Shown: piece by piece, positions 1-64,000 of the stretch
Position numbering within the stretch: the stretch's first letter is position 1
Layout of the letters: each line of letters opens with the position of its first letter
Made by a program: the position numbers and the translations under genes
Notes under the pieces: model-generated
Seen by the model: only the letters and a program-made list of their open reading frames with translations
Databases searched by the model: none
What the model was told of the DNA's origin: nothing
DNA from: an uncultured bacterium
Lineage (GTDB): Bacteria > Poribacteria > WGA-4E > PCPOR2b
Assembly (NCBI GenBank): GCA_964577695.1
Contig: CAZOAL010000006.1
Span: 177,511-241,510, forward strand
DNA length: 64,000 nucleotides
Direction of reading: 5' to 3'

Positions 1-63
1 TTGAGATGACCTCATCCACTCCCTCATCAATCACGTCCCACACGTAAGACCAGATACTAAGAA
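1..63 (-). CDS. 5' end of a gene that runs off the left edge of the window (about 20 N-terminal codons, GTG start, RBS ggaggaat upstream)
   Basis: Minus-strand frame opens VEILSIWSYVWDVIDEGVDEVIS after a GGAGG-like RBS; too short to assign function. Confidence 0.2.
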
Positions 64-126
64 TCTCCACTGTATTCCTCCTCTCCTTTGGGCATAATGA
101 CGTGCCCCGAGCCCCTTGCAAATCGG

Positions 127-254
127 CATGTTTCAGAAAACCGTTTACACTTCGAGAACCCGTAAAACGTAAAACGTAATTCAGCCCACTTTACGTTTTA
201 CGTTTTACGCATCACGCCAAACATCAACACACTTTTTCGGGAATTTGAAACATG
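127..254. mobile_element. MITE-like repeat family A, copy 1 (catgtttcagaaa...aatttgaaacatg ends; internal hairpin of CGTAAAA heptamer arms)
   Basis: Imperfect terminal inverted repeats plus an internal palindrome; three more copies lie elsewhere in the window. Confidence 0.7.
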
Positions 255-279
255 CCCCTGTGAAGGGTGAAATCTGCAA

Positions 280-486
280 CTATGATTGGTGTTTTTCTAG
301 CATCCTTCCCACGAAGAAAATCAAGATGCCGGCGACCAGTGAACCCATCTCAGCCCCCATCGCTCTGCCCTCGCTTAAGCCAGTCGGGTTGGCGAATCCA
401 ACGTATAAACCAACAGCGAGAAATGCCATTCCCATCAATTCTAAGGTTTTACTAATGATAAACACATCTCCTCCGATTTCAGACAT
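280..486 (-). CDS. possible small two-TM membrane protein (68 aa, MSEIGGDVF...). Its ATG lies in the CATG terminus of the MITE copy at 484-602
   Basis: Hydrophobic ORF between two MITE copies; no recognisable family. Confidence 0.25.
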   Translation of the reverse strand: MSEIGGDVFIISKTLELMGMAFLAVGLYVGFANPTGLSEGRAMGAEMGSLVAGILIFFVGRMLEKHQS

Positions 487-602
487 GTTCCAGAAAACTG
501 TTGACACGTCGCGTAATGCGTAATTTCTATTTGCCCTTTACGCATTACGTATTACGCATTACGTAAAAGTATCAACTCCTTTTTGGAGAAATTTGAAACA
601 TG
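484..602. mobile_element. MITE-like repeat family A, copy 2 (contains ttgaca; internal CGCATTA/CGTAAT heptamer hairpin)
   Basis: Same termini as copy 1 (catgttccagaaaactgttgacac ... aaatttgaaacatg). Confidence 0.7.
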
Positions 603-611
603 ACACTCGTA

Positions 612-1325
612 TCAATACAGACTTTTGATGCGTCCCCACTGCACGGCTTTTTGGTTTTCATTTGGCTTAATTTTGGTGACAAATACTAAATCGCCAAGTA
701 AGTCTTCTGATTCCGTGAGCCCTACAGGGCCCCAGCCAATTTTATGGTGCAGGCTTCCGCCATCCGCATCATTATAATAAATGCCAAAGCCAATCCTGTC
801 ATCCTTCCGTGGTGTCTGTCGCAAGTTAAAACTCAACTCACAGGAGCGCCCATCGCTTCCCCATGCAATCGCCATGATGGGTGAATTAGGCGGTGGGAAA
901 TTCTCTCCAACGCGGAGGACATAACGATAAAGGTCGCTTCTGTGGCCCGTATGGTCTATATCGAGATAGAGCTCCAGATGGTCTTGACGAGAGAGTTTTT
1001 CAGGGTGAGTTTCGACCTGATCGTCGGTCAGTTTAATCGCAAGGTAAAGAAACCCATTTCGCCACACAGCCGCGAACGTTCCATCAAAGTCATCTGAGCT
1101 ATGCCAACGTTTGTTTTCTATAACATCCTGCTCCATCTTGCCCAATACCGCTCCTTCCCAGGCGGGGTCATCTAAGAATCCGTCGATCACTGGGGCAACG
1201 ACTGCCACTTCCGCTCTATATTGGAAAGAAAGCCCCGTGTCTGGAGCTATGAGATGGGCGAAACTACTAACCGCTGTCACAAGCAGGAAAACAGCGATCA
1301 GGAAAAACTGTTTTAAGAATTTCAT
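612..1325 (-). CDS. secreted protein with a CBM9-like / DOMON-like carbohydrate-binding domain
   Basis: N-terminal signal peptide; DGxLDDPAW and YLAIKxTDD motifs typical of CBM9-like modules. Confidence 0.5.
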   Translation of the reverse strand: MKFLKQFFLIAVFLLVTAVSSFAHLIAPDTGLSFQYRAEVAVVAPVIDGFLDDPAWEGAVLGKMEQDVIENKRWHSSDDFDGTFAAVWRNGFLYLAIKLTDDQVETHPEKLSRQDHLELYLDIDHTGHRSDLYRYVLRVGENFPPPNSPIMAIAWGSDGRSCELSFNLRQTPRKDDRIGFGIYYNDADGGSLHHKIGWGPVGLTESEDLLGDLVFVTKIKPNENQKAVQWGRIKSLY

Positions 1326-1715
1326 ATAACCTCCTTATATCATCAGGACTGACGCGCAGACGATTTTGCCCACTGAAGTGCGTAAGTCCTGATTATGTAA
1401 AATCAACACAGATGCGAAAAGATCTCTCCTTTTCGCGCCCGGATATATTGTATGAAACGTGAAATGTCAAGAGAGGTTTATAGGTCATGTGCCATTTCTT
1501 TAACGTTACCATTTCTTCGTCGCATCGGAAAAGCCGTTTGTAGTATACTGTCAGGGATAGTGTGTGTCAAGTGAAATAAGGTGGCAGGCGTACCCTACCC
1601 ATACTATTTTCTGTACATTTTCGGCGGATGTAAGGTATAATCGGTGAAAAGTGCGGCAGTTAAACTGGCATTTAAGTGGTCGAACAAAATGATTTCAATA
1701 AGTCCCCATCCAGAC

Positions 1716-1752
1716 TTCCGAAGTCTTTGAGACTTCGGAAGTCTCAAACTAA
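1716..1752. repeat. perfect palindrome tttgagacttcggaagtctcaaa (related to family C repeat termini), just upstream of the RBS of the next gene
   Basis: Seen in sequence; same gacttccgaagt motif as the family C elements. Confidence 0.6.
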
Positions 1753-1763
1753 GGAGGCAAATC

Positions 1764-2864
1764 TTGAATACCAACAAAGCAGATGTTATTGTTATTGGGG
1801 GGGGCGTGATCGGCTGTGCAATTGCCTATAACCTCGCCAAAGCACAGGTGAAAACACGAGTTATCGACAAAGCAGATAGCGTTGGTAGAGAGGCCTCATG
1901 GGCGGGCGCGGGAATCTTGGCCTCTCACGCCTCAACACGAGAGCCTTACGCCGAGCTCTGTCGAGCGAGCCTTGCGCTGTATCCGTCGTTGGCAGAGGAG
2001 TTAAAAGCGCAAACACAGATCGACATTGAGTTTATCCGCTCCGGTTCGATTGCCCTATTTTTCACTGAAGAGGAAAGGCGAGGATTGACAGGATTGGCAG
2101 AGCGACGTCTTGATCGCGGCTTCTCAGCGGAAGTGCTGACCGCCGAACAGGTGTGGGAGGTGGAGCCTGCAATTTCAAGAGAGATTGTCGGTGGTGTTTA
2201 CTTCCCGCACGATGCCCAGGTCAGAAATCCAAAACTGGTCAAAGCGCTGGCGAAAGGCGCGGCGCAGTTGGGGACGGAATTTCTGTTCGGGAATCCGGCC
2301 ACCGCATTTTTGCGAGGGAGCGATCGCGTCATCGGTGTTGAAGTCAACGGGGAAGCCCACTACGCGGATACCATCGTCATCGCCGCGGGGTGTTGGTCCG
2401 GCAAGATTGCGAGCCTCCTTGGCTATGCGCTGCCGATTGAACCGGCGCGCGGGCAGATGGTATTGGCTGAAGCGATGCCGCCGATCTTACGACACACAAT
2501 CGATGGACTCGGTGTCTATCTGGTCCCGAGGGCGGATGGAAAGCTCCTCATCGGTGCCACCGTCGAGTTTGTCGGCTACGACAAACGGACGACGCTAGAA
2601 GGCGTCAGGCAGATGATCGAAGCTGGCCTCACATTGGTGCCGGGGCTCGCCGAGAAGTCGTTCGTACAGGCATGGGCGGGGCTGCGTCCTTATGCAAAAC
2701 ATCCGTATCTTGGGAAGTTGCCCAGCTTCGACAATGTGATTGTGGCATCGGGGCACCACAAAAACGGCATCCTTCTCTCGCCGATTACTGGCAAACTGAT
2801 CTGTGAGCTCATCACGACGGGGAATCCATCAATGTCGCTGGATGCGTTTCGCCTTGAAACATGA
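1764..2864 (+). CDS. FAD-dependent oxidoreductase (glycine oxidase ThiO / D-amino-acid oxidase family)
   Basis: N-terminal VIVIGGGVIGCAIAY dinucleotide-binding motif; DAO-family length and layout. Confidence 0.75.
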   Translation: MNTNKADVIVIGGGVIGCAIAYNLAKAQVKTRVIDKADSVGREASWAGAGILASHASTREPYAELCRASLALYPSLAEELKAQTQIDIEFIRSGSIALFFTEEERRGLTGLAERRLDRGFSAEVLTAEQVWEVEPAISREIVGGVYFPHDAQVRNPKLVKALAKGAAQLGTEFLFGNPATAFLRGSDRVIGVEVNGEAHYADTIVIAAGCWSGKIASLLGYALPIEPARGQMVLAEAMPPILRHTIDGLGVYLVPRADGKLLIGATVEFVGYDKRTTLEGVRQMIEAGLTLVPGLAEKSFVQAWAGLRPYAKHPYLGKLPSFDNVIVASGHHKNGILLSPITGKLICELITTGNPSMSLDAFRLET

Positions 2865-2870
2865 GAGCGA

Positions 2871-2911
2871 GGCTTTAGCCGGTTCTTTTTTCGCTCTACC
2901 CGGCTAAAGCC
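2871..2911. terminator. stem-loop ggctttagccgg...ccggctaaagcc with a T-run in the loop, directly after the oxidoreductase stop
   Basis: 12-bp perfect inverted repeat seen in sequence. Confidence 0.45.
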
Positions 2912-2941
2912 TAAATCCAGGGGGCTATGACTCGCAGACAT

Positions 2942-3247
2942 TTATGCCTTCGCTCCAAGTTCAACTTGCTCCAGTGATTCAGCGCGTATCACTTGTGCCA
3001 ACAGTTGATCCAATGTTTCTATGGAATCGATTTCCTGCACACGTTGTGCAGTGTCAGGTGGCAATTCGCCGAATCTGATTTGTAACTGCCGTGCCAGGAT
3101 TTCGCGCTTCGCTTTCAATTCGCCTCTCAGGACGTAAGGATTTACAATCTGCATCGGGGTCACCTCCTCTGTGAGAAAGCAAATGGGCTTATGCACGCTT
3201 TCTGAGATTAACTTGCTCCAACGATTCAGCGTGTATAGCTTGTTCAA
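2942..3247 (-). CDS. stand-alone DUF4351-like C-terminal module; tandem duplicate of the 3' end of the adjacent Rpn-family gene
   Basis: About 70% identical to the C-terminus of the next ORF (EEVTPMQIVNPY...LPPDT.QRVQEIDSIE.LD...AESLEQV.L); about 250 nt duplicated. Confidence 0.5.
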   Translation of the reverse strand: MNKLYTLNRWSKLISESVHKPICFLTEEVTPMQIVNPYVLRGELKAKREILARQLQIRFGELPPDTAQRVQEIDSIETLDQLLAQVIRAESLEQVELGAKA

Positions 3248-4106
3248 ACAATTTATCTAATTCCTCTATTGAATCGATCTCCTGCACCCGTTGTACTGTG
3301 TCAGGAGGCAATTCACTGAATTTGGCTTGCAATAAACGGGTCAGTGTTCTGTGCATTGCCTTCAATTCGCCTTGAATTTCGCCTCTCCGGATGTAAGGAT
3401 TTACAATCTGCATCGGGGTCACCTCCTCTGTGACGATGCGTTTCTGAACTTCTTCCTCCTCTTCGGGAGTGAGTTTGAGATACGTTTCTAAAAAATGGAA
3501 CAGCAGGGCACTTTGCACTTCATTCAAATTCTGGCATTCACCGATGCCGACGATACACACAGCTTTCAATTCCACCCGGCTCATCTCGTTTTTGAAATTC
3601 ATCAGCGGGGCCAGACCATAAGCCACGGGATTTTTCGTCTTGAGATACTCCGCCGCAGAGAGCTTGGGTAAGCTGATGCAGTGAAAGCGGTAAAGCAAGT
3701 ATTCGTCACCGAAAAGCTCTTCCGAATACGTTTCCCAGCCGAGTCCAACGGGAGCAGATGGGAGGTAAAGCACCCCAGCAAAAAGCCGGGTATCACCTCG
3801 CAAACGAATTTGGCAAAAATATCGAAACATCCGAAGTGGAAAGCCACTTTTGCGATCCGCTTGAAATTCAATATGAATGAGGATTAACTCCGGCTCCCCT
3901 GAAAGGGTTTTGATCTCAACAAGGGTATCAACATAACGATGCGCTCCCTCTGGGAAATCGGTGAACTTCTCCTGTTCCAGAAATTTGACCGTTGTAAAAT
4001 CCAGTTTCGCCGCGTGTTCTGGGAAGAACAGTTGCATGAATTCAGCAAACAACTGGTGTAACAATTCTTTGAAGAGTTGATCGTGGTCGATTGTCTCGTT
4101 ATTCAT
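3189..4106 (-). CDS. Rpn-family recombination-promoting nuclease / putative transposase (PD-(D/E)XK, YhgA-like) with a C-terminal DUF4351 module
   Basis: N-terminal HDQLFKELLHQLF...IHIEFQA motifs; start taken at MNNETIDHDQ. Confidence 0.65.
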   Translation of the reverse strand: MNNETIDHDQLFKELLHQLFAEFMQLFFPEHAAKLDFTTVKFLEQEKFTDFPEGAHRYVDTLVEIKTLSGEPELILIHIEFQADRKSGFPLRMFRYFCQIRLRGDTRLFAGVLYLPSAPVGLGWETYSEELFGDEYLLYRFHCISLPKLSAAEYLKTKNPVAYGLAPLMNFKNEMSRVELKAVCIVGIGECQNLNEVQSALLFHFLETYLKLTPEEEEEVQKRIVTEEVTPMQIVNPYIRRGEIQGELKAMHRTLTRLLQAKFSELPPDTVQRVQEIDSIEELDKLFEQAIHAESLEQVNLRKRA

Positions 4107-4174
4107 GCTCCTTATTTTACAGCGATTTGAGAGCAAAGTCAAGATACAAACCATGTAAAGGCATATAGAACCCA

Positions 4175-6103
4175 ATGAAAAAATCCGAACCTGAACATCT
4201 TCCCGCTCAAGTTACATGGCGGGCCTTACTTCTTGGCGTCCTGTTGATTCCGGTCAATGTTTACTGGATGACAATCGTCGAAGTAAAATACTATTCCCTC
4301 GACGGCTCTTGTCTCCCACTTTTCGTTGAACCTGTTTTTATCCTTTTTGTGATTATCCTTTTCAATTTACCCTTGAAGCGTTTCGCGCCGGGGGCAGTTC
4401 TGACGCAGGCGGAGCTCTTGACTATCTACATCATGGTGGCGATCTCCTGCACCTTCGCCGGACATGACACGCTCCAAAATATGTTTGGTAGCATCGTCCA
4501 CCCCTTCTGGTTTGCAACGCCGGAAAATGAGTGGCAGGAGCTATTCTTCCGCTACATCCCACGCTGGCTGACAGTGACCGACAGCCAAAGCCTCAAAGGG
4601 TTTTACGAAGGGGAATCGACTTTTTATCTGAGCCGAAACCTTTCCCTGTGGGCGAGACCACTCGCATTTTGGGGTCTGTTGTTTTTAGTGATGATGTTCA
4701 TGATGCTCTGCATCAACACGCTCATCCGTAAACGGTGGACTGAACAGGAGAAGCTCGCCTATCCGATTATCCAATTGCCGCTTGGGTTATCTGAAGATAG
4801 CGGCACAAAACTGCTGAAAAATCAGATGATGTGGATGGGGTTCAGCATTGCCGTCATCATCGGTCTCATCAACGGGATTCACTTTCTCGCGCCGCAATTC
4901 CCTGAAATCCCGTATATCAAACGAACGCTTATCTGGGATAACATCTTTACGGAGCGACCCTGGAGCGCGATGCGCGGCGTGCGGGTCTCAATGTACCCCT
5001 TCGCGATCGGATTGGCATTCTTCCTTCCGCTCGATTTGTCGTTTTCATGCTGGTTCTTCTTTGTCGTCCGGCTCATTGAACGGGTAATCGGCGAAGCGCT
5101 CGGTACGCGGTATTTTCCCGCGCTCAACGACCAGGCTTCCGGCGCATGGATTGCGCTGTTCTTCCTTGCGGTGTGGGTTACGCGCCGTCATTTAATCCAG
5201 GTCGGCAAAAAGATCTTTGGGCTTGATACGACGCTGGATGATTCCAACGAACCGATGCCGTATCGATGGGCGGCGATCGGCATTCTGGGTTCGATGCTCT
5301 TCATCGGCGCTTTCGTGTCTATCGCAGGGATGAAGCTATGGGTCGCGGGGATTTTCTTCGGACTGTATTTCATGCTCTCCTTTGCCATCACCCGGGTTCG
5401 AGCGGAGCTTGGCACGCCGCATGAGATCTATTTCGTCAACCCACACGACATCATGGCAACCGTGGGTGGGACTCGGCGCTTCGACCCGTCGAGTTTAACG
5501 ATTGTTTCCATGTTCTACTGGTTCAATCGCGGCTACCGAAACCACCCGATGCCGAACCAGATTGAGGCGTTCAAGATGGCGGAGGTCACCGGAATGGGGA
5601 ATCGACGCCTCTGGCTTGCGATGCTCATCGCTATCGTTGTGGGAATTTTTGCCACCTTTTGGGCGAACCTGGACATTACCTTTCGGAATGGCGCAATTGC
5701 AAAGGCGGGTGGATTCAAAGGGTGGGTCGGCTGGGAGTCCTTCAATCGGCTCCAGCGGTGGCTCATCAATCCATCAGACCCCAACTGGGCGGGGATTTCT
5801 TTCATGGGGGTTGGCGCAGTCCTGACCTTCCTCATGATGTTCATGCGGATGCGATTCTTATGGTGGCCCTTCCACCCTGCCGGATACGCCCTGGCGATCA
5901 GCTTTGCGATGGATTATTTCTGGTTCGCGTTCTTCGTGGCGTGGCTACTCAAGTACCTCATTCTGAGACACGGCGGCATCCAGATGCACCGGCGGGCGGC
6001 CCCCCTGTTTTTAGGGTTGATTCTGGGCGATTATGTGATCGGCAGCATCTGGGCGATTATTGGGCCGTCGTTCGGTATCCGAACCTACAAGATTTTTATA
6101 TGA
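4175..6103 (+). CDS. large polytopic membrane protein (more than 12 predicted TM segments), unknown function
   Basis: Long hydrophobic segments throughout; no family recognised. Confidence 0.6.
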   Translation: MKKSEPEHLPAQVTWRALLLGVLLIPVNVYWMTIVEVKYYSLDGSCLPLFVEPVFILFVIILFNLPLKRFAPGAVLTQAELLTIYIMVAISCTFAGHDTLQNMFGSIVHPFWFATPENEWQELFFRYIPRWLTVTDSQSLKGFYEGESTFYLSRNLSLWARPLAFWGLLFLVMMFMMLCINTLIRKRWTEQEKLAYPIIQLPLGLSEDSGTKLLKNQMMWMGFSIAVIIGLINGIHFLAPQFPEIPYIKRTLIWDNIFTERPWSAMRGVRVSMYPFAIGLAFFLPLDLSFSCWFFFVVRLIERVIGEALGTRYFPALNDQASGAWIALFFLAVWVTRRHLIQVGKKIFGLDTTLDDSNEPMPYRWAAIGILGSMLFIGAFVSIAGMKLWVAGIFFGLYFMLSFAITRVRAELGTPHEIYFVNPHDIMATVGGTRRFDPSSLTIVSMFYWFNRGYRNHPMPNQIEAFKMAEVTGMGNRRLWLAMLIAIVVGIFATFWANLDITFRNGAIAKAGGFKGWVGWESFNRLQRWLINPSDPNWAGISFMGVGAVLTFLMMFMRMRFLWWPFHPAGYALAISFAMDYFWFAFFVAWLLKYLILRHGGIQMHRRAAPLFLGLILGDYVIGSIWAIIGPSFGIRTYKIFI

Positions 6104-6167
6104 TGTCACATAAGTACCTCGTTTTCGTCCAAGCAAATGGGGGTATAATTATACTTTGACAAAAAAC

Positions 6168-6199
6168 GCATTGACAAACTCGTTGGTTTTGAATATACT
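6168..6199 (+). promoter_or_regulatory. sigma70-like promoter TTGACA-17 bp-TATACT upstream of the AbrB-PIN toxin-antitoxin operon. The palindrome acgtaaattacgt at about 6211 is a possible operator
   Basis: Consensus hexamers with 17-bp spacing seen in sequence. Confidence 0.4.
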
Positions 6200-6276
6200 A
6201 ACTACTAACCACGTAAATTACGTCATTTGATTCGATGGAACCAACCCCATTACAACGCACAAGGGAAGATATTGAA

Positions 6277-6558
6277 ATGTCGCTTGTCAAAGTTATCCGA
6301 CATGGTCAAATTACTTTACCCGCAGGATTCCGTAAAGAATTAGCGATTCACGAGGGAGACTACCTGCAAGCTGAAATCCAAAAGGATTGCATCGTTCTCC
6401 GTCCACAAGTGGTGCTTGATCGCAACGATGCGATTTCTGCCTTGCATGCTCTCATGAACACAGTTCAAGATCGAACCGAAGGGATAAACGCAAAGACAAT
6501 CGATCAAGAAGTTGCAGAGGCGATCCAATCCATGCGACAGAAGAAACGCAATGCGTAA
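6277..6558 (+). CDS. AbrB/MazE/SpoVT-type DNA-binding antitoxin
   Basis: MSLVKVIRHGQITLPAGFRKEL looped-hinge-helix motif; overlaps the downstream PIN gene by 8 bp (ATGCGTAA). Confidence 0.65.
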   Translation: MSLVKVIRHGQITLPAGFRKELAIHEGDYLQAEIQKDCIVLRPQVVLDRNDAISALHALMNTVQDRTEGINAKTIDQEVAEAIQSMRQKKRNA

Positions 6559-7042
6559 AGTTGAACGAAGCGAAATCCCGAAAATCGGGGCGGTACTCGA
6601 TACCAACGTTATCATCAGTGCGCTTCTGACCCGTGGACGGACACCGGATCAGGTCGTGCGGCAGGCAGGGCTGACCTATCAGTTTTGTACGAGCCATGAA
6701 CTTTTGGAAGAAATTGAGGGCGTCTTACATGAGCCGAAGATTCAAAAAAGAAGCGGTATGACCGAAGCGGAGATGAGTGCGTTTTTAACGAACCTTCGAT
6801 CTGTTGCTGTTGTCGTTGAAGCGCTTCCGGCACTTCAGGTAATCAAAGACGACCCCGACGATGATTTGATTCTTGCCTGTGCGGTCAAAGCCCAAGCCGA
6901 TTATCTGGTCAGCGGAGACACTCACCTCTTACAACTTCAAACTTACGAAGGAATCCAGATCGTCTCTCCAGCACAGTTTCTCACCATCTTGCAACAATCT
7001 CAGGGGAAGAAAGAGAAAAACAATCCAAGGCACCCCCTATAA
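6551..7042 (+). CDS. PIN-domain toxin (TIGR00305-like toxin-antitoxin PIN family)
   Basis: VLDTNVIISAL N-terminal PIN signature and acidic residues further on. Confidence 0.65.
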   Translation: MRKVERSEIPKIGAVLDTNVIISALLTRGRTPDQVVRQAGLTYQFCTSHELLEEIEGVLHEPKIQKRSGMTEAEMSAFLTNLRSVAVVVEALPALQVIKDDPDDDLILACAVKAQADYLVSGDTHLLQLQTYEGIQIVSPAQFLTILQQSQGKKEKNNPRHPL

Positions 7043-7144
7043 ACCACTTTTTCACATGCTTCAATCTCACTCCCAGCACTCACAAAAAAACTGCGCTTTT
7101 GTGCATCTGAGTATTCCCTCACCCTTGGAAAGGTTGTACCGATA

Positions 7145-7903
7145 ATGCCACGAGTTAAACTGGAAATTTCCAATCGAGTCGCCACGCTCACCCTGACCCG
7201 CCCTGAAGTTCTCAACGCCATCGACCCGGCGATGTTGCGTGAGTTTGAGGCGGCATTGCATCAGGTGCGTCAGTCTTCGGATGTCGTGGTACTTGTGACG
7301 CAAGGCAGTGGGCGAGCGTTCTCAGCAGGCAGCGACCTGAAGGAGTTGGCGAAGTGCTCACCACAGGAGGCGGTTGAGTTCGAGGCTGAACATGGGCGCG
7401 TCTTTGCCCAACTAGAGACCCTGCCACAGATTACCGTGGCGGCGTGGCGCGGGTACGTCCTGGGCGGCGGACTCTTCATGGGTGTCTATCACGACTTCCG
7501 TGTGGCCGCACAAGGAGCGAGCATCGGTTTGCCGGAAGTGGCTCACGGCTGGACGCCTCCCTGGGGGGTTTCACGCCTGGTCGAATTGGTGGGCTGGCAG
7601 GCAGCCAAAAGGCTCATGCTATACGGTGGGCAGTTTGACGGTACAATGGCTCAACGGATGGGGTTAGCCGATGTGGTCTGGCCTGATGAGGTGTTTGAGC
7701 CGCAGTTGTGGGGGTGGGTAGAGGAACTTGCCTCCCGTCCGGCGACCGCCCTGCGCGAGACCAAGGCGTTGCTGCGTGAGATGCGAGCGTTAGACCACGC
7801 CTATTGGGAGCGACGAGCGGTGGAGGCATTTCAGCGTTGCTACGCGACGGATGAAGCGCAAGGTGCGGTGCAGCGGTTCGTTCAAGGTAAGAGTAAGAGG
7901 TGA
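7145..7903 (+). CDS. enoyl-CoA hydratase/isomerase (crotonase family)
   Basis: ATLTLTRPEVLNAI ... AFSAGSDLKE ... GYVLGGG crotonase motifs. Confidence 0.8.
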   Translation: MPRVKLEISNRVATLTLTRPEVLNAIDPAMLREFEAALHQVRQSSDVVVLVTQGSGRAFSAGSDLKELAKCSPQEAVEFEAEHGRVFAQLETLPQITVAAWRGYVLGGGLFMGVYHDFRVAAQGASIGLPEVAHGWTPPWGVSRLVELVGWQAAKRLMLYGGQFDGTMAQRMGLADVVWPDEVFEPQLWGWVEELASRPATALRETKALLREMRALDHAYWERRAVEAFQRCYATDEAQGAVQRFVQGKSKR

Positions 7904-7991
7904 TTGGTTTAATATTTTCATTTTGCGCTTGTTTTTGAGCCCAAATATGAATTTACCCCAACATCTTGTAATGGAGCTTTGAGATTCATTT

Positions 7992-8819
7992 ATGAAGCAA
8001 GAAAAATTCAATTTTCTTCGTTACCCAGGTGGAAAGCAAAGAATATTAAATCACTTAATACCTCACTTGCCGTTGCCAGAATCAATAAAGGGAAGGTTTG
8101 TAGAACCTTTTGTTGGTGGCGGTGCTGTTTTCTTTGCCTTGAATCCCAAACGAGCACTTTTGGCTGATATTAATTCGGAACTTATTGATCTATATCGTGG
8201 CCTACATCGTTATCCAGTCAAAGTTTGGGAAATATTCCAAGCATTTCCTCCAACGAAAAAGGCTTATTATGAAATTCGCGATTCAGATGTTGATGGATTG
8301 GATTTAGCATCACGAGCAGCCAGAACTCTCTATTTAAATAGGACGTGCTTTAAGGGTATGTGGAGACACAATTCAAATGGACAATTTAATGTTGGATATG
8401 GCGGCCAAGACAGGCGTTGGGTCATTAGCAAAGAAACTTTAATTGAGGTTTCTAGGAGGTTAAAGTATACCTCATTGAAAAGTAGTGATTTTGAAGAAGT
8501 GATTGATACTTGTACGGAGAGTGATTTCCTTTTTGCTGATCCTCCATACCGACCTGGTGAACGCGAAATGATTCATGATCATTATGTTTATCGCAGATTT
8601 AGCTATGATGATTATAAACGGTTGGCAAGTGTCTTAGAACGAGCATCTCACAAAGGAGTACAATGGACTATGACTACATCTTCCCACCATGATATATTGG
8701 ATCTGTTCCATGGAAATCGAATTATTTTGCTCCCGAAAGGCACAGGAAAAAAACCTGGCATACTCGCGGACAATCCTGGAGAAGTCTTAATCTGTAACTA
8801 CGAGGAGGCACCACAATGA
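7992..8819 (+). CDS. Dam-like DNA N6-adenine methyltransferase (D12 class)
   Basis: YPGGKQR N-terminal motif, FVEPFVGGGAV and DPPY motifs; AT-rich relative to its neighbours. Confidence 0.8.
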   Translation: MKQEKFNFLRYPGGKQRILNHLIPHLPLPESIKGRFVEPFVGGGAVFFALNPKRALLADINSELIDLYRGLHRYPVKVWEIFQAFPPTKKAYYEIRDSDVDGLDLASRAARTLYLNRTCFKGMWRHNSNGQFNVGYGGQDRRWVISKETLIEVSRRLKYTSLKSSDFEEVIDTCTESDFLFADPPYRPGEREMIHDHYVYRRFSYDDYKRLASVLERASHKGVQWTMTTSSHHDILDLFHGNRIILLPKGTGKKPGILADNPGEVLICNYEEAPQ

Positions 8820-11071
8820 AAGCGTTTTTTGAGAAAGCCGCGATGCAAAATCATCCCCTGCGAGTCTTAGAAACCTTCCTTAAACAGGAGAAGGCAAATG
8901 AGCAGGCGAAGAAGTATGACGATATGAGATTTGTCGGATATGTGCTTGAAATTGGCTACGATACAATTACAATCATCACTTGTGATCCATTTAAGATTGC
9001 TGTGGGTGGAGTTCCTCGGAATTCTTTGCTCATAATGGTGCCTGCAAGTCTTGATTCATTGCCTCTTCATTTTACTTTGCTCAGGGTTCTGGAATCTGCA
9101 CCCACTCCATTATCAAAAGAAGTTCAGCAAACCTACTTTGAGTTACAGAAAAAATCTATGCCTGAACTGGATGTATTCACCCAAAGCGAACTGCAATGGG
9201 GAGCACTTAAAACTGCTGTTCTCGGTATGTTCTATCCCCATCCTGAGAAAATGAATGCCGTCGAGTTTTCAGGTGACTTAAATAACTTCGTAAGTGCACA
9301 CAAATATCATGTGTACTCTCCAAATGATGACCTTTTGAATCTGATAGTTAATTCTATGGTACCTGACGAGAATCGCTTTGAAATAGGTAAACTGCGGCTG
9401 ACCGAGTGCCGTCTTCCTTTGCCCAATAAGCCTCTACCTGACGTTACCGTTCATGTTTCAACAAGAGATTTTATGGGTGCACGGACAGCAATGTTCGGTA
9501 AAACTCGACTTGGTAAAAGTAATGTTGTTAAGCTTATTGCCCAAAGCCTGATTGAGACGACAAATTTACAAAAAACGATTTTTGAGATCACAGAAACAAC
9601 TCTTCAGTCGCTAAAAAATGCTGAAGTACCAGAAGGAGTTATAGCAAAATTAGCAGAAAAAGATCAACACGTACAAGGTGTTAGTAAATTCAAAGAAGAA
9701 GTGTTATCTGTTTTAACTAACATTGAACAAAAAAATCACTCAAACATAATTATTGAGTGCTCGCATATTAAAGTAGGTCAACTCATTTTCGACATCACCG
9801 GTGAATACGCTAACGATAATCCACAGGATGATAGCCGCTCCCTTGCAAGTGGATATCCCGATCGTTGTTTTGTGTACGCTCTGAATCCCAAACCCTCGAC
9901 ACTATCGAAACCTTTGAAATTGAATTTTTATGAACAACCCGAAAGTTCGCACCGTATTATTGGAAGTTTGCTAAAACAAGATGGAAGAGCTTCAGGGTAT
10001 ATACAGAGTTTCATTAGTGTCGAATTACCTTCAATAGATGAAGTTAGACAACTGCCACCGGGAGGCGATCAGGTGGGGGCACTTAGGCAGATTCAGATCT
10101 TTTGGGCTATTCTTAAAAAAGCCGGATATCCCGTTGATGAATCTCGCCTTCGTTCAAAAGCTCCGACTGGCAGGGTAGCAAGTCAATTTAATCCTGGCTT
10201 CAGTAAAGATTTAAGAAAAGCAGTTTATGGGGATGAAAATTCCCCGCAACCGCCAAGTAGTCTTGATGAGTTAGTTAAAGAGTTTGAAAGGATAAACCGT
10301 TTTCGTAAGGAGAACTCAGATCACAAGTGCTTGGTCACTGATTCAAACAAATCCTTGTTTGACCCTGATGACATTGCACTCCTGGAATTTTTAGAACCGC
10401 AATCCGGACGGAGTGGAACAACACTTACCCAACCATACAGAATGTATCATGATAAGAATGCAGGAGATTTTATCAATGAAATCCTTAAACTTTTAGATGA
10501 TGGACAAACCGTGATCTTGGATTTAGGTAATGCGAATGAAGAAGTAAGAGACTACTTTTCTAATGAACTTTCAAAAGCAGTTTTTAATCACCAGAATGAC
10601 AAGTTCACAAATAATCGTTTGGGAAACCATTTTGTACAATTATATTTTGAAGAAGCACACAACCTTTTTCCGCACACCGAGGACGTAACTACTATTTACA
10701 GCCGTTTTTCAAAAGAAGGCGCAAAATACCATATCGGCATGGTATATTCCACTCAATCACCAACAACAGTTAATAAAGATTTACTCGCACAAACTGAGAA
10801 TTTCTTTATTGCTCATCTTTCCTCGCAGGATGAAGTCAATGCACTCGCAAGAGTTAACATTGCTTATGACAGCCTGAAAGACGACATACTTCGAGCAAAA
10901 ACCACTGGATATATCAGAATGTTGACTCGCTCACACCGCTTTGTGGTATCAGTACAAGCCAGAAGATTTACACCACCCACCACGGCAAAGGAAGCGGCTT
11001 ATGAAGCCACAGGCTTCCCCACGGCACATAAAAATACACTACCGCTATTTTCAGAGGAGGAAACGATATAA
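8816..11071 (+). CDS. HerA/FtsK-superfamily ATPase (HerA-like, DUF87): HAS-barrel N-terminus, Walker A GKTRLGKS, Walker B FEEAH
   Basis: Walker A at 9497-9524; Walker B LYFEEAHNLF at about 10641-10665; C-terminal YSTQSPTTVNKDLLAQTENFFIAHL resembles the HerA arginine-finger region. Overlaps the MTase by 4 bp. Confidence 0.7.
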   Translation: MKAFFEKAAMQNHPLRVLETFLKQEKANEQAKKYDDMRFVGYVLEIGYDTITIITCDPFKIAVGGVPRNSLLIMVPASLDSLPLHFTLLRVLESAPTPLSKEVQQTYFELQKKSMPELDVFTQSELQWGALKTAVLGMFYPHPEKMNAVEFSGDLNNFVSAHKYHVYSPNDDLLNLIVNSMVPDENRFEIGKLRLTECRLPLPNKPLPDVTVHVSTRDFMGARTAMFGKTRLGKSNVVKLIAQSLIETTNLQKTIFEITETTLQSLKNAEVPEGVIAKLAEKDQHVQGVSKFKEEVLSVLTNIEQKNHSNIIIECSHIKVGQLIFDITGEYANDNPQDDSRSLASGYPDRCFVYALNPKPSTLSKPLKLNFYEQPESSHRIIGSLLKQDGRASGYIQSFISVELPSIDEVRQLPPGGDQVGALRQIQIFWAILKKAGYPVDESRLRSKAPTGRVASQFNPGFSKDLRKAVYGDENSPQPPSSLDELVKEFERINRFRKENSDHKCLVTDSNKSLFDPDDIALLEFLEPQSGRSGTTLTQPYRMYHDKNAGDFINEILKLLDDGQTVILDLGNANEEVRDYFSNELSKAVFNHQNDKFTNNRLGNHFVQLYFEEAHNLFPHTEDVTTIYSRFSKEGAKYHIGMVYSTQSPTTVNKDLLAQTENFFIAHLSSQDEVNALARVNIAYDSLKDDILRAKTTGYIRMLTRSHRFVVSVQARRFTPPTTAKEAAYEATGFPTAHKNTLPLFSEEETI

Positions 11072-12394
11072 ATGCCATACAGAGCCGGACAACGTCTGCC
11101 AGCAGAAAAAGCAAGTCGCTTAGGACACCTTGATGTTCTAAAGAGCGATCTTGTCAAAGAACTATGCCACAGCTTTGAGGATCCCGAACTATCTATCACT
11201 TCACATAACGTTACGTGGGAACCTATACCTTCCAGCGGGGCTGCTGCCTTGCCATTGGTATTTGGCGTCGATGGTTCAATGCAACCTATCGAATCTGAGA
11301 CTCCACCTCATAAAGCGCTTGCATTTGTGAAAACGGCACTTTTAAGGATTGATTCATATGCTCTTGCAAAAATAGATAGAGATTCACCACACCCGTTTGC
11401 TCTAAGAGATATACTTGCAGATTCGGCGTTGTACCATGCCACGGTATTTCCACTAAGGAATGTGAGTATATCAGGACTAAATACCTATGATGCAATTCGC
11501 CAAATCATCTTTGAATCGGTTAAGGACGCCTCTTTGAAGGGCGAACCAATGGAAACGCTCAAATGGATTGTATATGGAAAATGGGATAATCAGGAAAAAG
11601 AACTTCCAAAGTTTGACTGCCCCCACTGTGAGGAGGAAGTTGCCACCCTACCGTATGATGTTGAAGAAGGGAAATGTCCAAAATGTAGCGAGAAATTATA
11701 TATTACCGATATGCTTGGCTTCCATCTAGAAATGGCTCCAGACTCAGCCCCCGATACCATAGCGACTGCATATATGAACATTCACGAGACGTTGCTCCTT
11801 TTTACTGGCATTCGCTACTTCTGGGAAACGAATAGAGATTTCTTATCTACTGATTGCCTTTTTGTGAAAGATGGTCCTCTCTCAATACGCGCTCAATACT
11901 CAAAACTGGTTGCACCAATTCGCCGCTTCTTGGCTTTTGCCAGGGAACAGGGTTATCCTGTGCATATCATTGGACAGGAAAAAACAGGCAGATTTGCAGA
12001 TTACCTACAATTGATAGGAAAGCACGCCCCTGTTCAGTCAATATTCATCCCCAACAATAAACATATTACAGAACATATTCAACATAGACCCCATCGTGGT
12101 GCCCCTTATGGGAGGGATACCAACTACGGTGCTAAAGTTTTCGTAAAAATCAATGACTATCACCAGATGGTATTGAATATTCCAACAGGTGCTTACAAAG
12201 AAAATCCAAAACAATCTGACCTCATTGGTGCTGATAGAATACTTGCTACATTACCGACGATTCTTAGTAATCGCTACGAAGGAGCACTCTTGCCAATTGA
12301 GCTTGCTCATGGTATTGCATCTCTATCAACCTATCCTTCAGCTCAGATTCTCAAAATTTTCGCCGAAAAAGCAATAAGTAAAAATACCCCATAA
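11072..12394 (+). CDS. putative NurA-like (RNase H-fold) nuclease with an inserted CxxC...CxxC zinc ribbon
   Basis: VFGVDGS (about 11258-11278) and LFVKDGPLS motifs resemble NurA motifs I and II; zinc ribbon CPHCEEE...CPKC; start abuts the HerA stop (TAAATG). Confidence 0.45.
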   Translation: MPYRAGQRLPAEKASRLGHLDVLKSDLVKELCHSFEDPELSITSHNVTWEPIPSSGAAALPLVFGVDGSMQPIESETPPHKALAFVKTALLRIDSYALAKIDRDSPHPFALRDILADSALYHATVFPLRNVSISGLNTYDAIRQIIFESVKDASLKGEPMETLKWIVYGKWDNQEKELPKFDCPHCEEEVATLPYDVEEGKCPKCSEKLYITDMLGFHLEMAPDSAPDTIATAYMNIHETLLLFTGIRYFWETNRDFLSTDCLFVKDGPLSIRAQYSKLVAPIRRFLAFAREQGYPVHIIGQEKTGRFADYLQLIGKHAPVQSIFIPNNKHITEHIQHRPHRGAPYGRDTNYGAKVFVKINDYHQMVLNIPTGAYKENPKQSDLIGADRILATLPTILSNRYEGALLPIELAHGIASLSTYPSAQILKIFAEKAISKNTP

Positions 12395-12440
12395 TTGACA
12401 CAGGACGGTGCATAATACAGGGAAAGAGTCGGAGGGAACC

Positions 12441-13988
12441 ATGGACATCGTCGGTCATCGCACACTATCGAGCATCTTCAGCCAGTTTGCGGCGTACCAC
12501 CCTGACAAGACATACCTGATATTTGAGGACCTGGAAGGAAGGTGCGAGCAATGGAGCTTCGCCCAATTCGAGGCGCGGGTCAATCAGACCGCCCGCTGGT
12601 TGACGGCAATGGGGATTCAGCGGGGCGATGCGTTCGCCTACCATGCCCCCAACTCGCCGACGTTCGTTGCGCTGGCTATCGCCGCCAGCCGTATCGGGGC
12701 GGTCATGGTGCCCACTGATCATCGCGCTACCGTCGAGGAGCTCACCTATATCCTCGACCACTCCGAATCGCGGCTCGTCGTCACCGAGCCTGAACAACTG
12801 AGCGTTGCGCAGGTTGCGGCGTCGGCGACCTCTTGCGTGCAAGACATTGTGCTGTCTCGGTGTGAGCGTCCCAACAGGCATCCGATCTTCGAGCGCGAGA
12901 TTGCTAGACAGGAGACCGCTCCGCCTGCCGTCGAGACCAGCCCCGATGATGTCGTCCATACGCTGTACACCTCCGGCACAACCAGCAAGCCCAAAGGCGT
13001 GTTGCTCACCAACAGGGCGTTGATTTACGGGGCTGAAGTCTTCGTTCGGGCGAGCGGGCTGCGAAACGATGACCGGCACCTCATCACACTGCCTGTCTTT
13101 CACGCCGCCGCCCAGTGCCATGCTTTCTGGCCCTCTCTGGTCTGTGGGGCGAGTATTGTCCTGTCTCCAAGATTCAGCCCCACGCGGTTTTTTGGACTCG
13201 CCATCCGGCATGGTTGCACCATGGCGGCGTTATTCTCATCCCCGTTGCGGTTGTTGCTCGCCCAGCCCCCCAACGAGAGTTGGCGAGCGCATCGGCTGAG
13301 AAACGTCACCTTCGCCATCGCCCTGACTGACGGGCAGTTCGCCGAGTGGGATAGGCGGTTCGGCGCGCCACTTCAGCACCTCTGGGGGATGACCGAAACG
13401 GTGGGACTGCCGCTGATGAGTCCGCTTTATGGCCCCCGGAATCTGGCATCTATGGGCCGACCTGTGCTGGGCTACGAGGTGAAAATCGTTGACAACGATG
13501 GAAACGAAGTGCCCCCCGGACAGATTGGACAAATCGTCGTCGCAGCGAAGCCCGGTCACACCGTCATGAAGGGGTATTTCAAGAACGAGAAGGCGACCCA
13601 TGAGACGATTCGGGATGGCTGGCTATATACCGGCGACAATGCCTATTACGATGAGCACGGGTTCCACTATTTCGTAGACCGCGGCAAAGAGATGATCAAG
13701 CGGGGCGGCGAAAACATCGCTCCCAGCGAAGTCGAGGAGGTCATCAAACTCCTTGAGGGCGTGGCTGACGTCGCAGTTGTCGGCGTCCCCGACCCGCTGT
13801 ACGACGAGGTTCCCAAGGCGTTCGTTATTCTCCATCCGGGAGCCACGCTTAACGCCGAACAGATTCTCGAACAGTGTCGCAGGGCGCTCACGAAGTTCAA
13901 GGTGCCTGTGTCGGTGACGTTCTTGAAGGAATTTCCGAGAACCTCTGTTGGAAAAATTCAGAAGCATTTGTTGCGGAATCAGGAATAA
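12441..13988 (+). CDS. AMP-dependent acyl-CoA synthetase/ligase
   Basis: YTSGTTSKPKGV AMP-binding motif; RBS ggaggg before the ATG at 12441. Confidence 0.8.
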   Translation: MDIVGHRTLSSIFSQFAAYHPDKTYLIFEDLEGRCEQWSFAQFEARVNQTARWLTAMGIQRGDAFAYHAPNSPTFVALAIAASRIGAVMVPTDHRATVEELTYILDHSESRLVVTEPEQLSVAQVAASATSCVQDIVLSRCERPNRHPIFEREIARQETAPPAVETSPDDVVHTLYTSGTTSKPKGVLLTNRALIYGAEVFVRASGLRNDDRHLITLPVFHAAAQCHAFWPSLVCGASIVLSPRFSPTRFFGLAIRHGCTMAALFSSPLRLLLAQPPNESWRAHRLRNVTFAIALTDGQFAEWDRRFGAPLQHLWGMTETVGLPLMSPLYGPRNLASMGRPVLGYEVKIVDNDGNEVPPGQIGQIVVAAKPGHTVMKGYFKNEKATHETIRDGWLYTGDNAYYDEHGFHYFVDRGKEMIKRGGENIAPSEVEEVIKLLEGVADVAVVGVPDPLYDEVPKAFVILHPGATLNAEQILEQCRRALTKFKVPVSVTFLKEFPRTSVGKIQKHLLRNQE

Positions 13989-13998
13989 CTAATTTCAG

Positions 13999-14157
13999 CA
14001 TGTTTCAGAAACCTCTTTACACGCTTTGCCGTTGGAAGAAAGGAAGGAGGGGAAGGAAGGGAAGGAAATGCGCGCTCCCTTCCTTTTCTTCCATTCTTCC
14101 ATCCTTCCATCCTTCCATGCAAAGTATCAACTCATTTTTTCAGGAATTTGAAACATG
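13999..14157. mobile_element. MITE-like repeat family A, copy 3 (internal hairpin made of GGAAGG-type units)
   Basis: catgtttcagaaacctctttacac ... caggaatttgaaacatg ends. Confidence 0.7.
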
Positions 14158-14176
14158 CCTCAATAGGAGGATTTAT

Positions 14177-14653
14177 ATGCGTATGACTTGGCTAATCTTC
14201 GCTCTCATGACTGTTGTATCATGGGGGCTTTACGGTGTCTTTCTTCATACCGGTCAAGTGACGATGAGCGATCCGATCCATGGACGTTACAAAGCTTTTC
14301 TTTTCGTCGGGATTGCCTACTTGCTGACAGCGGTCATCGGGTCTGCGTTCATGCTGATAGTCAACGGCGCGTCATGGAGTTTCCCGGCGAAGGGGATGGT
14401 CTGGTCAACCCTTGCGGGGCTCGTCGGCGCTGTGGGGGCATTTTGCGTCTTATTGGCATTTGGCGCGAAGGGAACGCCCCCTGTGGTCATGTCCATCGTT
14501 TTCGCCGGCGCACCAATCATCAATGCAATCGTTGCGATAGCAATGCATCCGCCTGCGGGAGGGTGGGCGAGTTTGCGGTGGCAGTTTGTCCTCGGTATCT
14601 TCTTAGCGGCTCTGGGCGGGTGCCTTGTGACGCTCTTTCGACCGGGGTCGTAG
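14177..14653 (+). CDS. small membrane protein (about 158 aa, 4-5 TM)
   Basis: RBS aggagg at 14165; hydrophobic throughout. Confidence 0.55.
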   Translation: MRMTWLIFALMTVVSWGLYGVFLHTGQVTMSDPIHGRYKAFLFVGIAYLLTAVIGSAFMLIVNGASWSFPAKGMVWSTLAGLVGAVGAFCVLLAFGAKGTPPVVMSIVFAGAPIINAIVAIAMHPPAGGWASLRWQFVLGIFLAALGGCLVTLFRPGS

Positions 14654-14874
14654 GCTGACTTGTGGAGGTATCGGCTGTACTTAGTGCCTATCCGAATAAT
14701 CGGTTTCTGGTAGCGGAAGTCGCCAGACTTCTTCTCCGAATTCTGGTGAATTCGGCTACGGATGACTTTTAGGATAGGTACTTAGGGGATGGACGCTCGT
14801 GAACGTTAGACTGAGGACGTTTTGCCCGAAACTTCCTCAATCTTAAAATAGACTCGCCAAAGGAAGTCCTTATT

Positions 14875-15105
14875 ATGAAAGCAACCGATTCAAGTCACCA
14901 GCGACGAATTCAAAAGGATTTTGAATGGCTGGGGAGCCATCCCGAAGAGAAGCAAAAATATAAGGGAGAATACATCGCCGTGGTGGGCGAAAAAATCGTG
15001 GCGCATGGTGCCAATCTGACGCAAGTCATGACCGAGGCGAAAAAATTCTCCCCCAAACCGTTAATTGCCGCAGTTCCCGAATGGGAGGGCTCGCTGATTG
15101 TATGA
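14875..15105 (+). CDS. DUF5678-like small protein (putative antitoxin-like)
   Basis: Similar layout to ORF 40772-41074 (W..........IAVVGEKIVAHG). Confidence 0.4.
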   Translation: MKATDSSHQRRIQKDFEWLGSHPEEKQKYKGEYIAVVGEKIVAHGANLTQVMTEAKKFSPKPLIAAVPEWEGSLIV

Positions 15106-15197
15106 TTCGTCTTTTTGATTGACGCTATCCCGAATGTGTGGTAGCATAGGCCTTTGGTAGGGGAGGGTACCCATGCCCATCCCTTTGTTTTGCTTGA

Positions 15198-15521
<324 letters not shown>

Positions 15522-15522
15522 G

Positions 15523-15876
15523 ATGAAACTGCTGATGGATGAAAATATGCCCAGAGAAGCGGCCGACTTGCTACGAAATTCAGGACATGATGTCAAGTCC
15601 ATCCAGGATTTGAACTTACAGGGAACGAAAAATGGCGACATCTATCGACTCATACAGGCGGAAGATCGAATGCTCGTCACATTAGATTTGGATTTTGCCA
15701 ATATTCTGAACTATCCCACGCAGACGCATCCGGGAATCATTGTTTTGCGAGTTCGAGTACAAAATCCACCCTCAATCGTAGCAACCTTGCAACGTTTTCT
15801 CCAACAAGTGACCCCTGATCGACTGAAGGGAAATCTGACGATTGTTGATGAATTTCGCTACCGGATGAGGTCCTGA
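15523..15876 (+). CDS. DUF5615 (PIN-like) protein paired with DUF433
   Basis: MKLLMDENMP N-terminus; overlaps the upstream DUF433 gene. Confidence 0.55.
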   Translation: MKLLMDENMPREAADLLRNSGHDVKSIQDLNLQGTKNGDIYRLIQAEDRMLVTLDLDFANILNYPTQTHPGIIVLRVRVQNPPSIVATLQRFLQQVTPDRLKGNLTIVDEFRYRMRS

Positions 15877-15966
15877 TGATTTTTCATCATCTCCCGAATG
15901 GAAGGGCTTGATGATTGTATGATTTGCAAAGATTAGCAACCTGCCACAAGGAAGGAGGGATAAAAA

Positions 15967-16158
15967 ATGCTCAATACACACCAAGCAATCGTTCACAACG
16001 GCGAAATTAGACTTTTAGAACCCGTCAACCTACCAGAAGGCGCAAAAATTCTCCTGACGGTTCTACAAGACGATCCGAATGATTTCTGGATGGCAGCCAG
16101 TCAATCTTCACTTGAAAAAATTTGGGGCAATGCCGAGGACGATGTTTATGAGCAGTGA
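15967..16158 (+). CDS. small antitoxin-like protein (DUF104-like?)
   Basis: 63 aa, IVHNGEIRLLEPVNLPEGAKILLTV; weak recognition. Confidence 0.3.
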   Translation: MLNTHQAIVHNGEIRLLEPVNLPEGAKILLTVLQDDPNDFWMAASQSSLEKIWGNAEDDVYEQ

Positions 16159-16252
16159 CTCGAAATCAGATGCTCAACAACTCCAGCATTCGATTAAACA
16201 GTGGCTTGGATTTCCTTAACAAGATGATACAAAACTCAAGGAGGTTTTTACC

Positions 16253-19216
16253 ATGAACGCAATTTATTCAAGCAACCTGCAATCCATTCATAGCACCTTT
16301 GATTATCGCGAGAAATCAAGAAAGCAAGAGAACCGACAAACCAGCAGACTGACTTTCCGGCTTTCTGGTTCTCTTGGGCTTGTCCTCCTGCTGACCCTCT
16401 CCTGCCTCTCCGCCGCTTTTGCGGAACTCACCCCCACCACCCTGAAGCATGACGGTTGGGTATATTCAGTCGCCTTCAGCCCCGATGGAAAACTGCTGGC
16501 GACGGGGTCAAATGACAACACCGCCAAGGTGTGGGAGATGCCGTCGGGGGTGCTGTTGGCCACCCTCAAGCATGGCAGTTCTGTCCGGTCAGTCGCCTTC
16601 AGCCCCGATGGAAAGCTGTTGGTGACGGGGTCAGATGACAACACCGCCAAGGTGTGGGAGATGCCCGCTGGGAGGCTGATTGCCATCCTGAAGCATGACG
16701 ATGATGTAAATTCAGTCGCCTTCAGCCCCGATGGGACGCTGTTGGCGACGGGGACACGGCTAGCTGCCAAGGTGTGGGAGATGCCGTCGGGGGTGCTGAT
16801 GGCCACCCTGAAGCATGACGATTGGGTCGGGTCAGTCGCCTTCAGCCCCGATGGAAAGCTGCTGGCGACGGGGTCAGATGACAACACCGCCAAAGTGTGG
16901 GAGATGCCGTCGGGGGTGCTGATGGCCACCCTGAAGCATGACCCTATTGTAGGTTTTGTCTCCGTCGCCTTCAGCCCCGATGGGAAGCTACTAGCGACGG
17001 GGTCAGCGGACAAGACCGCCAAGGTGTGGGAGATGCCGTCGGGGAGGCTGATTGCCACCCTGAAGCATGACAATTATGTAAATTCAGTCACCTTCAGCCC
17101 CGATGGGAAGCTACTGGCGACGGGGTCTTATGACAACACCGCCAAGGTGTGGGAGATGCCGTCGGGGGTGCTGATGGCCACCCTCAAGCATGACGGTGAT
17201 GTCCGTTCAGTCGCCTTCAGCCCCGATGGAACGCTGCTGGCGACGAGGTCAAATCTCTGGAACAGTAATCTACAAAAATATACAATATCTGAAGCCAAAG
17301 TCTGGGAGATGCCGTCGGGGGTGCTGATTGCCACTCTCAAGCATGGTGATGGGGTCAGTTCAGTCGCCTTCAGCCCCGATGGGACGCTGCTGGCGACGGG
17401 GTCTGGTGGCAGTAGTAGGGTGTGGGCATCAAATACTGCTGATATTCCAATCCTCACGCAACCTTCAGATGGAAGCAAATTTGTAAACGCACTCCCCGAA
17501 CTAAAGTGGGGGAGGGTCCCGGATGTTTGGCTGTATCAAGTACAGGTGTCTAAAGACAAGAACTTTTCACAGATGGCAGTGGAGGCTTTCACCGGCGCAG
17601 AATCGTTGCAATCCAATATGGGGCAAATGGGTAGAGGTATTTTCTTTTGGCGTGTACGCCTAGTGGGATGGACTTTCGGAAACTGGTCGGAGGTTTGGAC
17701 ATTTAACATAGACCTGCCCGTTGTCCTCACCAAAATCAGCAATCAAGCAGGCTTGGACATCACCGTAGATATCGTCATCGAAGAGGTGAAAAACCTGTCG
17801 GGATTCCAGTTGAATCTGGGCTTTGATCCAAGCGTGCTGGAAACGGTCGGAGTTACCGAAGGTTCATTCCTCAAAAGCGACGGCAGCGGCACGTTCTGGA
17901 AACCTCCTGAGATTGACAATGTGGGGGGACAAATTCGCAACATCACAGGGGCGCGAATCGCTGCAACAGGCGTGGAGGGCTTGGGTGTGTTGGCGAGCGT
18001 TCAGTTCAAAGCCAAAAAGACCGGAACCTCCAGGTTGACCCTCAGCAGCGTCCAGCTGTCCGATGTGCAGAATAACGCTATTCCGCTGGTCACGGCAAGC
18101 GGCAGCGTGGAAATCGGCGCGACATCGATATTGAAGCCGGTGACAAAGGTGGACAAGTCCATCGTTGTCGAAGTGGTTGCGGGTAACGTCTTCAACCTGC
18201 ACGCCTTCAGCTTTGACCTGGCTTACGATGCGAAGTTGCTGGAAGTGATGGACGTGAGCGAAGGCGATCTGCTCAAACGGGATGGACATCAAACGACCTT
18301 TGGCGCTCCAAAGGTTGACGCTTCAAACGGCATCATCACAGGCATCACTGCGGAGAGGGTCAAGAAAGAGGGCGTGAACGCATCCGGAGTATTGGCGCGA
18401 ATTGAGTTTAAGATCTGGGAAGGCGGTGCTCCCAAATTCAGCATTCGCAACAGCAACCTGCGAGACCCGAACGGAAATGTCGTCTTGGCGACGCCCCAGG
18501 ATGCCAGCGTTACTGTCGTCGCTTCGCCGGAGTGGGACGTGAACAAAGATTACGTGGTGAACATTTTGGATCTGGTCATTATCGGCAGCAACTTCGGCAA
18601 AACGATCAGCGGCAAGCCCCGCCCCAATCCCGATGTCAAACCCGATGGCGTCGTGAATATCTTCGACATCATCCCCGTCGCCACCCATTTCGGTGAGAGT
18701 TACAGTGCCGTGCCGCAGCCCCCCGCCGCGCCTTTCGCTTTGCGCCTGGGGGAGAATAGGAATTATCGCGGTCAAGAGACCGCTCTCACAACGGCTCAAC
18801 GCGCCATTTTGCAATCGCTCTATGAAAAGCTGAAGGCTTATCCCGATACGGACCCTTCGGTGGTCGTCGTCAAGCGGTTGTTGGCGGCATTGCTGTCGAT
18901 AAAATCAGAACCAGCTTTGCCGGAAGTGACGCGACTGGCTCAGAACTATCCCAACCCCTTCAACCCCGAAACATGGATTCCGTACCAGTTAGCTCACGAT
19001 GCAGAGGTGCAGATTACCATCTACGACCTTAAAGGTTCAGTGGTGCGTCGGTTAGATCTGGGGCATCAGAAGGCGGGCTACTACGCTAATCGGGACAGTG
19101 CGGCGTATTGGGACGGCCGGAATGAGGCAGGTGAACGGGTTTCAAGCGGTGTGTATTTCTACACCTTCACCGCGGGAGCGTTCACTGAAACGCGAAGGCT
19201 GATAGTGCTGAAGTAG
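16253..19216 (+). CDS. secreted WD40-repeat protein (about 10 near-identical repeats) with cohesin/dockerin-like regions and a T9SS-type (Por_Secre_tail / FlgD-Ig-like) C-terminal domain
   Basis: Repeats VAFSPDGKLLATGSDDNTAKVWEM; DVNKDYVVNILDLVIIGSNFGK dockerin-like; C-terminal NYPNPFNPETWIPYQL...IYDLKG. Confidence 0.7.
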   Translation: MNAIYSSNLQSIHSTFDYREKSRKQENRQTSRLTFRLSGSLGLVLLLTLSCLSAAFAELTPTTLKHDGWVYSVAFSPDGKLLATGSNDNTAKVWEMPSGVLLATLKHGSSVRSVAFSPDGKLLVTGSDDNTAKVWEMPAGRLIAILKHDDDVNSVAFSPDGTLLATGTRLAAKVWEMPSGVLMATLKHDDWVGSVAFSPDGKLLATGSDDNTAKVWEMPSGVLMATLKHDPIVGFVSVAFSPDGKLLATGSADKTAKVWEMPSGRLIATLKHDNYVNSVTFSPDGKLLATGSYDNTAKVWEMPSGVLMATLKHDGDVRSVAFSPDGTLLATRSNLWNSNLQKYTISEAKVWEMPSGVLIATLKHGDGVSSVAFSPDGTLLATGSGGSSRVWASNTADIPILTQPSDGSKFVNALPELKWGRVPDVWLYQVQVSKDKNFSQMAVEAFTGAESLQSNMGQMGRGIFFWRVRLVGWTFGNWSEVWTFNIDLPVVLTKISNQAGLDITVDIVIEEVKNLSGFQLNLGFDPSVLETVGVTEGSFLKSDGSGTFWKPPEIDNVGGQIRNITGARIAATGVEGLGVLASVQFKAKKTGTSRLTLSSVQLSDVQNNAIPLVTASGSVEIGATSILKPVTKVDKSIVVEVVAGNVFNLHAFSFDLAYDAKLLEVMDVSEGDLLKRDGHQTTFGAPKVDASNGIITGITAERVKKEGVNASGVLARIEFKIWEGGAPKFSIRNSNLRDPNGNVVLATPQDASVTVVASPEWDVNKDYVVNILDLVIIGSNFGKTISGKPRPNPDVKPDGVVNIFDIIPVATHFGESYSAVPQPPAAPFALRLGENRNYRGQETALTTAQRAILQSLYEKLKAYPDTDPSVVVVKRLLAALLSIKSEPALPEVTRLAQNYPNPFNPETWIPYQLAHDAEVQITIYDLKGSVVRRLDLGHQKAGYYANRDSAAYWDGRNEAGERVSSGVYFYTFTAGAFTETRRLIVLK

Positions 19217-19325
19217 AAAACGTGAAACGTGAAACGTGAAACGTGATGAAGAGACCGTTCTTTTTCACGCATCACGCATCATTCTTCTCACGCATCACGC
19301 AGCACGCATCATTCCTTTCACGTTT
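19213..19325. repeat. hairpin-type repeat with tandem heptamer arms (GTGAAAC x3 / CACGCAT units) after the WD40 gene
   Basis: Seen in sequence. Confidence 0.6.
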
Positions 19326-19418
19326 CTGGTCTACATCGGTGACCTTTTAATCGGGCTTCCACTTAATAACGGTCGGTTACGCCCGCGCTTGACAACATAA
19401 AAATACGCCTCACAAATC

Positions 19419-19844
19419 ATGCCACACGAATATCGCACCAAACGAAAAATCGAATTTTCTGACACCGACATGGCGGGAATCGTCCATTTTTCCCAGTTTT
19501 TTATCTTCATGGAAACCGCCGAACACGAATTTATGCGCTCGCTAGGGACAAGCGTCGTCACGGAATGGGACGGAAACGCTATCGGCTGGCCACGGCTGAC
19601 GGCGTCGTGCGAGTACCGTCAGCCCGCGAAATTTGAAGAGGAACTGGACATCCACTTGACAGTTGCCAGAAAAGGCACCAAATCCATCACCTATCAATTC
19701 GTTTTTACAAAAGGGGATGTAGAGGTCGCTCGCGGTCAAATGGCGACTGCGTGCTGCATCTGCAATCCCGGTGAAAAGTTAAGAGCCATTCCGATACCGG
19801 ATTTTATCGCCGAACAAATTGAAGAAACTCCAAATGCAGAATAA
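19419..19844 (+). CDS. acyl-CoA thioesterase (4HBT / YbgC-like hotdog fold)
   Basis: EFSDTDMAGIVHFSQFFIFME motif. Confidence 0.7.
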   Translation: MPHEYRTKRKIEFSDTDMAGIVHFSQFFIFMETAEHEFMRSLGTSVVTEWDGNAIGWPRLTASCEYRQPAKFEEELDIHLTVARKGTKSITYQFVFTKGDVEVARGQMATACCICNPGEKLRAIPIPDFIAEQIEETPNAE

Positions 19845-20583
19845 AATAGAAAATTCACCCTCACCCGATTCAGCAGGGGCACAGCAGACTGCGGCCCTAC
19901 GAGTCACCGATGTCTATAAAAACTTCGGGAGTCCGGCGCATCCCGTGGAAGTGCTGCGCGGCATTTCGTTTGAAATTGCCACAGGCCAAGCCCTTGCCAT
20001 CACCGGCCCCTCCGGGTCTGGGAAAAGTACGATTTTGCACCTGATTGGAACTTTGGACAGACCTTCATCGGGACAGATCGGGATAAACGGCAGCGATCCA
20101 TTTTCCCTCCCCGAACCTGAATTGGCAAGATTTCGGAATCAGGTGATTGGCTTCGTCTTCCAGGAACATCATCTTCTGCCGCAATACTCTGTCCTGGAAA
20201 ATGTCCTCATCCCCACAATGGCTTTTAAAAACAGAAGCAGAGATACGACAGGTCATATCTCTGCTGAAAAACGCGCCCGCGAATTGCTGGAAAAAGTGGG
20301 GCTTACCGATCGGCTTGACCATCGCCCGGCGGAACTTTCCGGCGGTGAACGTCAACGAGTCGCTGTCGCTCGGGCGCTGATCAATCGACCAAGCCTTCTG
20401 CTCTGCGATGAGCCGACAGGGAGTCTTGATCGTTCCACGGCAAATACGGTAGCCTCTCTCTTATTTGAGCTCCACGAAACTGAACAAAACATCCTGATTG
20501 TGGTCACTCACAGCCTGGAACTCGCAGCACACTTTGAACGGCGTTTTGAACTTGTCAATGGGGCCATAGGAGGCTGGCACTGA
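19819..20583 (+). CDS. ABC transporter ATP-binding protein (LolD/MacB-like)
   Basis: GPSGSGKST Walker A; LSGGERQRVAVARAL signature; LLLCDEPTGSLD Walker B. Start may be at 19834. Confidence 0.8.
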   Translation: MKKLQMQNKIENSPSPDSAGAQQTAALRVTDVYKNFGSPAHPVEVLRGISFEIATGQALAITGPSGSGKSTILHLIGTLDRPSSGQIGINGSDPFSLPEPELARFRNQVIGFVFQEHHLLPQYSVLENVLIPTMAFKNRSRDTTGHISAEKRARELLEKVGLTDRLDHRPAELSGGERQRVAVARALINRPSLLLCDEPTGSLDRSTANTVASLLFELHETEQNILIVVTHSLELAAHFERRFELVNGAIGGWH

Positions 20584-20710
20584 CTTGAACAAAACAAGAT
20601 AGGTCATAAACTGCGATTTAATGTGCTGCATCTTGCATCTTGAATCCTGCATTCATCACAGATTCAAGATTCAGGATTCAGGATGCAAGAGTGTCATTTT
20701 GCAGTAGAGG

Positions 20711-21007
20711 TTACTCCTTCTGGTGCCGCTCAAGAAATTCTCTGAGTTTAACAAAACTTTTGATGTTCTTCATAATCCGCCCGCTCTCCCGCTCTTCGAG
20801 ATACAGAAAAAAACCCATCAGATACAAACTAATCAAGAACAGTAGAAAGCCGATGAAACATTGAACGATAGCGGGATAGTTTGCGTGGAAATCCAGTTTC
20901 GGGATACCTCCCTCCCCCGTTAGGGAAACGAAGCCGCGCCACCCCGTTACACCTATCGATAAGAAGGCGATTGAAAGTGCGAAGACGATGAAAAAGGGTA
21001 TACCCAT
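20711..21007 (-). CDS. small membrane protein, hypothetical
   Basis: Two or three hydrophobic helices; no family recognised. Confidence 0.35.
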   Translation of the reverse strand: MGIPFFIVFALSIAFLSIGVTGWRGFVSLTGEGGIPKLDFHANYPAIVQCFIGFLLFLISLYLMGFFLYLEERESGRIMKNIKSFVKLREFLERHQKE

Positions 21008-21100
21008 GACTGACCTCGTGCGTAATTCGTAAGACGTAATGCGTAAAAAGACACTTGCTCTTGTTACGCATTACGCATTACGCATTACGTCTCACGTTTT
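21005..21100. repeat. hairpin repeat with CGTAATG/CGCATTA heptamer arms
   Basis: cgtaagacgtaatgcgtaa ... ttacgcattacgcattacgcattacg. Confidence 0.6.
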
Positions 21101-22181
21101 ATTCCGAGACTTTCACCAACCCCTTGGTGCACTCGTCTTCGCGATTCCGCACCTGAGTGATTCCCTCGACCAGCTCATCCAACGGGAACCGATGACTGAT
21201 AATCTTATCCATGTCGACGGCTCCTGTGGAGATCAACTGAACGGCTTCCTCCCAGGTATTCGGCGCAAGCCAGGAGAAGCGGATGGTTTTGTCCATCAGG
21301 ATGGTGTTGAGAATCGGGACTTGCATCACGTCTTTGTCGCCGGGCAAGCCAAAGAGCACAACCGTCGCGTGACGCCCCGTGACTGCAAGCGCCGTATGAA
21401 TCGCGTCGAGCGAGCTCGTTGCGGTGATCGCCCGATCTGCGAGTTCACCGTTGTTGAGTGACTTAATCTTTTCAGAAAGGTCTTTGACATAGTAAGGCGA
21501 ATGGGGGTCCTTTGTATTGACAACCACATCCGCCCCCAACTCCGCACCGCGTTTGAGGCGGTAGTCGCGCGTGCCAACAAGGATGACGTTGCCTAACCCT
21601 CGGCTTTTGAGGACCTGTACCATCATCAAACCGATTGGGCCAGGTCCGAACACGACGGCTGTCTGTCCCGGCTCGGCATTCAGGTTATTGACTGCGTACA
21701 AGCCGCACGCCAACGGTTCCGTCAGGGCACCTTGATCATAAGTGACGTGGTCTGGAAGTTTTAATGTCCAGTGGTAATCAGAGAGCGTATATTCTGCAAA
21801 GCCCCCATTGACACTCACGCCAAGCACACGTTTTTCAGTACAGAGGTTGGAAAGCCCCTTTTTGCTCCAGTAGGAATTGGGGTTTGACTGCACCGGGTTC
21901 GCAACGACGCGGTCGCCAATCTTAAAGCCCCCTACCCTCGCCGCCTCACTTCCAACCGCGACAACGTCACCGGTAAACTCATGCCCAAGAACGAGCGGAC
22001 CTTTACCGTTAGGTGTCTCAAGAGAACTTTTACCGAAATAGTAAGCGACATCGGAACCGCAAATCCCAACCGAGTGAACTTTAATGAGCACGTCACTAGG
22101 TTTGGGTTCGGGAATATGCTTCTCCTCAATCGCCATCTTTTCGGGTTCATAGAAGATTTGCGCCTTCATGGATTCCGCCAT
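21099..22181 (-). CDS. zinc-dependent alcohol dehydrogenase (MDR family; sorbitol/threonine dehydrogenase-like)
   Basis: GICGSDVAYY zinc motif; GxGxxG; RBS AGGAGG before MAESMKAQ. Confidence 0.8.
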   Translation of the reverse strand: MAESMKAQIFYEPEKMAIEEKHIPEPKPSDVLIKVHSVGICGSDVAYYFGKSSLETPNGKGPLVLGHEFTGDVVAVGSEAARVGGFKIGDRVVANPVQSNPNSYWSKKGLSNLCTEKRVLGVSVNGGFAEYTLSDYHWTLKLPDHVTYDQGALTEPLACGLYAVNNLNAEPGQTAVVFGPGPIGLMMVQVLKSRGLGNVILVGTRDYRLKRGAELGADVVVNTKDPHSPYYVKDLSEKIKSLNNGELADRAITATSSLDAIHTALAVTGRHATVVLFGLPGDKDVMQVPILNTILMDKTIRFSWLAPNTWEEAVQLISTGAVDMDKIISHRFPLDELVEGITQVRNREDECTKGLVKVSE

Positions 22182-22231
22182 GATTTTATCCTCCTTTAGA
22201 TAGAGAGATGTCAAAACTGCTAATTAATGAG

Positions 22232-22360
22232 GCTTGGTCATAATGACTTGGAGATGCAGTTGTAGCCTAAGATTCTATCTTGGCTGCTGGCATGAGAACC
22301 AAGTTAGAAACTTGGGCTACGTAAAGATTTCATCCGAATTATGACCACTCCTCAACTCAT
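22232..22360. mobile_element. MITE-like repeat family B, copy 1 (ends ggcttggtcataat / gaattatgacc; palindromic core gtagcc.aagattctatcttgg)
   Basis: Seen in sequence; shared with copies at 22555 and 40652. Confidence 0.6.
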
Positions 22361-22554
22361 TTTGCATTCTGAATTTGCTGAAGGTCATCAGGGCGTTATG
22401 CGAGTCTCGGATGCCCGAGTCTCGATCTATCGGCGTTCGGGCATCTCGGATCAGCGGTGATAGGGTTTTAGAGAAACTCGCATGAGCCCCTTTAAGATTG
22501 TATTATAGCATATTGAGCCAGTGTTGGTAAACCCTATATTCCCTTAATTAGAAG

Positions 22555-22695
22555 AGGGTTGGTCATTATTCTCAGGGGAGGCAATCGTAGCCCAAGATTT
22601 CGACAAGCTCAACCCGGCGGATTCTATCTTGGCCCCTGGCGCATGGGCCAAGATAGAATCTTGGGCTACAACTCAACCGCCGGCGAATTATGACC
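22555..22695. mobile_element. MITE-like repeat family B, copy 2 (composite). Its terminal ATGACCAAGCC supplies the first ATG of the downstream giant ORF
   Basis: cgtagcccaagatt...ggccaagatagaatcttgggctac core; gaattatgaccaagcc end. Confidence 0.6.
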
Positions 22696-22719
22696 AAGCC
22701 TTACTTACCTAAATTTACA

Positions 22720-25700
22720 ATGGTAAACCGAAAGAAAGCAGCAAAGATGAGAGATTGGAAAAAGAAAAGTTATATCATCTTATCCATCATCGTTGGTAGC
22801 CTGTACATCTTCGCAACGTCTACTGTTGCCCAAGAGATTAAACGTCAGTCTATCCCTGTTGGAATGTTCAATGTGTATGCCACCATTGACAACAACAATA
22901 CCGGTCTGCCAACGCCCGACCTCCGCGATGTCTGGCAGGGCGTGCCGACAAACTGGGAGGGGGGCTACTACCCTTACGAAGCGTGTAACCTTGTGCAGCA
23001 CTACTGGCCGAAGGAACTTCCGACGGATGTGCCACCGGGACAGGATGCGTATGTCGTTTGGTGGACACGGTTTCTCCGGGAGGTTTACGAGCAAGGCAAC
23101 GAGAAGGGCGAGGTTCGATTGCGTGCGATTGTCGGTCCACTTTTCAGCCATTACGAAGCGTTCGGCGAGCAGTGGCTCATCAATTTTATCCAACGGCTCT
23201 GTGAGTGGGAGCGGAGCGGCCCACACGATGGCGTAATTGCCGGATGGTATCTCATCGAAGAGCCAATGGGGTCGGGCTCGCACAACTTCAACGTTGACAC
23301 CTTTGAGGAGATGGCGAAGGTCGTCGATAAAGCGGAAACGGCCGGTGGCTTTCGACACCATGACCGCTATGTTGATGTTTCCCTTGATGGGGCATTTTTC
23401 ACTCCACAGGGGCTGGCGCGTTTCTGCCGCCCAGCCGATGTCGTGATGGTCAGCTCCAGCAGCTATCTCTGGCTGACGAGTGGGACGCAGCCTGTATTTA
23501 ATACGCGTTATCGGGATTTAGCGTTCTCAATGAACCAGGTTCGCCGCACCGTTTTTCCAGACCATGACCAACACGGGCTGCCGCGTCCTAAGATTCATCT
23601 CGTCCTGCAAGCCTACGATCCGATGGGGTTTGGACAACCGACGCATTGGGAGATGCGCCAGCAAATTCGAGAGGCGTTGACCCTTGATTTTGAATTGCTC
23701 GGCAACCAACCGGTTGCACCAGCGGATGGAATCTGGTTTTTCTGGTGGCCGGGGCTGACCTTTGAGAACAAAAACCGTGTGGACGACTGGCTCTACGGAC
23801 GACAGATTGCGGAAGCGATCGAGCTTGAAGTGGCAGAGGTGACGGGTAACGGAGGTGAAACCCGGTCTGTGAATGTGCCGACAGCATCCCGCTTTGCCTT
23901 CCCACCGCTGGTTCCCTTCAACCCGGACGATGGCATCATCCCCTACGAGTTGGCAAAGTCAGGGCTTGTCACAATCGAAATCCTCGACATGAATGGCTCT
24001 AAGGTTCAGGCGTTTGACATGGGGATTCAGAGCGCGGGGCGGCTGCACCGGTTCGGAGGCCCCCGCTGGTTGCCACTCTCAACCCAGCCTGACGGGCGAT
24101 ATATCTTCCGGCAGTTTCTCAACTCCGTCCCCGTTGACAGCGTTGAGGTGGAAGTGCAACGGCAACCACGCCTCTTTAGCCCTTCCCATGTGCCCAACAT
24201 TTGGTCAAACGACAACACCATTGAGGTGACATGGCGTCCACCCGCTCTGGGCGCGGGGTTGGGGGGATTTTCATTTCTGTGGAGCAATTCTCCTTTCAGC
24301 ATTCCGCCTCGCACCGTTGCACTGACGCCATCGGATGTCACGTATACAAGTCCACCGTTGCCGGATGGGAAATCGCACTATTTTCATCTCCTAAGCGTCG
24401 ATGCAAACGGCGAATGGGGGGAGACATCGCATTTAGGCCCATTCTGGATTGATACGATACCCCCAGCTTTACCTACCGATGTTGTCAGCTCCAGTCATAA
24501 GACCGGAATTTGGTCATCGGCAAACGTGATTGATATCAAATGGTCTGCTGCGCCCCCCCCTCAATCCCCCCCGCGGGCAGGGGGTGAAGAGGGGCCTCCC
24601 CCCCTGCCCGCGGGGGGGACAGGGGGGGGGGCGTCTTTGCGCGGCTATTCAATCGTCTGGGACCGTCAGCCGTTCACGCTCCCGCCAGCGGAGATTAACG
24701 TTGGGCCCGCTGTCACTGCACTCTCGACGCCTCCACTTGTGGACGGCATCTGGTATCTGCACTTGCGCCCTGCGGATGTCGCTGGCAACTGGACAAGCGA
24801 TGCTGTGCACCTTGGCCCCTTCCAGATTGACACCCACTCGCCCAATCCACCGTCCGACTTGAGGGGCGTCTCTCATCAGGTCGGCGTCTGGTCAAACCGT
24901 GCCGAGATTGAGTTGGAATGGACAGCCGCTTCGGATGAAACCAGCGGCATCAAAAATTATCTCATCGTTTGGGATACCTCCCCGGACACACATCCAACGC
25001 CTGATGCCAATCCGTCCATCTTCCTTCCGCCCCTACTTGCAGGGGGGGGGGCTGGCAATTCGCCTAAGGTCAGCTACCGTGGCCCTGCCCTCGTTGATGG
25101 CGATACCCATTACGTCCATCTTCGCGCTGTGGATGGTGCCGGGCTGACGACAGATGAAACGCTCCATCTCGGTCCCTTCCGAATCGACGCAACCCCGCCG
25201 GGCGATATTCGTGGCTTTGCCGCGTATGGCGTAGAGCCCCCGCCAACCCCTCCCCTCTCGCCTCTCCCCGCTAGCGGAGAGGTTCCGCTTGACCTCAACA
25301 AGTGGCTGATCTCCCCTCAAATGATCCTTGCGTGGCAGGTAAGCACAGATTCCGGTAGCAGCGTTGCGGTCTACGAAATTACGCGAGTGCGCCCGGAAAC
25401 GGGAGAACAGCAGACCTTCCAAATCAACGCGGATGCGCCATCTCAATGGACCCCGGCAGGTCTGAGCGATGGTGCTTGGGTATTTCGCCTCCGGGCCGGC
25501 GATAACGCTGGTAACTGGAGCGCTTATTCCGACCTGACGCTCAAGATTGATACCACCGTGCCAACGCCTATCCTCAACAGTCCCTCCCACCCGAATAGCG
25601 AACGCTGGTACGCGGATGCGAATCCAATCGTCGAATGGATGATTGAGCGCGATCTATCCGGCATCGCGGGGTATCTTGGAGAATGGAGCGATCAACCGGA

Positions 25701-28700
25701 CACCATTCCTCAAACGCCAATCAATGAATCGACAATCGACAATCGAGGTTCGGTGAATGGAGGAACGGAGGAAGTAGAGCGGGCGGCTCGCCCGTTTGGA
25801 AAGATACGCAATACGCAATACGCAATACGCAATACGAACGACTCACCACTCACCATTCACCCATCACTCCCTGACGGCATCTGGTATTTCCACCTGCGTG
25901 CGATCGACAACGCGGGCAACCGGAGCGAAGTCGCTCACTATAAGGTGCAGATTGAGCACCAAGTCCCTGAAACACCAATCATCCGCTCACAGACCCACCC
26001 CCCGGAGCGTTGGTCAAAGAGCCATATTGTCGATCTGCGTTGGGACGAAGCCCCCACATTGAGCGGCCCCCCCCGCTACAGTTTTGCGCTCGACCACGCC
26101 CCCGACACCCTCCCTGACGATACGCCCGAACCAATTAGGGAGGGTGAAGCTCCCGCTGAACCCCACATTGAGCAAACGCTGGACGATGGGATTTGGTACT
26201 TTCATCTCAAGGCAATTAGCAGAACCGGAATTAGGAGCGAGACCGCCCATTATCGTATACAGATTGATAGCCAGATTGCGACGCCGGTCATCCGCAGCCC
26301 CTCGCACGCGGATAGCACGAGCTGGTATGCGAACCCATCGCCGGTGATCGAATGGACGATTGCGGACGACCTCTCTGGAATTGCCGGCTATTTCGGCGAA
26401 TGGGATTCCCAACCGAACACGATTCCGCAAACGCCTATTTCTCCCTCACCCCCCCTCACCCCCGGCCCCTCTCCCACAGGGGGGAGAGGGGAGCCACTTG
26501 ATAACGAAAACAGGGTGTTCGCACTCCAAAGCGGGGTCTGGTACTTCCACCTGCGCGCGATCGATAACGCCGGCAATCTCAGCGAAACGGCGCACTACCA
26601 GGTTCGCATCGATGCGTCCGCGCCGGCTGTGCCTGTCATCCAGTCCAGCTCCCATCCGGCGGGCGTTTGGCGGTCTCAGTCGGCTGTGGATATCCGCTGG
26701 AACGTTGGCACCCCCACCCCAACCCTTCCCCGCGGACAGGGAGGGGGCTTGAGTGGGATGGCTGGCTATAGCTTCGTGCTAGACCAGAAACCCACCACGT
26801 TGCCTGATGAGCGGATTGACGGCCTTCAGCCTCAAGTGACAACCACGCTTGCGGATGGCATCTGGTACTTCCACCTGCGAGCGCAGAGCAATACGGGACT
26901 GTGGAGCGAAACTGCCCATTACGAGATACGAATTGACACCCACCCTCCCGAAATCACGATTACGCTGCCGCCTAGTGGGGAGCGGGAGCGCGAGGCTCCT
27001 GCCGAGTGGTTCAGGCAAGCCATCAATGAATACGCTGGGGAGATGCGCGATGAGCTATCCGGCATTGACGAGACAACGCTCGAATATCGGTACGCGGGGC
27101 TGGATTGGAAGCCCTTCGTCAACGAGGCGTCAAGCGGTTGGCTTGACACAAACGAATTGCCCCATGTCACCCAGGCAAGCGGCGTGTCGTTGCAAGTGCG
27201 CGTTCGCGATCGCGCGGAGAACGTTGGGCTGTCTGAGGAGCGGCTGATTCGCGTGGATGTCGAACCTCCATCACTGACAGTGACAAGTCCCACGCATCCC
27301 CAGCAGGGAAGATGGTACGCCGATCCGAACCCGGTGGTTGAATGGACGGTTAGTAGCGACCTCTCCGGGATTGCAGATTACTTTTGGGTGTGGGACAACC
27401 AATCGGACACGATTCCCCGGCAGGGCCAGAAAACCGGAGACCCAGAAAGCCAGACAGCCAACGAGAGCAAGTCACAGGTTCGGCGGGAGCCTCACCCTCC
27501 CACCAGTCACAGGTTCGGCGGGAGCCTCACCCTCCCACTCACGGATGGCATCTGGTATTTCCACTTAATCGCCTTTGATAACGCCGGCAACCCAAGCGAG
27601 CCAGTCCACTACCGTTTTCAAATTGACACGCAACCGCCGAAGGGGACGATTCACATTCTCAGACCGGAGGTCATCAAGGGTCGTCCAAAATCTGTTCGCT
27701 ATCTTGAATCAAAGGAGGTTCCGCCGCGCGTCAGCTCAGGAGAAATTCGGATTGTTCTCACGCTATCGGAAGAGATGATTGAGCCCCCGAAACTCTTTTT
27801 CCAGCCGAATAGTCGGCAGGAGATAGCCCTTGCACTCGGCCGGAGCCTCGTGCTCCCACTGGATGGGGCCGAGGGGGCACAAAATCGCTCGCCGCTTCAA
27901 TGGCACGCCACATTACAGGTTTCGCCTCACACAGGCGATGGTGTGGGCAAGTTTCGATTTGTCGGCACTGATGGAGCTGGCAACCTTGGGGGTGAAATTA
28001 CGATGGGCATGGAACTCGTCATCGATACGCTCATCCATGCGGATGAAACGGAAGTCCAGCATCGAATCGGCGATAACGGCGCGATTGCGACAATCCCTCC
28101 CCGAGCGCTCCGCTCCGATGTACGCTTGCACCTTGAGGCGTCCCCCCATACCCCCCCCTCCAGGGGGGGGACGCAAGGTTCTGACCCTGGCTTCCCCCCC
28201 GTGGACGGGGGGGGTACGGGGGGGACCACAGGGGGGGGGACATCCAACCGCTACCGCCTCATCGCCTGGGATGGAACTGGACGTCCCCTTCCGAATCTGA
28301 CGTTTGTCGCGCCGATTGAGTTACAACTGCCAATCGATGCAACGCAGCCGATTGGGGCGGGAGATGCCGCGTATACAGTGCTTTACAACGATGGTGTCAG
28401 GACCCATCGGATCGGCACCGTCGTCGCAGGTGGCCAGGCGATCGCGTCCGTCAGTCAGATCGGCGAATTTCTGATTGCCCCCGCGCCCACGCCCAAGCGG
28501 AAGATTACCGGCGGGTGGGCGGCCCCGAATCCTTTCACGCCCAACCACAGCGGCGATGCCAGCGATCGAACAATCTTCCACGTTCAAACGCGGGGGGACG
28601 ATGTGACCTTCACCATCGAAATCTATGGCCTGACGGGACGACGCATTCGCACGTTGCGCAACGGATTGAATGTGTGGGATGGGTCAGATGAAAGCGGCAG

Positions 28701-28782
28701 GGTTGTCGAAAATGGTGTGTACATCTACCAGATTCATGCGGGGGATGAGGTGATTAGCGGGACCGTTGTCGTGGTGAGGTGA
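22720..28782 (+). CDS. giant secreted modular surface protein (about 2020 aa): N-terminal TIM-barrel-like putative glycosyl-hydrolase-like domain, about 10 tandem ~100-aa beta-sandwich modules (PSHP..RWYA..DLSGIAGY..WD.QPDTIP...DGIWYFHLRA.DNAGN) and a T9SS-type C-terminal sorting domain
   Basis: Repeated modules visible in the translation; C-terminal PNPFTPN...FTIEIYGLTGRRIRTL tail; signal-peptide-like N-terminus after M at 22720 or 22747. Confidence 0.65.
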   Translation: MVNRKKAAKMRDWKKKSYIILSIIVGSLYIFATSTVAQEIKRQSIPVGMFNVYATIDNNNTGLPTPDLRDVWQGVPTNWEGGYYPYEACNLVQHYWPKELPTDVPPGQDAYVVWWTRFLREVYEQGNEKGEVRLRAIVGPLFSHYEAFGEQWLINFIQRLCEWERSGPHDGVIAGWYLIEEPMGSGSHNFNVDTFEEMAKVVDKAETAGGFRHHDRYVDVSLDGAFFTPQGLARFCRPADVVMVSSSSYLWLTSGTQPVFNTRYRDLAFSMNQVRRTVFPDHDQHGLPRPKIHLVLQAYDPMGFGQPTHWEMRQQIREALTLDFELLGNQPVAPADGIWFFWWPGLTFENKNRVDDWLYGRQIAEAIELEVAEVTGNGGETRSVNVPTASRFAFPPLVPFNPDDGIIPYELAKSGLVTIEILDMNGSKVQAFDMGIQSAGRLHRFGGPRWLPLSTQPDGRYIFRQFLNSVPVDSVEVEVQRQPRLFSPSHVPNIWSNDNTIEVTWRPPALGAGLGGFSFLWSNSPFSIPPRTVALTPSDVTYTSPPLPDGKSHYFHLLSVDANGEWGETSHLGPFWIDTIPPALPTDVVSSSHKTGIWSSANVIDIKWSAAPPPQSPPRAGGEEGPPPLPAGGTGGGASLRGYSIVWDRQPFTLPPAEINVGPAVTALSTPPLVDGIWYLHLRPADVAGNWTSDAVHLGPFQIDTHSPNPPSDLRGVSHQVGVWSNRAEIELEWTAASDETSGIKNYLIVWDTSPDTHPTPDANPSIFLPPLLAGGGAGNSPKVSYRGPALVDGDTHYVHLRAVDGAGLTTDETLHLGPFRIDATPPGDIRGFAAYGVEPPPTPPLSPLPASGEVPLDLNKWLISPQMILAWQVSTDSGSSVAVYEITRVRPETGEQQTFQINADAPSQWTPAGLSDGAWVFRLRAGDNAGNWSAYSDLTLKIDTTVPTPILNSPSHPNSERWYADANPIVEWMIERDLSGIAGYLGEWSDQPDTIPQTPINESTIDNRGSVNGGTEEVERAARPFGKIRNTQYAIRNTNDSPLTIHPSLPDGIWYFHLRAIDNAGNRSEVAHYKVQIEHQVPETPIIRSQTHPPERWSKSHIVDLRWDEAPTLSGPPRYSFALDHAPDTLPDDTPEPIREGEAPAEPHIEQTLDDGIWYFHLKAISRTGIRSETAHYRIQIDSQIATPVIRSPSHADSTSWYANPSPVIEWTIADDLSGIAGYFGEWDSQPNTIPQTPISPSPPLTPGPSPTGGRGEPLDNENRVFALQSGVWYFHLRAIDNAGNLSETAHYQVRIDASAPAVPVIQSSSHPAGVWRSQSAVDIRWNVGTPTPTLPRGQGGGLSGMAGYSFVLDQKPTTLPDERIDGLQPQVTTTLADGIWYFHLRAQSNTGLWSETAHYEIRIDTHPPEITITLPPSGEREREAPAEWFRQAINEYAGEMRDELSGIDETTLEYRYAGLDWKPFVNEASSGWLDTNELPHVTQASGVSLQVRVRDRAENVGLSEERLIRVDVEPPSLTVTSPTHPQQGRWYADPNPVVEWTVSSDLSGIADYFWVWDNQSDTIPRQGQKTGDPESQTANESKSQVRREPHPPTSHRFGGSLTLPLTDGIWYFHLIAFDNAGNPSEPVHYRFQIDTQPPKGTIHILRPEVIKGRPKSVRYLESKEVPPRVSSGEIRIVLTLSEEMIEPPKLFFQPNSRQEIALALGRSLVLPLDGAEGAQNRSPLQWHATLQVSPHTGDGVGKFRFVGTDGAGNLGGEITMGMELVIDTLIHADETEVQHRIGDNGAIATIPPRALRSDVRLHLEASPHTPPSRGGTQGSDPGFPPVDGGGTGGTTGGGTSNRYRLIAWDGTGRPLPNLTFVAPIELQLPIDATQPIGAGDAAYTVLYNDGVRTHRIGTVVAGGQAIASVSQIGEFLIAPAPTPKRKITGGWAAPNPFTPNHSGDASDRTIFHVQTRGDDVTFTIEIYGLTGRRIRTLRNGLNVWDGSDESGRVVENGVYIYQIHAGDEVISGTVVVVR
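24553..24633. repeat. G/C mini-palindrome (poly-C-CCGCGGGCAGGGGG ... CCCCCTGCCCGCGGGGGGG) lying in frame inside the giant CDS
   Basis: Encodes PPPQSPPRAGGEEGPPPLPAGGTGGGA; shares the CCGCGG core with similar elements at 26710-26748 and 59992-60060. Confidence 0.6.
25775..25862. repeat. heptamer-arm repeat element ((ACGCAAT)x4 ... (ACTCACC)x3, preceded by palindrome cgggcggctcgcccg) lying in frame in a loop of one module of the giant CDS
   Basis: Translated as ERAARPFGKIRNTQYAIRNTNDSPLTIHPS; same unit type as intergenic hairpin repeats. Confidence 0.6.
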
Positions 28783-28812
28783 AGTGAAATGTGATTAAAC
28801 AGGTCATCTCTT

Positions 28813-29127
28813 TCATCGTTCATACAGGATTGTTCCCTCCTTGACTGCTGGGTAGATAACCGTTCCAACCATCTCTTTATAGGTGTTAAATTCTTCAGGC
28901 GTTTTAACGATAATATCTTTGGCAATCTTCCAGCGACGGAGTATCCTCTTTATTCCCAGGTTTCTTTTGGGGTTGGGGAGATCGGTTTCCAAAACAATCA
29001 GTAAATCTAAATCGCTATCATCTGTTGGATTACCATTGGCGTAAGAGCCAAAAAGGATAATCTTCTCCGGCTGATACGTCTCTACGAGAATGTCCCGGAT
29101 TTCGTCGATGGTCTTTTGATTAATCAT
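28813..29127 (-). CDS. minimal nucleotidyltransferase (MNT) toxin-antitoxin component
   Basis: LFGSYANGNPTDDSDLDLLIV nucleotidyltransferase motif. Confidence 0.7.
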   Translation of the reverse strand: MINQKTIDEIRDILVETYQPEKIILFGSYANGNPTDDSDLDLLIVLETDLPNPKRNLGIKRILRRWKIAKDIIVKTPEEFNTYKEMVGTVIYPAVKEGTILYER

Positions 29128-29159
29128 ATTCCTACCTCAAAATGTAACGCTTCATCTAA

Positions 29160-29255
29160 GCGACGTAGGCTTCCTCAGTGCGGATGGAATCATGCTTGAA
29201 CTGGATAGCTTCACGAACCGGGGCGAGAAATTTTGGGGGTTGTTTGTTCATCGGT
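29160..29255 (-). pseudogene. 31-codon fragment resembling the N-terminus of an integron-type tyrosine recombinase (MNKQPPKFLAPVREAIQFKHDSIRTEEAYVA*)
   Basis: L..VRE.IR.KHYS.RTE.AYV pattern typical of IntI-like N-terminal SAM-like domains; ends in a stop. Confidence 0.35.
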
Positions 29256-29385
29256 TATCTACCTCTTGACAGGTAGGGAATTTTAAGAGTATCATATTGG
29301 ACAGGTTAGGAGTCCGCTGGGTTTAATTCCGTCTAATAGGTAGCCGGATAAAAGCATTGTTTTAACTGCCAGATGAAAGTAAAAG

Positions 29386-32298
29386 ATGTCAAATAAACAA
29401 GCACTCCAAGAATTTGTTGATTACGTCAGACGATTAAAAGGCGATGAGAAAGGAGAGGCACAGTTGTTTTGTGACCGTTTCTTCCGTGCCTTTGGTTATG
29501 GCGGCATATTAGAGGCTCATGGCTCACTTGAGGCACGTATCAAGTTTAGCGACTCGGGTCGCACTAAATTTGCGGATTGCCTTTGGTCGCCGCATGGCAA
29601 AGATGGAGTGTTGATTGAGATGAAAAAGAAGGCGGAAAAGAATCTTGAAACTCATTTTCCGCAAGCCCGCGACTATTGGATTGAAATGAATCCGGAAAAG
29701 GTCATCGGGCCGGGGGCTCAAAAGCCAAAATATATCATTCTTTGCAACTTTGAGCGTTTTTTGCTCTACAGACAATTATCATTCGTTGACGAGATTACAA
29801 TTGACGAGTTTGTGGAGCGAGCCAGCGCCTTTAACTTTATGCTCCCGGAAGATAAAGAACCGATCTTCCACAACAATATTGAAGCTATTTCACAAGACGC
29901 GGCACGAACAATCGGTGAAATATTCAAACACTTAATTTTTGAAAAAGGGGAAGAACGGGAAGTCGCTCAACGTTTTCTTTTACAGTGTGTACTTGCCCTA
30001 TTTTCAGAGGATTTCGGTCTTTTGCCGCCGTTCATTTTTTCTGAGCTCATTCGTGACTGCCAAAGAGGGCAAAGCGCATACGATCTCTTAGGCGGCCTTT
30101 TTAGACAAATGGCGAGCGAGAAACCTGCGAAGGGTGGACGGTTCAAAGATGTCAAATATTTCAACGGCGGCCTTTTTGACGAAGTTGAGCCGCTGGAGCT
30201 CGATTCAACAAGTCTTAACCTTCTCGCTAACGCTGCCGATTTCAACTGGAAAAGTGTTAACCCTTCTATTTTTGGCGCTCTTTTTGAAAGCACGATGAAC
30301 GAAAAGGAGCGTCACCAATTTGGGGCGCATTACACAAGCGAAGCGGATATTTTGAAAATTGTTAATCCAACCATCGTGCGTCCGTGGAAGGAACGCTTAA
30401 ATAAGGCGAAAACACTCCAAGAGTTATCGAATTTACTGGACGAACTTGAAAATTTCAAAGTGCTAGACCCAGCCTGCGGGTGTGGTAATTTTCTTTATGT
30501 TGCCTACCGTGCTTTGAAAGACATTGAGATGCAGATTATTGAGAAAATCGCTGCTAACTTTTCTTCACGTTCGGTCAAACCTTTGAAATTCGGTATCTCC
30601 CGCGTATCTACTAAGCAATTCTACGGGATTGACCTTCTGCCCGTTGCCGTAGAGGTCGCGAAAGTGACCCTAATGCTTGGCAAGGAGTTGGCGGCAGATG
30701 AATGGAACAAACGTATCCGTTTGCTCATGTCAATCCTTGATCTCAATTTTGATGAGGGGTTGCCGTTGGAACGTCTGGACGATTTTATCATCTGTGATGA
30801 CGCCCTTTTCTGTGATTGGCCGGAATTCGATGTGGTTATCGGTAATCCGCCGTATCAATCGAAAAATAAAATGCAGATGGAAATGGACAGGGAATATATT
30901 GACCGGGTGAGAGCCCATTACCCCGATGTTCCAGGTCGAGCCGACTATTGCGTCTATTGGTTCCGACGAGGACACAAAGAGATGAAAGAAGGTCAACGTG
31001 CAGGTTTTGTCGGTACAAACACGATACGTCAAAACTATTCCCGCGAAGGTGGGCTCGACTATATTGTAAATAATGGTGGCACGATTACCGAAGCCGTTTC
31101 TACACAGGTGTGGTCAGGTGACGCTGTCGTTCACGTTTCGATTGTCAACTGGATAAAAGGAGCGGAAAAAGGGGGAAAGTCACTTGTATTACAACGTGGC
31201 GACTCGGTTGACTCGCCTTTTGATTATTATGATTTAGAATACATAAACTCCGCGTTGAGCCTTGCTGTCGATTTGACCTCAGCCAGATCCCTCAAGGTGA
31301 ATGAGAATTCCAATGCGTGTTTTCAAGGCCAAACACATGGGCACGAGAGTTTTTTGCTGGTGAGAGAGGAAGCGGAAAGTTTGCTGAAATCCGATGCAAA
31401 ATGTGGGGAGGTCTTGTTCCCATTTCTTACAGCCAATGAAATGATCGGGGGTGAAAATTCGCTTCCAAGACGATATGTGATTGACTTCCGCAAACACGAC
31501 ATATTTTCAGCCAAGAAATATTCAGAGCTTTTCAATAGAGTCCAGAGTTCCGTTTTGCCAGATCGGAAGGCAAAGGCGAAAGAAGAAGAACGACGAAACA
31601 ACGCTACGCTGGCAAAAAACCCGAATGCCCGTGTCAACCATCACCACGCCAATTTCCTTAAGCAATGGTGGAAGCTATCTTATCCACGAGACGAACTTAT
31701 GGAAATTATTGAGTCTATCCCCCGTTATTGCGTTTGTGGACAGGTTACTAAGCGCCCGATTTTTGAATTCATCTCTTCCGAGATTCATCCGAATGCAGCA
31801 TTGGTAGTTTTCCCCCTTGCTGATGACTACTCCTTTGGTATTTTGCAATCAATAGTACACTGGGAATGGTTCACCGCGCGCTGTTCAACATTGAAAGGTG
31901 ATTTCAGGTATACTTCAAATACTGTTTTTGACTCTTTTCCGTGGACTCAGAAACCAGCAAAGGCACAGGTAAAAGAAATCGCCAAGCGTGCTGTGGAATT
32001 GCGCTCCGTGCGGCGCAGGATAATGGCGGAAAATAAAATGAGTTTGCGTGAACTTTACCGGGTAATGGAAGAAACCGCTGCTAACCCGGTCAGTGAGGTG
32101 CAAGACAAACTAGATGCGGCAGTATTTTCAGCCTATGGGATGAAAAAGAATGATGATATTCTCGCTTTTCTACTTGCGTTAAATCTCGATTTGGCTGCAC
32201 AAGAAGCGAATGCGGAAGAAATATTCGGCCCAGGTCTCCCGCCACATATTGAAAATCCCGCAGAGTTTATTACGGGCGATTGCATTCGTATGCCGTAA
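29386..32298 (+). CDS. MmeI-family Type IIL/IIG restriction-modification enzyme (single-chain nuclease + gamma-class N6A MTase + target-recognition domain)
   Basis: N-terminal AQLFCDRFFRAFGY ... D-x9-EMK nuclease motif; VIGNPPYQSK MTase motif IV; 970 aa; AT-rich. Confidence 0.7.
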   Translation: MSNKQALQEFVDYVRRLKGDEKGEAQLFCDRFFRAFGYGGILEAHGSLEARIKFSDSGRTKFADCLWSPHGKDGVLIEMKKKAEKNLETHFPQARDYWIEMNPEKVIGPGAQKPKYIILCNFERFLLYRQLSFVDEITIDEFVERASAFNFMLPEDKEPIFHNNIEAISQDAARTIGEIFKHLIFEKGEEREVAQRFLLQCVLALFSEDFGLLPPFIFSELIRDCQRGQSAYDLLGGLFRQMASEKPAKGGRFKDVKYFNGGLFDEVEPLELDSTSLNLLANAADFNWKSVNPSIFGALFESTMNEKERHQFGAHYTSEADILKIVNPTIVRPWKERLNKAKTLQELSNLLDELENFKVLDPACGCGNFLYVAYRALKDIEMQIIEKIAANFSSRSVKPLKFGISRVSTKQFYGIDLLPVAVEVAKVTLMLGKELAADEWNKRIRLLMSILDLNFDEGLPLERLDDFIICDDALFCDWPEFDVVIGNPPYQSKNKMQMEMDREYIDRVRAHYPDVPGRADYCVYWFRRGHKEMKEGQRAGFVGTNTIRQNYSREGGLDYIVNNGGTITEAVSTQVWSGDAVVHVSIVNWIKGAEKGGKSLVLQRGDSVDSPFDYYDLEYINSALSLAVDLTSARSLKVNENSNACFQGQTHGHESFLLVREEAESLLKSDAKCGEVLFPFLTANEMIGGENSLPRRYVIDFRKHDIFSAKKYSELFNRVQSSVLPDRKAKAKEEERRNNATLAKNPNARVNHHHANFLKQWWKLSYPRDELMEIIESIPRYCVCGQVTKRPIFEFISSEIHPNAALVVFPLADDYSFGILQSIVHWEWFTARCSTLKGDFRYTSNTVFDSFPWTQKPAKAQVKEIAKRAVELRSVRRRIMAENKMSLRELYRVMEETAANPVSEVQDKLDAAVFSAYGMKKNDDILAFLLALNLDLAAQEANAEEIFGPGLPPHIENPAEFITGDCIRMP

Positions 32299-32340
32299 GG
32301 GGGGAGATAAACTGAGTGGTTGAAAACAAAATCCGGCTAA

Positions 32341-32445
32341 CAAAGCAGGTAGGTCAGGCTGCGCCTGACACCATATAGTCAGGCACAGCCTGACCTACTT
32401 ACTGACACCATATAGTCAGGCACAGCCTGACCTACTTACTCTGAC
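32341..32445. repeat. complex imperfect hairpin (aggtaggtcaggctgcgcctgac...cagcctgacctactt) followed by a 37-bp tandem direct repeat (gacaccatatagtcaggcacagcctgacctacttact x2)
   Basis: Seen in sequence. Confidence 0.6.
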
Positions 32446-32793
32446 TTTGGAGACGCTCTTAGGTTTGGAAGTGATGAGCCCTGTGATCTTGTTGTTGGTA
32501 AGGATGCTATCGATACTAAATACAGGGTGGGTTCTGGAGATTCTGGAACTCTAAAAAAGTTCAAGCAATATGGAAAATTACTTCAAGATGAAGGTTATAC
32601 CCCTGTTCTATTATTGGTTCGAGATGACAACTTGCCTGCTGCAATAACAGCATGCGAGGTCGGCGGATGGACGATTTCCACAGGGAAGGCAACATTTGAC
32701 TACATCGAACAAAAAACGGGTTTCGATTTATTGGGTTGGTTGAGCAATCATAGAGATAGAGGAACATTCTTGATTAATAGGGAGCAGCAATGA
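32431..32793 (+). pseudogene. 5'-truncated ORF (no ATG; opens immediately after the hairpin/direct-repeat region) overlapping the downstream MTase by ATGA; possible remnant of the cognate restriction endonuclease
   Basis: Reading frame DFGDALRFGSDEPCDLVVGKDAIDTKYRVGSGDSGTLKK...; position and 4-bp overlap suggest an R-M operon; function not recognised. Confidence 0.3.
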
Positions 32794-33716
32794 ACTATTT
32801 AGATCAAATTCTTCAAGGTGACTGCATTTCTATTATGTCAGAAATGCCAAAGGATTCTATTGCTGCGTGTATCACCGACCCACCATACAATTATGAATTT
32901 ATTGGTAGAAAATGGGATGACAAGGAAATCAATCGAAGATTAGAGAGAATAAAAGAGAGCAAAACACTTGTGAAAAATATCCCCTATGGGAGTGGGTTGG
33001 CTGGAGGAGTCCGCAATTTTAGATGGTATGAAAGAAATTATGAAAATGTAATTGAGTACACAAACTGGTGCAAAGAGTGGGGTAAGGAGCTTTTTAAGGT
33101 ATGCAAGAACGGATCACCCGTTGCTGTTTTCAATAGCACAAGAACCGTGGCGCATGTACAAGTCGCTCTTGAAGAAGCTGGTTTCTATACACGCGATATT
33201 CTTGTACATCGCCGACGTTCAGGCATACCAAAGGGGTTAAACCTTAAAAGCAAATTAGAAAAAATGCATCATCCGGATGCAGATAAATGGGAGGGCTGGC
33301 ACACTTGCTTTAGAAACGAATGGGAAGCGATAGTGCTTGTTCAGAAGCCTTTAATTAAAAACTATTGGGAGACACTTGAAAAAACAGGTGTTGGAGTCTT
33401 TAAGACTCTCAATGAAGATGGCTCTTTTCAGTCAAACATTCTAGAGGGTTACTATAGTAAGTCTGAGAAAAAGTTTGCGCACTGCACGGTCAAGCCTTTG
33501 GAGCTAATAAAGAAACTTATTCTTACTCTGGTGCCGAAATCGGATGACAACGTAGTTCTAGACCCTTTTGCCGGAAGTGGCACTACTCTAGTAGCGGCAA
33601 AACAGCTCGGTTATCATTTTACAGGAATCGAAATAGAGCCAGAGTATGTACAAATAATTGAAAATAGAATCTTAGAAACCTTTCAGCCTGCACTTGAATT
33701 TGAAAAAAGCACCTAA
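32790..33716 (+). CDS. beta-class DNA methyltransferase (DPPY motif IV near the N-terminus, FAGSGTT motif I near the C-terminus), probably N6-adenine
   Basis: ACITDPPYNY and VLDPFAGSGTTLVAA motifs; AT-rich. Confidence 0.75.
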   Translation: MNYLDQILQGDCISIMSEMPKDSIAACITDPPYNYEFIGRKWDDKEINRRLERIKESKTLVKNIPYGSGLAGGVRNFRWYERNYENVIEYTNWCKEWGKELFKVCKNGSPVAVFNSTRTVAHVQVALEEAGFYTRDILVHRRRSGIPKGLNLKSKLEKMHHPDADKWEGWHTCFRNEWEAIVLVQKPLIKNYWETLEKTGVGVFKTLNEDGSFQSNILEGYYSKSEKKFAHCTVKPLELIKKLILTLVPKSDDNVVLDPFAGSGTTLVAAKQLGYHFTGIEIEPEYVQIIENRILETFQPALEFEKST

Positions 33717-33741
33717 CAAGGCGCTGTAGTTGACGGTCCGA
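33711..33741. repeat. direct repeat copy 1 (cctaacaaggcgctgtagttgacggtccgat) bounding a small TA cassette
   Basis: About 26 of 31 nt identical to the copy at 34880-34910. Confidence 0.55.
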
Positions 33742-33950
33742 TAGATCGGACGAGCACGGGGCTCTTCGGTTTAATAATGTTTTTTGGGTTGCGACGGGTT
33801 TCGGTTTGTTGGACGTTTTCGGCAACCCCCCGCCGTGCTCGTCCGAGAATCGGAAAACTGAACTTTTGTTGTTAAGCACCGAATATACCCGGGCTGAGTT
33901 TTATAACGGACAATGTTTGCCTAACCCGCCGAAAAAAATTAACTGACTGA

Positions 33951-34256
33951 TTGAAAGAGATGCCAAGAAGCAGAATTGAGCGCATCAGAGAGAAGGTTCG
34001 ACGGCGGCAGCACGATATGTCGGCTCATTCGATGGAAGAAATGGCTGAAGACGGCTTAGACATTGAGGATGTTGAGCGAGCCATTCTCAACGGGCGTATT
34101 GCCAGAATTGAAAGAGACGATCCAAGAGGAACGAAATATGTTGTGGAAGGCATTGGAGCAGATGGGTTGACTCCCGTCGGGAGTGTTGGCCGTTTCACCA
34201 GTACCGGACGCTATTTGATTATCACAGTTTATGAGATCTCCACCCTTGAGGATTAA
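33951..34256 (+). CDS. DUF4258-family protein (toxin-like)
   Basis: HA.ERM.ERGI-like N-terminal region; weak recognition; paired with the zinc-finger protein downstream. Confidence 0.4.
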   Translation: MKEMPRSRIERIREKVRRRQHDMSAHSMEEMAEDGLDIEDVERAILNGRIARIERDDPRGTKYVVEGIGADGLTPVGSVGRFTSTGRYLIITVYEISTLED

Positions 34257-34261
34257 AAACT

Positions 34262-34519
34262 ATGTACGGATATCGATGTGAATACTGCGAAGGCAAAGTG
34301 CAACCCCGACAGGTTGAACGTGAGGCATTTAAACATAAAAATGGCTTTGTTATTTTAGAAAATATCATTGTTGGTGTCTGTGATGTATGTGGAAATCGGT
34401 ATTACAGTGCTGACATACTGCACACGGTTCATGAGATTGCCACGGGCAAGCAGAAACCGGAACGAATAGAACAGATTCCTGTTGCTCGTTTGATACCAGC
34501 AAGTCCAGGCGTGAGCTAG
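34262..34519 (+). CDS. YgiT/MqsA-type zinc-finger protein (antitoxin-like)
   Basis: CEYCEG...CDVCGNRYYS two CxxC pairs. Confidence 0.5.
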   Translation: MYGYRCEYCEGKVQPRQVEREAFKHKNGFVILENIIVGVCDVCGNRYYSADILHTVHEIATGKQKPERIEQIPVARLIPASPGVS

Positions 34520-34586
34520 AGCTCGCTGTCCGTTGCACCGGATGTTATTCGCTTCAAACATCACACGTTACCTAAGGAGGTCGTAA

Positions 34587-34877
34587 ATGATGAAACCTGA
34601 AGAAAGAAAAACAACAGCAATAGACAGTGTCATTACATGCGATGACGAGATTCTGAGTGGCACACCTGTGTTCAGGAGAACTCGTGTGCCTATCAAAAAC
34701 CTGATTGATTATTTGGAAGCTGGTGATAGCCTTGACGACTTCTTGGATGACTTCCCTTCAGTCAACCGTGAACAAGCCATCCAAGCGTTGGAACTGGCAA
34801 AAGAGGCCCTCTTAACACAAGCCTATGCGAATTCTTATCGACGAGTGTCTGCCTACTCACCAAATCGTTCTCATTGA
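34587..34877 (+). CDS. DUF433-domain protein (second copy), aberrant C-terminal tail
   Basis: Resembles ORF 15234-15521; paired DUF5615 gene is truncated. Confidence 0.5.
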   Translation: MMKPEERKTTAIDSVITCDDEILSGTPVFRRTRVPIKNLIDYLEAGDSLDDFLDDFPSVNREQAIQALELAKEALLTQAYANSYRRVSAYSPNRSH

Positions 34878-34884
34878 ATCCTAA
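34825..34884 (+). pseudogene. DUF5615 N-terminal remnant (MRILIDECLPTHQIVLIES*), cut off at the direct repeat at 34880
   Basis: Matches the N-terminus MKLLMDENMP of the intact DUF5615 gene at 15523; stop lies inside CCTAACAAGG. Confidence 0.45.
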
Positions 34885-34910
34885 CAAGGCATTGCCGTTG
34901 ACGGTCCGAT
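34880..34910. repeat. direct repeat copy 2 (cctaacaaggcattgccgttgacggtccgat)
   Basis: See copy 1. Confidence 0.55.
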
Positions 34911-34921
34911 TCCCCCCTTCA

Positions 34922-35779
34922 TCACCACCGCGGCGGCGTTTCAACAAACTGCTGATAGTACCCCTCAATATTGGCTTCAGCGGCGTCGCCTTCGTGGATG
35001 AGGATGCGAAACCGTTGCGTCAAGCGTCCACCATGAGGAAGCTCGTACTTTTCCAGCAGCGTGAAATTCGTGAGAAATGTGCCGTAATTCCGCGTAAAAA
35101 AGGGCGATGGCGGATTCGATGGGTGGTTCATCAACGTAATCCCGACCTTTTTCCCTGCAACGACCCCGCTATAGTCCGTCCAATTCGCATACTGCCGCAT
35201 CGCTTCCTCTTCGTTGCGTTGCCCGTTCGAGTTCAGAATGGTCCCGCCATCTTCCACATCAATCGTATCGGCGACGCGCGCGCCCAGAAACGAATGGGTA
35301 TCCTGCCCAAATATCAGATCGGTCTGGCTGGCGATAAGCGTACTGGTCAGATCGATGATATGCGCCGCTTCGCCGGGGATGACCGTGAAGTTGCGCGCCT
35401 CGTCCAGCATATGAACTCCCTTCTTCGTAATCCAGCCGTTATGCGTCATGACGTGGATGCCGTTAGCGTCGATCTCATGCTCACTTCTTTCAAGAACGAT
35501 ATCCCCTTCATTCGGGCGGGTCGGATTGTTGTCGTGAAAAAAGTTAATCCCATTCACGTTGGCGTGCCCGATGAAAATCGATTTGTGGTGGTTGAAACGA
35601 TAGGCACTGGTACACGTCACTTCACATCCGCTGGGTGAATAGACGGGATAGAAGTCAGGACGCGACTTGTACATATCGCCGTAGCGGATACAGCCTTTGT
35701 TATAAGCGAGGAAAAATGTCTCGCCGTTATAGAATTTGAAACGGAGTTCTTCTTCAACAATTCTTGGGTTGATTGCCAT
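34922..35779 (-). CDS. PmoA-family / DUF6807-like protein
   Basis: FYPVYSPSGCEVT...NHHKSIFIGHANVNGINFF pattern. Confidence 0.45.
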   Translation of the reverse strand: MAINPRIVEEELRFKFYNGETFFLAYNKGCIRYGDMYKSRPDFYPVYSPSGCEVTCTSAYRFNHHKSIFIGHANVNGINFFHDNNPTRPNEGDIVLERSEHEIDANGIHVMTHNGWITKKGVHMLDEARNFTVIPGEAAHIIDLTSTLIASQTDLIFGQDTHSFLGARVADTIDVEDGGTILNSNGQRNEEEAMRQYANWTDYSGVVAGKKVGITLMNHPSNPPSPFFTRNYGTFLTNFTLLEKYELPHGGRLTQRFRILIHEGDAAEANIEGYYQQFVETPPRW

Positions 35780-35822
35780 GGGGATACTCCTTATTCAGGT
35801 TCAGGTTGACGCCGTGCTTTTG

Positions 35823-35938
35823 CTCATATTTTGTGAGACTTCCGAAGTTTGATACGATACTTTTGCTGAATCGGTTTTTCATGGTTTCGCATCGTCTGAG
35901 TTCACCTCGCGTATTGAAACTTCGGAAGTCTGGGTCTC
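35823..35938. mobile_element. MITE-like repeat family C, copy 1 (tgagacttccgaagtttga ... ttgaaacttcggaagtctgggtctca)
   Basis: 19-bp terminal inverted repeats; shared core tttgctgaatc.gtttttcatggtttcgcatcgtct with the copy at 49479. Confidence 0.65.
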
Positions 35939-35989
35939 ACTTTTGCTTATAACTGAAAAAGTCGTAAGCATTCATCGTTTTGTCAAAAG

Positions 35990-36313
35990 TCAATCGGGAT
36001 GGGCATCTGACTCCGATTGAGGTTCATCATAGCTAACGATTTCCCCGGTGGTTGGGTCAAAGATGGCCCCGTAACTCCCCGGTGCTGCAAAATCCACATC
36101 GGTCTGCATTGCCAAGTGGGTATTCGCGTCCAGCAAATAGTAGTATCCGCAGTACCGGTGAGCGGCGTCCTCGATCCGTTTGACGTGGTAGCAGTGGCTA
36201 TGAAACTGGATGGTGTTATCGTAGATGATGATAAACCGATCACCGAACAGGCTGTGGGCAATTTGATTGATAAGGAATGGGTCAATTTTGGGGGATAGGG
36301 TCGCGTCCGTCAA
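35990..36313 (-). CDS. hypothetical protein
   Basis: ORF only. Confidence 0.35.
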   Translation of the reverse strand: MTDATLSPKIDPFLINQIAHSLFGDRFIIIYDNTIQFHSHCYHVKRIEDAAHRYCGYYYLLDANTHLAMQTDVDFAAPGSYGAIFDPTTGEIVSYDEPQSESDAHPD

Positions 36314-36314
36314 A

Positions 36315-36425
36315 TCCTACAAACCTCCGTTTTGAGACCAGGAAGGAAGGGAAGAAGGGAAGGATGGAAGGAGGCAATCTTCCATCCTTCCTTTCACGTT
36401 TCACGCATCACGCATCACGTTTCTA
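36315..36425. repeat. hairpin repeat with GGAAGG-unit arms plus CACGTTT/CACGCAT heptamers
   Basis: Seen in sequence. Confidence 0.55.
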
Positions 36426-38132
36426 CTCCCGCGTCAGAATGAGCGTGTCAATCCGGCGATTCTTATCCCTGCCAGCCGGCGTGCTGTTATCTGCAATTGG
36501 GTGTGATTCACCTAAACCGACAGCGGTCATCCGTGACGCCGGCACCCCACATTTTCGGGAGAGGTATTTCATAAAGCCGTTCGCACGCTTCTCCGTCAAT
36601 CTGAGATTCGTATCGGAATCCCCAGAGCTGTCGCTATGCCCCTCAATACGGACTTTGTAATCGGCATACGTTTTGATAATCTCAGCCAATTGCCCCAGCA
36701 TTGGGAAGTATTTGGGGGTAATTTCCGAAGCCCCCGGCGCAAAAAGATTACCGCTGAAACGAATCAATATCCCTTTCGGGTTGCGCTCTGTTTCCGCATC
36801 CGGAATGGCTTTGGCGGCGTTGAGAATACGAGTTTCAATCGTTTCAATCTTTTGGGCTTTCTCAATTGCCTGCGTTATCAGTGCAGCGCTCTGTTCCGCT
36901 AAGGTGATAGCGCGTTCATAGTTCCCATCGGCTAAGGCACTTTTGGCATTCGCCAGCGATGCTTTCGCCTGTTCGTAGGTTCCAGGCATAAAGATTGGGG
37001 CTTGCGTTCTCGCTTCTCGGTTGACCCCTTCTTCAGCCTTAAAGATTGCATCTTTGGCGTGAGCTATCTTTTCCTCCCTTGCTTCCCTTTCGAGACGTTG
37101 CTTTTCTGCGACTTCGGCAATGGCGTAAGCCTCACGCGCACTGGTTCCGGCTTGCGCGGCTAACTGCAATGCCTGGTCATACTGTTCCCCCTTCAATGCC
37201 ATATTTGCCTGTTCCAACGTGGACTTTGCACGTTGAAAAGGGGCCTCAGCATGCTTAAAGGCGTTCACCTTATCCGCCCGATCGATTTCAGCCTGCGCTT
37301 TTGTGACTGCCACTTTTGCGTTGGTGTATGCTTCGAGTTTTGCCGCTTGTACCTGATTGGTTGCGACATTCGTTCCAGCGATCGCCGCAATCCGAGCCGC
37401 AGTTGCCCGCTCTTCGGCTTGCGCCGCCGTCGCTTTGGCTTGATCGAAGTTATCCTGGTTGAGCAGGGACTTTGCTTGATCGATCAGGTTTTCAGCGGCT
37501 TTATAGTCGTTCACGGCATAAATGAGCGCTCTGGCATCCTTGGCGGCGTCGAGTACCAGTTGGGCCTTCCCGATTGCCAATTGCGTCTGAGACCTGAATA
37601 GGGCTTTTTGCGCCTCAACCCTTGCCGCATCCGCTTCGGCTTGAGCAACCATGGCACGCTGATCGGCGCGGGTAGCTCTAGCTACAGCGCGGTTTGCACG
37701 TTCCTCCGCGATGGTCTGACGATTTTGGGAGGCTTGAACCTTATATTCCATCTCCTGAATGATCGCTTTCGATATCTCCTCGTGCGCCAGGTCAATCCGC
37801 TGTTGAGCAATCTGTCGACGTGCCTCTGCTTCTGCAATCTGCGCCTCCATCTGTGACTGAAATGCCAATTCCAAACTTTTAACGCCGTCCCCTGCCTGTT
37901 GGGCTTGCTGCGCCTCCTGTAGCAAGTTGACTGCCTTCGCCATCTGTTCCTTGGCATAGTCTTCGGCTTGTGACCGCCTCGCGTTTGAAATTGCGTTTTG
38001 GGCATCGCGCTGGCTCGGTTCTAGCAGGATTGGATCGATTTTTCCTGCACATCCGATCGATATTCCCAGGAGCGCCAGCAAGCCCGGCACCCATGTCAAT
38101 CGATTCAACTGCATGATATATGTTCCCTTCAA
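36423..38132 (-). CDS. OmpA-family lipoprotein with a long coiled-coil N-terminal region
   Basis: Lipobox LGISIGC; C-terminal OmpA_C motif (GHSDSSGDSDTNLRLTEKRA...). Confidence 0.75.
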   Translation of the reverse strand: MKGTYIMQLNRLTWVPGLLALLGISIGCAGKIDPILLEPSQRDAQNAISNARRSQAEDYAKEQMAKAVNLLQEAQQAQQAGDGVKSLELAFQSQMEAQIAEAEARRQIAQQRIDLAHEEISKAIIQEMEYKVQASQNRQTIAEERANRAVARATRADQRAMVAQAEADAARVEAQKALFRSQTQLAIGKAQLVLDAAKDARALIYAVNDYKAAENLIDQAKSLLNQDNFDQAKATAAQAEERATAARIAAIAGTNVATNQVQAAKLEAYTNAKVAVTKAQAEIDRADKVNAFKHAEAPFQRAKSTLEQANMALKGEQYDQALQLAAQAGTSAREAYAIAEVAEKQRLEREAREEKIAHAKDAIFKAEEGVNREARTQAPIFMPGTYEQAKASLANAKSALADGNYERAITLAEQSAALITQAIEKAQKIETIETRILNAAKAIPDAETERNPKGILIRFSGNLFAPGASEITPKYFPMLGQLAEIIKTYADYKVRIEGHSDSSGDSDTNLRLTEKRANGFMKYLSRKCGVPASRMTAVGLGESHPIADNSTPAGRDKNRRIDTLILTRE

Positions 38133-38561
38133 TTAAGGTTCAGGGGTTGACTTCAATTGTTCCAACTCGCTTTCTGCTTGTTTTAACTCACGGGCTGCCG
38201 CTTCCACAGCCTGCCCTTTTAATTCGAGTTCCTGCTCGACTTTGTGGGCTTGTTCCTCCATTCGACTGGCGGCAGCAACCGCTTCAGCAACTCTGGCTTT
38301 GAGGTAGGAACGCTTACCCAACCGATACGCATCCTTCTCTTTTCCAGCGTTCAGCGCCGTTTCTGCCTGAGAGAGCCACTGTTCAGCATCTGCCATCTCT
38401 GGATTCGCCAGATTGAGGGCATCAGCCGCTTTTGCGGAAGTAATCTTTGCTCTGGCGTCGTCAATGATTCCAGTAGCAAGCTGGCTTGATGTTCCGCACC
38501 CTAGGCTTGTCAGGACGATAATCAAGCTGAAACTTGTAAAGACCAGCCATTTTTTCATCAA
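38133..38561 (-). CDS. DUF4398-like lipoprotein
   Basis: Lipobox LTSLGC; helical Ala/Glu-rich; adjacent to the OmpA gene, as is typical. Confidence 0.5.
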   Translation of the reverse strand: MMKKWLVFTSFSLIIVLTSLGCGTSSQLATGIIDDARAKITSAKAADALNLANPEMADAEQWLSQAETALNAGKEKDAYRLGKRSYLKARVAEAVAAASRMEEQAHKVEQELELKGQAVEAAARELKQAESELEQLKSTPEP

Positions 38562-38719
38562 ACCTCTCCTGAAGATTATTCTGAATGTTTCAAAACCGCT
38601 TCAAATCGCTTGCTTGGAAGTATATCACAGGTTGCAAAATTTTACAACGAAGGAATAGCAGCAAACCACTTTGTAAATTCCCAGATGCTCAGATTCGTTG
38701 AGGAAAAGAGCAGCACGCA

Positions 38720-39406
38720 TCATTTTCTCTCCTGCTCATCGGTCCCCTTTTTCTCTTTTTCCTGCTGTTCCTCCTCATCCATCTGCGCTAACATTCGCTT
38801 GGGCAGGTCATAATCGGGGCGCATGCGTAACGCCTGGTGGAACAATTCTCGCGCTTTCTCATAATCCTTAAGCGCACAATAAACGCAACCGAGGTTGTGG
38901 ATGAGTTCGGGGGGACAATCCTCATCTAACTGGAAGACCATTTCGAGGTCTTCCTTTGCTTTCTCCATCTGTTCGGTGGAAGCATAAGCCGTTCCCCGGA
39001 TGGTGCGAAGTTTGAGATTCTCCTCATCCATCGCTAAACCGATGTCTGCCTCCTTGATTGATTTTTTATACTGCCCCTTCGCCGCAAGTTTCGCAGATTT
39101 CTGGACCTGTTCCTCGACCAAGATTTCGGTTAGTACACTCGCATCCAGCATCAGTACCTGCCCCTTTGGCTGCACGATGGCTTCTTCCATGGAAATAATT
39201 TTGGTTTCAAACCGTAGCTGAAGTTGCATCCGTCGTTCCAACAATTTCGGATTCGCGGTAACAAAAACGCCTTCCCGCTTTTCAAAGGCGCAGGAGATAT
39301 AGCACGCAAGGCTATCCTGGCCATACTTGTCAAGGAATCGACCACGAAACTTTTCGTCAAACTCCTCCTTTGTGAAAAGACCACGCTCAATGGCAGCCTG
39401 GTACAT
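38720..39406 (-). CDS. TPR-repeat protein (start taken at MYQAAIERG; the upstream in-frame stretch overlaps a repeat element)
   Basis: C-terminal TPR-like helices (LGCVYCALKDYEKARELFHQAL). Confidence 0.5.
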   Translation of the reverse strand: MYQAAIERGLFTKEEFDEKFRGRFLDKYGQDSLACYISCAFEKREGVFVTANPKLLERRMQLQLRFETKIISMEEAIVQPKGQVLMLDASVLTEILVEEQVQKSAKLAAKGQYKKSIKEADIGLAMDEENLKLRTIRGTAYASTEQMEKAKEDLEMVFQLDEDCPPELIHNLGCVYCALKDYEKARELFHQALRMRPDYDLPKRMLAQMDEEEQQEKEKKGTDEQERK

Positions 39407-39539
39407 CTCTTCCCTTCGGGCTTCAATCGATAGGTATTGATTGCCGTTACCCGAATGCTTGCCATTTCCAGCAGAGGATATCAAATTTCGTATTACTGAT
39501 AAATTCTTCAATTTGTTTTCTCCTATTCTTGTGTTATCA

Positions 39540-39655
39540 CATGAAACGTAAAACGTAAAACGTGATGGAGGACTGGAAGATTGGAGGCTTGTCTTTACCC
39601 ATCCTTCCGTTCCTTCCATTCTTCCTTCTTTTACATTCTTCCATCTTTTACCCCG
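39540..39655. repeat. hairpin repeat: (ACGTAAA)x2 heptamers followed by GGAAGG-unit arms
   Basis: Seen in sequence. Confidence 0.55.
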
Positions 39656-39667
39656 TCACGGCTGTAC

Positions 39668-40477
39668 CTAATTGTTGAGCGTCCAATCGTAATCGAGATA
39701 CTTCACCTGTATCCCTTCCTGTTTGATAAATGCCGCATCCGCTTGGGACATATAGACTGCAATGAAATCGATTACGTTGTCAGCCCGCTCTTCAAAGTCC
39801 TCCGCATACCACTCAAAAATTTTGGAGAGGTATAGCACGCGGTCGGGGTGCTCTAAACGCACCTTTTCCGGGTTATTGATAAAGTTCCTCGTGGCGTTTT
39901 CCAGTTGTTCCTCAAGGGTATCGGGCAGAAACGCCCGATTCTCCAATTGAGGGCACCCTTTCGACGCACAAACCAGCGCAAAGTGGATACGCGGTTCATA
40001 AAATTTGGCTCTGATGATGCCGTGTTCGATATCATTCAAGGTGTAGCTGTGTCCGCCAACCTGGTATATAATACGTCTAAAGAAACCACCAAGCGGCTTA
40101 ATTCTACGGACACTTGGGGTCGGATAATGATCAATCACGCCCTTGATTGTCAGGGCATTGTAGGCGTTAATCCAGAACGCGAGTTTATCCTGGCGTGTTG
40201 GCAAATTGTCTGGAGATGTCACAGCGAGCTGATCTAAGTAAGATTCTAACGCTTGTGAATCTTTTTTCAGCGCGGCGTAGTTGACCCGCCCTTGTGAATC
40301 GACATATTGTCGCAAGACCTGATCGAACTGGTCGTGACTGAACGCATCAGCAGCAGTAGGGGAAACCGCTCTCCCCACGCGCTCGTCGCGTTCAACCCGA
40401 TTCCAATACAGAAAACTTGCGCCAATCACACATAAGATGAGTAAAATTCCGATGAGTAAACGCATGCCTGATTTCAT
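39668..40477 (-). CDS. DUF547-domain protein
   Basis: KLAFWINAYNALTIKGVIDHYP motif. Confidence 0.65.
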   Translation of the reverse strand: MKSGMRLLIGILLILCVIGASFLYWNRVERDERVGRAVSPTAADAFSHDQFDQVLRQYVDSQGRVNYAALKKDSQALESYLDQLAVTSPDNLPTRQDKLAFWINAYNALTIKGVIDHYPTPSVRRIKPLGGFFRRIIYQVGGHSYTLNDIEHGIIRAKFYEPRIHFALVCASKGCPQLENRAFLPDTLEEQLENATRNFINNPEKVRLEHPDRVLYLSKIFEWYAEDFEERADNVIDFIAVYMSQADAAFIKQEGIQVKYLDYDWTLNN

Positions 40478-40651
40478 GATGAATAAGCCTCTGGTTCGGC
40501 AGAAGCCGAACCCTCGCATCTGAACGGTTACATTTTAACAGCATACGGATCGTGCGCCTGCGAATCAATTCGCAGGCTAAAACAGACGACTTGAGTTTTT
40601 AGCCCCCCGAGGGAGCGGGGCAGGCCGATCTTGAGATAAGGGCTAACGGAG

Positions 40652-40780
40652 GGATGGTCATCATTCGCCGACGGTTGAGTTGTAGCCCAAGATTCTATCT
40701 TGGCCCCTTACGCAAGGGCCAAGTTAGAAACTTGGGCTACGATTGCCTCCCCTGGGAATTATGACCAACCCTCAACTAAC
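40652..40780. mobile_element. MITE-like repeat family B, copy 3
   Basis: ggatggtcatcattcg...gttgtagcccaagattctatcttggcc...ggccaagttagaaacttgggctac...gaattatgaccaacc. Confidence 0.6.
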
Positions 40781-41074
40781 GTTTTGTACATCAACCGGAC
40801 GACGAAACCGGAGGGGGCTCTCGACGAAGTCATAGATACAGGGTCCCCTGCCAACTTCGTCCTCTTTCTGCCCACCCACGCGGTAAACTTCTCCCAAATC
40901 TTTGCTTGCAATCACGACCTCCTTATCCATAATAGCAATCCACATATCGGGATATTTCTGAACCAACTCCGTATAGTTTTCCAACAGCCACCTGGTATCG
41001 TCGGTGTACCGTTTGGGGAAAATGAGCGATTCAGAGGAATTTTTCGGGGGTTTAGTGTCAGGCATCTGATTCAT
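40772..41074 (-). CDS. DUF5678-like small protein (second copy)
   Basis: MWIAIMDKEVVIASKDLGEV resembles the ORF at 14875. Confidence 0.4.
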   Translation of the reverse strand: MNQMPDTKPPKNSSESLIFPKRYTDDTRWLLENYTELVQKYPDMWIAIMDKEVVIASKDLGEVYRVGGQKEDEVGRGPCIYDFVESPLRFRRPVDVQNVS

Positions 41075-41171
41075 CTCCTTTCATTTTCTGGGATTCATTT
41101 TCTTCTTCATCCGTGTCATCACTTCGTGCAACTCAGTGCAGGCTCTAAAGATCCGTGTTCTATAATTCATC

Positions 41172-41927
41172 CTATCGGGAAATACTGGAGGACGAGGCGC
41201 AACGAAAACCAACACTGTCGCTCGCGTCCGAGGGCTCGTCCCAGCCGCGGTAGTCGACGCGCACGGTGCCGAAGATGTGGCGCCACGAGCCGCCGCGAGA
41301 GACACGCACTGTTTTAACGTTAGTGAAATCATTATTAACAAATGATATCCTCCCCCCTGCCACGGGGTTGCTCTGAGGGCTCTTTGAGTAGAAGCCGGAG
41401 TCGTACTCATCTTGGCACCACTCCCAGACGTTCCCCGCCATGTCATACAAGCCGTAGCCATTCGGTGGATATTTGCCAACAGAGGTTGTGTCACGGATCT
41501 TGTCACCGTAGTTCGCTTTGCTGGAATCGATCGCATCCCCCCACGGATACTGTTTGCCGACCAGGCCGCCCCGCGCCGCCTTCTCCCACTCTGCCTCCGT
41601 CGGCAGGCGTTTCCCCACCCACTGGGCGTAGGCGGCGGCTGCGTACCAACTGACATAGACAACAGGGTGATTCCCTTTGCCGCTCGGATAGTCGTTCCAC
41701 TCCCAATGTCTGAGATACCTTCCATCGTGATATTCTCTCGGAATGACATCTTTTCGCCACTGCGGGTTCGCATCAATAAACGCTTTGAACTGGACGTTGG
41801 TGACTTCATATTTATTGATGTAGAACGCATCGAGGTAGACCGTATGTACAGGATTTTCATCGCTACTGCCATGGTTGCTATTTACCGCTGCCCGCGGAGG
41901 TACCTGCGTGGGACTATTGTCTGGGGT
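41172..41927 (-). pseudogene. formylglycine-generating-enzyme (FGE-sulfatase) family domain lacking any in-frame start codon and signal peptide; abuts the upstream DUF1553 gene
   Basis: Frame reads ...HTVYLDAFYINKYEVTNVQF...WYAAAAYAQWVGKRLPTEAEWEKAARGG...; no ATG, GTG or TTG between the upstream stop and the domain. Confidence 0.55.
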
Positions 41928-43705
41928 TCAGTCGCTTTGATTGGTGCCGAGGGTTTGGTGTCGAGGGAGGGAGTTGGCTTGATCGGTTTACCGGTTGCAA
42001 ACTCCTGCGCCACTAACCCAAACTGCTCCTCCCACGCATCGTGCTGTATCGTGCCGCCCTCCGTCAACAGCACCGTCAACCCCGCGTTTTGCAGCGGGCC
42101 ACTGGCGCGTATCTTTTGGACGAACTCCTCCACTTTCAAACCGGCTTCCACCGCCGCGTGGGCGGCATCAAGCGGTGCCTCAAACTGCTTCACTAACCTG
42201 ACGATCGGCTCGCGCCCGCCAACCACACCACCAGTCGCTTTCACCGCTTTCGCAAATCGCCCCTTGTCCTCTTCAACCAGTTGACTCATCCCTTCGGATG
42301 GCACATACAGCCTCAACGCCCGGGTCTGGTCGTAAGGCGGGTTGACAGTCCCCTCCACCGTCGCCCGCACCTGGTCTTTGAACGCCTTGATTCCTTCCGT
42401 ATGGCAGGACATGCAGGTGAGTCCATTGTGAACCACGGGGTCGTTGATAGCATCTTTGTTAAACACAATGCCGATGGGGGCGTCATCCAGCCGTTCGCCT
42501 TTGGCGTTGACGAGGTAGTATGCCTGCAAGCCGTTGGGAAGGTTAAAGATAATCTCGCCGCCCGCCTGCTCAAAGTCCAGCGGGTGCTGGAAAATATTTT
42601 GTTTCTCCACGTTCGCTGAGAAGTCGTAACTCCTCCAGTAGGCACCGTAAGAGGAGCGGTGGCGTTCGACGACGCGGTTGTTCCTTGAGACCCCGGAGTT
42701 GTTAAACCCCGCACGCCACACGCGCCGACCCGGAGAATCCCGCAGGTTCCGTATCACATCTATGTCCAGCTTCTCCTCCAAATCCCGGTCAGTCTTCGGC
42801 AACTCCAGAATCTCATGATACAGCGGAGGCAAGGAGGCGCGAGCAATGAACCAGTCCGCGCGGAGGAACGGCAACTCACACGCGGTGTACTGACACAACT
42901 TCGCGTAGGTGGGGCTGGCAAGTTGCACGCCATAAGGATACGGTCTCTGGGGAGTCTGCCAGAGCTTCTGCCATGTTGTTTCATCCCAATCGTAGTCGCG
43001 TAAGTCGATGCGGAAGATGGTCTTTGTGGTGTCAATCGGCCTGGGGACAATCACCTCGCCTTCCCACGAGAGGCTGTTGATGAGCTTGGACAGCGCCACG
43101 CGATAGGCTTTGAGCTCCTCGTCAGAATTCCCTGCGTTGTAGAGATGGGTCAACGTGAAATAGCGAGCAAAGGGGCGGTTAAATTCGGGAAGGGAGCGCA
43201 CATCCTGTTCAATTGCTGAGAGTACCGCTTCGGTGGGGATGAATTCGTGCCTGGGCTTGGGGAGGTCTTTCCAGTCCGGTGCCCCGGCTTGAATCCATCG
43301 CCTGATGATGTTGTTCTGTTCCTGCGGTACTGCGCCTCGGTCCAAAGGCATCCGTGGGCCCCTCTTTGTATCGCCAAGCAGCCGCTGGTACAACTCCGAC
43401 CCATCAGGGTTTCCAGGGATGACCACTTTCTTCTCAACCACCATCGTTTGGCGATCGATGAACAATTTATCTTTGTACGAACCATACTCGCCGTGGCACT
43501 CAAGGCAGTGCGCTTCAAAGACCTCGAACGCCTCTTGAGCAAGCTGGGCATCGTCCCGTAGGGCTTTATCTTCGATTATTCCAACGGGTCCGGCAAATAG
43601 CTCTTGAGCAAGCTGGGCATCGTCCCGTTGCGCGTCGGTGATGTGAAAGACAAGGAGGATGAATCCACCCAAGGCCAAGATCAGAGATTTGAGTTTGTGA
43701 GTCAT
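41882..43705 (-). CDS. PSCyt (planctomycete-type cytochrome c) / DUF1549 / DUF1553 family protein
   Basis: CLECHG heme motif; in-frame 28-bp tandem duplication near the N-terminus (DDAQLAQE repeated). Confidence 0.65.
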   Translation of the reverse strand: MTHKLKSLILALGGFILLVFHITDAQRDDAQLAQELFAGPVGIIEDKALRDDAQLAQEAFEVFEAHCLECHGEYGSYKDKLFIDRQTMVVEKKVVIPGNPDGSELYQRLLGDTKRGPRMPLDRGAVPQEQNNIIRRWIQAGAPDWKDLPKPRHEFIPTEAVLSAIEQDVRSLPEFNRPFARYFTLTHLYNAGNSDEELKAYRVALSKLINSLSWEGEVIVPRPIDTTKTIFRIDLRDYDWDETTWQKLWQTPQRPYPYGVQLASPTYAKLCQYTACELPFLRADWFIARASLPPLYHEILELPKTDRDLEEKLDIDVIRNLRDSPGRRVWRAGFNNSGVSRNNRVVERHRSSYGAYWRSYDFSANVEKQNIFQHPLDFEQAGGEIIFNLPNGLQAYYLVNAKGERLDDAPIGIVFNKDAINDPVVHNGLTCMSCHTEGIKAFKDQVRATVEGTVNPPYDQTRALRLYVPSEGMSQLVEEDKGRFAKAVKATGGVVGGREPIVRLVKQFEAPLDAAHAAVEAGLKVEEFVQKIRASGPLQNAGLTVLLTEGGTIQHDAWEEQFGLVAQEFATGKPIKPTPSLDTKPSAPIKATEPQTIVPRRYLRGQR

Positions 43706-43775
43706 TGCGTTACCTCCTTCACCCTTGATTTCTAATACAGTTTCACTCCGATTGAATTTTGGAGTGGGAGCTCTT

Positions 43776-43808
43776 AGAAACCGAGTTTTTTAGAAAAACT
43801 CGGTTTCT
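43776..43808. terminator. perfect hairpin repeat family D copy 1 (agaaaccgagttttttagaaaaactcggtttct); bidirectional terminator-like
   Basis: 15-bp stem, T-runs on both strands. Confidence 0.5.
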
Positions 43809-43819
43809 GACCGTTTCTG

Positions 43820-45637
43820 CTACTTTGTGTGAGAAAAGACAAGTTCATCCTTCGGATTTTCAACAGCCAATTGATAGCTCCAACCGTCTGCGTAGTCGGC
43901 ACATTTGACCATCACGGTATTCCACCCTTCGTTTAATGGCAGGTCGATGTAGACGAGTTGACCGGACGCAGACCATTGGGTATAAAGTTCGACCCCGTTC
44001 ACAAACAGGCGCGTGACGTCATCGCCTCGGATGCCAGCGAAAACCGTTCGTTTATCAGGGCTTTTGATATAGGCAACGCCATAGCCGATCGCCCAGTCAG
44101 GTTCGTGAAAGGCCTGGTTCAAGTCAACGGCTTCCCCTTGCGCGTGGTACTCCTGCCAACCGATTTCGCCATCCTTCCCCTGATATTTCTGATCGATCGC
44201 CCCATCAAGCTCAGGACCCAATTTCGCTTTGAAATTGGGGAGACTCGCTTCGGGGTCTTTGGCATCGCCAGCGGGCTTGGTCGTTGTACCGAGCTCAAAG
44301 GGCCCGACAATCATCCAATCCTTCAGCGCGTGCAAATCATCCGGTTTAATCGGATTGAGCGTGACATCTCTGCCGTACAGTTGTTCTCCCCCGTATATGA
44401 TCGCGTAGTGGTAGGTGGGGAAAGGGGTGAGGGTGTTCGATGGACAAGAGAGTTCGACGCTTCCACTGACCTCCCAGCCGGGCGGGATTTCAAGGCTAAT
44501 CTTATCCGGGGTAATCTGCCAGTTGCCTGTCTGATTAAAAGCCACTTCGACCTTCGTCACCTTTTCGAGCTCATTTTTTAACTTGACCGCAACGGTTCCG
44601 GTGGAGCGCGGCTGACTCCTGTCAATGTTGAAAGTGGTTCGATAAGTCAGCAGGTCACGGAGTTTGTCTTTGAATTCAGCGGTGGAGATATTTGCGGGAT
44701 AGACATTCCCCGGCTCAACGAGGGCGACGGTCACATCCGCTCCGTCTATCGTCACAATACTGTAGTGGTCGAATGACCCAAGTTCTTTGGTCTGTTTGGG
44801 GGTAAATCCCGCCCCCGTCGCACCGAGCACGAAATATCGATAGTCGTTTCGCGTGTGCAGTGTGAGATTGTGATAGTGCCCCGCGAAGACCGTGTACTTT
44901 CGGCCGGAGAGCGCGGCTTCAATCCGATTCCAATCCGAATCGCTGTGCAACCATGCGGGCTTGTGCATGAAGACGAACGTGTGCCGCACACCTTTGTTCT
45001 TTTCCAATTCTCCAATGACGTAGGCAATCTGCGTTTCCCCGAACCAGCCATTTGCCCCGCTCCCGATTGCATCGGGACTCAAAGCAGCTTGTTTTTCTGC
45101 CGTATTCAACAGGAGAAAAAGGCACCCTTTATAGGTGAAGGCATAATATGTCAAGCCGATTTTATTGACCCAGTAATCGTACATAATCCGATTGGAGATA
45201 TCGTGGTTCCCCGGCAGGGGCAGGAATGGAATTTGTAACCGCTATTGATGCGCCCAGAACTCCGCCCACTCCTGCTCAATCGTGTCAAGATTCTCGGTGT
45301 AGCCCTGTATCAGGTCTCCGACCATGATGGCGAAATCCGGGTCGAATTCGTTGACCTCAACCATCGCGCGATCAAAGATGGGCCACTTATCCAGCCCCCC
45401 TCCGGTCTTATCACCGATAATCGCAAAGCTAAACTTGTCCGGGTCCTCTGTGAATGGGCGCGGGACAATCGGTGCGCCGGTAGGAAATTCTGGGGCTTGT
45501 GCTCCTGTGATGACAGCTATGGCACAGAATAGCCCCAAACCAATCAACAAGACCAGCAACTTTTGAATCATCAATCGTGAATGTTTGTACATACTGGTCT
45601 CCCTTCGTAAGCGTGAAACGTGAAAAATATTGCGCAT
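43820..45637 (-). pseudogene. calcineurin-like metallophosphoesterase with a signal peptide, interrupted by a single in-frame TAG at 45242-45244
   Basis: The two listed ORFs are in the same frame (...EFWAHQ*RLQIPFLPLPGNHDISNRIMYDYW...); GNHD phosphoesterase motif lies just after the stop. Confidence 0.6.
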
Positions 45638-45667
45638 TAAAAGAAACCGAGTTTTTTCAAAAAACTC
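45632..45667. terminator. hairpin repeat family D copy 2 (agaaaccgagttttttcaaaaaactcggtttct)
   Basis: Seen in sequence; flanks the phosphoesterase gene on the other side from copy 1. Confidence 0.5.
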
Positions 45668-45706
45668 GGTTTCTCGTTACTAAATTTTCAATCTCCATAA
45701 ATCTTT

Positions 45707-46459
45707 TCAAGGGTGAGCCGATGGGGTGCGCAATCGCTCCAATTCCGCTCGCAATCGAGCCAACTCCGCTTCGGCTTGCTGGGCTCTGGCTTTGGCTTGT
45801 CGGGCTTGGGCTCGAGCGCGTCGAACTTGGGCTTGAGCGCGTAGGGCTTCGGCTTTGGCTTGCTCTGCCGGTTTCAACACCCATTTCTTCGTCAGGGGGT
45901 TGTATAACCTTAACCTCCCTCCTTCTTCCCCTAGCTCTAACCCCAAGGTGTCTGAAGGCAATCGACCTTCAACGGCTTGAATCGGAACATAGACTCCCTT
46001 AATGAGACGAAACCCCAGAAGTGGCGACGGGAGATACCTCTTGTCGGGGTCATACAAGTAATACTCCTGAACACCCAGTCTGGAGGCGTACAGGTCTTTC
46101 TTCTCCCCCAAATCGTAGTCACAAGTGCTTTGGCTCGCGACCTCCAAGACAAAATCAGGCCCCTTGCCTTCTTCCCAGAGCCGATAGGTTCGACGCTTCT
46201 TTTTCTCGACCCCAAAGACCACAAACACATCCGGGGCAAGGAACTTTTTGGGCTGTTTCTCCTGATAGTACACTATCAAGTTCCCTGCAACATACACATC
46301 GTGATGCTCCGCGTAGCGTTCTTTGAGGGTATCAATCGTGTCGGTCATTATCTCATAGTGGAAATCGGTTTCTGCCATAGGTTTTCCATCCGATTCGGGA
46401 TACACCACCGTCAGATCGGTGGGAAGAGCGTGAAGTTTTGTATCCATTTTTCTGACCAT
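45707..46459 (-). CDS. Uma2-family (DUF820) putative restriction-endonuclease-like protein with a C-terminal coiled coil
   Basis: PD-(D/E)XK-like core and Ala/Arg/Gln-rich C-terminal tail; weak recognition. Confidence 0.45.
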   Translation of the reverse strand: MVRKMDTKLHALPTDLTVVYPESDGKPMAETDFHYEIMTDTIDTLKERYAEHHDVYVAGNLIVYYQEKQPKKFLAPDVFVVFGVEKKKRRTYRLWEEGKGPDFVLEVASQSTCDYDLGEKKDLYASRLGVQEYYLYDPDKRYLPSPLLGFRLIKGVYVPIQAVEGRLPSDTLGLELGEEGGRLRLYNPLTKKWVLKPAEQAKAEALRAQAQVRRARAQARQAKARAQQAEAELARLRAELERLRTPSAHP

Positions 46460-46486
46460 CAGCCAACATCTCCCTTCCTAATCATT

Positions 46487-46523
46487 CTGCACAACCGTTG
46501 AAAAGGTTCGCAACCTTTTCAAC
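46487..46523. terminator. perfect hairpin aaccgttgaaaaggtt-cgc-aaccttttcaacggtt downstream of the racemase-family gene
   Basis: 16-bp stem seen in sequence. Confidence 0.4.
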
Positions 46524-46542
46524 GGTTCAAACGTTTTACGCC

Positions 46543-47634
46543 TCACGCATACTGCTCCAATACCGCTCGCTCGATCTCAATTCCCAGACCCGGCCCTTGC
46601 GGGACGGGGATGTAGCCTTCCACTGCACGGATGGGTTCTTTGGCAAGATCGGTGCGGAGGCGGTTTTCGGTCATATCAAATTCAAATAACGAAGGGATGG
46701 GATTCAGCACTTGCGGGGAATCGGGAATTGTCGCTTGCCAATGGAGCGTTGCGGCGAGGCGGATGCTGCTTCCCCACATGTGCGGCAGCACGCGGACATA
46801 GTTGGCACTCGCCATCGCGGCGATCTTGCGGCATTCTGTGAATCCGCCAGCGATGCTAATATCGGGCTGCACAATGTCAAGCCCGCGCTTCTGGATGAGA
46901 TCGCGGAATGCCCAGCGTCCCCGGAGCATTTCGCCACCGGCAATTCGGATGTTGAGGGCGTGCCGAATCTCGACATAGCCATCCACATCAGCCGTCGTGA
47001 TTGGTTCCTCATACCAGAACAGGTCGTTCTCGGCGATCTTCCGCCCGATGTCAATCGCTGTTCCGACATCGTAACCGCAGTTGGCATCGACTGCCAGAAG
47101 TATCGAATCCCCGATTGCTTTCCGCACCGCCGCGACATTTGTCACATCATAAGCTTCTCCAAAACCGATTTTCATCTTTACGGCGGGGAAACCTTGATCA
47201 ACGTAACTTTTTGCCTCATCCATGAGGGCTTGCGTGATGTTGGCTTTGTCTTTCTTGAAAAGCCCACTGGCATAAGCAGGGATGCGCTCTCTGAACGCCC
47301 CACCGAGCAGGCGATAAATTGGCAACTCCAACGTTTTCCCCATGATGTCCCACAACGCAATATCCACCGCGCTCAACGCCGCGATGTCGCTCCCACCCTT
47401 TTGATAGATTGCATTCCAGATGACCTCGACATCAAACGGATCTTTCCCAATCAGATGGGCATTGATGACCGATTGGCTCGGTGTCGCTAATCCTTCCCCC
47501 CAGCCCGTGATACCTGCATCGGTGATGACCTCCACAACGCCGGCACTCCTCGACCTTGACCAATCCTGTGAGTTTGCAAACGGTTCGACCAGAGGGTATC
47601 TAAGGTTATAAGTTTTGACTTCAGTGATTTTCAT
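46543..47634 (-). CDS. mandelate racemase / muconate lactonizing enzyme family protein (enolase superfamily)
   Basis: MKITEVKTYNLRYPL...GITGWGEG N-terminal capping-domain pattern. Confidence 0.7.
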   Translation of the reverse strand: MKITEVKTYNLRYPLVEPFANSQDWSRSRSAGVVEVITDAGITGWGEGLATPSQSVINAHLIGKDPFDVEVIWNAIYQKGGSDIAALSAVDIALWDIMGKTLELPIYRLLGGAFRERIPAYASGLFKKDKANITQALMDEAKSYVDQGFPAVKMKIGFGEAYDVTNVAAVRKAIGDSILLAVDANCGYDVGTAIDIGRKIAENDLFWYEEPITTADVDGYVEIRHALNIRIAGGEMLRGRWAFRDLIQKRGLDIVQPDISIAGGFTECRKIAAMASANYVRVLPHMWGSSIRLAATLHWQATIPDSPQVLNPIPSLFEFDMTENRLRTDLAKEPIRAVEGYIPVPQGPGLGIEIERAVLEQYA

Positions 47635-47718
47635 GGAAAATCTTGCGGCGGAACCCCCACGATTCAATGGCGGTGAGGGAGCCGCGCCTCCTTCCCTTTT
47701 TTGAGTTTCCTTCCCCCC

Positions 47719-48792
47719 CTAAGCGGGCCGCAGATTAATCTCGCTCCGTTGTTCGGCGGACTGATACATCGCCTCCGTGATGCGAGCAACAGTCAAACCG
47801 ATTGCGCCGGTGTCGATCAGTTCCACGCGCCCAAGTAAGCCCCAGACGAAGTGCTGCTGAGAGCCATCGAAGCCATTGCCCATGTATCCAAGCGATCGCT
47901 GCCGACGCTCATAAGCGTCGATATTGAAGCTGACATCGGCGTCCATTCCGTACATATCCGTGTAGAATGTGAAAGGCTCTAGCTTGATTCCACCTTTCGA
48001 GCCCATAATGCGGTCCCCTTCGCCGCCATCAATATTGGCAGCCCACGCCTCCTCCACGAACATCGTGATGTTACCGCTGAAGCGCACAAAGCCGGTCCCT
48101 AACTCTTCGACATTGTAGCCGCTTTCCTTCCGGCGTTTTTCGTCCATATCAATCTCCTGGAAGGTTGACGCAGTCACCGTCTCAACTTCTGGGTTATCTA
48201 GCAGATAGACCATACGCGCCATATGATAGACTGCCATGTCTAGCAGTGTGCCACCCCCCGACTTCTCCTTCTGCACGAAATGGGGTGTTGCATAGCCATC
48301 AACGTACACCCGTCCACGGCGGCGATAATGGCTCGTCTTGACATAGTAAACCCGGCCTAACGCCCCTTCTTCGATCAAGCGTTTGGCAGTCCGCGCTTCT
48401 TTGGTAAAAACAGTGCCCATCTGCACCGCCAGTTTTTTCCCGGTCCGCTGTGCGGCATCATACATCGCCTGCGCTTCCGTGCCTGTTTTTGCCATCGGCT
48501 TTTCGCAGTAGACATGCTTCCCTGCCTCAAGTCCGGCGATTGTGACTGGCGCGTGCAGGAAGTTTGGCAGACAGACATCAACGCTGTCAATCTCATCAAT
48601 CTTCAGCAAGTCTCGGTAATCTGAAAATACGTGCGGGATACCGTTCTCTTGAGCCACACGTTGCGCCTCAACCGGATCGACATCCGCCACTGCGATGATC
48701 TCGACATCATCCCTCATCGATTTATAGCCATGAATATGGCTCTTGCCGATGATGCCGGTTCCAATAATACCAACTTTGAGTTTATCTGGCAT
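47719..48792 (-). CDS. Gfo/Idh/MocA-family oxidoreductase
   Basis: KVGIIGTGIIGKSH Rossmann motif; EKPMA motif. Confidence 0.75.
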   Translation of the reverse strand: MPDKLKVGIIGTGIIGKSHIHGYKSMRDDVEIIAVADVDPVEAQRVAQENGIPHVFSDYRDLLKIDEIDSVDVCLPNFLHAPVTIAGLEAGKHVYCEKPMAKTGTEAQAMYDAAQRTGKKLAVQMGTVFTKEARTAKRLIEEGALGRVYYVKTSHYRRRGRVYVDGYATPHFVQKEKSGGGTLLDMAVYHMARMVYLLDNPEVETVTASTFQEIDMDEKRRKESGYNVEELGTGFVRFSGNITMFVEEAWAANIDGGEGDRIMGSKGGIKLEPFTFYTDMYGMDADVSFNIDAYERRQRSLGYMGNGFDGSQQHFVWGLLGRVELIDTGAIGLTVARITEAMYQSAEQRSEINLRPA

Positions 48793-48850
48793 ATCTTTCT
48801 CCTAAAATAAATTGCAATGCGTGAAACGTGAAACAGCAAATGAGCAAAGG

Positions 48851-48985
48851 CATGTTTCAGAAAACGGTTGACACTTCGAGAGCATGATGCGTGAGGCGTA
48901 AAACGTGAAACGTAAGAAGAGCTCCCTTTACGTTTTACGTTTTACGAAAGCAGTTCAACACCTTTTTTCGGAAATTTGAAACATG
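48851..48985. mobile_element. MITE-like repeat family A, copy 4 (contains ttgacac; internal CGTGAAA/CGTAAAA heptamer hairpin)
   Basis: catgtttcagaaaacggttgacac ... cggaaatttgaaacatg. Confidence 0.7.
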
Positions 48986-48997
48986 CCTTTTGTTTTC

Positions 48998-49429
48998 TCA
49001 TTTTCCCGTCTTCAATTTCTCCATTCCACTGGGCTGTAAGTCGATTCGCACGGTTTGTGAAATCCCTTTCCCCGTCACCTCTACAGATTCTGTCCGCTCC
49101 GCATAGCCCTGCTTCTTCAGTGTGATTTGATAGGTCTTCGGAGCAAGGTTAAATAGCATCGCACTGTAGTGGGTGTCAGAAGTCAGCCCCATTGGCTGGC
49201 CGTTAACGGATATCTCAGCGCCACCGACATTGGACTGAATGATGACGTTGACTTTGGGCAGGCGCAATTCCCCTACAGGCTTGGGTGGGCCTTTGCTTCG
49301 ATTCGTCAGTAAAGGAATGAGCACAGCCCCGAGCACGACCAGGATGAGAATCCCGATAACGGCCCACGGCAGGAATCTTTGAATGTTTCGACGATTTCTC
49401 TGAAATTGTCGATTGTTTTGCTGTCGCAT
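48998..49429 (-). CDS. PEGA-domain membrane-anchored protein
   Basis: N-terminal TM helix then GAEISVNGQPMGLT...KKQGYAE PEGA-like pattern. Confidence 0.5.
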   Translation of the reverse strand: MRQQNNRQFQRNRRNIQRFLPWAVIGILILVVLGAVLIPLLTNRSKGPPKPVGELRLPKVNVIIQSNVGGAEISVNGQPMGLTSDTHYSAMLFNLAPKTYQITLKKQGYAERTESVEVTGKGISQTVRIDLQPSGMEKLKTGK

Positions 49430-49478
49430 GACGGCACCGCCTTCTGGTTGAAATCACCTTACTATACGAGTTTTTCAC

Positions 49479-49584
49479 TTAGACTTCCGAAGTTTGAGAC
49501 CAGATGTTTGCTGAATCTGTTTTTCATGGTTTCGCATCGTCTTGGCTCACCTCACCTGTTGAAACTTCGGAAGTCTGGGCCTCA
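49479..49584. mobile_element. MITE-like repeat family C, copy 2
   Basis: gacttccgaagtttgagacc ... ttgaaacttcggaagtctgggcctca. Confidence 0.65.
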
Positions 49585-49668
49585 CTTTTGCCCATAAATG
49601 AAAAAGTTATATTATAATATCAGATTCTACTTTCGCTGTCCATTGTAAAAATTCCTCTGTAGCGGATA

Positions 49669-49700
49669 AGAAACCGAGTTTTTCAGAAAAACCCGTTTTC
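49669..49700. repeat. degenerate copy of hairpin family D (agaaaccgagtttttcagaaaaacccgttttc)
   Basis: Seen in sequence. Confidence 0.4.
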
Positions 49701-49714
49701 GACTCAGTGCTTTT

Positions 49715-50285
49715 TCGCTTCATGAAATATCGCGTTATGCCAACCCCCACCGAAATGAGTGATTTTGCGATGGGGGCCAACAAGCTATTCTTAACAGGGC
49801 GTGTGGCAATGTTCCATTCGGGACTCTAGGAAAACTCGCAGTTGGCAAAATCAAAGGGCCTGGATTACAACGTGGCCTTATTCCCGAAAGGATCCGATGG
49901 GCATCGCGGCTGGGGGTCTGGGGGGACAGCGTGGTGCATCAGCGCCGATGCGGATAAGGAAGCCGCATGGAATCTGATTCGGTTCATGTTAAGCGAACGC
50001 GCATTTGAAATGAGTCAACAGCACGTTGTTGAGCTGGGTGGGGCACCGGCTATTATTGATTGGGCAAAGGGCAGGTTTTTCAGCCTGGATGCACGTCCAC
50101 CCAAAGATAAGGACATCCGGATCGAGGGGATGAAGTACATTCGTTATACGCCATTCCATCCGGATTGGCCGCAGATTCAGGAAACGATTATTGACCCTGC
50201 TATGGAACTGATGATGAATGGCGAAAGAACGATCGCGGAAACCATCCGGGAGATTGTTCCAAAAGTGAATGCTAAACTGAAGTGA
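49715..50285 (+). pseudogene. remnant of an ABC-transporter substrate-binding protein (family 1): N-terminus missing (replaced by C and D repeats) and an in-frame TAG at 49827-49829
   Basis: Frame reads ...MPTPTEMSDFAMGANKLFLTGRVAMFHSGL*ENSQLAKSKGLDYNVALFPKG...; the TAG sits where SBPs usually carry Trp (G.VAM..SG.W). Confidence 0.5.
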
Positions 50286-50351
50286 AAGGTATTTAGGTAT
50301 CAGGTGTTAGGGCTTCAGTATCAGGCGAGGCACAAAGGGGAAAGGTTCACG

Positions 50352-50963
50352 TCATGTCATTTTTTCTTCAAGGATTGTGAACAGGCGATCGCAATGCGGG
50401 GCGGCTTTTCTGACTTTGGAGACATCTAATTGTTCGAGAAGCTTTGGCCCATGATGCGTCTTGTGATATTCCCCTTTCGTTGTTCTTTGGGTCGCCGCTT
50501 TCAGAGTAGATTCGATTCGGTGCTTGGATATCTTTTCCACATTGGGATTCCTCGGGATGGCATTTGCGTTGAAGCCTTGTCCATAGAAACCTTCAAGCGA
50601 ATTGATGTCCGCAATGAACCACGCTTCCATCATTTGGACCATCAGATGGCATTGGGCATCATCTACCCCGTATGAAGTCCAACCATCCCGGCGCTGCAAA
50701 TGTTCCCAAGGCTTTCCACGCACCGGACCCTCTGAATCCACAAGCAACACATTAAAGGCATCAGGATGCTTTTCTAAGGCATTCACAAAATTACGATAAG
50801 TATCATTACGGGAGCCGCACGGGATAATCTGCCATTTGATCCGATGACTTCGCGCTCTGGCAACAAGATCTTTTAGGAAACCGTTAAAGCCATGACGAAC
50901 ATGGATTTTTGTCCTGTTATCATCTCCTCCGCCTTCGACATAGATACGAATCTCGTTCACCAT
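50352..50963 (-). CDS. DUF4276-family protein (TOPRIM/RloB-like partner of an AAA ATPase)
   Basis: MVNEIRIYVEGGGDD N-terminus typical of DUF4276; overlaps the upstream ATPase gene by 7 bp. Confidence 0.55.
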   Translation of the reverse strand: MVNEIRIYVEGGGDDNRTKIHVRHGFNGFLKDLVARARSHRIKWQIIPCGSRNDTYRNFVNALEKHPDAFNVLLVDSEGPVRGKPWEHLQRRDGWTSYGVDDAQCHLMVQMMEAWFIADINSLEGFYGQGFNANAIPRNPNVEKISKHRIESTLKAATQRTTKGEYHKTHHGPKLLEQLDVSKVRKAAPHCDRLFTILEEKMT

Positions 50964-52177
50964 CGGGTTCCTCCGATCTCACCCATCATCCAGAGTTCAC
51001 CCAGGGAATAATCTTTAAGCCAAACTGAAAGCTGCTTTCGATCCAGGCGATGCAAATGACTCCCTGCATCATCACGTTCGCACACCACAACCGACTCGGG
51101 AATTTCCGTCAGTGAAGAGACTATCACATCGGAATAGGTGGTGACAATCAGTTGTGTCCGCTGAGAGGCATCAATCAGCAGGTCGGCGACGGTGGGTAAG
51201 AGATCCGGGTGCAATCCGAGCTCAGGTGCCTCAATACAGATCAGCGGTGGCGGCGTTGGATGGCAAAGCAGTGTGAGCAAGCAAAGATAACGGAGCGTGC
51301 CATCTGACAAGCGAGCCGCGGGGACCGGTTGACCCAGTCCATTTTCATGAACAAAGACCTGGACGGTGCCGCCGTGAATCCTGATGGTGATATCATCCAC
51401 AGCATCGTAGAATTTCCTTAGCTGTTCCAGAAGGAGTTTTCTGGATTTCGGTTGATGTTGCAAGTGGTTCAGAACCAGTCCGAGGTTGCTTGCATCCTCT
51501 AAGAGGAAGTCTTCAGGGAGATCTGCTTGCTGGGGCATCCGCACTGGTGCGTAACGTCCTAAATTCCACTCTCTGTACAATCTCATTTTGGCAAACTGAT
51601 TTGCCAGGTAAGTAATTTCTGGATACAGGTCTGGGTCTTTCCGCTGAGAAAGCACCGATTGTTCGAGGCTCAGATCTTCGCGCCGCAAATAACGGGGCAT
51701 TCTTCCTGAAGCGACACCTGCCTTTTCGTCGATATCCTTCCTCACGTTGAGGACGGGAACACCTTTCTGAAACCTGTAAAAGAAGTAAACATCGTCTGCT
51801 GAAGCCTCCGTAGCTCTCTCGTTCTCAATCACCTCGTCGACACGTTCGAGTCTCTGCCCAACCGAGGTAAAACCGATCCGGTAACGAAGAGGCATGATTC
51901 CTTCAGGGTAATCAACTGTTGCTTCGATCTCCGCGATTGGATCCGTTTCTCCTCCCTTCCAAAGCCACTCGCTAATACCCCCACCCTCGCGAATCGGCAA
52001 TGTGAGATCTCGTGGCGTCGCTCGTAGAAGCCCAATCGCTTCAAGCAGGTTTGACTTACCAGAGGCGTTGGGACCGATCAAAACATTGAGCGGTTCAAGC
52101 CGAATTTCTTCGCTCTCACTTCCAAACGAAAGCAAGTTCCGCAGTCGGAGGGTTCTGATGAATCTTTTGCCTTCCAT
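50957..52177 (-). CDS. AAA/ABC-type ATPase (AAA_21/RecF-like, OLD/AbiLi-like)
   Basis: LIGPNASGKSNLLEAI Walker A; DEPE/LHP Walker B region (LICIEAPELGLHPD). Confidence 0.6.
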   Translation of the reverse strand: MEGKRFIRTLRLRNLLSFGSESEEIRLEPLNVLIGPNASGKSNLLEAIGLLRATPRDLTLPIREGGGISEWLWKGGETDPIAEIEATVDYPEGIMPLRYRIGFTSVGQRLERVDEVIENERATEASADDVYFFYRFQKGVPVLNVRKDIDEKAGVASGRMPRYLRREDLSLEQSVLSQRKDPDLYPEITYLANQFAKMRLYREWNLGRYAPVRMPQQADLPEDFLLEDASNLGLVLNHLQHQPKSRKLLLEQLRKFYDAVDDITIRIHGGTVQVFVHENGLGQPVPAARLSDGTLRYLCLLTLLCHPTPPPLICIEAPELGLHPDLLPTVADLLIDASQRTQLIVTTYSDVIVSSLTEIPESVVVCERDDAGSHLHRLDRKQLSVWLKDYSLGELWMMGEIGGTRW

Positions 52178-52261
52178 TCTACCCACCTCTCGAAGAATTG
52201 AATATTGAAGGAGTTCTTCCAATCCTCAATATACAATATACAATCCTTAATCTTCAATTCC

Positions 52262-53524
52262 TCACATCCGCACCTGCCCATTCCCGTAGATGATGTACTT
52301 ATAGCTCGTCAACCCTTCAAGCCCCATCGGTCCCCGGCAATGCAGTTTCTGCGTACTGATGCCAACCTCCGCGCCGAGTCCAAATTCGTAACCATCCGTG
52401 AAGCAGGTACTCGCGTTGACATAGACGGCAGCCGAGTCAACCGCTTTGAGGAAGCGTTGCGCCGTTGTATAGTTCTCCGTGACAATCGAATCCGAGTGGT
52501 GTGAGCCGTAGGTTTCGATGTGTTCTACTGCTTCGTCGAAGTCTGCGACAACTCGGATGGATAGGATTTTGTCGAGGTACTCCGTTCGCCAATCCTCTTC
52601 AGTGGCGGGGAGAAGATGTGGGCAAACCTGCCGCGTTTTCTCACAGCCGCGCAGTTCTACCCCTTCGGCGGTAAACTTTTCACATAGAGATGGGAGGAAT
52701 TGGGGAGCGACTTTCTCATGGACAAGCAGGGTTTCCATCGCATTGCAGACAGCGACTTTATATCCGATTTTCGCGTTGATACAGATTCGCTCTGCCATGT
52801 CGAGGTCTGCTGCTTCATCCACATAGACATGGCAGATTCCGTCCGCATGCCCAACGACGGGGATGTCCGACGTTTTCATGATGTAACGGATAAACTCCTG
52901 ACTTCCGCGCGGCACAATCAGATCGATGAGGTCAGGCATCGAAATCATTTCCCGAACCGCCTGCCGGTCCGTAACCTCTACGAACTGAATCGCGCCCGGT
53001 ATGCCTTCCCTTTCAGCGGTTTCGCCCAAGATAGTGGCAAGCGTCGTATTCGAGCGAATCGCCTCTGAACCGCCGCGGAGGATGACGCCATTGCCGGACT
53101 TGACGCACAAGGCAGAGACCTCAACGGTGACATCCGGGCGCGATTCATAGATGACGCCGATGACCCCAATCGGGACCCGGACGGTCCCAATTCTCAGCCC
53201 ATTGGGGCGTTCCCACATCCGCGTCACTTCGCCGATTGGGTCCGGCAACGCGGCAACCTGTCTCAAATTATCCGCCATCCTCGAAATCTTCTTCTCATTC
53301 AATGCGAGTCGCTCCATCAGCGGTTGAGCGAGTCCGGTTCTCCGACCATTCTCTAAATCAATCTGATTGGCTTCCTGAATTTTCTCTTTGAATGTCAAAA
53401 TGCTATCCGCCATCGCCAGAAGAGCTCTGTTACGCACATCGGAGGAAGTTCTGGACAATTTTCGCATCGCGGCTTTGGCGGCATGGGCTTTAGAGCGGAT
53501 GGTTTCGTGAATCGTTTGGCTCAT
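52262..53524 (-). CDS. proA: glutamate-5-semialdehyde dehydrogenase
   Basis: Full-length, 420 aa, ProA-like throughout (VPIGVIGVIYESRPDVT...). Confidence 0.8.
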   Translation of the reverse strand: MSQTIHETIRSKAHAAKAAMRKLSRTSSDVRNRALLAMADSILTFKEKIQEANQIDLENGRRTGLAQPLMERLALNEKKISRMADNLRQVAALPDPIGEVTRMWERPNGLRIGTVRVPIGVIGVIYESRPDVTVEVSALCVKSGNGVILRGGSEAIRSNTTLATILGETAEREGIPGAIQFVEVTDRQAVREMISMPDLIDLIVPRGSQEFIRYIMKTSDIPVVGHADGICHVYVDEAADLDMAERICINAKIGYKVAVCNAMETLLVHEKVAPQFLPSLCEKFTAEGVELRGCEKTRQVCPHLLPATEEDWRTEYLDKILSIRVVADFDEAVEHIETYGSHHSDSIVTENYTTAQRFLKAVDSAAVYVNASTCFTDGYEFGLGAEVGISTQKLHCRGPMGLEGLTSYKYIIYGNGQVRM

Positions 53525-53536
53525 GGAATCATCTCC

Positions 53537-53923
53537 TTATGGGATTTTTATAAACAATGTCCGAATTTCAGCAATGACCTCCGCAAGAGTTGGAGCTGTC
53601 GATTCGACGATTTGTCCATCGGCTGTATGTTTATGATGAGGATAGGTTTTCAAAGCCTTCGCTCTGGGATCAGGGGCATTATCGTATCGAAATAGAAATT
53701 TATCTTTCCGCATGAAATGGTAGGAATACTTAATTCGATCAATGTCCCATTCGACATCTACATACTCCGAGAAGTGTAGTCGCGAATCATCGATGAAGTA
53801 GATATCGCCTCGGATATAGCCGATAAAATTTGAACGTTGATCGAATGTGATATTTTGACTGCTAATCTCCGCAACAGTATCCAGATTTGATAGAATCTGG
53901 TCGAAATAATCTGTTATCTGCAT
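53537..53923 (-). CDS. hypothetical protein (AT-rich; possibly the toxin-like member of a two-gene module)
   Basis: ORF; overlaps the upstream 93-aa ORF by 10 bp. Confidence 0.4.
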   Translation of the reverse strand: MQITDYFDQILSNLDTVAEISSQNITFDQRSNFIGYIRGDIYFIDDSRLHFSEYVDVEWDIDRIKYSYHFMRKDKFLFRYDNAPDPRAKALKTYPHHKHTADGQIVESTAPTLAEVIAEIRTLFIKIP

Positions 53924-54195
53924 ATTTTTAATTCATCAATCTGTTTCAACTTCTCCCTCAAACGACGCAGGACTTCGGTTTCACCTTCCCATTCCACCCA
54001 ATCAAAGTCGTCGATTTCTCTGGCAGAACTTTTCAATACTTGGAGCGAACAACCATATTTTTCCTCAAAGTGAGTCATCCGCGCTTCGGTTTTTTCGATG
54101 CCTAAGCGTAAAAAAGCTGCTTCTTTTAATAAAGCCGATTGAATGAGATGTATCGTCTCTTCGACGTTTTTTGCCTCAATTGTCAATGATGCCAT
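53914..54195 (-). CDS. hypothetical small protein (AT-rich; possible antitoxin-like partner)
   Basis: ORF in an operon-like overlap. Confidence 0.35.
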   Translation of the reverse strand: MASLTIEAKNVEETIHLIQSALLKEAAFLRLGIEKTEARMTHFEEKYGCSLQVLKSSAREIDDFDWVEWEGETEVLRRLREKLKQIDELKICR

Positions 54196-54198
54196 AAT

Positions 54199-54564
54199 TC
54201 AGTTCCCCCTTTCATCATGTTTCACAACATGGGGCAGGTCTGCAAGGCGCAATCCCTTCCCTTCGGCAATTTCCTGCTTTGCCTTCTCTATCCGCTTTCG
54301 TGTCCTGGCTGTCGGCACCTCGTCAGCATAGCGAACGGTGAAACCTTGCTCATCAACGAAATACGCTTTGACCTCACTGGGGAGTTTGCCTTTATGCTCG
54401 GCGAGATATGCCGCGTAGTCTTCCTCAAAAAGAAAGATGAGGTTGCCGTCTTTATCAGTGCGCCAACATGAAAAAGCTTCTTCGCGGACGACCTGACGGA
54501 TGATGTCGCGCAGTTCCCGCAACGTCAGATTGCCGATGGGACGGTCTAAGGCCGTCTGGGTCAT
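54199..54564 (-). CDS. hypothetical protein (122 aa)
   Basis: RBS GGAGGT before MTQTALDRPI. Confidence 0.4.
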   Translation of the reverse strand: MTQTALDRPIGNLTLRELRDIIRQVVREEAFSCWRTDKDGNLIFLFEEDYAAYLAEHKGKLPSEVKAYFVDEQGFTVRYADEVPTARTRKRIEKAKQEIAEGKGLRLADLPHVVKHDERGN

Positions 54565-54605
54565 GATACGACCTCCTATATGTGGTTGTAAATTCATCCT
54601 GAAAA

Positions 54606-55445
54606 CTAACGAGGAACACGCGGGGACGAACCACGAAAACCGAGGTTGCTGAACCAGTTGAAGGGGGTGGTCCTGACGCGACGGGCGGCGCGCACATCGT
54701 TTGGATTGCCGTCCCACGAGCTGCTACGCAACACGCGTTCAGCCCCCGACGATGGGCCTTGCGGATTCCGGTCAGGGGCGGAGATGTAGTATTTCTCACC
54801 ATACCAGTCTGCGCACCACTCCCAGACGTTCCCCGCCATGTCCATGACGCCGTAGGGACTTGCCCCCGCGGGGTAACTGCCCACAGGCGCCGTCCGATTC
54901 AGTCCCGCGGCACCGCTGTTGCACTTGCCCGCGACCCATTCATCCCCCCACGGATAAATCCTCCCATCCGTTCCCCTTGCCGCTTTTTCCCACTGCGCTT
55001 CCGTTGGAAGGGTAACTCCTGCCCATTCACAATACGCGACAGCGCCATGCCATGTCACGCCGACAATCGGGTGGTCATCCTGCCAGCCCCAGGAGGGCGC
55101 TGGGGGCATCTGCCTGGGCATCTGCCTCTTTGTCTCATTGCAGAACTTGCGATACTGGGCGACGGTCACCTCGTATTTGTAAATCCAGTAGTCGTCGAGG
55201 TAGACTTTGCGTTGAGGGAGTTCATCGCCCTGAGCCTTGTCGTCTTTGCTTTTGTCGCTGCCCATGAGGAACTCCCCCGCGGGGATGTAGACCATCTCCG
55301 CGCCGTCTTTCGGATTACGGGCGACGTTGGAATTGAGTGTGAGGGTGGTAGGAGGTTGTTTAGGACCACAGCCTCCTACCAACAGCCCTAGCAGTAATCC
55401 AATGAACATTTTGATTTGTGTGGACATAGCAATTTCTCCTTTCAA
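54606..55445 (-). CDS. formylglycine-generating-enzyme family (SUMF1/EgtB/PvdO-type) lipoprotein
   Basis: Lipobox LLVGGC; YLDDYWIYKYEVTVAQY ... GNVWEWCADWY FGE-domain motifs. Confidence 0.75.
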   Translation of the reverse strand: MKGEIAMSTQIKMFIGLLLGLLVGGCGPKQPPTTLTLNSNVARNPKDGAEMVYIPAGEFLMGSDKSKDDKAQGDELPQRKVYLDDYWIYKYEVTVAQYRKFCNETKRQMPRQMPPAPSWGWQDDHPIVGVTWHGAVAYCEWAGVTLPTEAQWEKAARGTDGRIYPWGDEWVAGKCNSGAAGLNRTAPVGSYPAGASPYGVMDMAGNVWEWCADWYGEKYYISAPDRNPQGPSSGAERVLRSSSWDGNPNDVRAARRVRTTPFNWFSNLGFRGSSPRVPR

Positions 55446-55473
55446 TTTTCCTTGTTTCAGTCAATGCCGAATC

Positions 55474-55794
55474 TCACAAACCAAGTTGCACCTTCACAGC
55501 ATCTTCTATTCTGCGCATGTCAGCTACAGACAGCCTACCTATCCGGTTCATTAAGCGCAACTTGCTTACAGTGGTGAGTTGGTCAGCCATAGCTTTGTGC
55601 CGCCTGCCATTCAGCGTCATATAGGCCTCGCTCGGATAGAGCCGATCTACGTTGCTTGTCAGTGGCACGACTTGCACGCGGTTCAAATGTTTATTTGAAG
55701 CATCGTTGCTGATGATAACTGCCGGTCGCTTCTTTCGGATCTCCCCACCAACTGACGGTTCAAAGTTGACCCACCATACTTCACCGCGGTTCAT
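55474..55794 (-). CDS. mazF: MazF/PemK-family endoribonuclease toxin
   Basis: [29 protein letters not shown] motif. Confidence 0.75.
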
Positions 55795-56011
55795 CGCTCA
55801 CATCTCCTATAGTTGCTTCCGACCATTCCAAAGCATCAGCTTCACGCGCTTTATCTTGGGCCATCTCCGCATAGGCAGCCTCAAAATCTTGATGAAGCAC
55901 ATAAGGACGCACCAGGTCTTCAATAAAGCGGCTGATATGGTGACGGCCTATAACCCGGTGCAAACCTTCATAGACTTTCTCGTTGATCGTGATAGTAAGC
56001 TTTTTCTGCAT
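55781..56011 (-). CDS. MazE-like antitoxin
   Basis: 77 aa; overlaps mazF by 14 bp; RBS GGAGGT. Confidence 0.55.
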
Positions 56012-56059
56012 GATACCAGCACCTCCATTAACACAACTCATTTCCCTCCTGCGCTTCGC

Positions 56060-56125
56060 TGTCCTCATTTCCTTTATCCTTACGTTTTACGCAATACGCA
56101 ATACGTTTCACGTTTCACGCTTTCC
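56060..56125. repeat. heptamer-unit repeat (ACGCAAT x2, CACGTTT x2) between the proB start and the TA module
   Basis: Seen in sequence. Confidence 0.5.
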
Positions 56126-57260
56126 GCATCAGCACCAGGTTATCCCGATGAATGACCTCATCGTAATCGTAACGGTAGCTAAGGATCTTTTTGATTTCGC
56201 TGGTTTGTCTACCGATAATTTGAATGACCGCCTGGGTGTCATAATTCGCAAGCCCTCTGGCAAACTCAATCCCATTTTCGTCAAGGCAGGAAACCGTATC
56301 ACCGTACCCAAAGTCCCCTTCAACCTCGCGTACCCCTGATGGCAGAAGACTTTTCCCACGATGAATGAGCGCGTCACGCGCACCGTTATCCACAAACAGG
56401 ATACCTTTGGGGGGGCGAGAATAGGCGATCCAACGCTTGCGAGCTGACATCCGCTTCTGGGGCAGGAACAGGGTCCCAATCTCTTCCCCCGCTAGGATTC
56501 GGTTGACAGCCTGGGGTTCACTTCCGTTGGCGAGCACCATCATTTCACCCGAACCGGTAACAATCTCGGCTGCCCGTAACTTCGTGCTCATCCCGCCGAT
56601 GCCCGTTTCACTGGCGGTGCTTCCGGCTGAACGCTTCATATCTTCCGTAATGTTCGGAACGCGGCTGATGAGTTTCGCATTCGGGTCCTTGCGGGGGTCT
56701 GCTGTGTAAAACCCATCCTGGTCTGATAAGATAATCAGCAAGTCCGCTTCAGCGAGATTGGTCACATAAGCCGCCAGGGTATCGTTGTCACCGACCTTGA
56801 TCTCCTCGACAGCCACGGTGTCATTCTCATTGATAATTGGGATGACGTTCAGCCGCAACAGGGTACGGAGCGTGTTGCTGATATGGATATAGCGCCCGCG
56901 ATGACTGAAGTCCTCTTGTGTGAGAAGTATCATCGCTGTGGTCAGGTGATACTGTTGAAACCGGCTCTCATAAGCGTGCATCAACCAACTCTGCCCAACC
57001 GCCGCTGCTGCCTGCAATTCAGGGAGCGTTTGGGGGCGGTGGGTAAAGCCCAGTTTCCCGGAACCTGCCACGATCGCGCCAGAAGTCACAAGGATGACCT
57101 CTTTGCCTTGACCTTTCACGGTTGCCAGATTACCCACAAGCCCGTCAAGACGTTCAGCGTTGAAAACAAATTTCTGTGCAATGGTGCTCGTGCCAACTTT
57201 GACGACCACTCGCCTGATGCGCGATAACAATTGGCATCGATTATTTTTTGTCAATTCCAT
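56115..57260 (-). CDS. proB: glutamate 5-kinase
   Basis: VVVKVGTS N-terminal motif; AAK-family layout; PUA-like C-terminus; start uncertain. Confidence 0.8.
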   Translation of the reverse strand: MELTKNNRCQLLSRIRRVVVKVGTSTIAQKFVFNAERLDGLVGNLATVKGQGKEVILVTSGAIVAGSGKLGFTHRPQTLPELQAAAAVGQSWLMHAYESRFQQYHLTTAMILLTQEDFSHRGRYIHISNTLRTLLRLNVIPIINENDTVAVEEIKVGDNDTLAAYVTNLAEADLLIILSDQDGFYTADPRKDPNAKLISRVPNITEDMKRSAGSTASETGIGGMSTKLRAAEIVTGSGEMMVLANGSEPQAVNRILAGEEIGTLFLPQKRMSARKRWIAYSRPPKGILFVDNGARDALIHRGKSLLPSGVREVEGDFGYGDTVSCLDENGIEFARGLANYDTQAVIQIIGRQTSEIKKILSYRYDYDEVIHRDNLVLMRKA

Positions 57261-58539
57261 CGGCGGTGAATGTAAACTCGAATTCATCAATTTGAACTGT
57301 ATCTCCCTCTTGGATGCCGGCTTTGATTAGTGCATTGATGACGCCCATTTTTTGGAGTTTGCGGTGCAGCAAAACAAGTGCCTGATCGTTTTCCATATCT
57401 GTCATGAGAACCGCGCGACGCGGCTCTTCCCCATATACGATGAAACGCTTCCCTTTTTTGACCAATTCAAATCGTTCGCGTGGCTTAGGAATTTCAAGTG
57501 GTTGTTGCGCGACATCGGTTTCTTGTTGTTCACGGTGGCGTTGTCGAATGCGTTGCAAGCGTTGGTGCGCCGCTCGGATTAAATGGTCAACCCCTTCACC
57601 CGTCACAGCAGAGATTGGGAAGACCGGACGCTCGCCAAAATAATCCATGAGTTTCGGCAAATAAGTCTGCGCATTGGGCAAATCGATTTTGTTCAGCGCA
57701 ATCAACTGCGGCAAACGAAGCAATTGCGGATTATGCAGTCCGAGTTCCTCCTTGAGGGACTCATAATCCGCGATCGGGTCGCGCCCATCGACAGCGGCGC
57801 TGTCAATCATCAGAATCAGCATTTTCGTGCGTTCGATGTGCCGCAAAAAATCGTGTCCAAGCCCCGCCCCTTCATGTGCTCCTTCGATCAGTCCGGGGAT
57901 ATCCGCAAGCACAAAATTGTGTTCAGCGTCAATTCGGACAACCCCTAAATTGGGCGCAAGCGTTGTAAACGGATAACTTCCGATTTTCGGTTTCGCAGCG
58001 GACGTCCGCGCCAGCAATGTCGATTTCCCCGCGTTCGGGTAGCCAACTAAGCCAATGTCCGCGATTAATTTGACTTCCAGTTCAATGAGGCGTTCCTCGC
58101 CGGGCTCCCCTTTTTCAGCAACACGGGGTGCCCGAAACGTGCTGCTTTTGAAATGGGGATTTCCCCTTCCGCCGATTCCCCCTCGCGCAACGACAACACG
58201 CTGGCCGGGCTGCTTCAAATCAGCAATGATTTCTCCAGTTTCAGCGAGCCGCACAAGGGTGCCGACGGGGACTTTGACAATCCGATTGCCTGCATCCTTC
58301 CCGTGCCTGAGTTTTCCCATGCCGTGCTGTCCATCTTCAGCCTTTTGCTGCGGGTTGTATATCAGATCAATCAGCGTGCTCATTCCCTCTGTCGTTTCCA
58401 GGAGCACACTTCCCCCGCGTCCGCCATCACCACCGTGTGGCCCACCTCTCGGCACATTTTTCTCGCGGCGGAAACTAATGCAGCCGTTCCCGCCCCTGCC
58501 ACCTTTCACATGGATTTCTGCCGTATCGATCGTTATCAT
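57241..58539 (-). CDS. obg: GTPase Obg/CgtA
   Basis: N-terminal glycine-rich Obg fold (GGRGGNGCISFRRE...GGDGGRGGSV); G-domain GLVGYPNAGKST. Confidence 0.85.
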   Translation of the reverse strand: MITIDTAEIHVKGGRGGNGCISFRREKNVPRGGPHGGDGGRGGSVLLETTEGMSTLIDLIYNPQQKAEDGQHGMGKLRHGKDAGNRIVKVPVGTLVRLAETGEIIADLKQPGQRVVVARGGIGGRGNPHFKSSTFRAPRVAEKGEPGEERLIELEVKLIADIGLVGYPNAGKSTLLARTSAAKPKIGSYPFTTLAPNLGVVRIDAEHNFVLADIPGLIEGAHEGAGLGHDFLRHIERTKMLILMIDSAAVDGRDPIADYESLKEELGLHNPQLLRLPQLIALNKIDLPNAQTYLPKLMDYFGERPVFPISAVTGEGVDHLIRAAHQRLQRIRQRHREQQETDVAQQPLEIPKPRERFELVKKGKRFIVYGEEPRRAVLMTDMENDQALVLLHRKLQKMGVINALIKAGIQEGDTVQIDEFEFTFTADGIDKK

Positions 58540-58742
58540 TTTGAATCTAACCCCTCTTCATCAGCGGCGGCGTCGCCGGGCACGTTGATAGATGTTTTCT
58601 CTTGTTCCAGGAGCAGTGACAATTATTTGAGGCTTGGTCATCATGCTGTGGGAGAGTCCTCCCGGACTCGATAGCTCATCCTCGCGACCGGGAGATCGCT
58701 CCCACAGCAAATGTGAACCACTCGCGCAGCAACCTTGACGAA

Positions 58743-59486
58743 TCATTGTTGTTTGATTGCTGCCCAAGTCACCGCTAACTTGCCAACGCTATCGACAGCA
58801 AGTCCCTGTTTCGCTAACTGTTGAATTTCAGCCTGGGTCAGGGTTCTGTTAAAAATCATCACTTCGTCGATTTTCCCTTTGAAGTACCTCGCGCCACAGC
58901 ATTCGTCCCAGCCAAATTTCAAATTCGTTATCGTCTGTTCGATATGGGGAATCTCATTCGCTGCGGCATCCAGCTTGCCGGTAGCCCCGTCATAGATGTA
59001 GCTCATTGCCTTTTTGGGTTCAATGGCAATGCTGACCATCGCCCATTTTTCTTTCGGAATCTTTGGTGCGCCTTTCCAATCCCAAGTATTTGCAGCATCA
59101 TTGTTCCAAACATAAGTCAAGGTGTCATTTGAAGCGACTCCCATCCAGAATGTCGTTCCACTGCGACCCACGACAATTCCGGACCAGTCTATCGTTTTCC
59201 ACCCATTGATCCACGCCACGACGGTCACGGTGCTGGTCGTCAACTTAAATTTATCTGAAACTGTCATATGACCACCAGCGCCATCCAGTTCAATGGCACC
59301 ATTCCGCCACCCATCGTTTACAAACTTCGCCCCTTTCTCCGCCTTCGCGTCGTTTTTGCCAATCGGGTCTGTTCCATCGCCATCCAGTGGCCAATACCCA
59401 ACGAGACCGTCGGTAATGTTAGCAGCGTTGGAATAGCCGATACACACCCATAAGGCGAAAATCAGAATCATGAGTCTGTTATTCAT
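58743..59486 (-). CDS. secreted LamG-like (concanavalin-A-like lectin) domain protein
   Basis: Signal peptide; LVGYWPLDGDG...TVVAWINGW...KGKIDEVMIFNRTLT LamG pattern. Confidence 0.6.
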   Translation of the reverse strand: MNNRLMILIFALWVCIGYSNAANITDGLVGYWPLDGDGTDPIGKNDAKAEKGAKFVNDGWRNGAIELDGAGGHMTVSDKFKLTTSTVTVVAWINGWKTIDWSGIVVGRSGTTFWMGVASNDTLTYVWNNDAANTWDWKGAPKIPKEKWAMVSIAIEPKKAMSYIYDGATGKLDAAANEIPHIEQTITNLKFGWDECCGARYFKGKIDEVMIFNRTLTQAEIQQLAKQGLAVDSVGKLAVTWAAIKQQ

Positions 59487-59694
59487 TTTATTGTCTCCTT
59501 TATTAAAGTAAAACCGTCGAATCAATCATCGACGTTGATAACCGTACACACCATTTCGCTCGCTTATGAAACTGCCGATAAATTTGGTTATTAGACGTTT
59601 TGGCGCGGATTTCGGTTTACTGAACTTGGCATATTGCAATATGTAATCTTTTGAAGGCAAATCAGTGTCAAGACCTCTTAAAAGGTTCTGAAGT

Positions 59695-61281
59695 TCAACG
59701 CTTTGCTCCCAGCTTCAGCTTTTTCAGCGTGAAGGGGGTGTATTGCGACTCGCCTTCAACGATCCGGATGAACTGATCGACCGGCACGTTATGGAAGGTT
59801 TGTGTGAGTCCGGTGGTTGGCCAAAAGACCTCAAGAGTCTCGATTTTTTCCGCCACCCCCAAGCCGATTGTCTGCCTCAAGGGATTGGCACCGAAACTGC
59901 CGCCGCTGTTGACATGCTTGTAGATGGCGCGTCTGGCACCGTTCTCAATGACTTCGGCGCGGATGCGCGCCCCGATGGCCGATCGGTTGCTCCCCCCCCC
60001 CGCCCGCGGGGGGGATTTAAGGGCATCCCCTCGGCCCCCCCCGTGAACGGGGGGGGTGCCGACCAATTGAATGCTGATAAAATGATTGCCGAACCCTGGG
60101 TTTTCATACAGGACGTTGCTGTACCTGTCGCCGGGGAAGGCACCGCCCATCTGCTCGAAAACGTCCGAATCGCCATCGTTGTCAAGGTCAGCAAAGACAA
60201 CGGCATGTCCCTTCTGCAAGTGACCGAAGCCACCCGTGTATGTCACGTCCACGAACCGCCGCCCCCCCTGATTGCGGTACATGACGTTCGGCATCAGTTC
60301 CTGATAGTCCGGGTACCCCGTGCCGAGGTAAAAATCGAGATAGCCATCGTTGTCGAGGTCGCCAAAGTTGGCCCCCATTGGCGCGTTGGGGTGTATCAGG
60401 TTGTATTGTTTGGCAACTTCCTCAAACCCGCCGCTCCCATTTCCACGATATAGACAAGCCAACTCGGTTTGTACGGGCCTCCCAAGGGCGTCTGCCGCGA
60501 TCTCCGCGATGCCAGCGGCATAAGCGGACACATACAGGTCTAAGACGCCATCGTTGTCAAAGTCCCAGAACCAGGCGGGAAAGCTCTCCATCGGAAAGGC
60601 AACATCCAGTTGCCAGGCCATGTCAGTGAAAGTCCCATCGCCGTTGTTGCGATAGAGGCGATTGGGGCCCTTGTAGTTGGACACGTAGATGTCCTGCCAG
60701 CGGTCACCATCATAATCGCCCCAGATGACGGCCTTGGTAAAACCGTTGTTCTGCACACCGGCTATCGCGGCGACATCGGTAAAGCTGCCGTCGCCATTGT
60801 TGTGGAAAAGTTGGCATGGGGCGTTCAACGTCCCGGAGGATTCGTTTCCGATGTACAGATCGAGCGCACCGTCATTGTCATAATCACCCCAGGAGGCGGT
60901 CTGGGTGGGGTAATGCACCAAGCCCAAACCGGCATCGAAGGTCACGTCCGTGAACGTGCCATCCCCGTTGTTACGCAACAGGGAGTTCGGATGCCTCCCA
61001 TTTTGGCCAAGCCAGGCACCCCGTAGCACGAGGATATCGGTATCCCCATCGTTGTCATAGTCCGCTTGAATGAGGTTCAGTCCGCCATACAGCCCCAGCA
61101 GTCCGGCACGTTCCGTTTGTTCGGAGAAGGTGCCGGACTGATTGTTCCTGAAAAAATGAATCTGTCCAGCGGTGTCCGAGGTCGAAACCACGATGTCCAG
61201 ATAGCCGTCGTTGTCGAAATCGTCAGCGATGGCACCGCCCGCCAGATCGAATGTATCAAGCCCCAGACGCGGCTCGATGTT
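59695..61281 (-). pseudogene. CRTAC1/ASPIC-UnbV-family protein with FG-GAP repeats, 5'-truncated (no signal peptide or start) by the adjacent IscB element
   Basis: FG-GAP motifs DFDNDGYLDIV, DYDNDGDTDIL; C-terminal UnbV_ASPIC-like region; the frame opens directly after AT-rich junk at 61285-61344. Confidence 0.6.
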
Positions 61282-61344
61282 CGTAAAACGTGGTATTGAA
61301 TTTGTTTATAAAAATTCTATAAAAATCGTGAAATCTTATGAAAA

Positions 61345-62574
61345 TTATACGGCTTTTTCCCAGATGACGGTTTGCCCTCGCACTAACAATTGACAGTCTT
61401 TTGGTTTTGCGGCATTGGGTTCACCTTTGACTCGTGCAAAGGCTAAGTACCCGTTACTATAAATGGAGTTGATTTGCTTAACCCATTTTCCTTTAACACC
61501 GACTATATCGCCTTTGCGAAAACCATCTAATTCCACATTGACCTGATACCTCACACGTCCCACCCCTTTACGTGGCAAGTCGTGGTAAATCCGCCGTGTT
61601 TGTCGAGGTCTGAACGTGACGATATAAAAGTTTTCACGATTTTCTGGGATAACATCACCCATTTCTAAGGTTGCAACACACAAGGCATCAATCGAGTGGC
61701 TTTTGGCTAAATCGAGTGATTTGCGATAAAAGGAGGTCTGATAACCAAACACTTTTGATAGTTTAGCCATTTGACCTAATGTTTCATAGAGGTATGCTTT
61801 TCCTTGCATGGTTCGTTGGGCGATTCGATCCTCAAACCCGCTGACACCGCTGACATCAAGTTGAAGTTTCCCAAGATGTGTCTTATTGTGACAAGGTTTG
61901 CAAAGCGTTATCAAGTTGGTAATCGTATCTTTACCCCCCTGTGAGCGTGGGACAATGTGGTGTGCTTCAAGAGGAGGGTTCTTTTCCCCGCACGGTGTAC
62001 ATTGGTAGCCATCACGCATCAAGGTTGCAATTCGGAGGTTTTCATCAAGGCGGTTCGATTGTTGATAGGCTTGCCCAATCAAGGTCGGGTTATTCAGACG
62101 GGCAATATCAACCTGCACATCTTCAATGACAATGGAGGTCATTGGCAATGGAATTTGACGCACAACACGAATCACCTCATCGGCATTGGCTTTTATTGAG
62201 GGTGGCAGACGCCCACTGCGCTTTGACGAGGCACGGTTTGAAAAACGTCTCGGGCGATACCATGTTCGGTTACGTCTGTTTCGCCTGTTAGCTCGTCGGG
62301 CGTCCATTTTGTCTTTGATGTCCGTTCGATGATTGATTTCACCTGACATCAAAATTCGTCCGTTTGCCACACAACTCAATCCTGTGATGTGACTCCCTTT
62401 GTCAATACCAACGGTTACCTGTTGGACATTTTCTTCACAATCCCAAAGCAGTTGAATCGTAAACGGACACCGATTCACGACTTTGGCTTTCTGATCTCGC
62501 AACAACTTTCTTGCCTTGGCGGGTTTACATGGCATTAATGGCGTGCCATTTTTATTTCTAACATAAACATTCAT
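61345..62574 (-). mobile_element. iscB: iscB: IS200/IS605-family OMEGA RNA-guided nuclease (no tnpA nearby; non-autonomous element)
   Basis: PLMP motif (TPLMPCKPAKARKLL), RuvC-I GIDKGSHITG, arginine-rich bridge RRANRRNRRNRTWYRPRRF, RuvC-II IVIEDV, HNH (CTPCG...HHIVPRSQGG...CKPCHNKTH), 409 aa. Confidence 0.8.
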
Positions 62575-62870
62575 ATTGTCACTAAGACCTCCTGAATGCG
62601 AGAGTGAAAGACTCCTCGGGGTTGTTAAATCGGCTTTTTACGCCTGACACACCTTCACGTTTCCGCTACCCTTAATGCCAGGCCACAGAGCGACCGACTG
62701 GAATCACATCTGCCGGTGTGATGACCTATCTAACTGCTGCAACGAATCGATGATCCGTTGCCCACTGTTAGTTCCATGTCTACGAATATTTTTCCATAAA
62801 CATTAGGAATATTTTTCAGTAGATTTAGGAACTATCTGTTCCTCAGATTCAAAGGCCTGCGGCGGGATGA
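62575..62870 (-). ncRNA. predicted omega-RNA region upstream of iscB (guide expected at its 5' end, next to the IS left end)
   Basis: Position only: non-coding and GC-balanced, immediately 5' of iscB where omega-RNAs are encoded. Confidence 0.3.
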
Positions 62871-62924
62871 GGTACGGTTCAGGCACCTGCTCCGGGTAGC
62901 CCCCGATGGTCATGTACGCAATGT

Positions 62925-63590
62925 TCAGAGCCATCTCGATCGAAGATCAGGATAACGCCGAATCCCCCCTACCCCCCTTTCCAAAGGGGGGTAGGGGGGA
63001 TTTTCCGACGGATTCTGCAATACCTGAGTAAAACAAGCAATCGCTTGTCGAGCGGCATCCTGCTGGGTGTGGAGACCGCCGCCGCGCAGGGGCAGGATGC
63101 AGCTTTCGGGCATAAGGCGCAGGCAACAGTTTTGTGTTTCACCCAGCCGTAGGTACGCCACACCGAGGCGAAAGAGGGTTTGATTCACCACCGCCGGTAC
63201 TGGACTCCCCCCCTCAATCCCCCCCAAAGTTGTGGGGGAAGGGGGAGGTAGCAACTGGCGCGCCCGTGTAAAGAGATTGATTGCCTCCGCTTCATTCCCC
63301 AGATGAAGTTCCGCCTCCCCCGCTGCCATATACAGTTGCCATCGCTCTGAGGCTGGCGTGTCAGCGGGAGTCGCCGCGAGCCGTTCCCGTAACCGACGCG
63401 CCACGCTATCCCCGATGTAAATGTGTTCTTCTGGAGTTTGGTCAGCAATCTGTTTCAGCACATCCAACATCTTCTGGTGGCCCGGTGAAACTTCACGCGC
63501 GGCTGTCTCGGCAGGTATGGAGGCGACAAAACCCACCGTCCAGAGGGTCAAAAGCACGCCTGCAATGATTGGACGGCATGAGCAAACCAT
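62925..63590 (-). CDS. TPR-like secreted protein; the C-terminal region carries two in-frame G/C mini-palindromes
   Basis: Signal-peptide-like N-terminus; helical repeats; palindromes at 62957-63003 and 63205-63250. Confidence 0.35.
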   Translation of the reverse strand: MVCSCRPIIAGVLLTLWTVGFVASIPAETAAREVSPGHQKMLDVLKQIADQTPEEHIYIGDSVARRLRERLAATPADTPASERWQLYMAAGEAELHLGNEAEAINLFTRARQLLPPPSPTTLGGIEGGSPVPAVVNQTLFRLGVAYLRLGETQNCCLRLMPESCILPLRGGGLHTQQDAARQAIACFTQVLQNPSENPPYPPLERGVGGIRRYPDLRSRWL

Positions 63591-63689
63591 GGATGTCCCC
63601 TTCTCTTGATGATTTCGTGATTCACGAGGAAAGTTAGGTACCTACCTAACCCAAGTTGTCAGTTATTTCAATTTCGTTTCGCCATTCTG

Positions 63690-63770
63690 GAAGGAGAGGA
63701 AGAAAAGGAAGGAAAGGAAGGAGAACCGGCTTGAAGTCGCTTTCTTCCTTTCCTTCCATCCCTCCTTTCT
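63690..63770. repeat. GGAAGG-unit hairpin repeat
   Basis: ggaaggagaggaagaaaaggaaggaaaggaagg ... cttcctttccttccatccctcc. Confidence 0.55.
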
Positions 63771-63805
63771 GTCCGTCATGGGAGAAGGCGTTCCAGCACC
63801 ACAGG

Positions 63806-64000
63806 TTAGTAGATACCTGACAGTTTGGCTTCCTTGGCTTTTCTTTCATCCACAAATGAGAGCAAAATTAAACCCACGATAAAGAAAATCACCAATGAAA
63901 TGATAGCAGGTCGCGCGGTTCCGGCTATCTGTCGTATCGCCGCAAAAACCAACGGTCCCCAAATCGCGGAGAACTTGCTAAATACGGAATAAAATCCATA
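63806..64000 (-). CDS. 3' end of a transporter gene (MFS-like C-terminal TM helices); gene runs off the right edge
   Basis: Frame ...FYSVFSKFSAIWGPLVFAAIRQIAGTARPAIISLVIFFIVGLILLSFVDE...*. Confidence 0.4.
   Translation of the reverse strand, partial: YGFYSVFSKFSAIWGPLVFAAIRQIAGTARPAIISLVIFFIVGLILLSFVDERKAKEAKLSGIY

Follow-up and report, generated by a model that had tools for sequence, protein, structure and literature searches.

The window, a 64,000-nucleotide stretch of DNA, contains a predicted complete, non-autonomous element of the IS200/IS605 type, which divides a CRTAC1-family gene into two parts. The element consists of an omega-RNA scaffold, an iscB gene and a short tail, and it lies in the same orientation as the gene that it interrupts. 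The features of the locus, all on the minus strand, are:

59695–61296, minus: 3′ part of the split CRTAC1-family gene (six FG-GAP_3 stretches and UnbV_ASPIC), resuming at (I)PRFTNIEPRLG
61293–61296, minus: host ATAC (GTAT on the plus strand) next to the iscB-distal end of the element; predicted to be the target site of TnpA and the TAM of IscB
61297–62835, minus: the element, 1539 bp (omega-RNA scaffold, iscB and 48-nt tail)
61297–61344, minus: conserved 48-nt terminal tail, downstream of the iscB stop; left end in the TnpA convention
61345–62574, minus: iscB ORF, 409 aa, stop codon at 61345–61347; PLMP/RRXRR domain, split RuvC, bridge helix, HNH insert and C-terminal domain
62575–62835, minus: omega-RNA scaffold, directly 5′ of iscB on the same strand
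62836–62851, minus: predicted guide segment TGAATCTGAGGAACAG, host coding DNA immediately 5′ of the scaffold
62836–63590, minus: 5′ part of the split CRTAC1-family gene, with a start codon, a hydrophobic, signal-peptide-like N terminus and TPR

The iscB ORF is full length. Its product matches Pfam RRXRR (PF14239) with an E value of 2.7e-53 over model positions 1–173 of 174, and Pfam HNH at 1.2e-13, with the HNH domain (residues 190–233) placed inside the split RuvC. The NCBIfam equivalog NF040563 (guided_IscB, “RNA-guided endonuclease IscB”) is passed with 297.6 bits (E 9.4e-89), against a cut-off of 175 bits. An earlier, sequence-only reading had assigned the IscB layout to this ORF, and in addition to the curated models every motif that it named could be located: TPLMP at residues 11–15; the RuvC catalytic residues D58 (GIDKG), E151 (IVIEDV), and H293 and D296 (SHSIDA); an Arg-rich bridge helix at residues 93–110; and the HNH residues C192xxC195, H205-H206 and C225xxC228. 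In sequence alignment these residues, together with N220 of the HNH insert, line up with their equivalents in the solved structures of OgeuIscB and HfmIscB, and the catalytic and zinc-binding residues, which are invariant in a 51-sequence family alignment, are all kept here. Judged from its sequence, the 409-aa ORF is an intact IscB. The subfamily has more than 2000 homologs in public data, several of them in Candidatus Poribacteria, and a look-up of the exact protein returned no occurrence besides the present locus. JGI and NCBI name such homologs “McrA” or “HNH endonuclease.”

Sequence matches of the protein in the PDB include IscB-omega-RNA complexes (2.4e-57 to 4.5e-25), and the alignments listed extend only to about residue 319. 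The predicted structure is moderate in quality (pLDDT 68.9, pTM 0.49), such that it retrieves IscB complexes and is too poor to judge the C-terminal domain. Of its nine best matches in a Foldseek search (E 1e-20 to 1e-15), the fourth is an IsrB complex and all the others are IscB complexes, and the alignments to IscB complexes run over 490–510 columns with a TM score of only 0.37–0.45. Residues 303–409, the candidate TAM-interacting C-terminal domain, are conserved in the family and mostly β in the model, with pLDDT below 50 at 324–348. OgeuIscB (PDB 7xht, 7utn), HfmIscB (9k2z) and GstIscB from Geobacillus stearothermophilus have the same domain order, with the catalytic residues aligned. HfmIscB is the best sequence match, covering residues 4–301; structure alignment with the solved IscBs gives only 18–26% identity, and the window IscB is shorter than OgeuIscB (409 versus 496 aa). 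The substitutions D58A/H209A/H210A inactivate GstIscB, as reported by Meers et al. (bioRxiv 10.1101/2023.03.14.532601), and these positions correspond to D58, H205 and H206 of the window protein.

An omega-RNA had been expected on the minus strand 5′ of iscB, with folding and comparison to covariance models suggested as checks. The Rfam HEARO model (RF02033) matches 62604–62835 on this strand over its full length (1–211 of 211) with 68.3 bits and E 6.4e-13, a score below the Rfam gathering score of 83, so that there is no match at gathering level; the regions 5′ of iscB in two relatives exceed that score (L014, 88.3 bits; L019, 124 bits). The single-sequence fold has a z score of −3.5. Across 14 relatives, RNAalifold recovers 59 pairs, with compensatory changes in 31 of them. 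The share of paired cells is 95.7%, compared with 34–39% in slid controls, with none of 500 shuffles reaching the observed values. All ten of ten helices are intact in the window sequence. The segment 62575–62835 is thus a predicted full-length HEARO-type omega-RNA, in line with that expectation. As in RF02033, the whole model is covered, the same helices are present with subfamily covariation, and the adjacent ORF carries HNH and RRXRR. The first hairpin, in contrast, is expanded by ∼40 nt, and the Rfam model does not extend to an additional 3′ hairpin that covers the ribosome-binding site of iscB: in the 3′ extension to 62575, a small hairpin pairs CUCU with the AGGAGG ribosome-binding region. 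The HEARO Rfam model lacks 3′ elements (Meers et al., bioRxiv 10.1101/2023.03.14.532601).

The ends of the element were sought, as had been proposed, by alignment with related copies and with uninterrupted CRTAC1 homologs, which together place it at 61297–62835. In 15 related copies, whose 5′ flanks are unrelated, similarity begins abruptly at ATAGTTCC (62835 in the window); the copies start with ATAGTTCC throughout, except for ACAGTTCC in L002 and ATAGTTAC in L008. At the opposite end, most of the 18 related copies inspected (these 15 and 3 further sites) finish in ...AATAC, beyond which the flanks diverge. Single genomes contain copies at unrelated flanks, on 3 contigs of a Thiomargarita nelsonii assembly and on 5 contigs of a Parabeggiatoa assembly. 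The 48-nt tail is nearly identical in L035 and L042 (the same site), and its last ∼20–25 nt, ending in ATAC, are common to the Thiomargarita, Parabeggiatoa and Poribacteria copies. The sequence-only reading had given the element as 61285–62900 and dismissed 61285–61344 as AT-rich junk; the location stands with narrower limits, 61285–61296 being host coding sequence, and 61297–61344 is no junk but a conserved element end common to the relatives. The presence of ATA at each of the two junctions leaves the position of the boundaries open to a shift of up to 3 nt.

At the iscB-distal junction the window has ATAC, as do 16 of the 18 copies compared with it (13/15, plus 3/3 at the further sites). 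In L002 it is replaced by ACAC, with ACAG for ATAG at the other end, and the end of L007 is unplaceable. The element ends are conserved among copies and have no inverted terminal repeats, and insertion occurred without target-site duplication, a single ATAC lying between the joined host flanks. As DNA, the omega-RNA end of the element forms a strong hairpin (z −2.6); the left end has only a 6-bp AT hairpin, which is weak and not significant (z −0.4), though IS200/IS605 ends are expected to carry one. No Y1_Tnp domain (PF01797) was detected among 90 ORFs of 105–230 aa in the 64-kb window, and within the element the omega-RNA, iscB and 48-nt tail take up all 1539 bp, leaving no room for tnpA. 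Lacking TnpA, it is non-autonomous, as is usual for elements with iscB. The earlier view of an IS200/605 derivative with no adjacent TnpA is borne out by this search and by the conserved ends at unrelated sites: the element is, on present prediction, a non-autonomous IS200/IS605-family insertion sequence that carries intact iscB and omega-RNA only. It resembles known IscB elements in having a HEARO-type omega-RNA upstream on the same strand with a guide predicted to come from the flank, in lacking tnpA, in following the orientation of the upstream host gene, and in bearing a short conserved motif at the iscB-distal end.

The gene downstream of iscB, which had been described as an FG-GAP/ASPIC gene, does contain these domains, with six Pfam FG-GAP_3 stretches (2.1e-51) and UnbV_ASPIC (2.7e-12). 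Insertion into a CRTAC1-like gene, as first proposed, is upheld; truncation of that gene is not, for it is split, with its real 5′ part at 62836–63590. Within this part, the 221-codon ORF at 62925–63590, which has the signal-peptide-like start and TPR, is the true beginning of the gene up to a frameshift. Joining both halves yields a protein of 785 aa, which can be aligned from one end to the other with uninterrupted CRTAC1-family proteins (95–100% coverage, 62–69% identity), some of them named “CRTAC1 family protein [Candidatus Poribacteria bacterium].” Intact homologs read EEQ-I-PRFT, and the host site reconstructs as CAG-ATAC-CACG, exactly in frame, with the insertion point between the Q codon and the ATA-C of the next Ile-Pro codons. 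Positions 61293–61296 are assigned to the host because its reading frame and the homologs require these 4 nt. The predicted empty site is accordingly ...GAATCTGAGGAACAG-ATAC-CACGTTTTACG....

The frameshift lies ∼95 nt upstream of the insertion, where a deletion of 1 nt between 62929 and 62928 creates a stop at 62925–62927. Homologs read RWLLNIAYMT at this site, where the window has AGATGGCT-CTGAAC, and a second assembly (L025) carries the same frameshift sequence. The deletion also accounts for a 43-codon ORF (62803–62934) that had been suggested to be the orphaned 5′ end of the gene. Its codons 2–33 are instead an internal gene segment (ALNIAYMTIGGYPEQVPEPYLIPPQAFESEEQ), thrown out of frame with the upstream part by the deletion, and its last 10 codons come from omega-RNA DNA. 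As predicted from its reading frame, the host CRTAC1-family gene is inactivated, by the insertion and by the 1-nt frameshift.

We consider it very probable that the locus represents a TnpA-less IscB/omega-RNA insertion of the IS200/IS605 type, made without duplication into a CRTAC1-family (TPR, FG-GAP, UnbV/ASPIC) gene for a secreted protein. The element may be kept in place by a retention mechanism, the steps of which are drawn from published work on the IscB family, not from the present data. Read-through transcription of the host gene would produce the omega-RNA and would place ∼16 nt of the host (TGAATCTGAGGAACAG) at its 5′ end, to act as guide. The guide length of 16 nt is assumed from characterised IscBs, and its position follows from the scaffold boundary. 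A search of the minus strand from the gene start to the guide found no sigma-70-like promoter, which fits read-through transcription. The IscB-RNA complex would cut the empty site (a match to the guide and then ATAC), which may arise upon excision of the element by TnpA acting in trans or may sit on a sister copy, and recombinational repair would then restore the element. Given such cutting and repair, the role of IscB would be retention and homing of the element, not its transposition. Published analysis indicates that the same TAM is read by TnpA and IscB, that IscB elements are biased toward the orientation of the upstream gene, and that tnpA is found close to only ∼1.5% of iscB genes (Meers et al., bioRxiv 10.1101/2023.03.14.532601).

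Both ATAC as TAM and the 16-nt host flank as guide are predictions. The predicted TAM differs from the TTCAT of GstIscB (Meers et al., bioRxiv 10.1101/2023.03.14.532601) and from the NWRRNA given for OgeuIscB (PMC12660989). The predicted guide occurs once in the window, with no further match at ≤3 mismatches. A 24-mer spanning the empty site (CTGAGGAACAGATACCACGTTTTA) had no match in metagenome contigs, a weak negative in a collection apparently without the window's own JGI sample, and a search of metagenome contigs with 22 nt of the element tail gave 7 matches, with L042 the sole genuine copy among them and the others due to chance similarity of AT-rich sequence. No second copy of the exact element is on record or present in the window. 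The best identity in a scan of GTDB-representative genomes was 78%, the source genome being absent.

Several other explanations of the locus were weighed. The copy could be a domesticated or decaying relic that has lost the function of its nuclease or RNA and has been kept by chance or co-opted by the host, as might be suspected from its being single in the window and on record, from a HEARO score under the gathering threshold and from the absence of TnpA from the 64 kb. We regard this as quite unlikely, since the ORF is full length, the residues invariant in 51 homologs are all present, ten of ten omega-RNA helices are intact and both element ends match those of the relatives exactly; the lack of TnpA is usual for iscB (∼1.5% near one; Meers et al., bioRxiv 10.1101/2023.03.14.532601). 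Loss of catalytic residues together with that of a structured RNA, which the sequence-only reading had named as a sign of degeneration, was not seen: both residues and helices are kept. A stand-alone HNH/McrA-type restriction endonuclease or a miniature CRISPR Cas9 (Cas9d) is extremely unlikely. The HNH domain occupies only residues 190–233, within a split RuvC accompanied by RRXRR, and a protein of 409 aa has no REC lobe; the “McrA” and “HNH endonuclease” labels of homologs in JGI and NCBI, and a weak NCBIfam Cas9d match confined to the HNH motif, are what would recommend these identities. With the Cas9d model the score is 30.7, where 375 would be needed, whereas the IscB equivalog is passed, and no CRISPR array was found in 55–64 kb. 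Both the CRISPR-Cas9 and the McrA-type identity were rejected on these grounds.

Agreement between assemblies bears on whether the insertion sequence and the gene halves are contiguous in the organism. The contig is metagenome-derived and repeats are common chimera points, yet a 15-kb JGI contig (L025) and the 243-kb NCBI contig have the same junctions, with 99.985% identity over 6656 nt and no gaps. Both assemblies may derive from the same reads; the flanks nevertheless join in frame to the nucleotide, giving a protein colinear with its homologs, and an assembly chimera, whose probability we take to be close to negligible, was rejected. We lean against, but give appreciable weight to, the view that the 1-nt frameshift near 62928/62929 had turned the host gene into a pseudogene before the element arrived, in which case no working gene was inactivated by the insertion itself. 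The frameshift lies ∼95 nt upstream of the insertion in both assemblies; it could be a consensus error, and a single sequence is compatible with either order of events. The remaining host gene is free of stops and 62–69% identical to intact homologs, which indicates that either lesion is recent.

An extension of the preferred reading, that of a TnpA-less IscB insertion retained at its site, is that the element might cut and home into paralogous CRTAC1 genes, spreading by RNA-guided gene conversion without TnpA. The guide region encodes the conserved motif AFESEEQ, and the next Ile-Pro codons, ATA-CC, supply ATAC. Close homologs in the CRTAC1 gene family number in the thousands, and Poribacteria-like genomes probably carry several copies each. 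With a guide drawn from a conserved motif of such a family, homing into paralogs is conceivable; we nonetheless think it very unlikely. The window copy lies inside coding sequence, whereas the three close relatives inspected (P0137, P0153 and P0123) sit at other, unrelated sites and adjoin unrelated genes, with no sign of site-specific homing into the CRTAC1 family.

The element is an ordinary, clean example of the well-described and very abundant IscB family, and as a textbook non-autonomous IscB/omega-RNA element it offers little new biology. The logic proposed for it is also that of TnpB and its omega-RNA (reRNA), as in ISDra2, in which an element mobilised by TnpA encodes an RNA-guided nuclease and the empty donor joint is what this nuclease cuts. 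The window element differs from TnpB on three points: TnpB has RuvC alone, the RNA of TnpB overlaps its gene at the 3′ end, and the TnpB TAM is located on the 5′ side of the target. The value of the window element is as a precisely delimited natural example, in which both junctions and the empty site are reconstructed to the nucleotide from the host frame, and as a source of a compact IscB of 409 aa, a candidate editing scaffold, with a defined predicted guide and a predicted TAM (ATAC). It is also a further case of insertion within a gene and in the same direction as that gene, in keeping with the published proposal that omega-RNA guides arise by read-through transcription. Two annotations are corrected as a result: homologs called “HNH endonuclease” or “McrA” are IscB homologs, and the CRTAC1 gene is a predicted pseudogene split by an insertion sequence.

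The sequence-only reading described a real element and interpreted it correctly at its core: the 1539 bp that interrupt the CRTAC1-family gene are an ordinary and well-preserved representative of the non-autonomous IS200/IS605 elements in the IscB/omega-RNA class.

Features of the element and its host gene
59695-61296, minus strand: 3′ part of the host gene (Pfam: six FG-GAP_3 stretches and UnbV_ASPIC)
61297-62835, minus strand: element, 1539 bp (conserved ends in relatives and host reading frame)
61297-61344, minus strand: conserved transposon end, a 48-nt tail (most related copies share a short AT-rich tail at this end)
61345-62574, minus strand: iscB ORF, 409 codons (ORF reading and Pfam, NCBIfam and PDB matches)
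62604-62835, minus strand: HEARO RF02033 match (Rfam), full length, model 1-211 of 211
62925-63590, minus strand: 5′ part of the host gene, a 221-codon ORF (signal-peptide-like hydrophobic start, by eye, and TPR)

Several independent tests identify the 409-codon ORF as IscB. The protein covers the whole Pfam RRXRR model (2.7e-53), matches Pfam HNH at residues 192-233 (1.2e-13) and passes the NCBI equivalog NF040563, "RNA-guided endonuclease IscB" (297.6 bits; cut-off 175). Its top sequence matches among solved structures are IscBs with omega-RNA, the guide-carrying RNA, and target DNA: HfmIscB (2.4e-57), with TbaIscB (9.7e-35) and OgeuIscB (8.7e-26) further down. The RuvC motifs GIDKG (D58), IVIEDV (E151) and SHSIDALC (H293, D296) and the HNH motifs EAHHIVPR (H205, H206) and NLITLCKPCH (N220, C225, C228) align opposite their counterparts in these proteins, and D58, E151, C192, C195, H205, H206, N220, C225, C228, H293 and D296 do not vary when the protein is aligned with 50 homologs, so that the motif layout described earlier is correct throughout. 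The AlphaFold2 model is moderate (pLDDT 68.9, pTM 0.49); its best nine Foldseek matches in the PDB (E 1e-20 to 1e-15) are IscB-omega-RNA-DNA complexes, except for an IsrB complex at rank 4, and small Cas9s rank next.

An omega-RNA had been proposed 5′ of iscB, and this is borne out by a full-length HEARO match and by covariation. The match (68.3 bits, E 6.4e-13) lies within the 261 nt between the iscB ORF and 62835. HEARO has been identified as the omega-RNA of IscB, and 3′ elements are absent from the Rfam HEARO model (Meers et al., bioRxiv 10.1101/2023.03.14.532601). At the Rfam gathering level (score 83) nothing is found in the window, HEARO staying below it; the equivalent regions of two related loci do pass, with 88.3 bits (L014) and 124 bits (L019). 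For an alignment of the window region with 13 relatives from other genomes, RNAalifold returns 59 pairs in ten helices, with compensatory double changes in 31 of them. Standard pairs occupy 95.7% of cells on this structure versus 34-39% with partners slid by 1-3 columns, and none of 500 column shuffles matches the observed value on any measure. The window's own sequence, folded as the sequence-only reading had suggested, gives z = -3.5. An extra small hairpin (helix 10) forms between CUCU and the AGGAGG of the iscB ribosome-binding region.

The element ends were located against relatives and against uninterrupted CRTAC1 homologs, which place them at 61297 and 62835. When a collection with one genome for each species was scanned, 24 related loci turned up, all from other genomes (best identity 78%). 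Across 15 aligned upstream regions similarity starts abruptly at ATAGTTCCTAAATC, corresponding to window 62835 and HEARO model position 1, and the sequence 5′ of ATAGTTCCTAAATC is unrelated. Downstream of the iscB stop, most relatives have in common a short, AT-rich tail that closes with ...AATAC and gives way to diverging flanks. Three further sites show the same pattern, and in one of them, L035, a locus from the same JGI sample as the second assembly of this one, the tail is almost identical to the window's. What had been called AT-rich junk (61285-61344) is this conserved transposon end (61297-61344) together with host coding sequence (61285-61296).

The 24 intact homologs shown from an alignment of 40 sequences all have ...AFESEE(Q)-I-PRF(T)NI..., a single residue separating the host halves (Ile in 23, Met in one). 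The empty site therefore reads ...GAG GAA CAG ATA CCA CGT TTT..., and the four junction nucleotides (ATAC) belong to the host. Because the 5′ ATAG forms part of the first omega-RNA helix, where its second base pairs and covaries with its partner in the Anaerolineales HSG24 copy L002 (pair 2-88), the host ATAC is the iscB-distal junction copy (61296-61293). As judged from these junctions, the element is inserted without target duplication. In L002 (positions 3771 and about 5300), ACAG replaces ATAG at the omega-RNA end, with the pairing partner changed to compensate, and ACAC replaces ATAC opposite. In this single example the two ends appear to vary together with each other and with the omega-RNA helix; for the ends, this would be expected if one transposase mechanism reads both cleavage sites.

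The claim that the insertion disrupts a CRTAC1-like gene holds, the flanks being two halves of one gene; the gene is split and frameshifted rather than simply truncated, its 5′ part lying at 62925-63590. The joined 785-aa protein is 62-69% identical over 95-100% of length to more than 100 uninterrupted proteins (740-1160 aa), some named "CRTAC1 family protein [Candidatus Poribacteria bacterium]". Past the 221-codon ORF, host coding runs on in another frame as ALNIAYMTIGGYPEQVPEPYLIPPQAFESEEQ to 62836. Where homologs read RWLLNIAYMT the window has AGATGGCT-CTGAAC, having lost 1 nt between 62929 and 62928, at a distance of about 95 nt from the insertion on its upstream side. This deletion is lacking in all homologs and may represent either a consensus error or a further inactivating lesion; either lesion may have come first. 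Both junctions and the frameshift recur in a second assembly, JGI Ga0136847_10332093 (15 kb; 99.985% identical over 6656 nt, gapless), which could have been built from the same reads. The 43-codon ORF (62803-62934) taken for an orphaned 5′ end comprises an internal gene segment and ten codons of omega-RNA DNA.

The nuclease gene and the covarying omega-RNA are both intact. The conserved ATAC abuts the iscB-distal end, the omega-RNA scaffold begins exactly at the opposite end, and the element has the orientation of the interrupted gene. No sigma-70-like promoter was found on the minus strand between the CRTAC1 gene start and the guide. By analogy with the literature, a transcript from the CRTAC1 promoter would read through into the element, so that the omega-RNA would carry TGAATCTGAGGAACAG (62851-62836) as its predicted guide; guides of characterised IscBs are about 16 nt. 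Following the convention for TnpA, the Y1 transposase of IS200/IS605 elements, the omega-RNA end would be the right end and ATAC (GTAT on the plus strand) the target site 5′ of the left end. Excision by TnpA in trans would leave a rejoined site consisting of the guide match and then ATAC, which IscB-omega-RNA would cut; the element would then be regained by recombination with an occupied copy. The predicted TAM, the short motif IscB needs beside its target, is ATAC. The predicted guide has no other occurrence in the window.

The sequence-only reading of a non-autonomous IS200/605 derivative without adjacent TnpA holds: omega-RNA, iscB and the 48-nt tail take up the whole element, and Y1_Tnp has no match among the 90 stop-to-stop ORFs of 105-230 aa in the 64-kb window. 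The 1.5-kb unit without TnpA is seen in the relatives too. A missing tnpA is the normal state for iscB elements; only some 1.5% of iscB genes have one nearby (Meers et al., bioRxiv 10.1101/2023.03.14.532601). No second copy of the window's element is on record, nor was an empty-site allele found in the collection searched, which seems to be without the sample of origin. The subfamily has been mobile: a single Thiomargarita nelsonii assembly has copies with different flanks on three contigs, and a single Parabeggiatoa assembly has them on five. Members of the family occur in Gammaproteobacteria, Desulfobacterales, Chloroflexota and Poribacteria. Searching with the protein gave 2261 homologs at E <= 1e-20, including more than 100 with 68-82% identity; several, from Candidatus Poribacteria, bear just the label "HNH endonuclease" or "McrA".

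Two other readings were checked. Against a CRISPR system, no array lies nearby, and the protein falls short of the Cas9d model. Homing into the CRTAC1 family has no evidence in its favor, the three close relatives with inspected neighborhoods not lying in CRTAC1 genes.

Among the relatives, L013 (Thiomargarita nelsonii) carries a second HEARO RNA at 6772-7005 (111.7 bits), about 1.5 kb downstream of its first IscB element, which suggests tandem or neighboring elements. In L009, another related locus, a group II intron domain (776-887) lies inside the region matching iscB.

Hairpins elsewhere in the window and in the host gene
59992-60057, 62959-63004, 63207-63250: C-run/G-run hairpins in the host gene, in frame within coding sequence
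24553-24632, 25042, 26067, 28142-28240: C-run/G-run hairpins inside ORF 22690..28782, in frame
160-210, 21034-21076, 48897-48946: intergenic hairpin on motif ACGTAAAACGTAAAACG, three copies
22619-22661, 40682-40740: repeated hairpin GGCCCAAGATAGAATC
43773-43811, 45639-45677: repeated hairpin AAACCGAGTTTTT

The in-frame hairpins are short, with runs of 6-10 C and then 6-10 G, and look like small palindromic repeat insertions tolerated by coding regions. Those in the split CRTAC1 gene, one of them perfectly palindromic with a stem of 20 bp (62959-63004), add about 20, 14 and 9 Pro/Gly-rich residues (TPPVHGGGRGDALKSPPRAGGG, PPYPPLERGVGGIR and PPPSPTTLGGIEGGSP) absent from all aligned homologs. 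The ACGTAAAACGTAAAACG, GGCCCAAGATAGAATC and AAACCGAGTTTTT hairpins are probably repeats of a terminator-like or REP-like kind. A GGAAGGAAA-repeat palindrome (63688-63775) sits immediately upstream of the start of the CRTAC1 gene; microRNA-family Rfam matches there, at the E-value level, are spurious and reflect this low-complexity repeat. Small genes of toxin-antitoxin type also abound throughout the window: PemK/MazF with MazE, DUF433 with DUF5615, TumE, several PIN domains, a nucleotidyltransferase and DUF4276.
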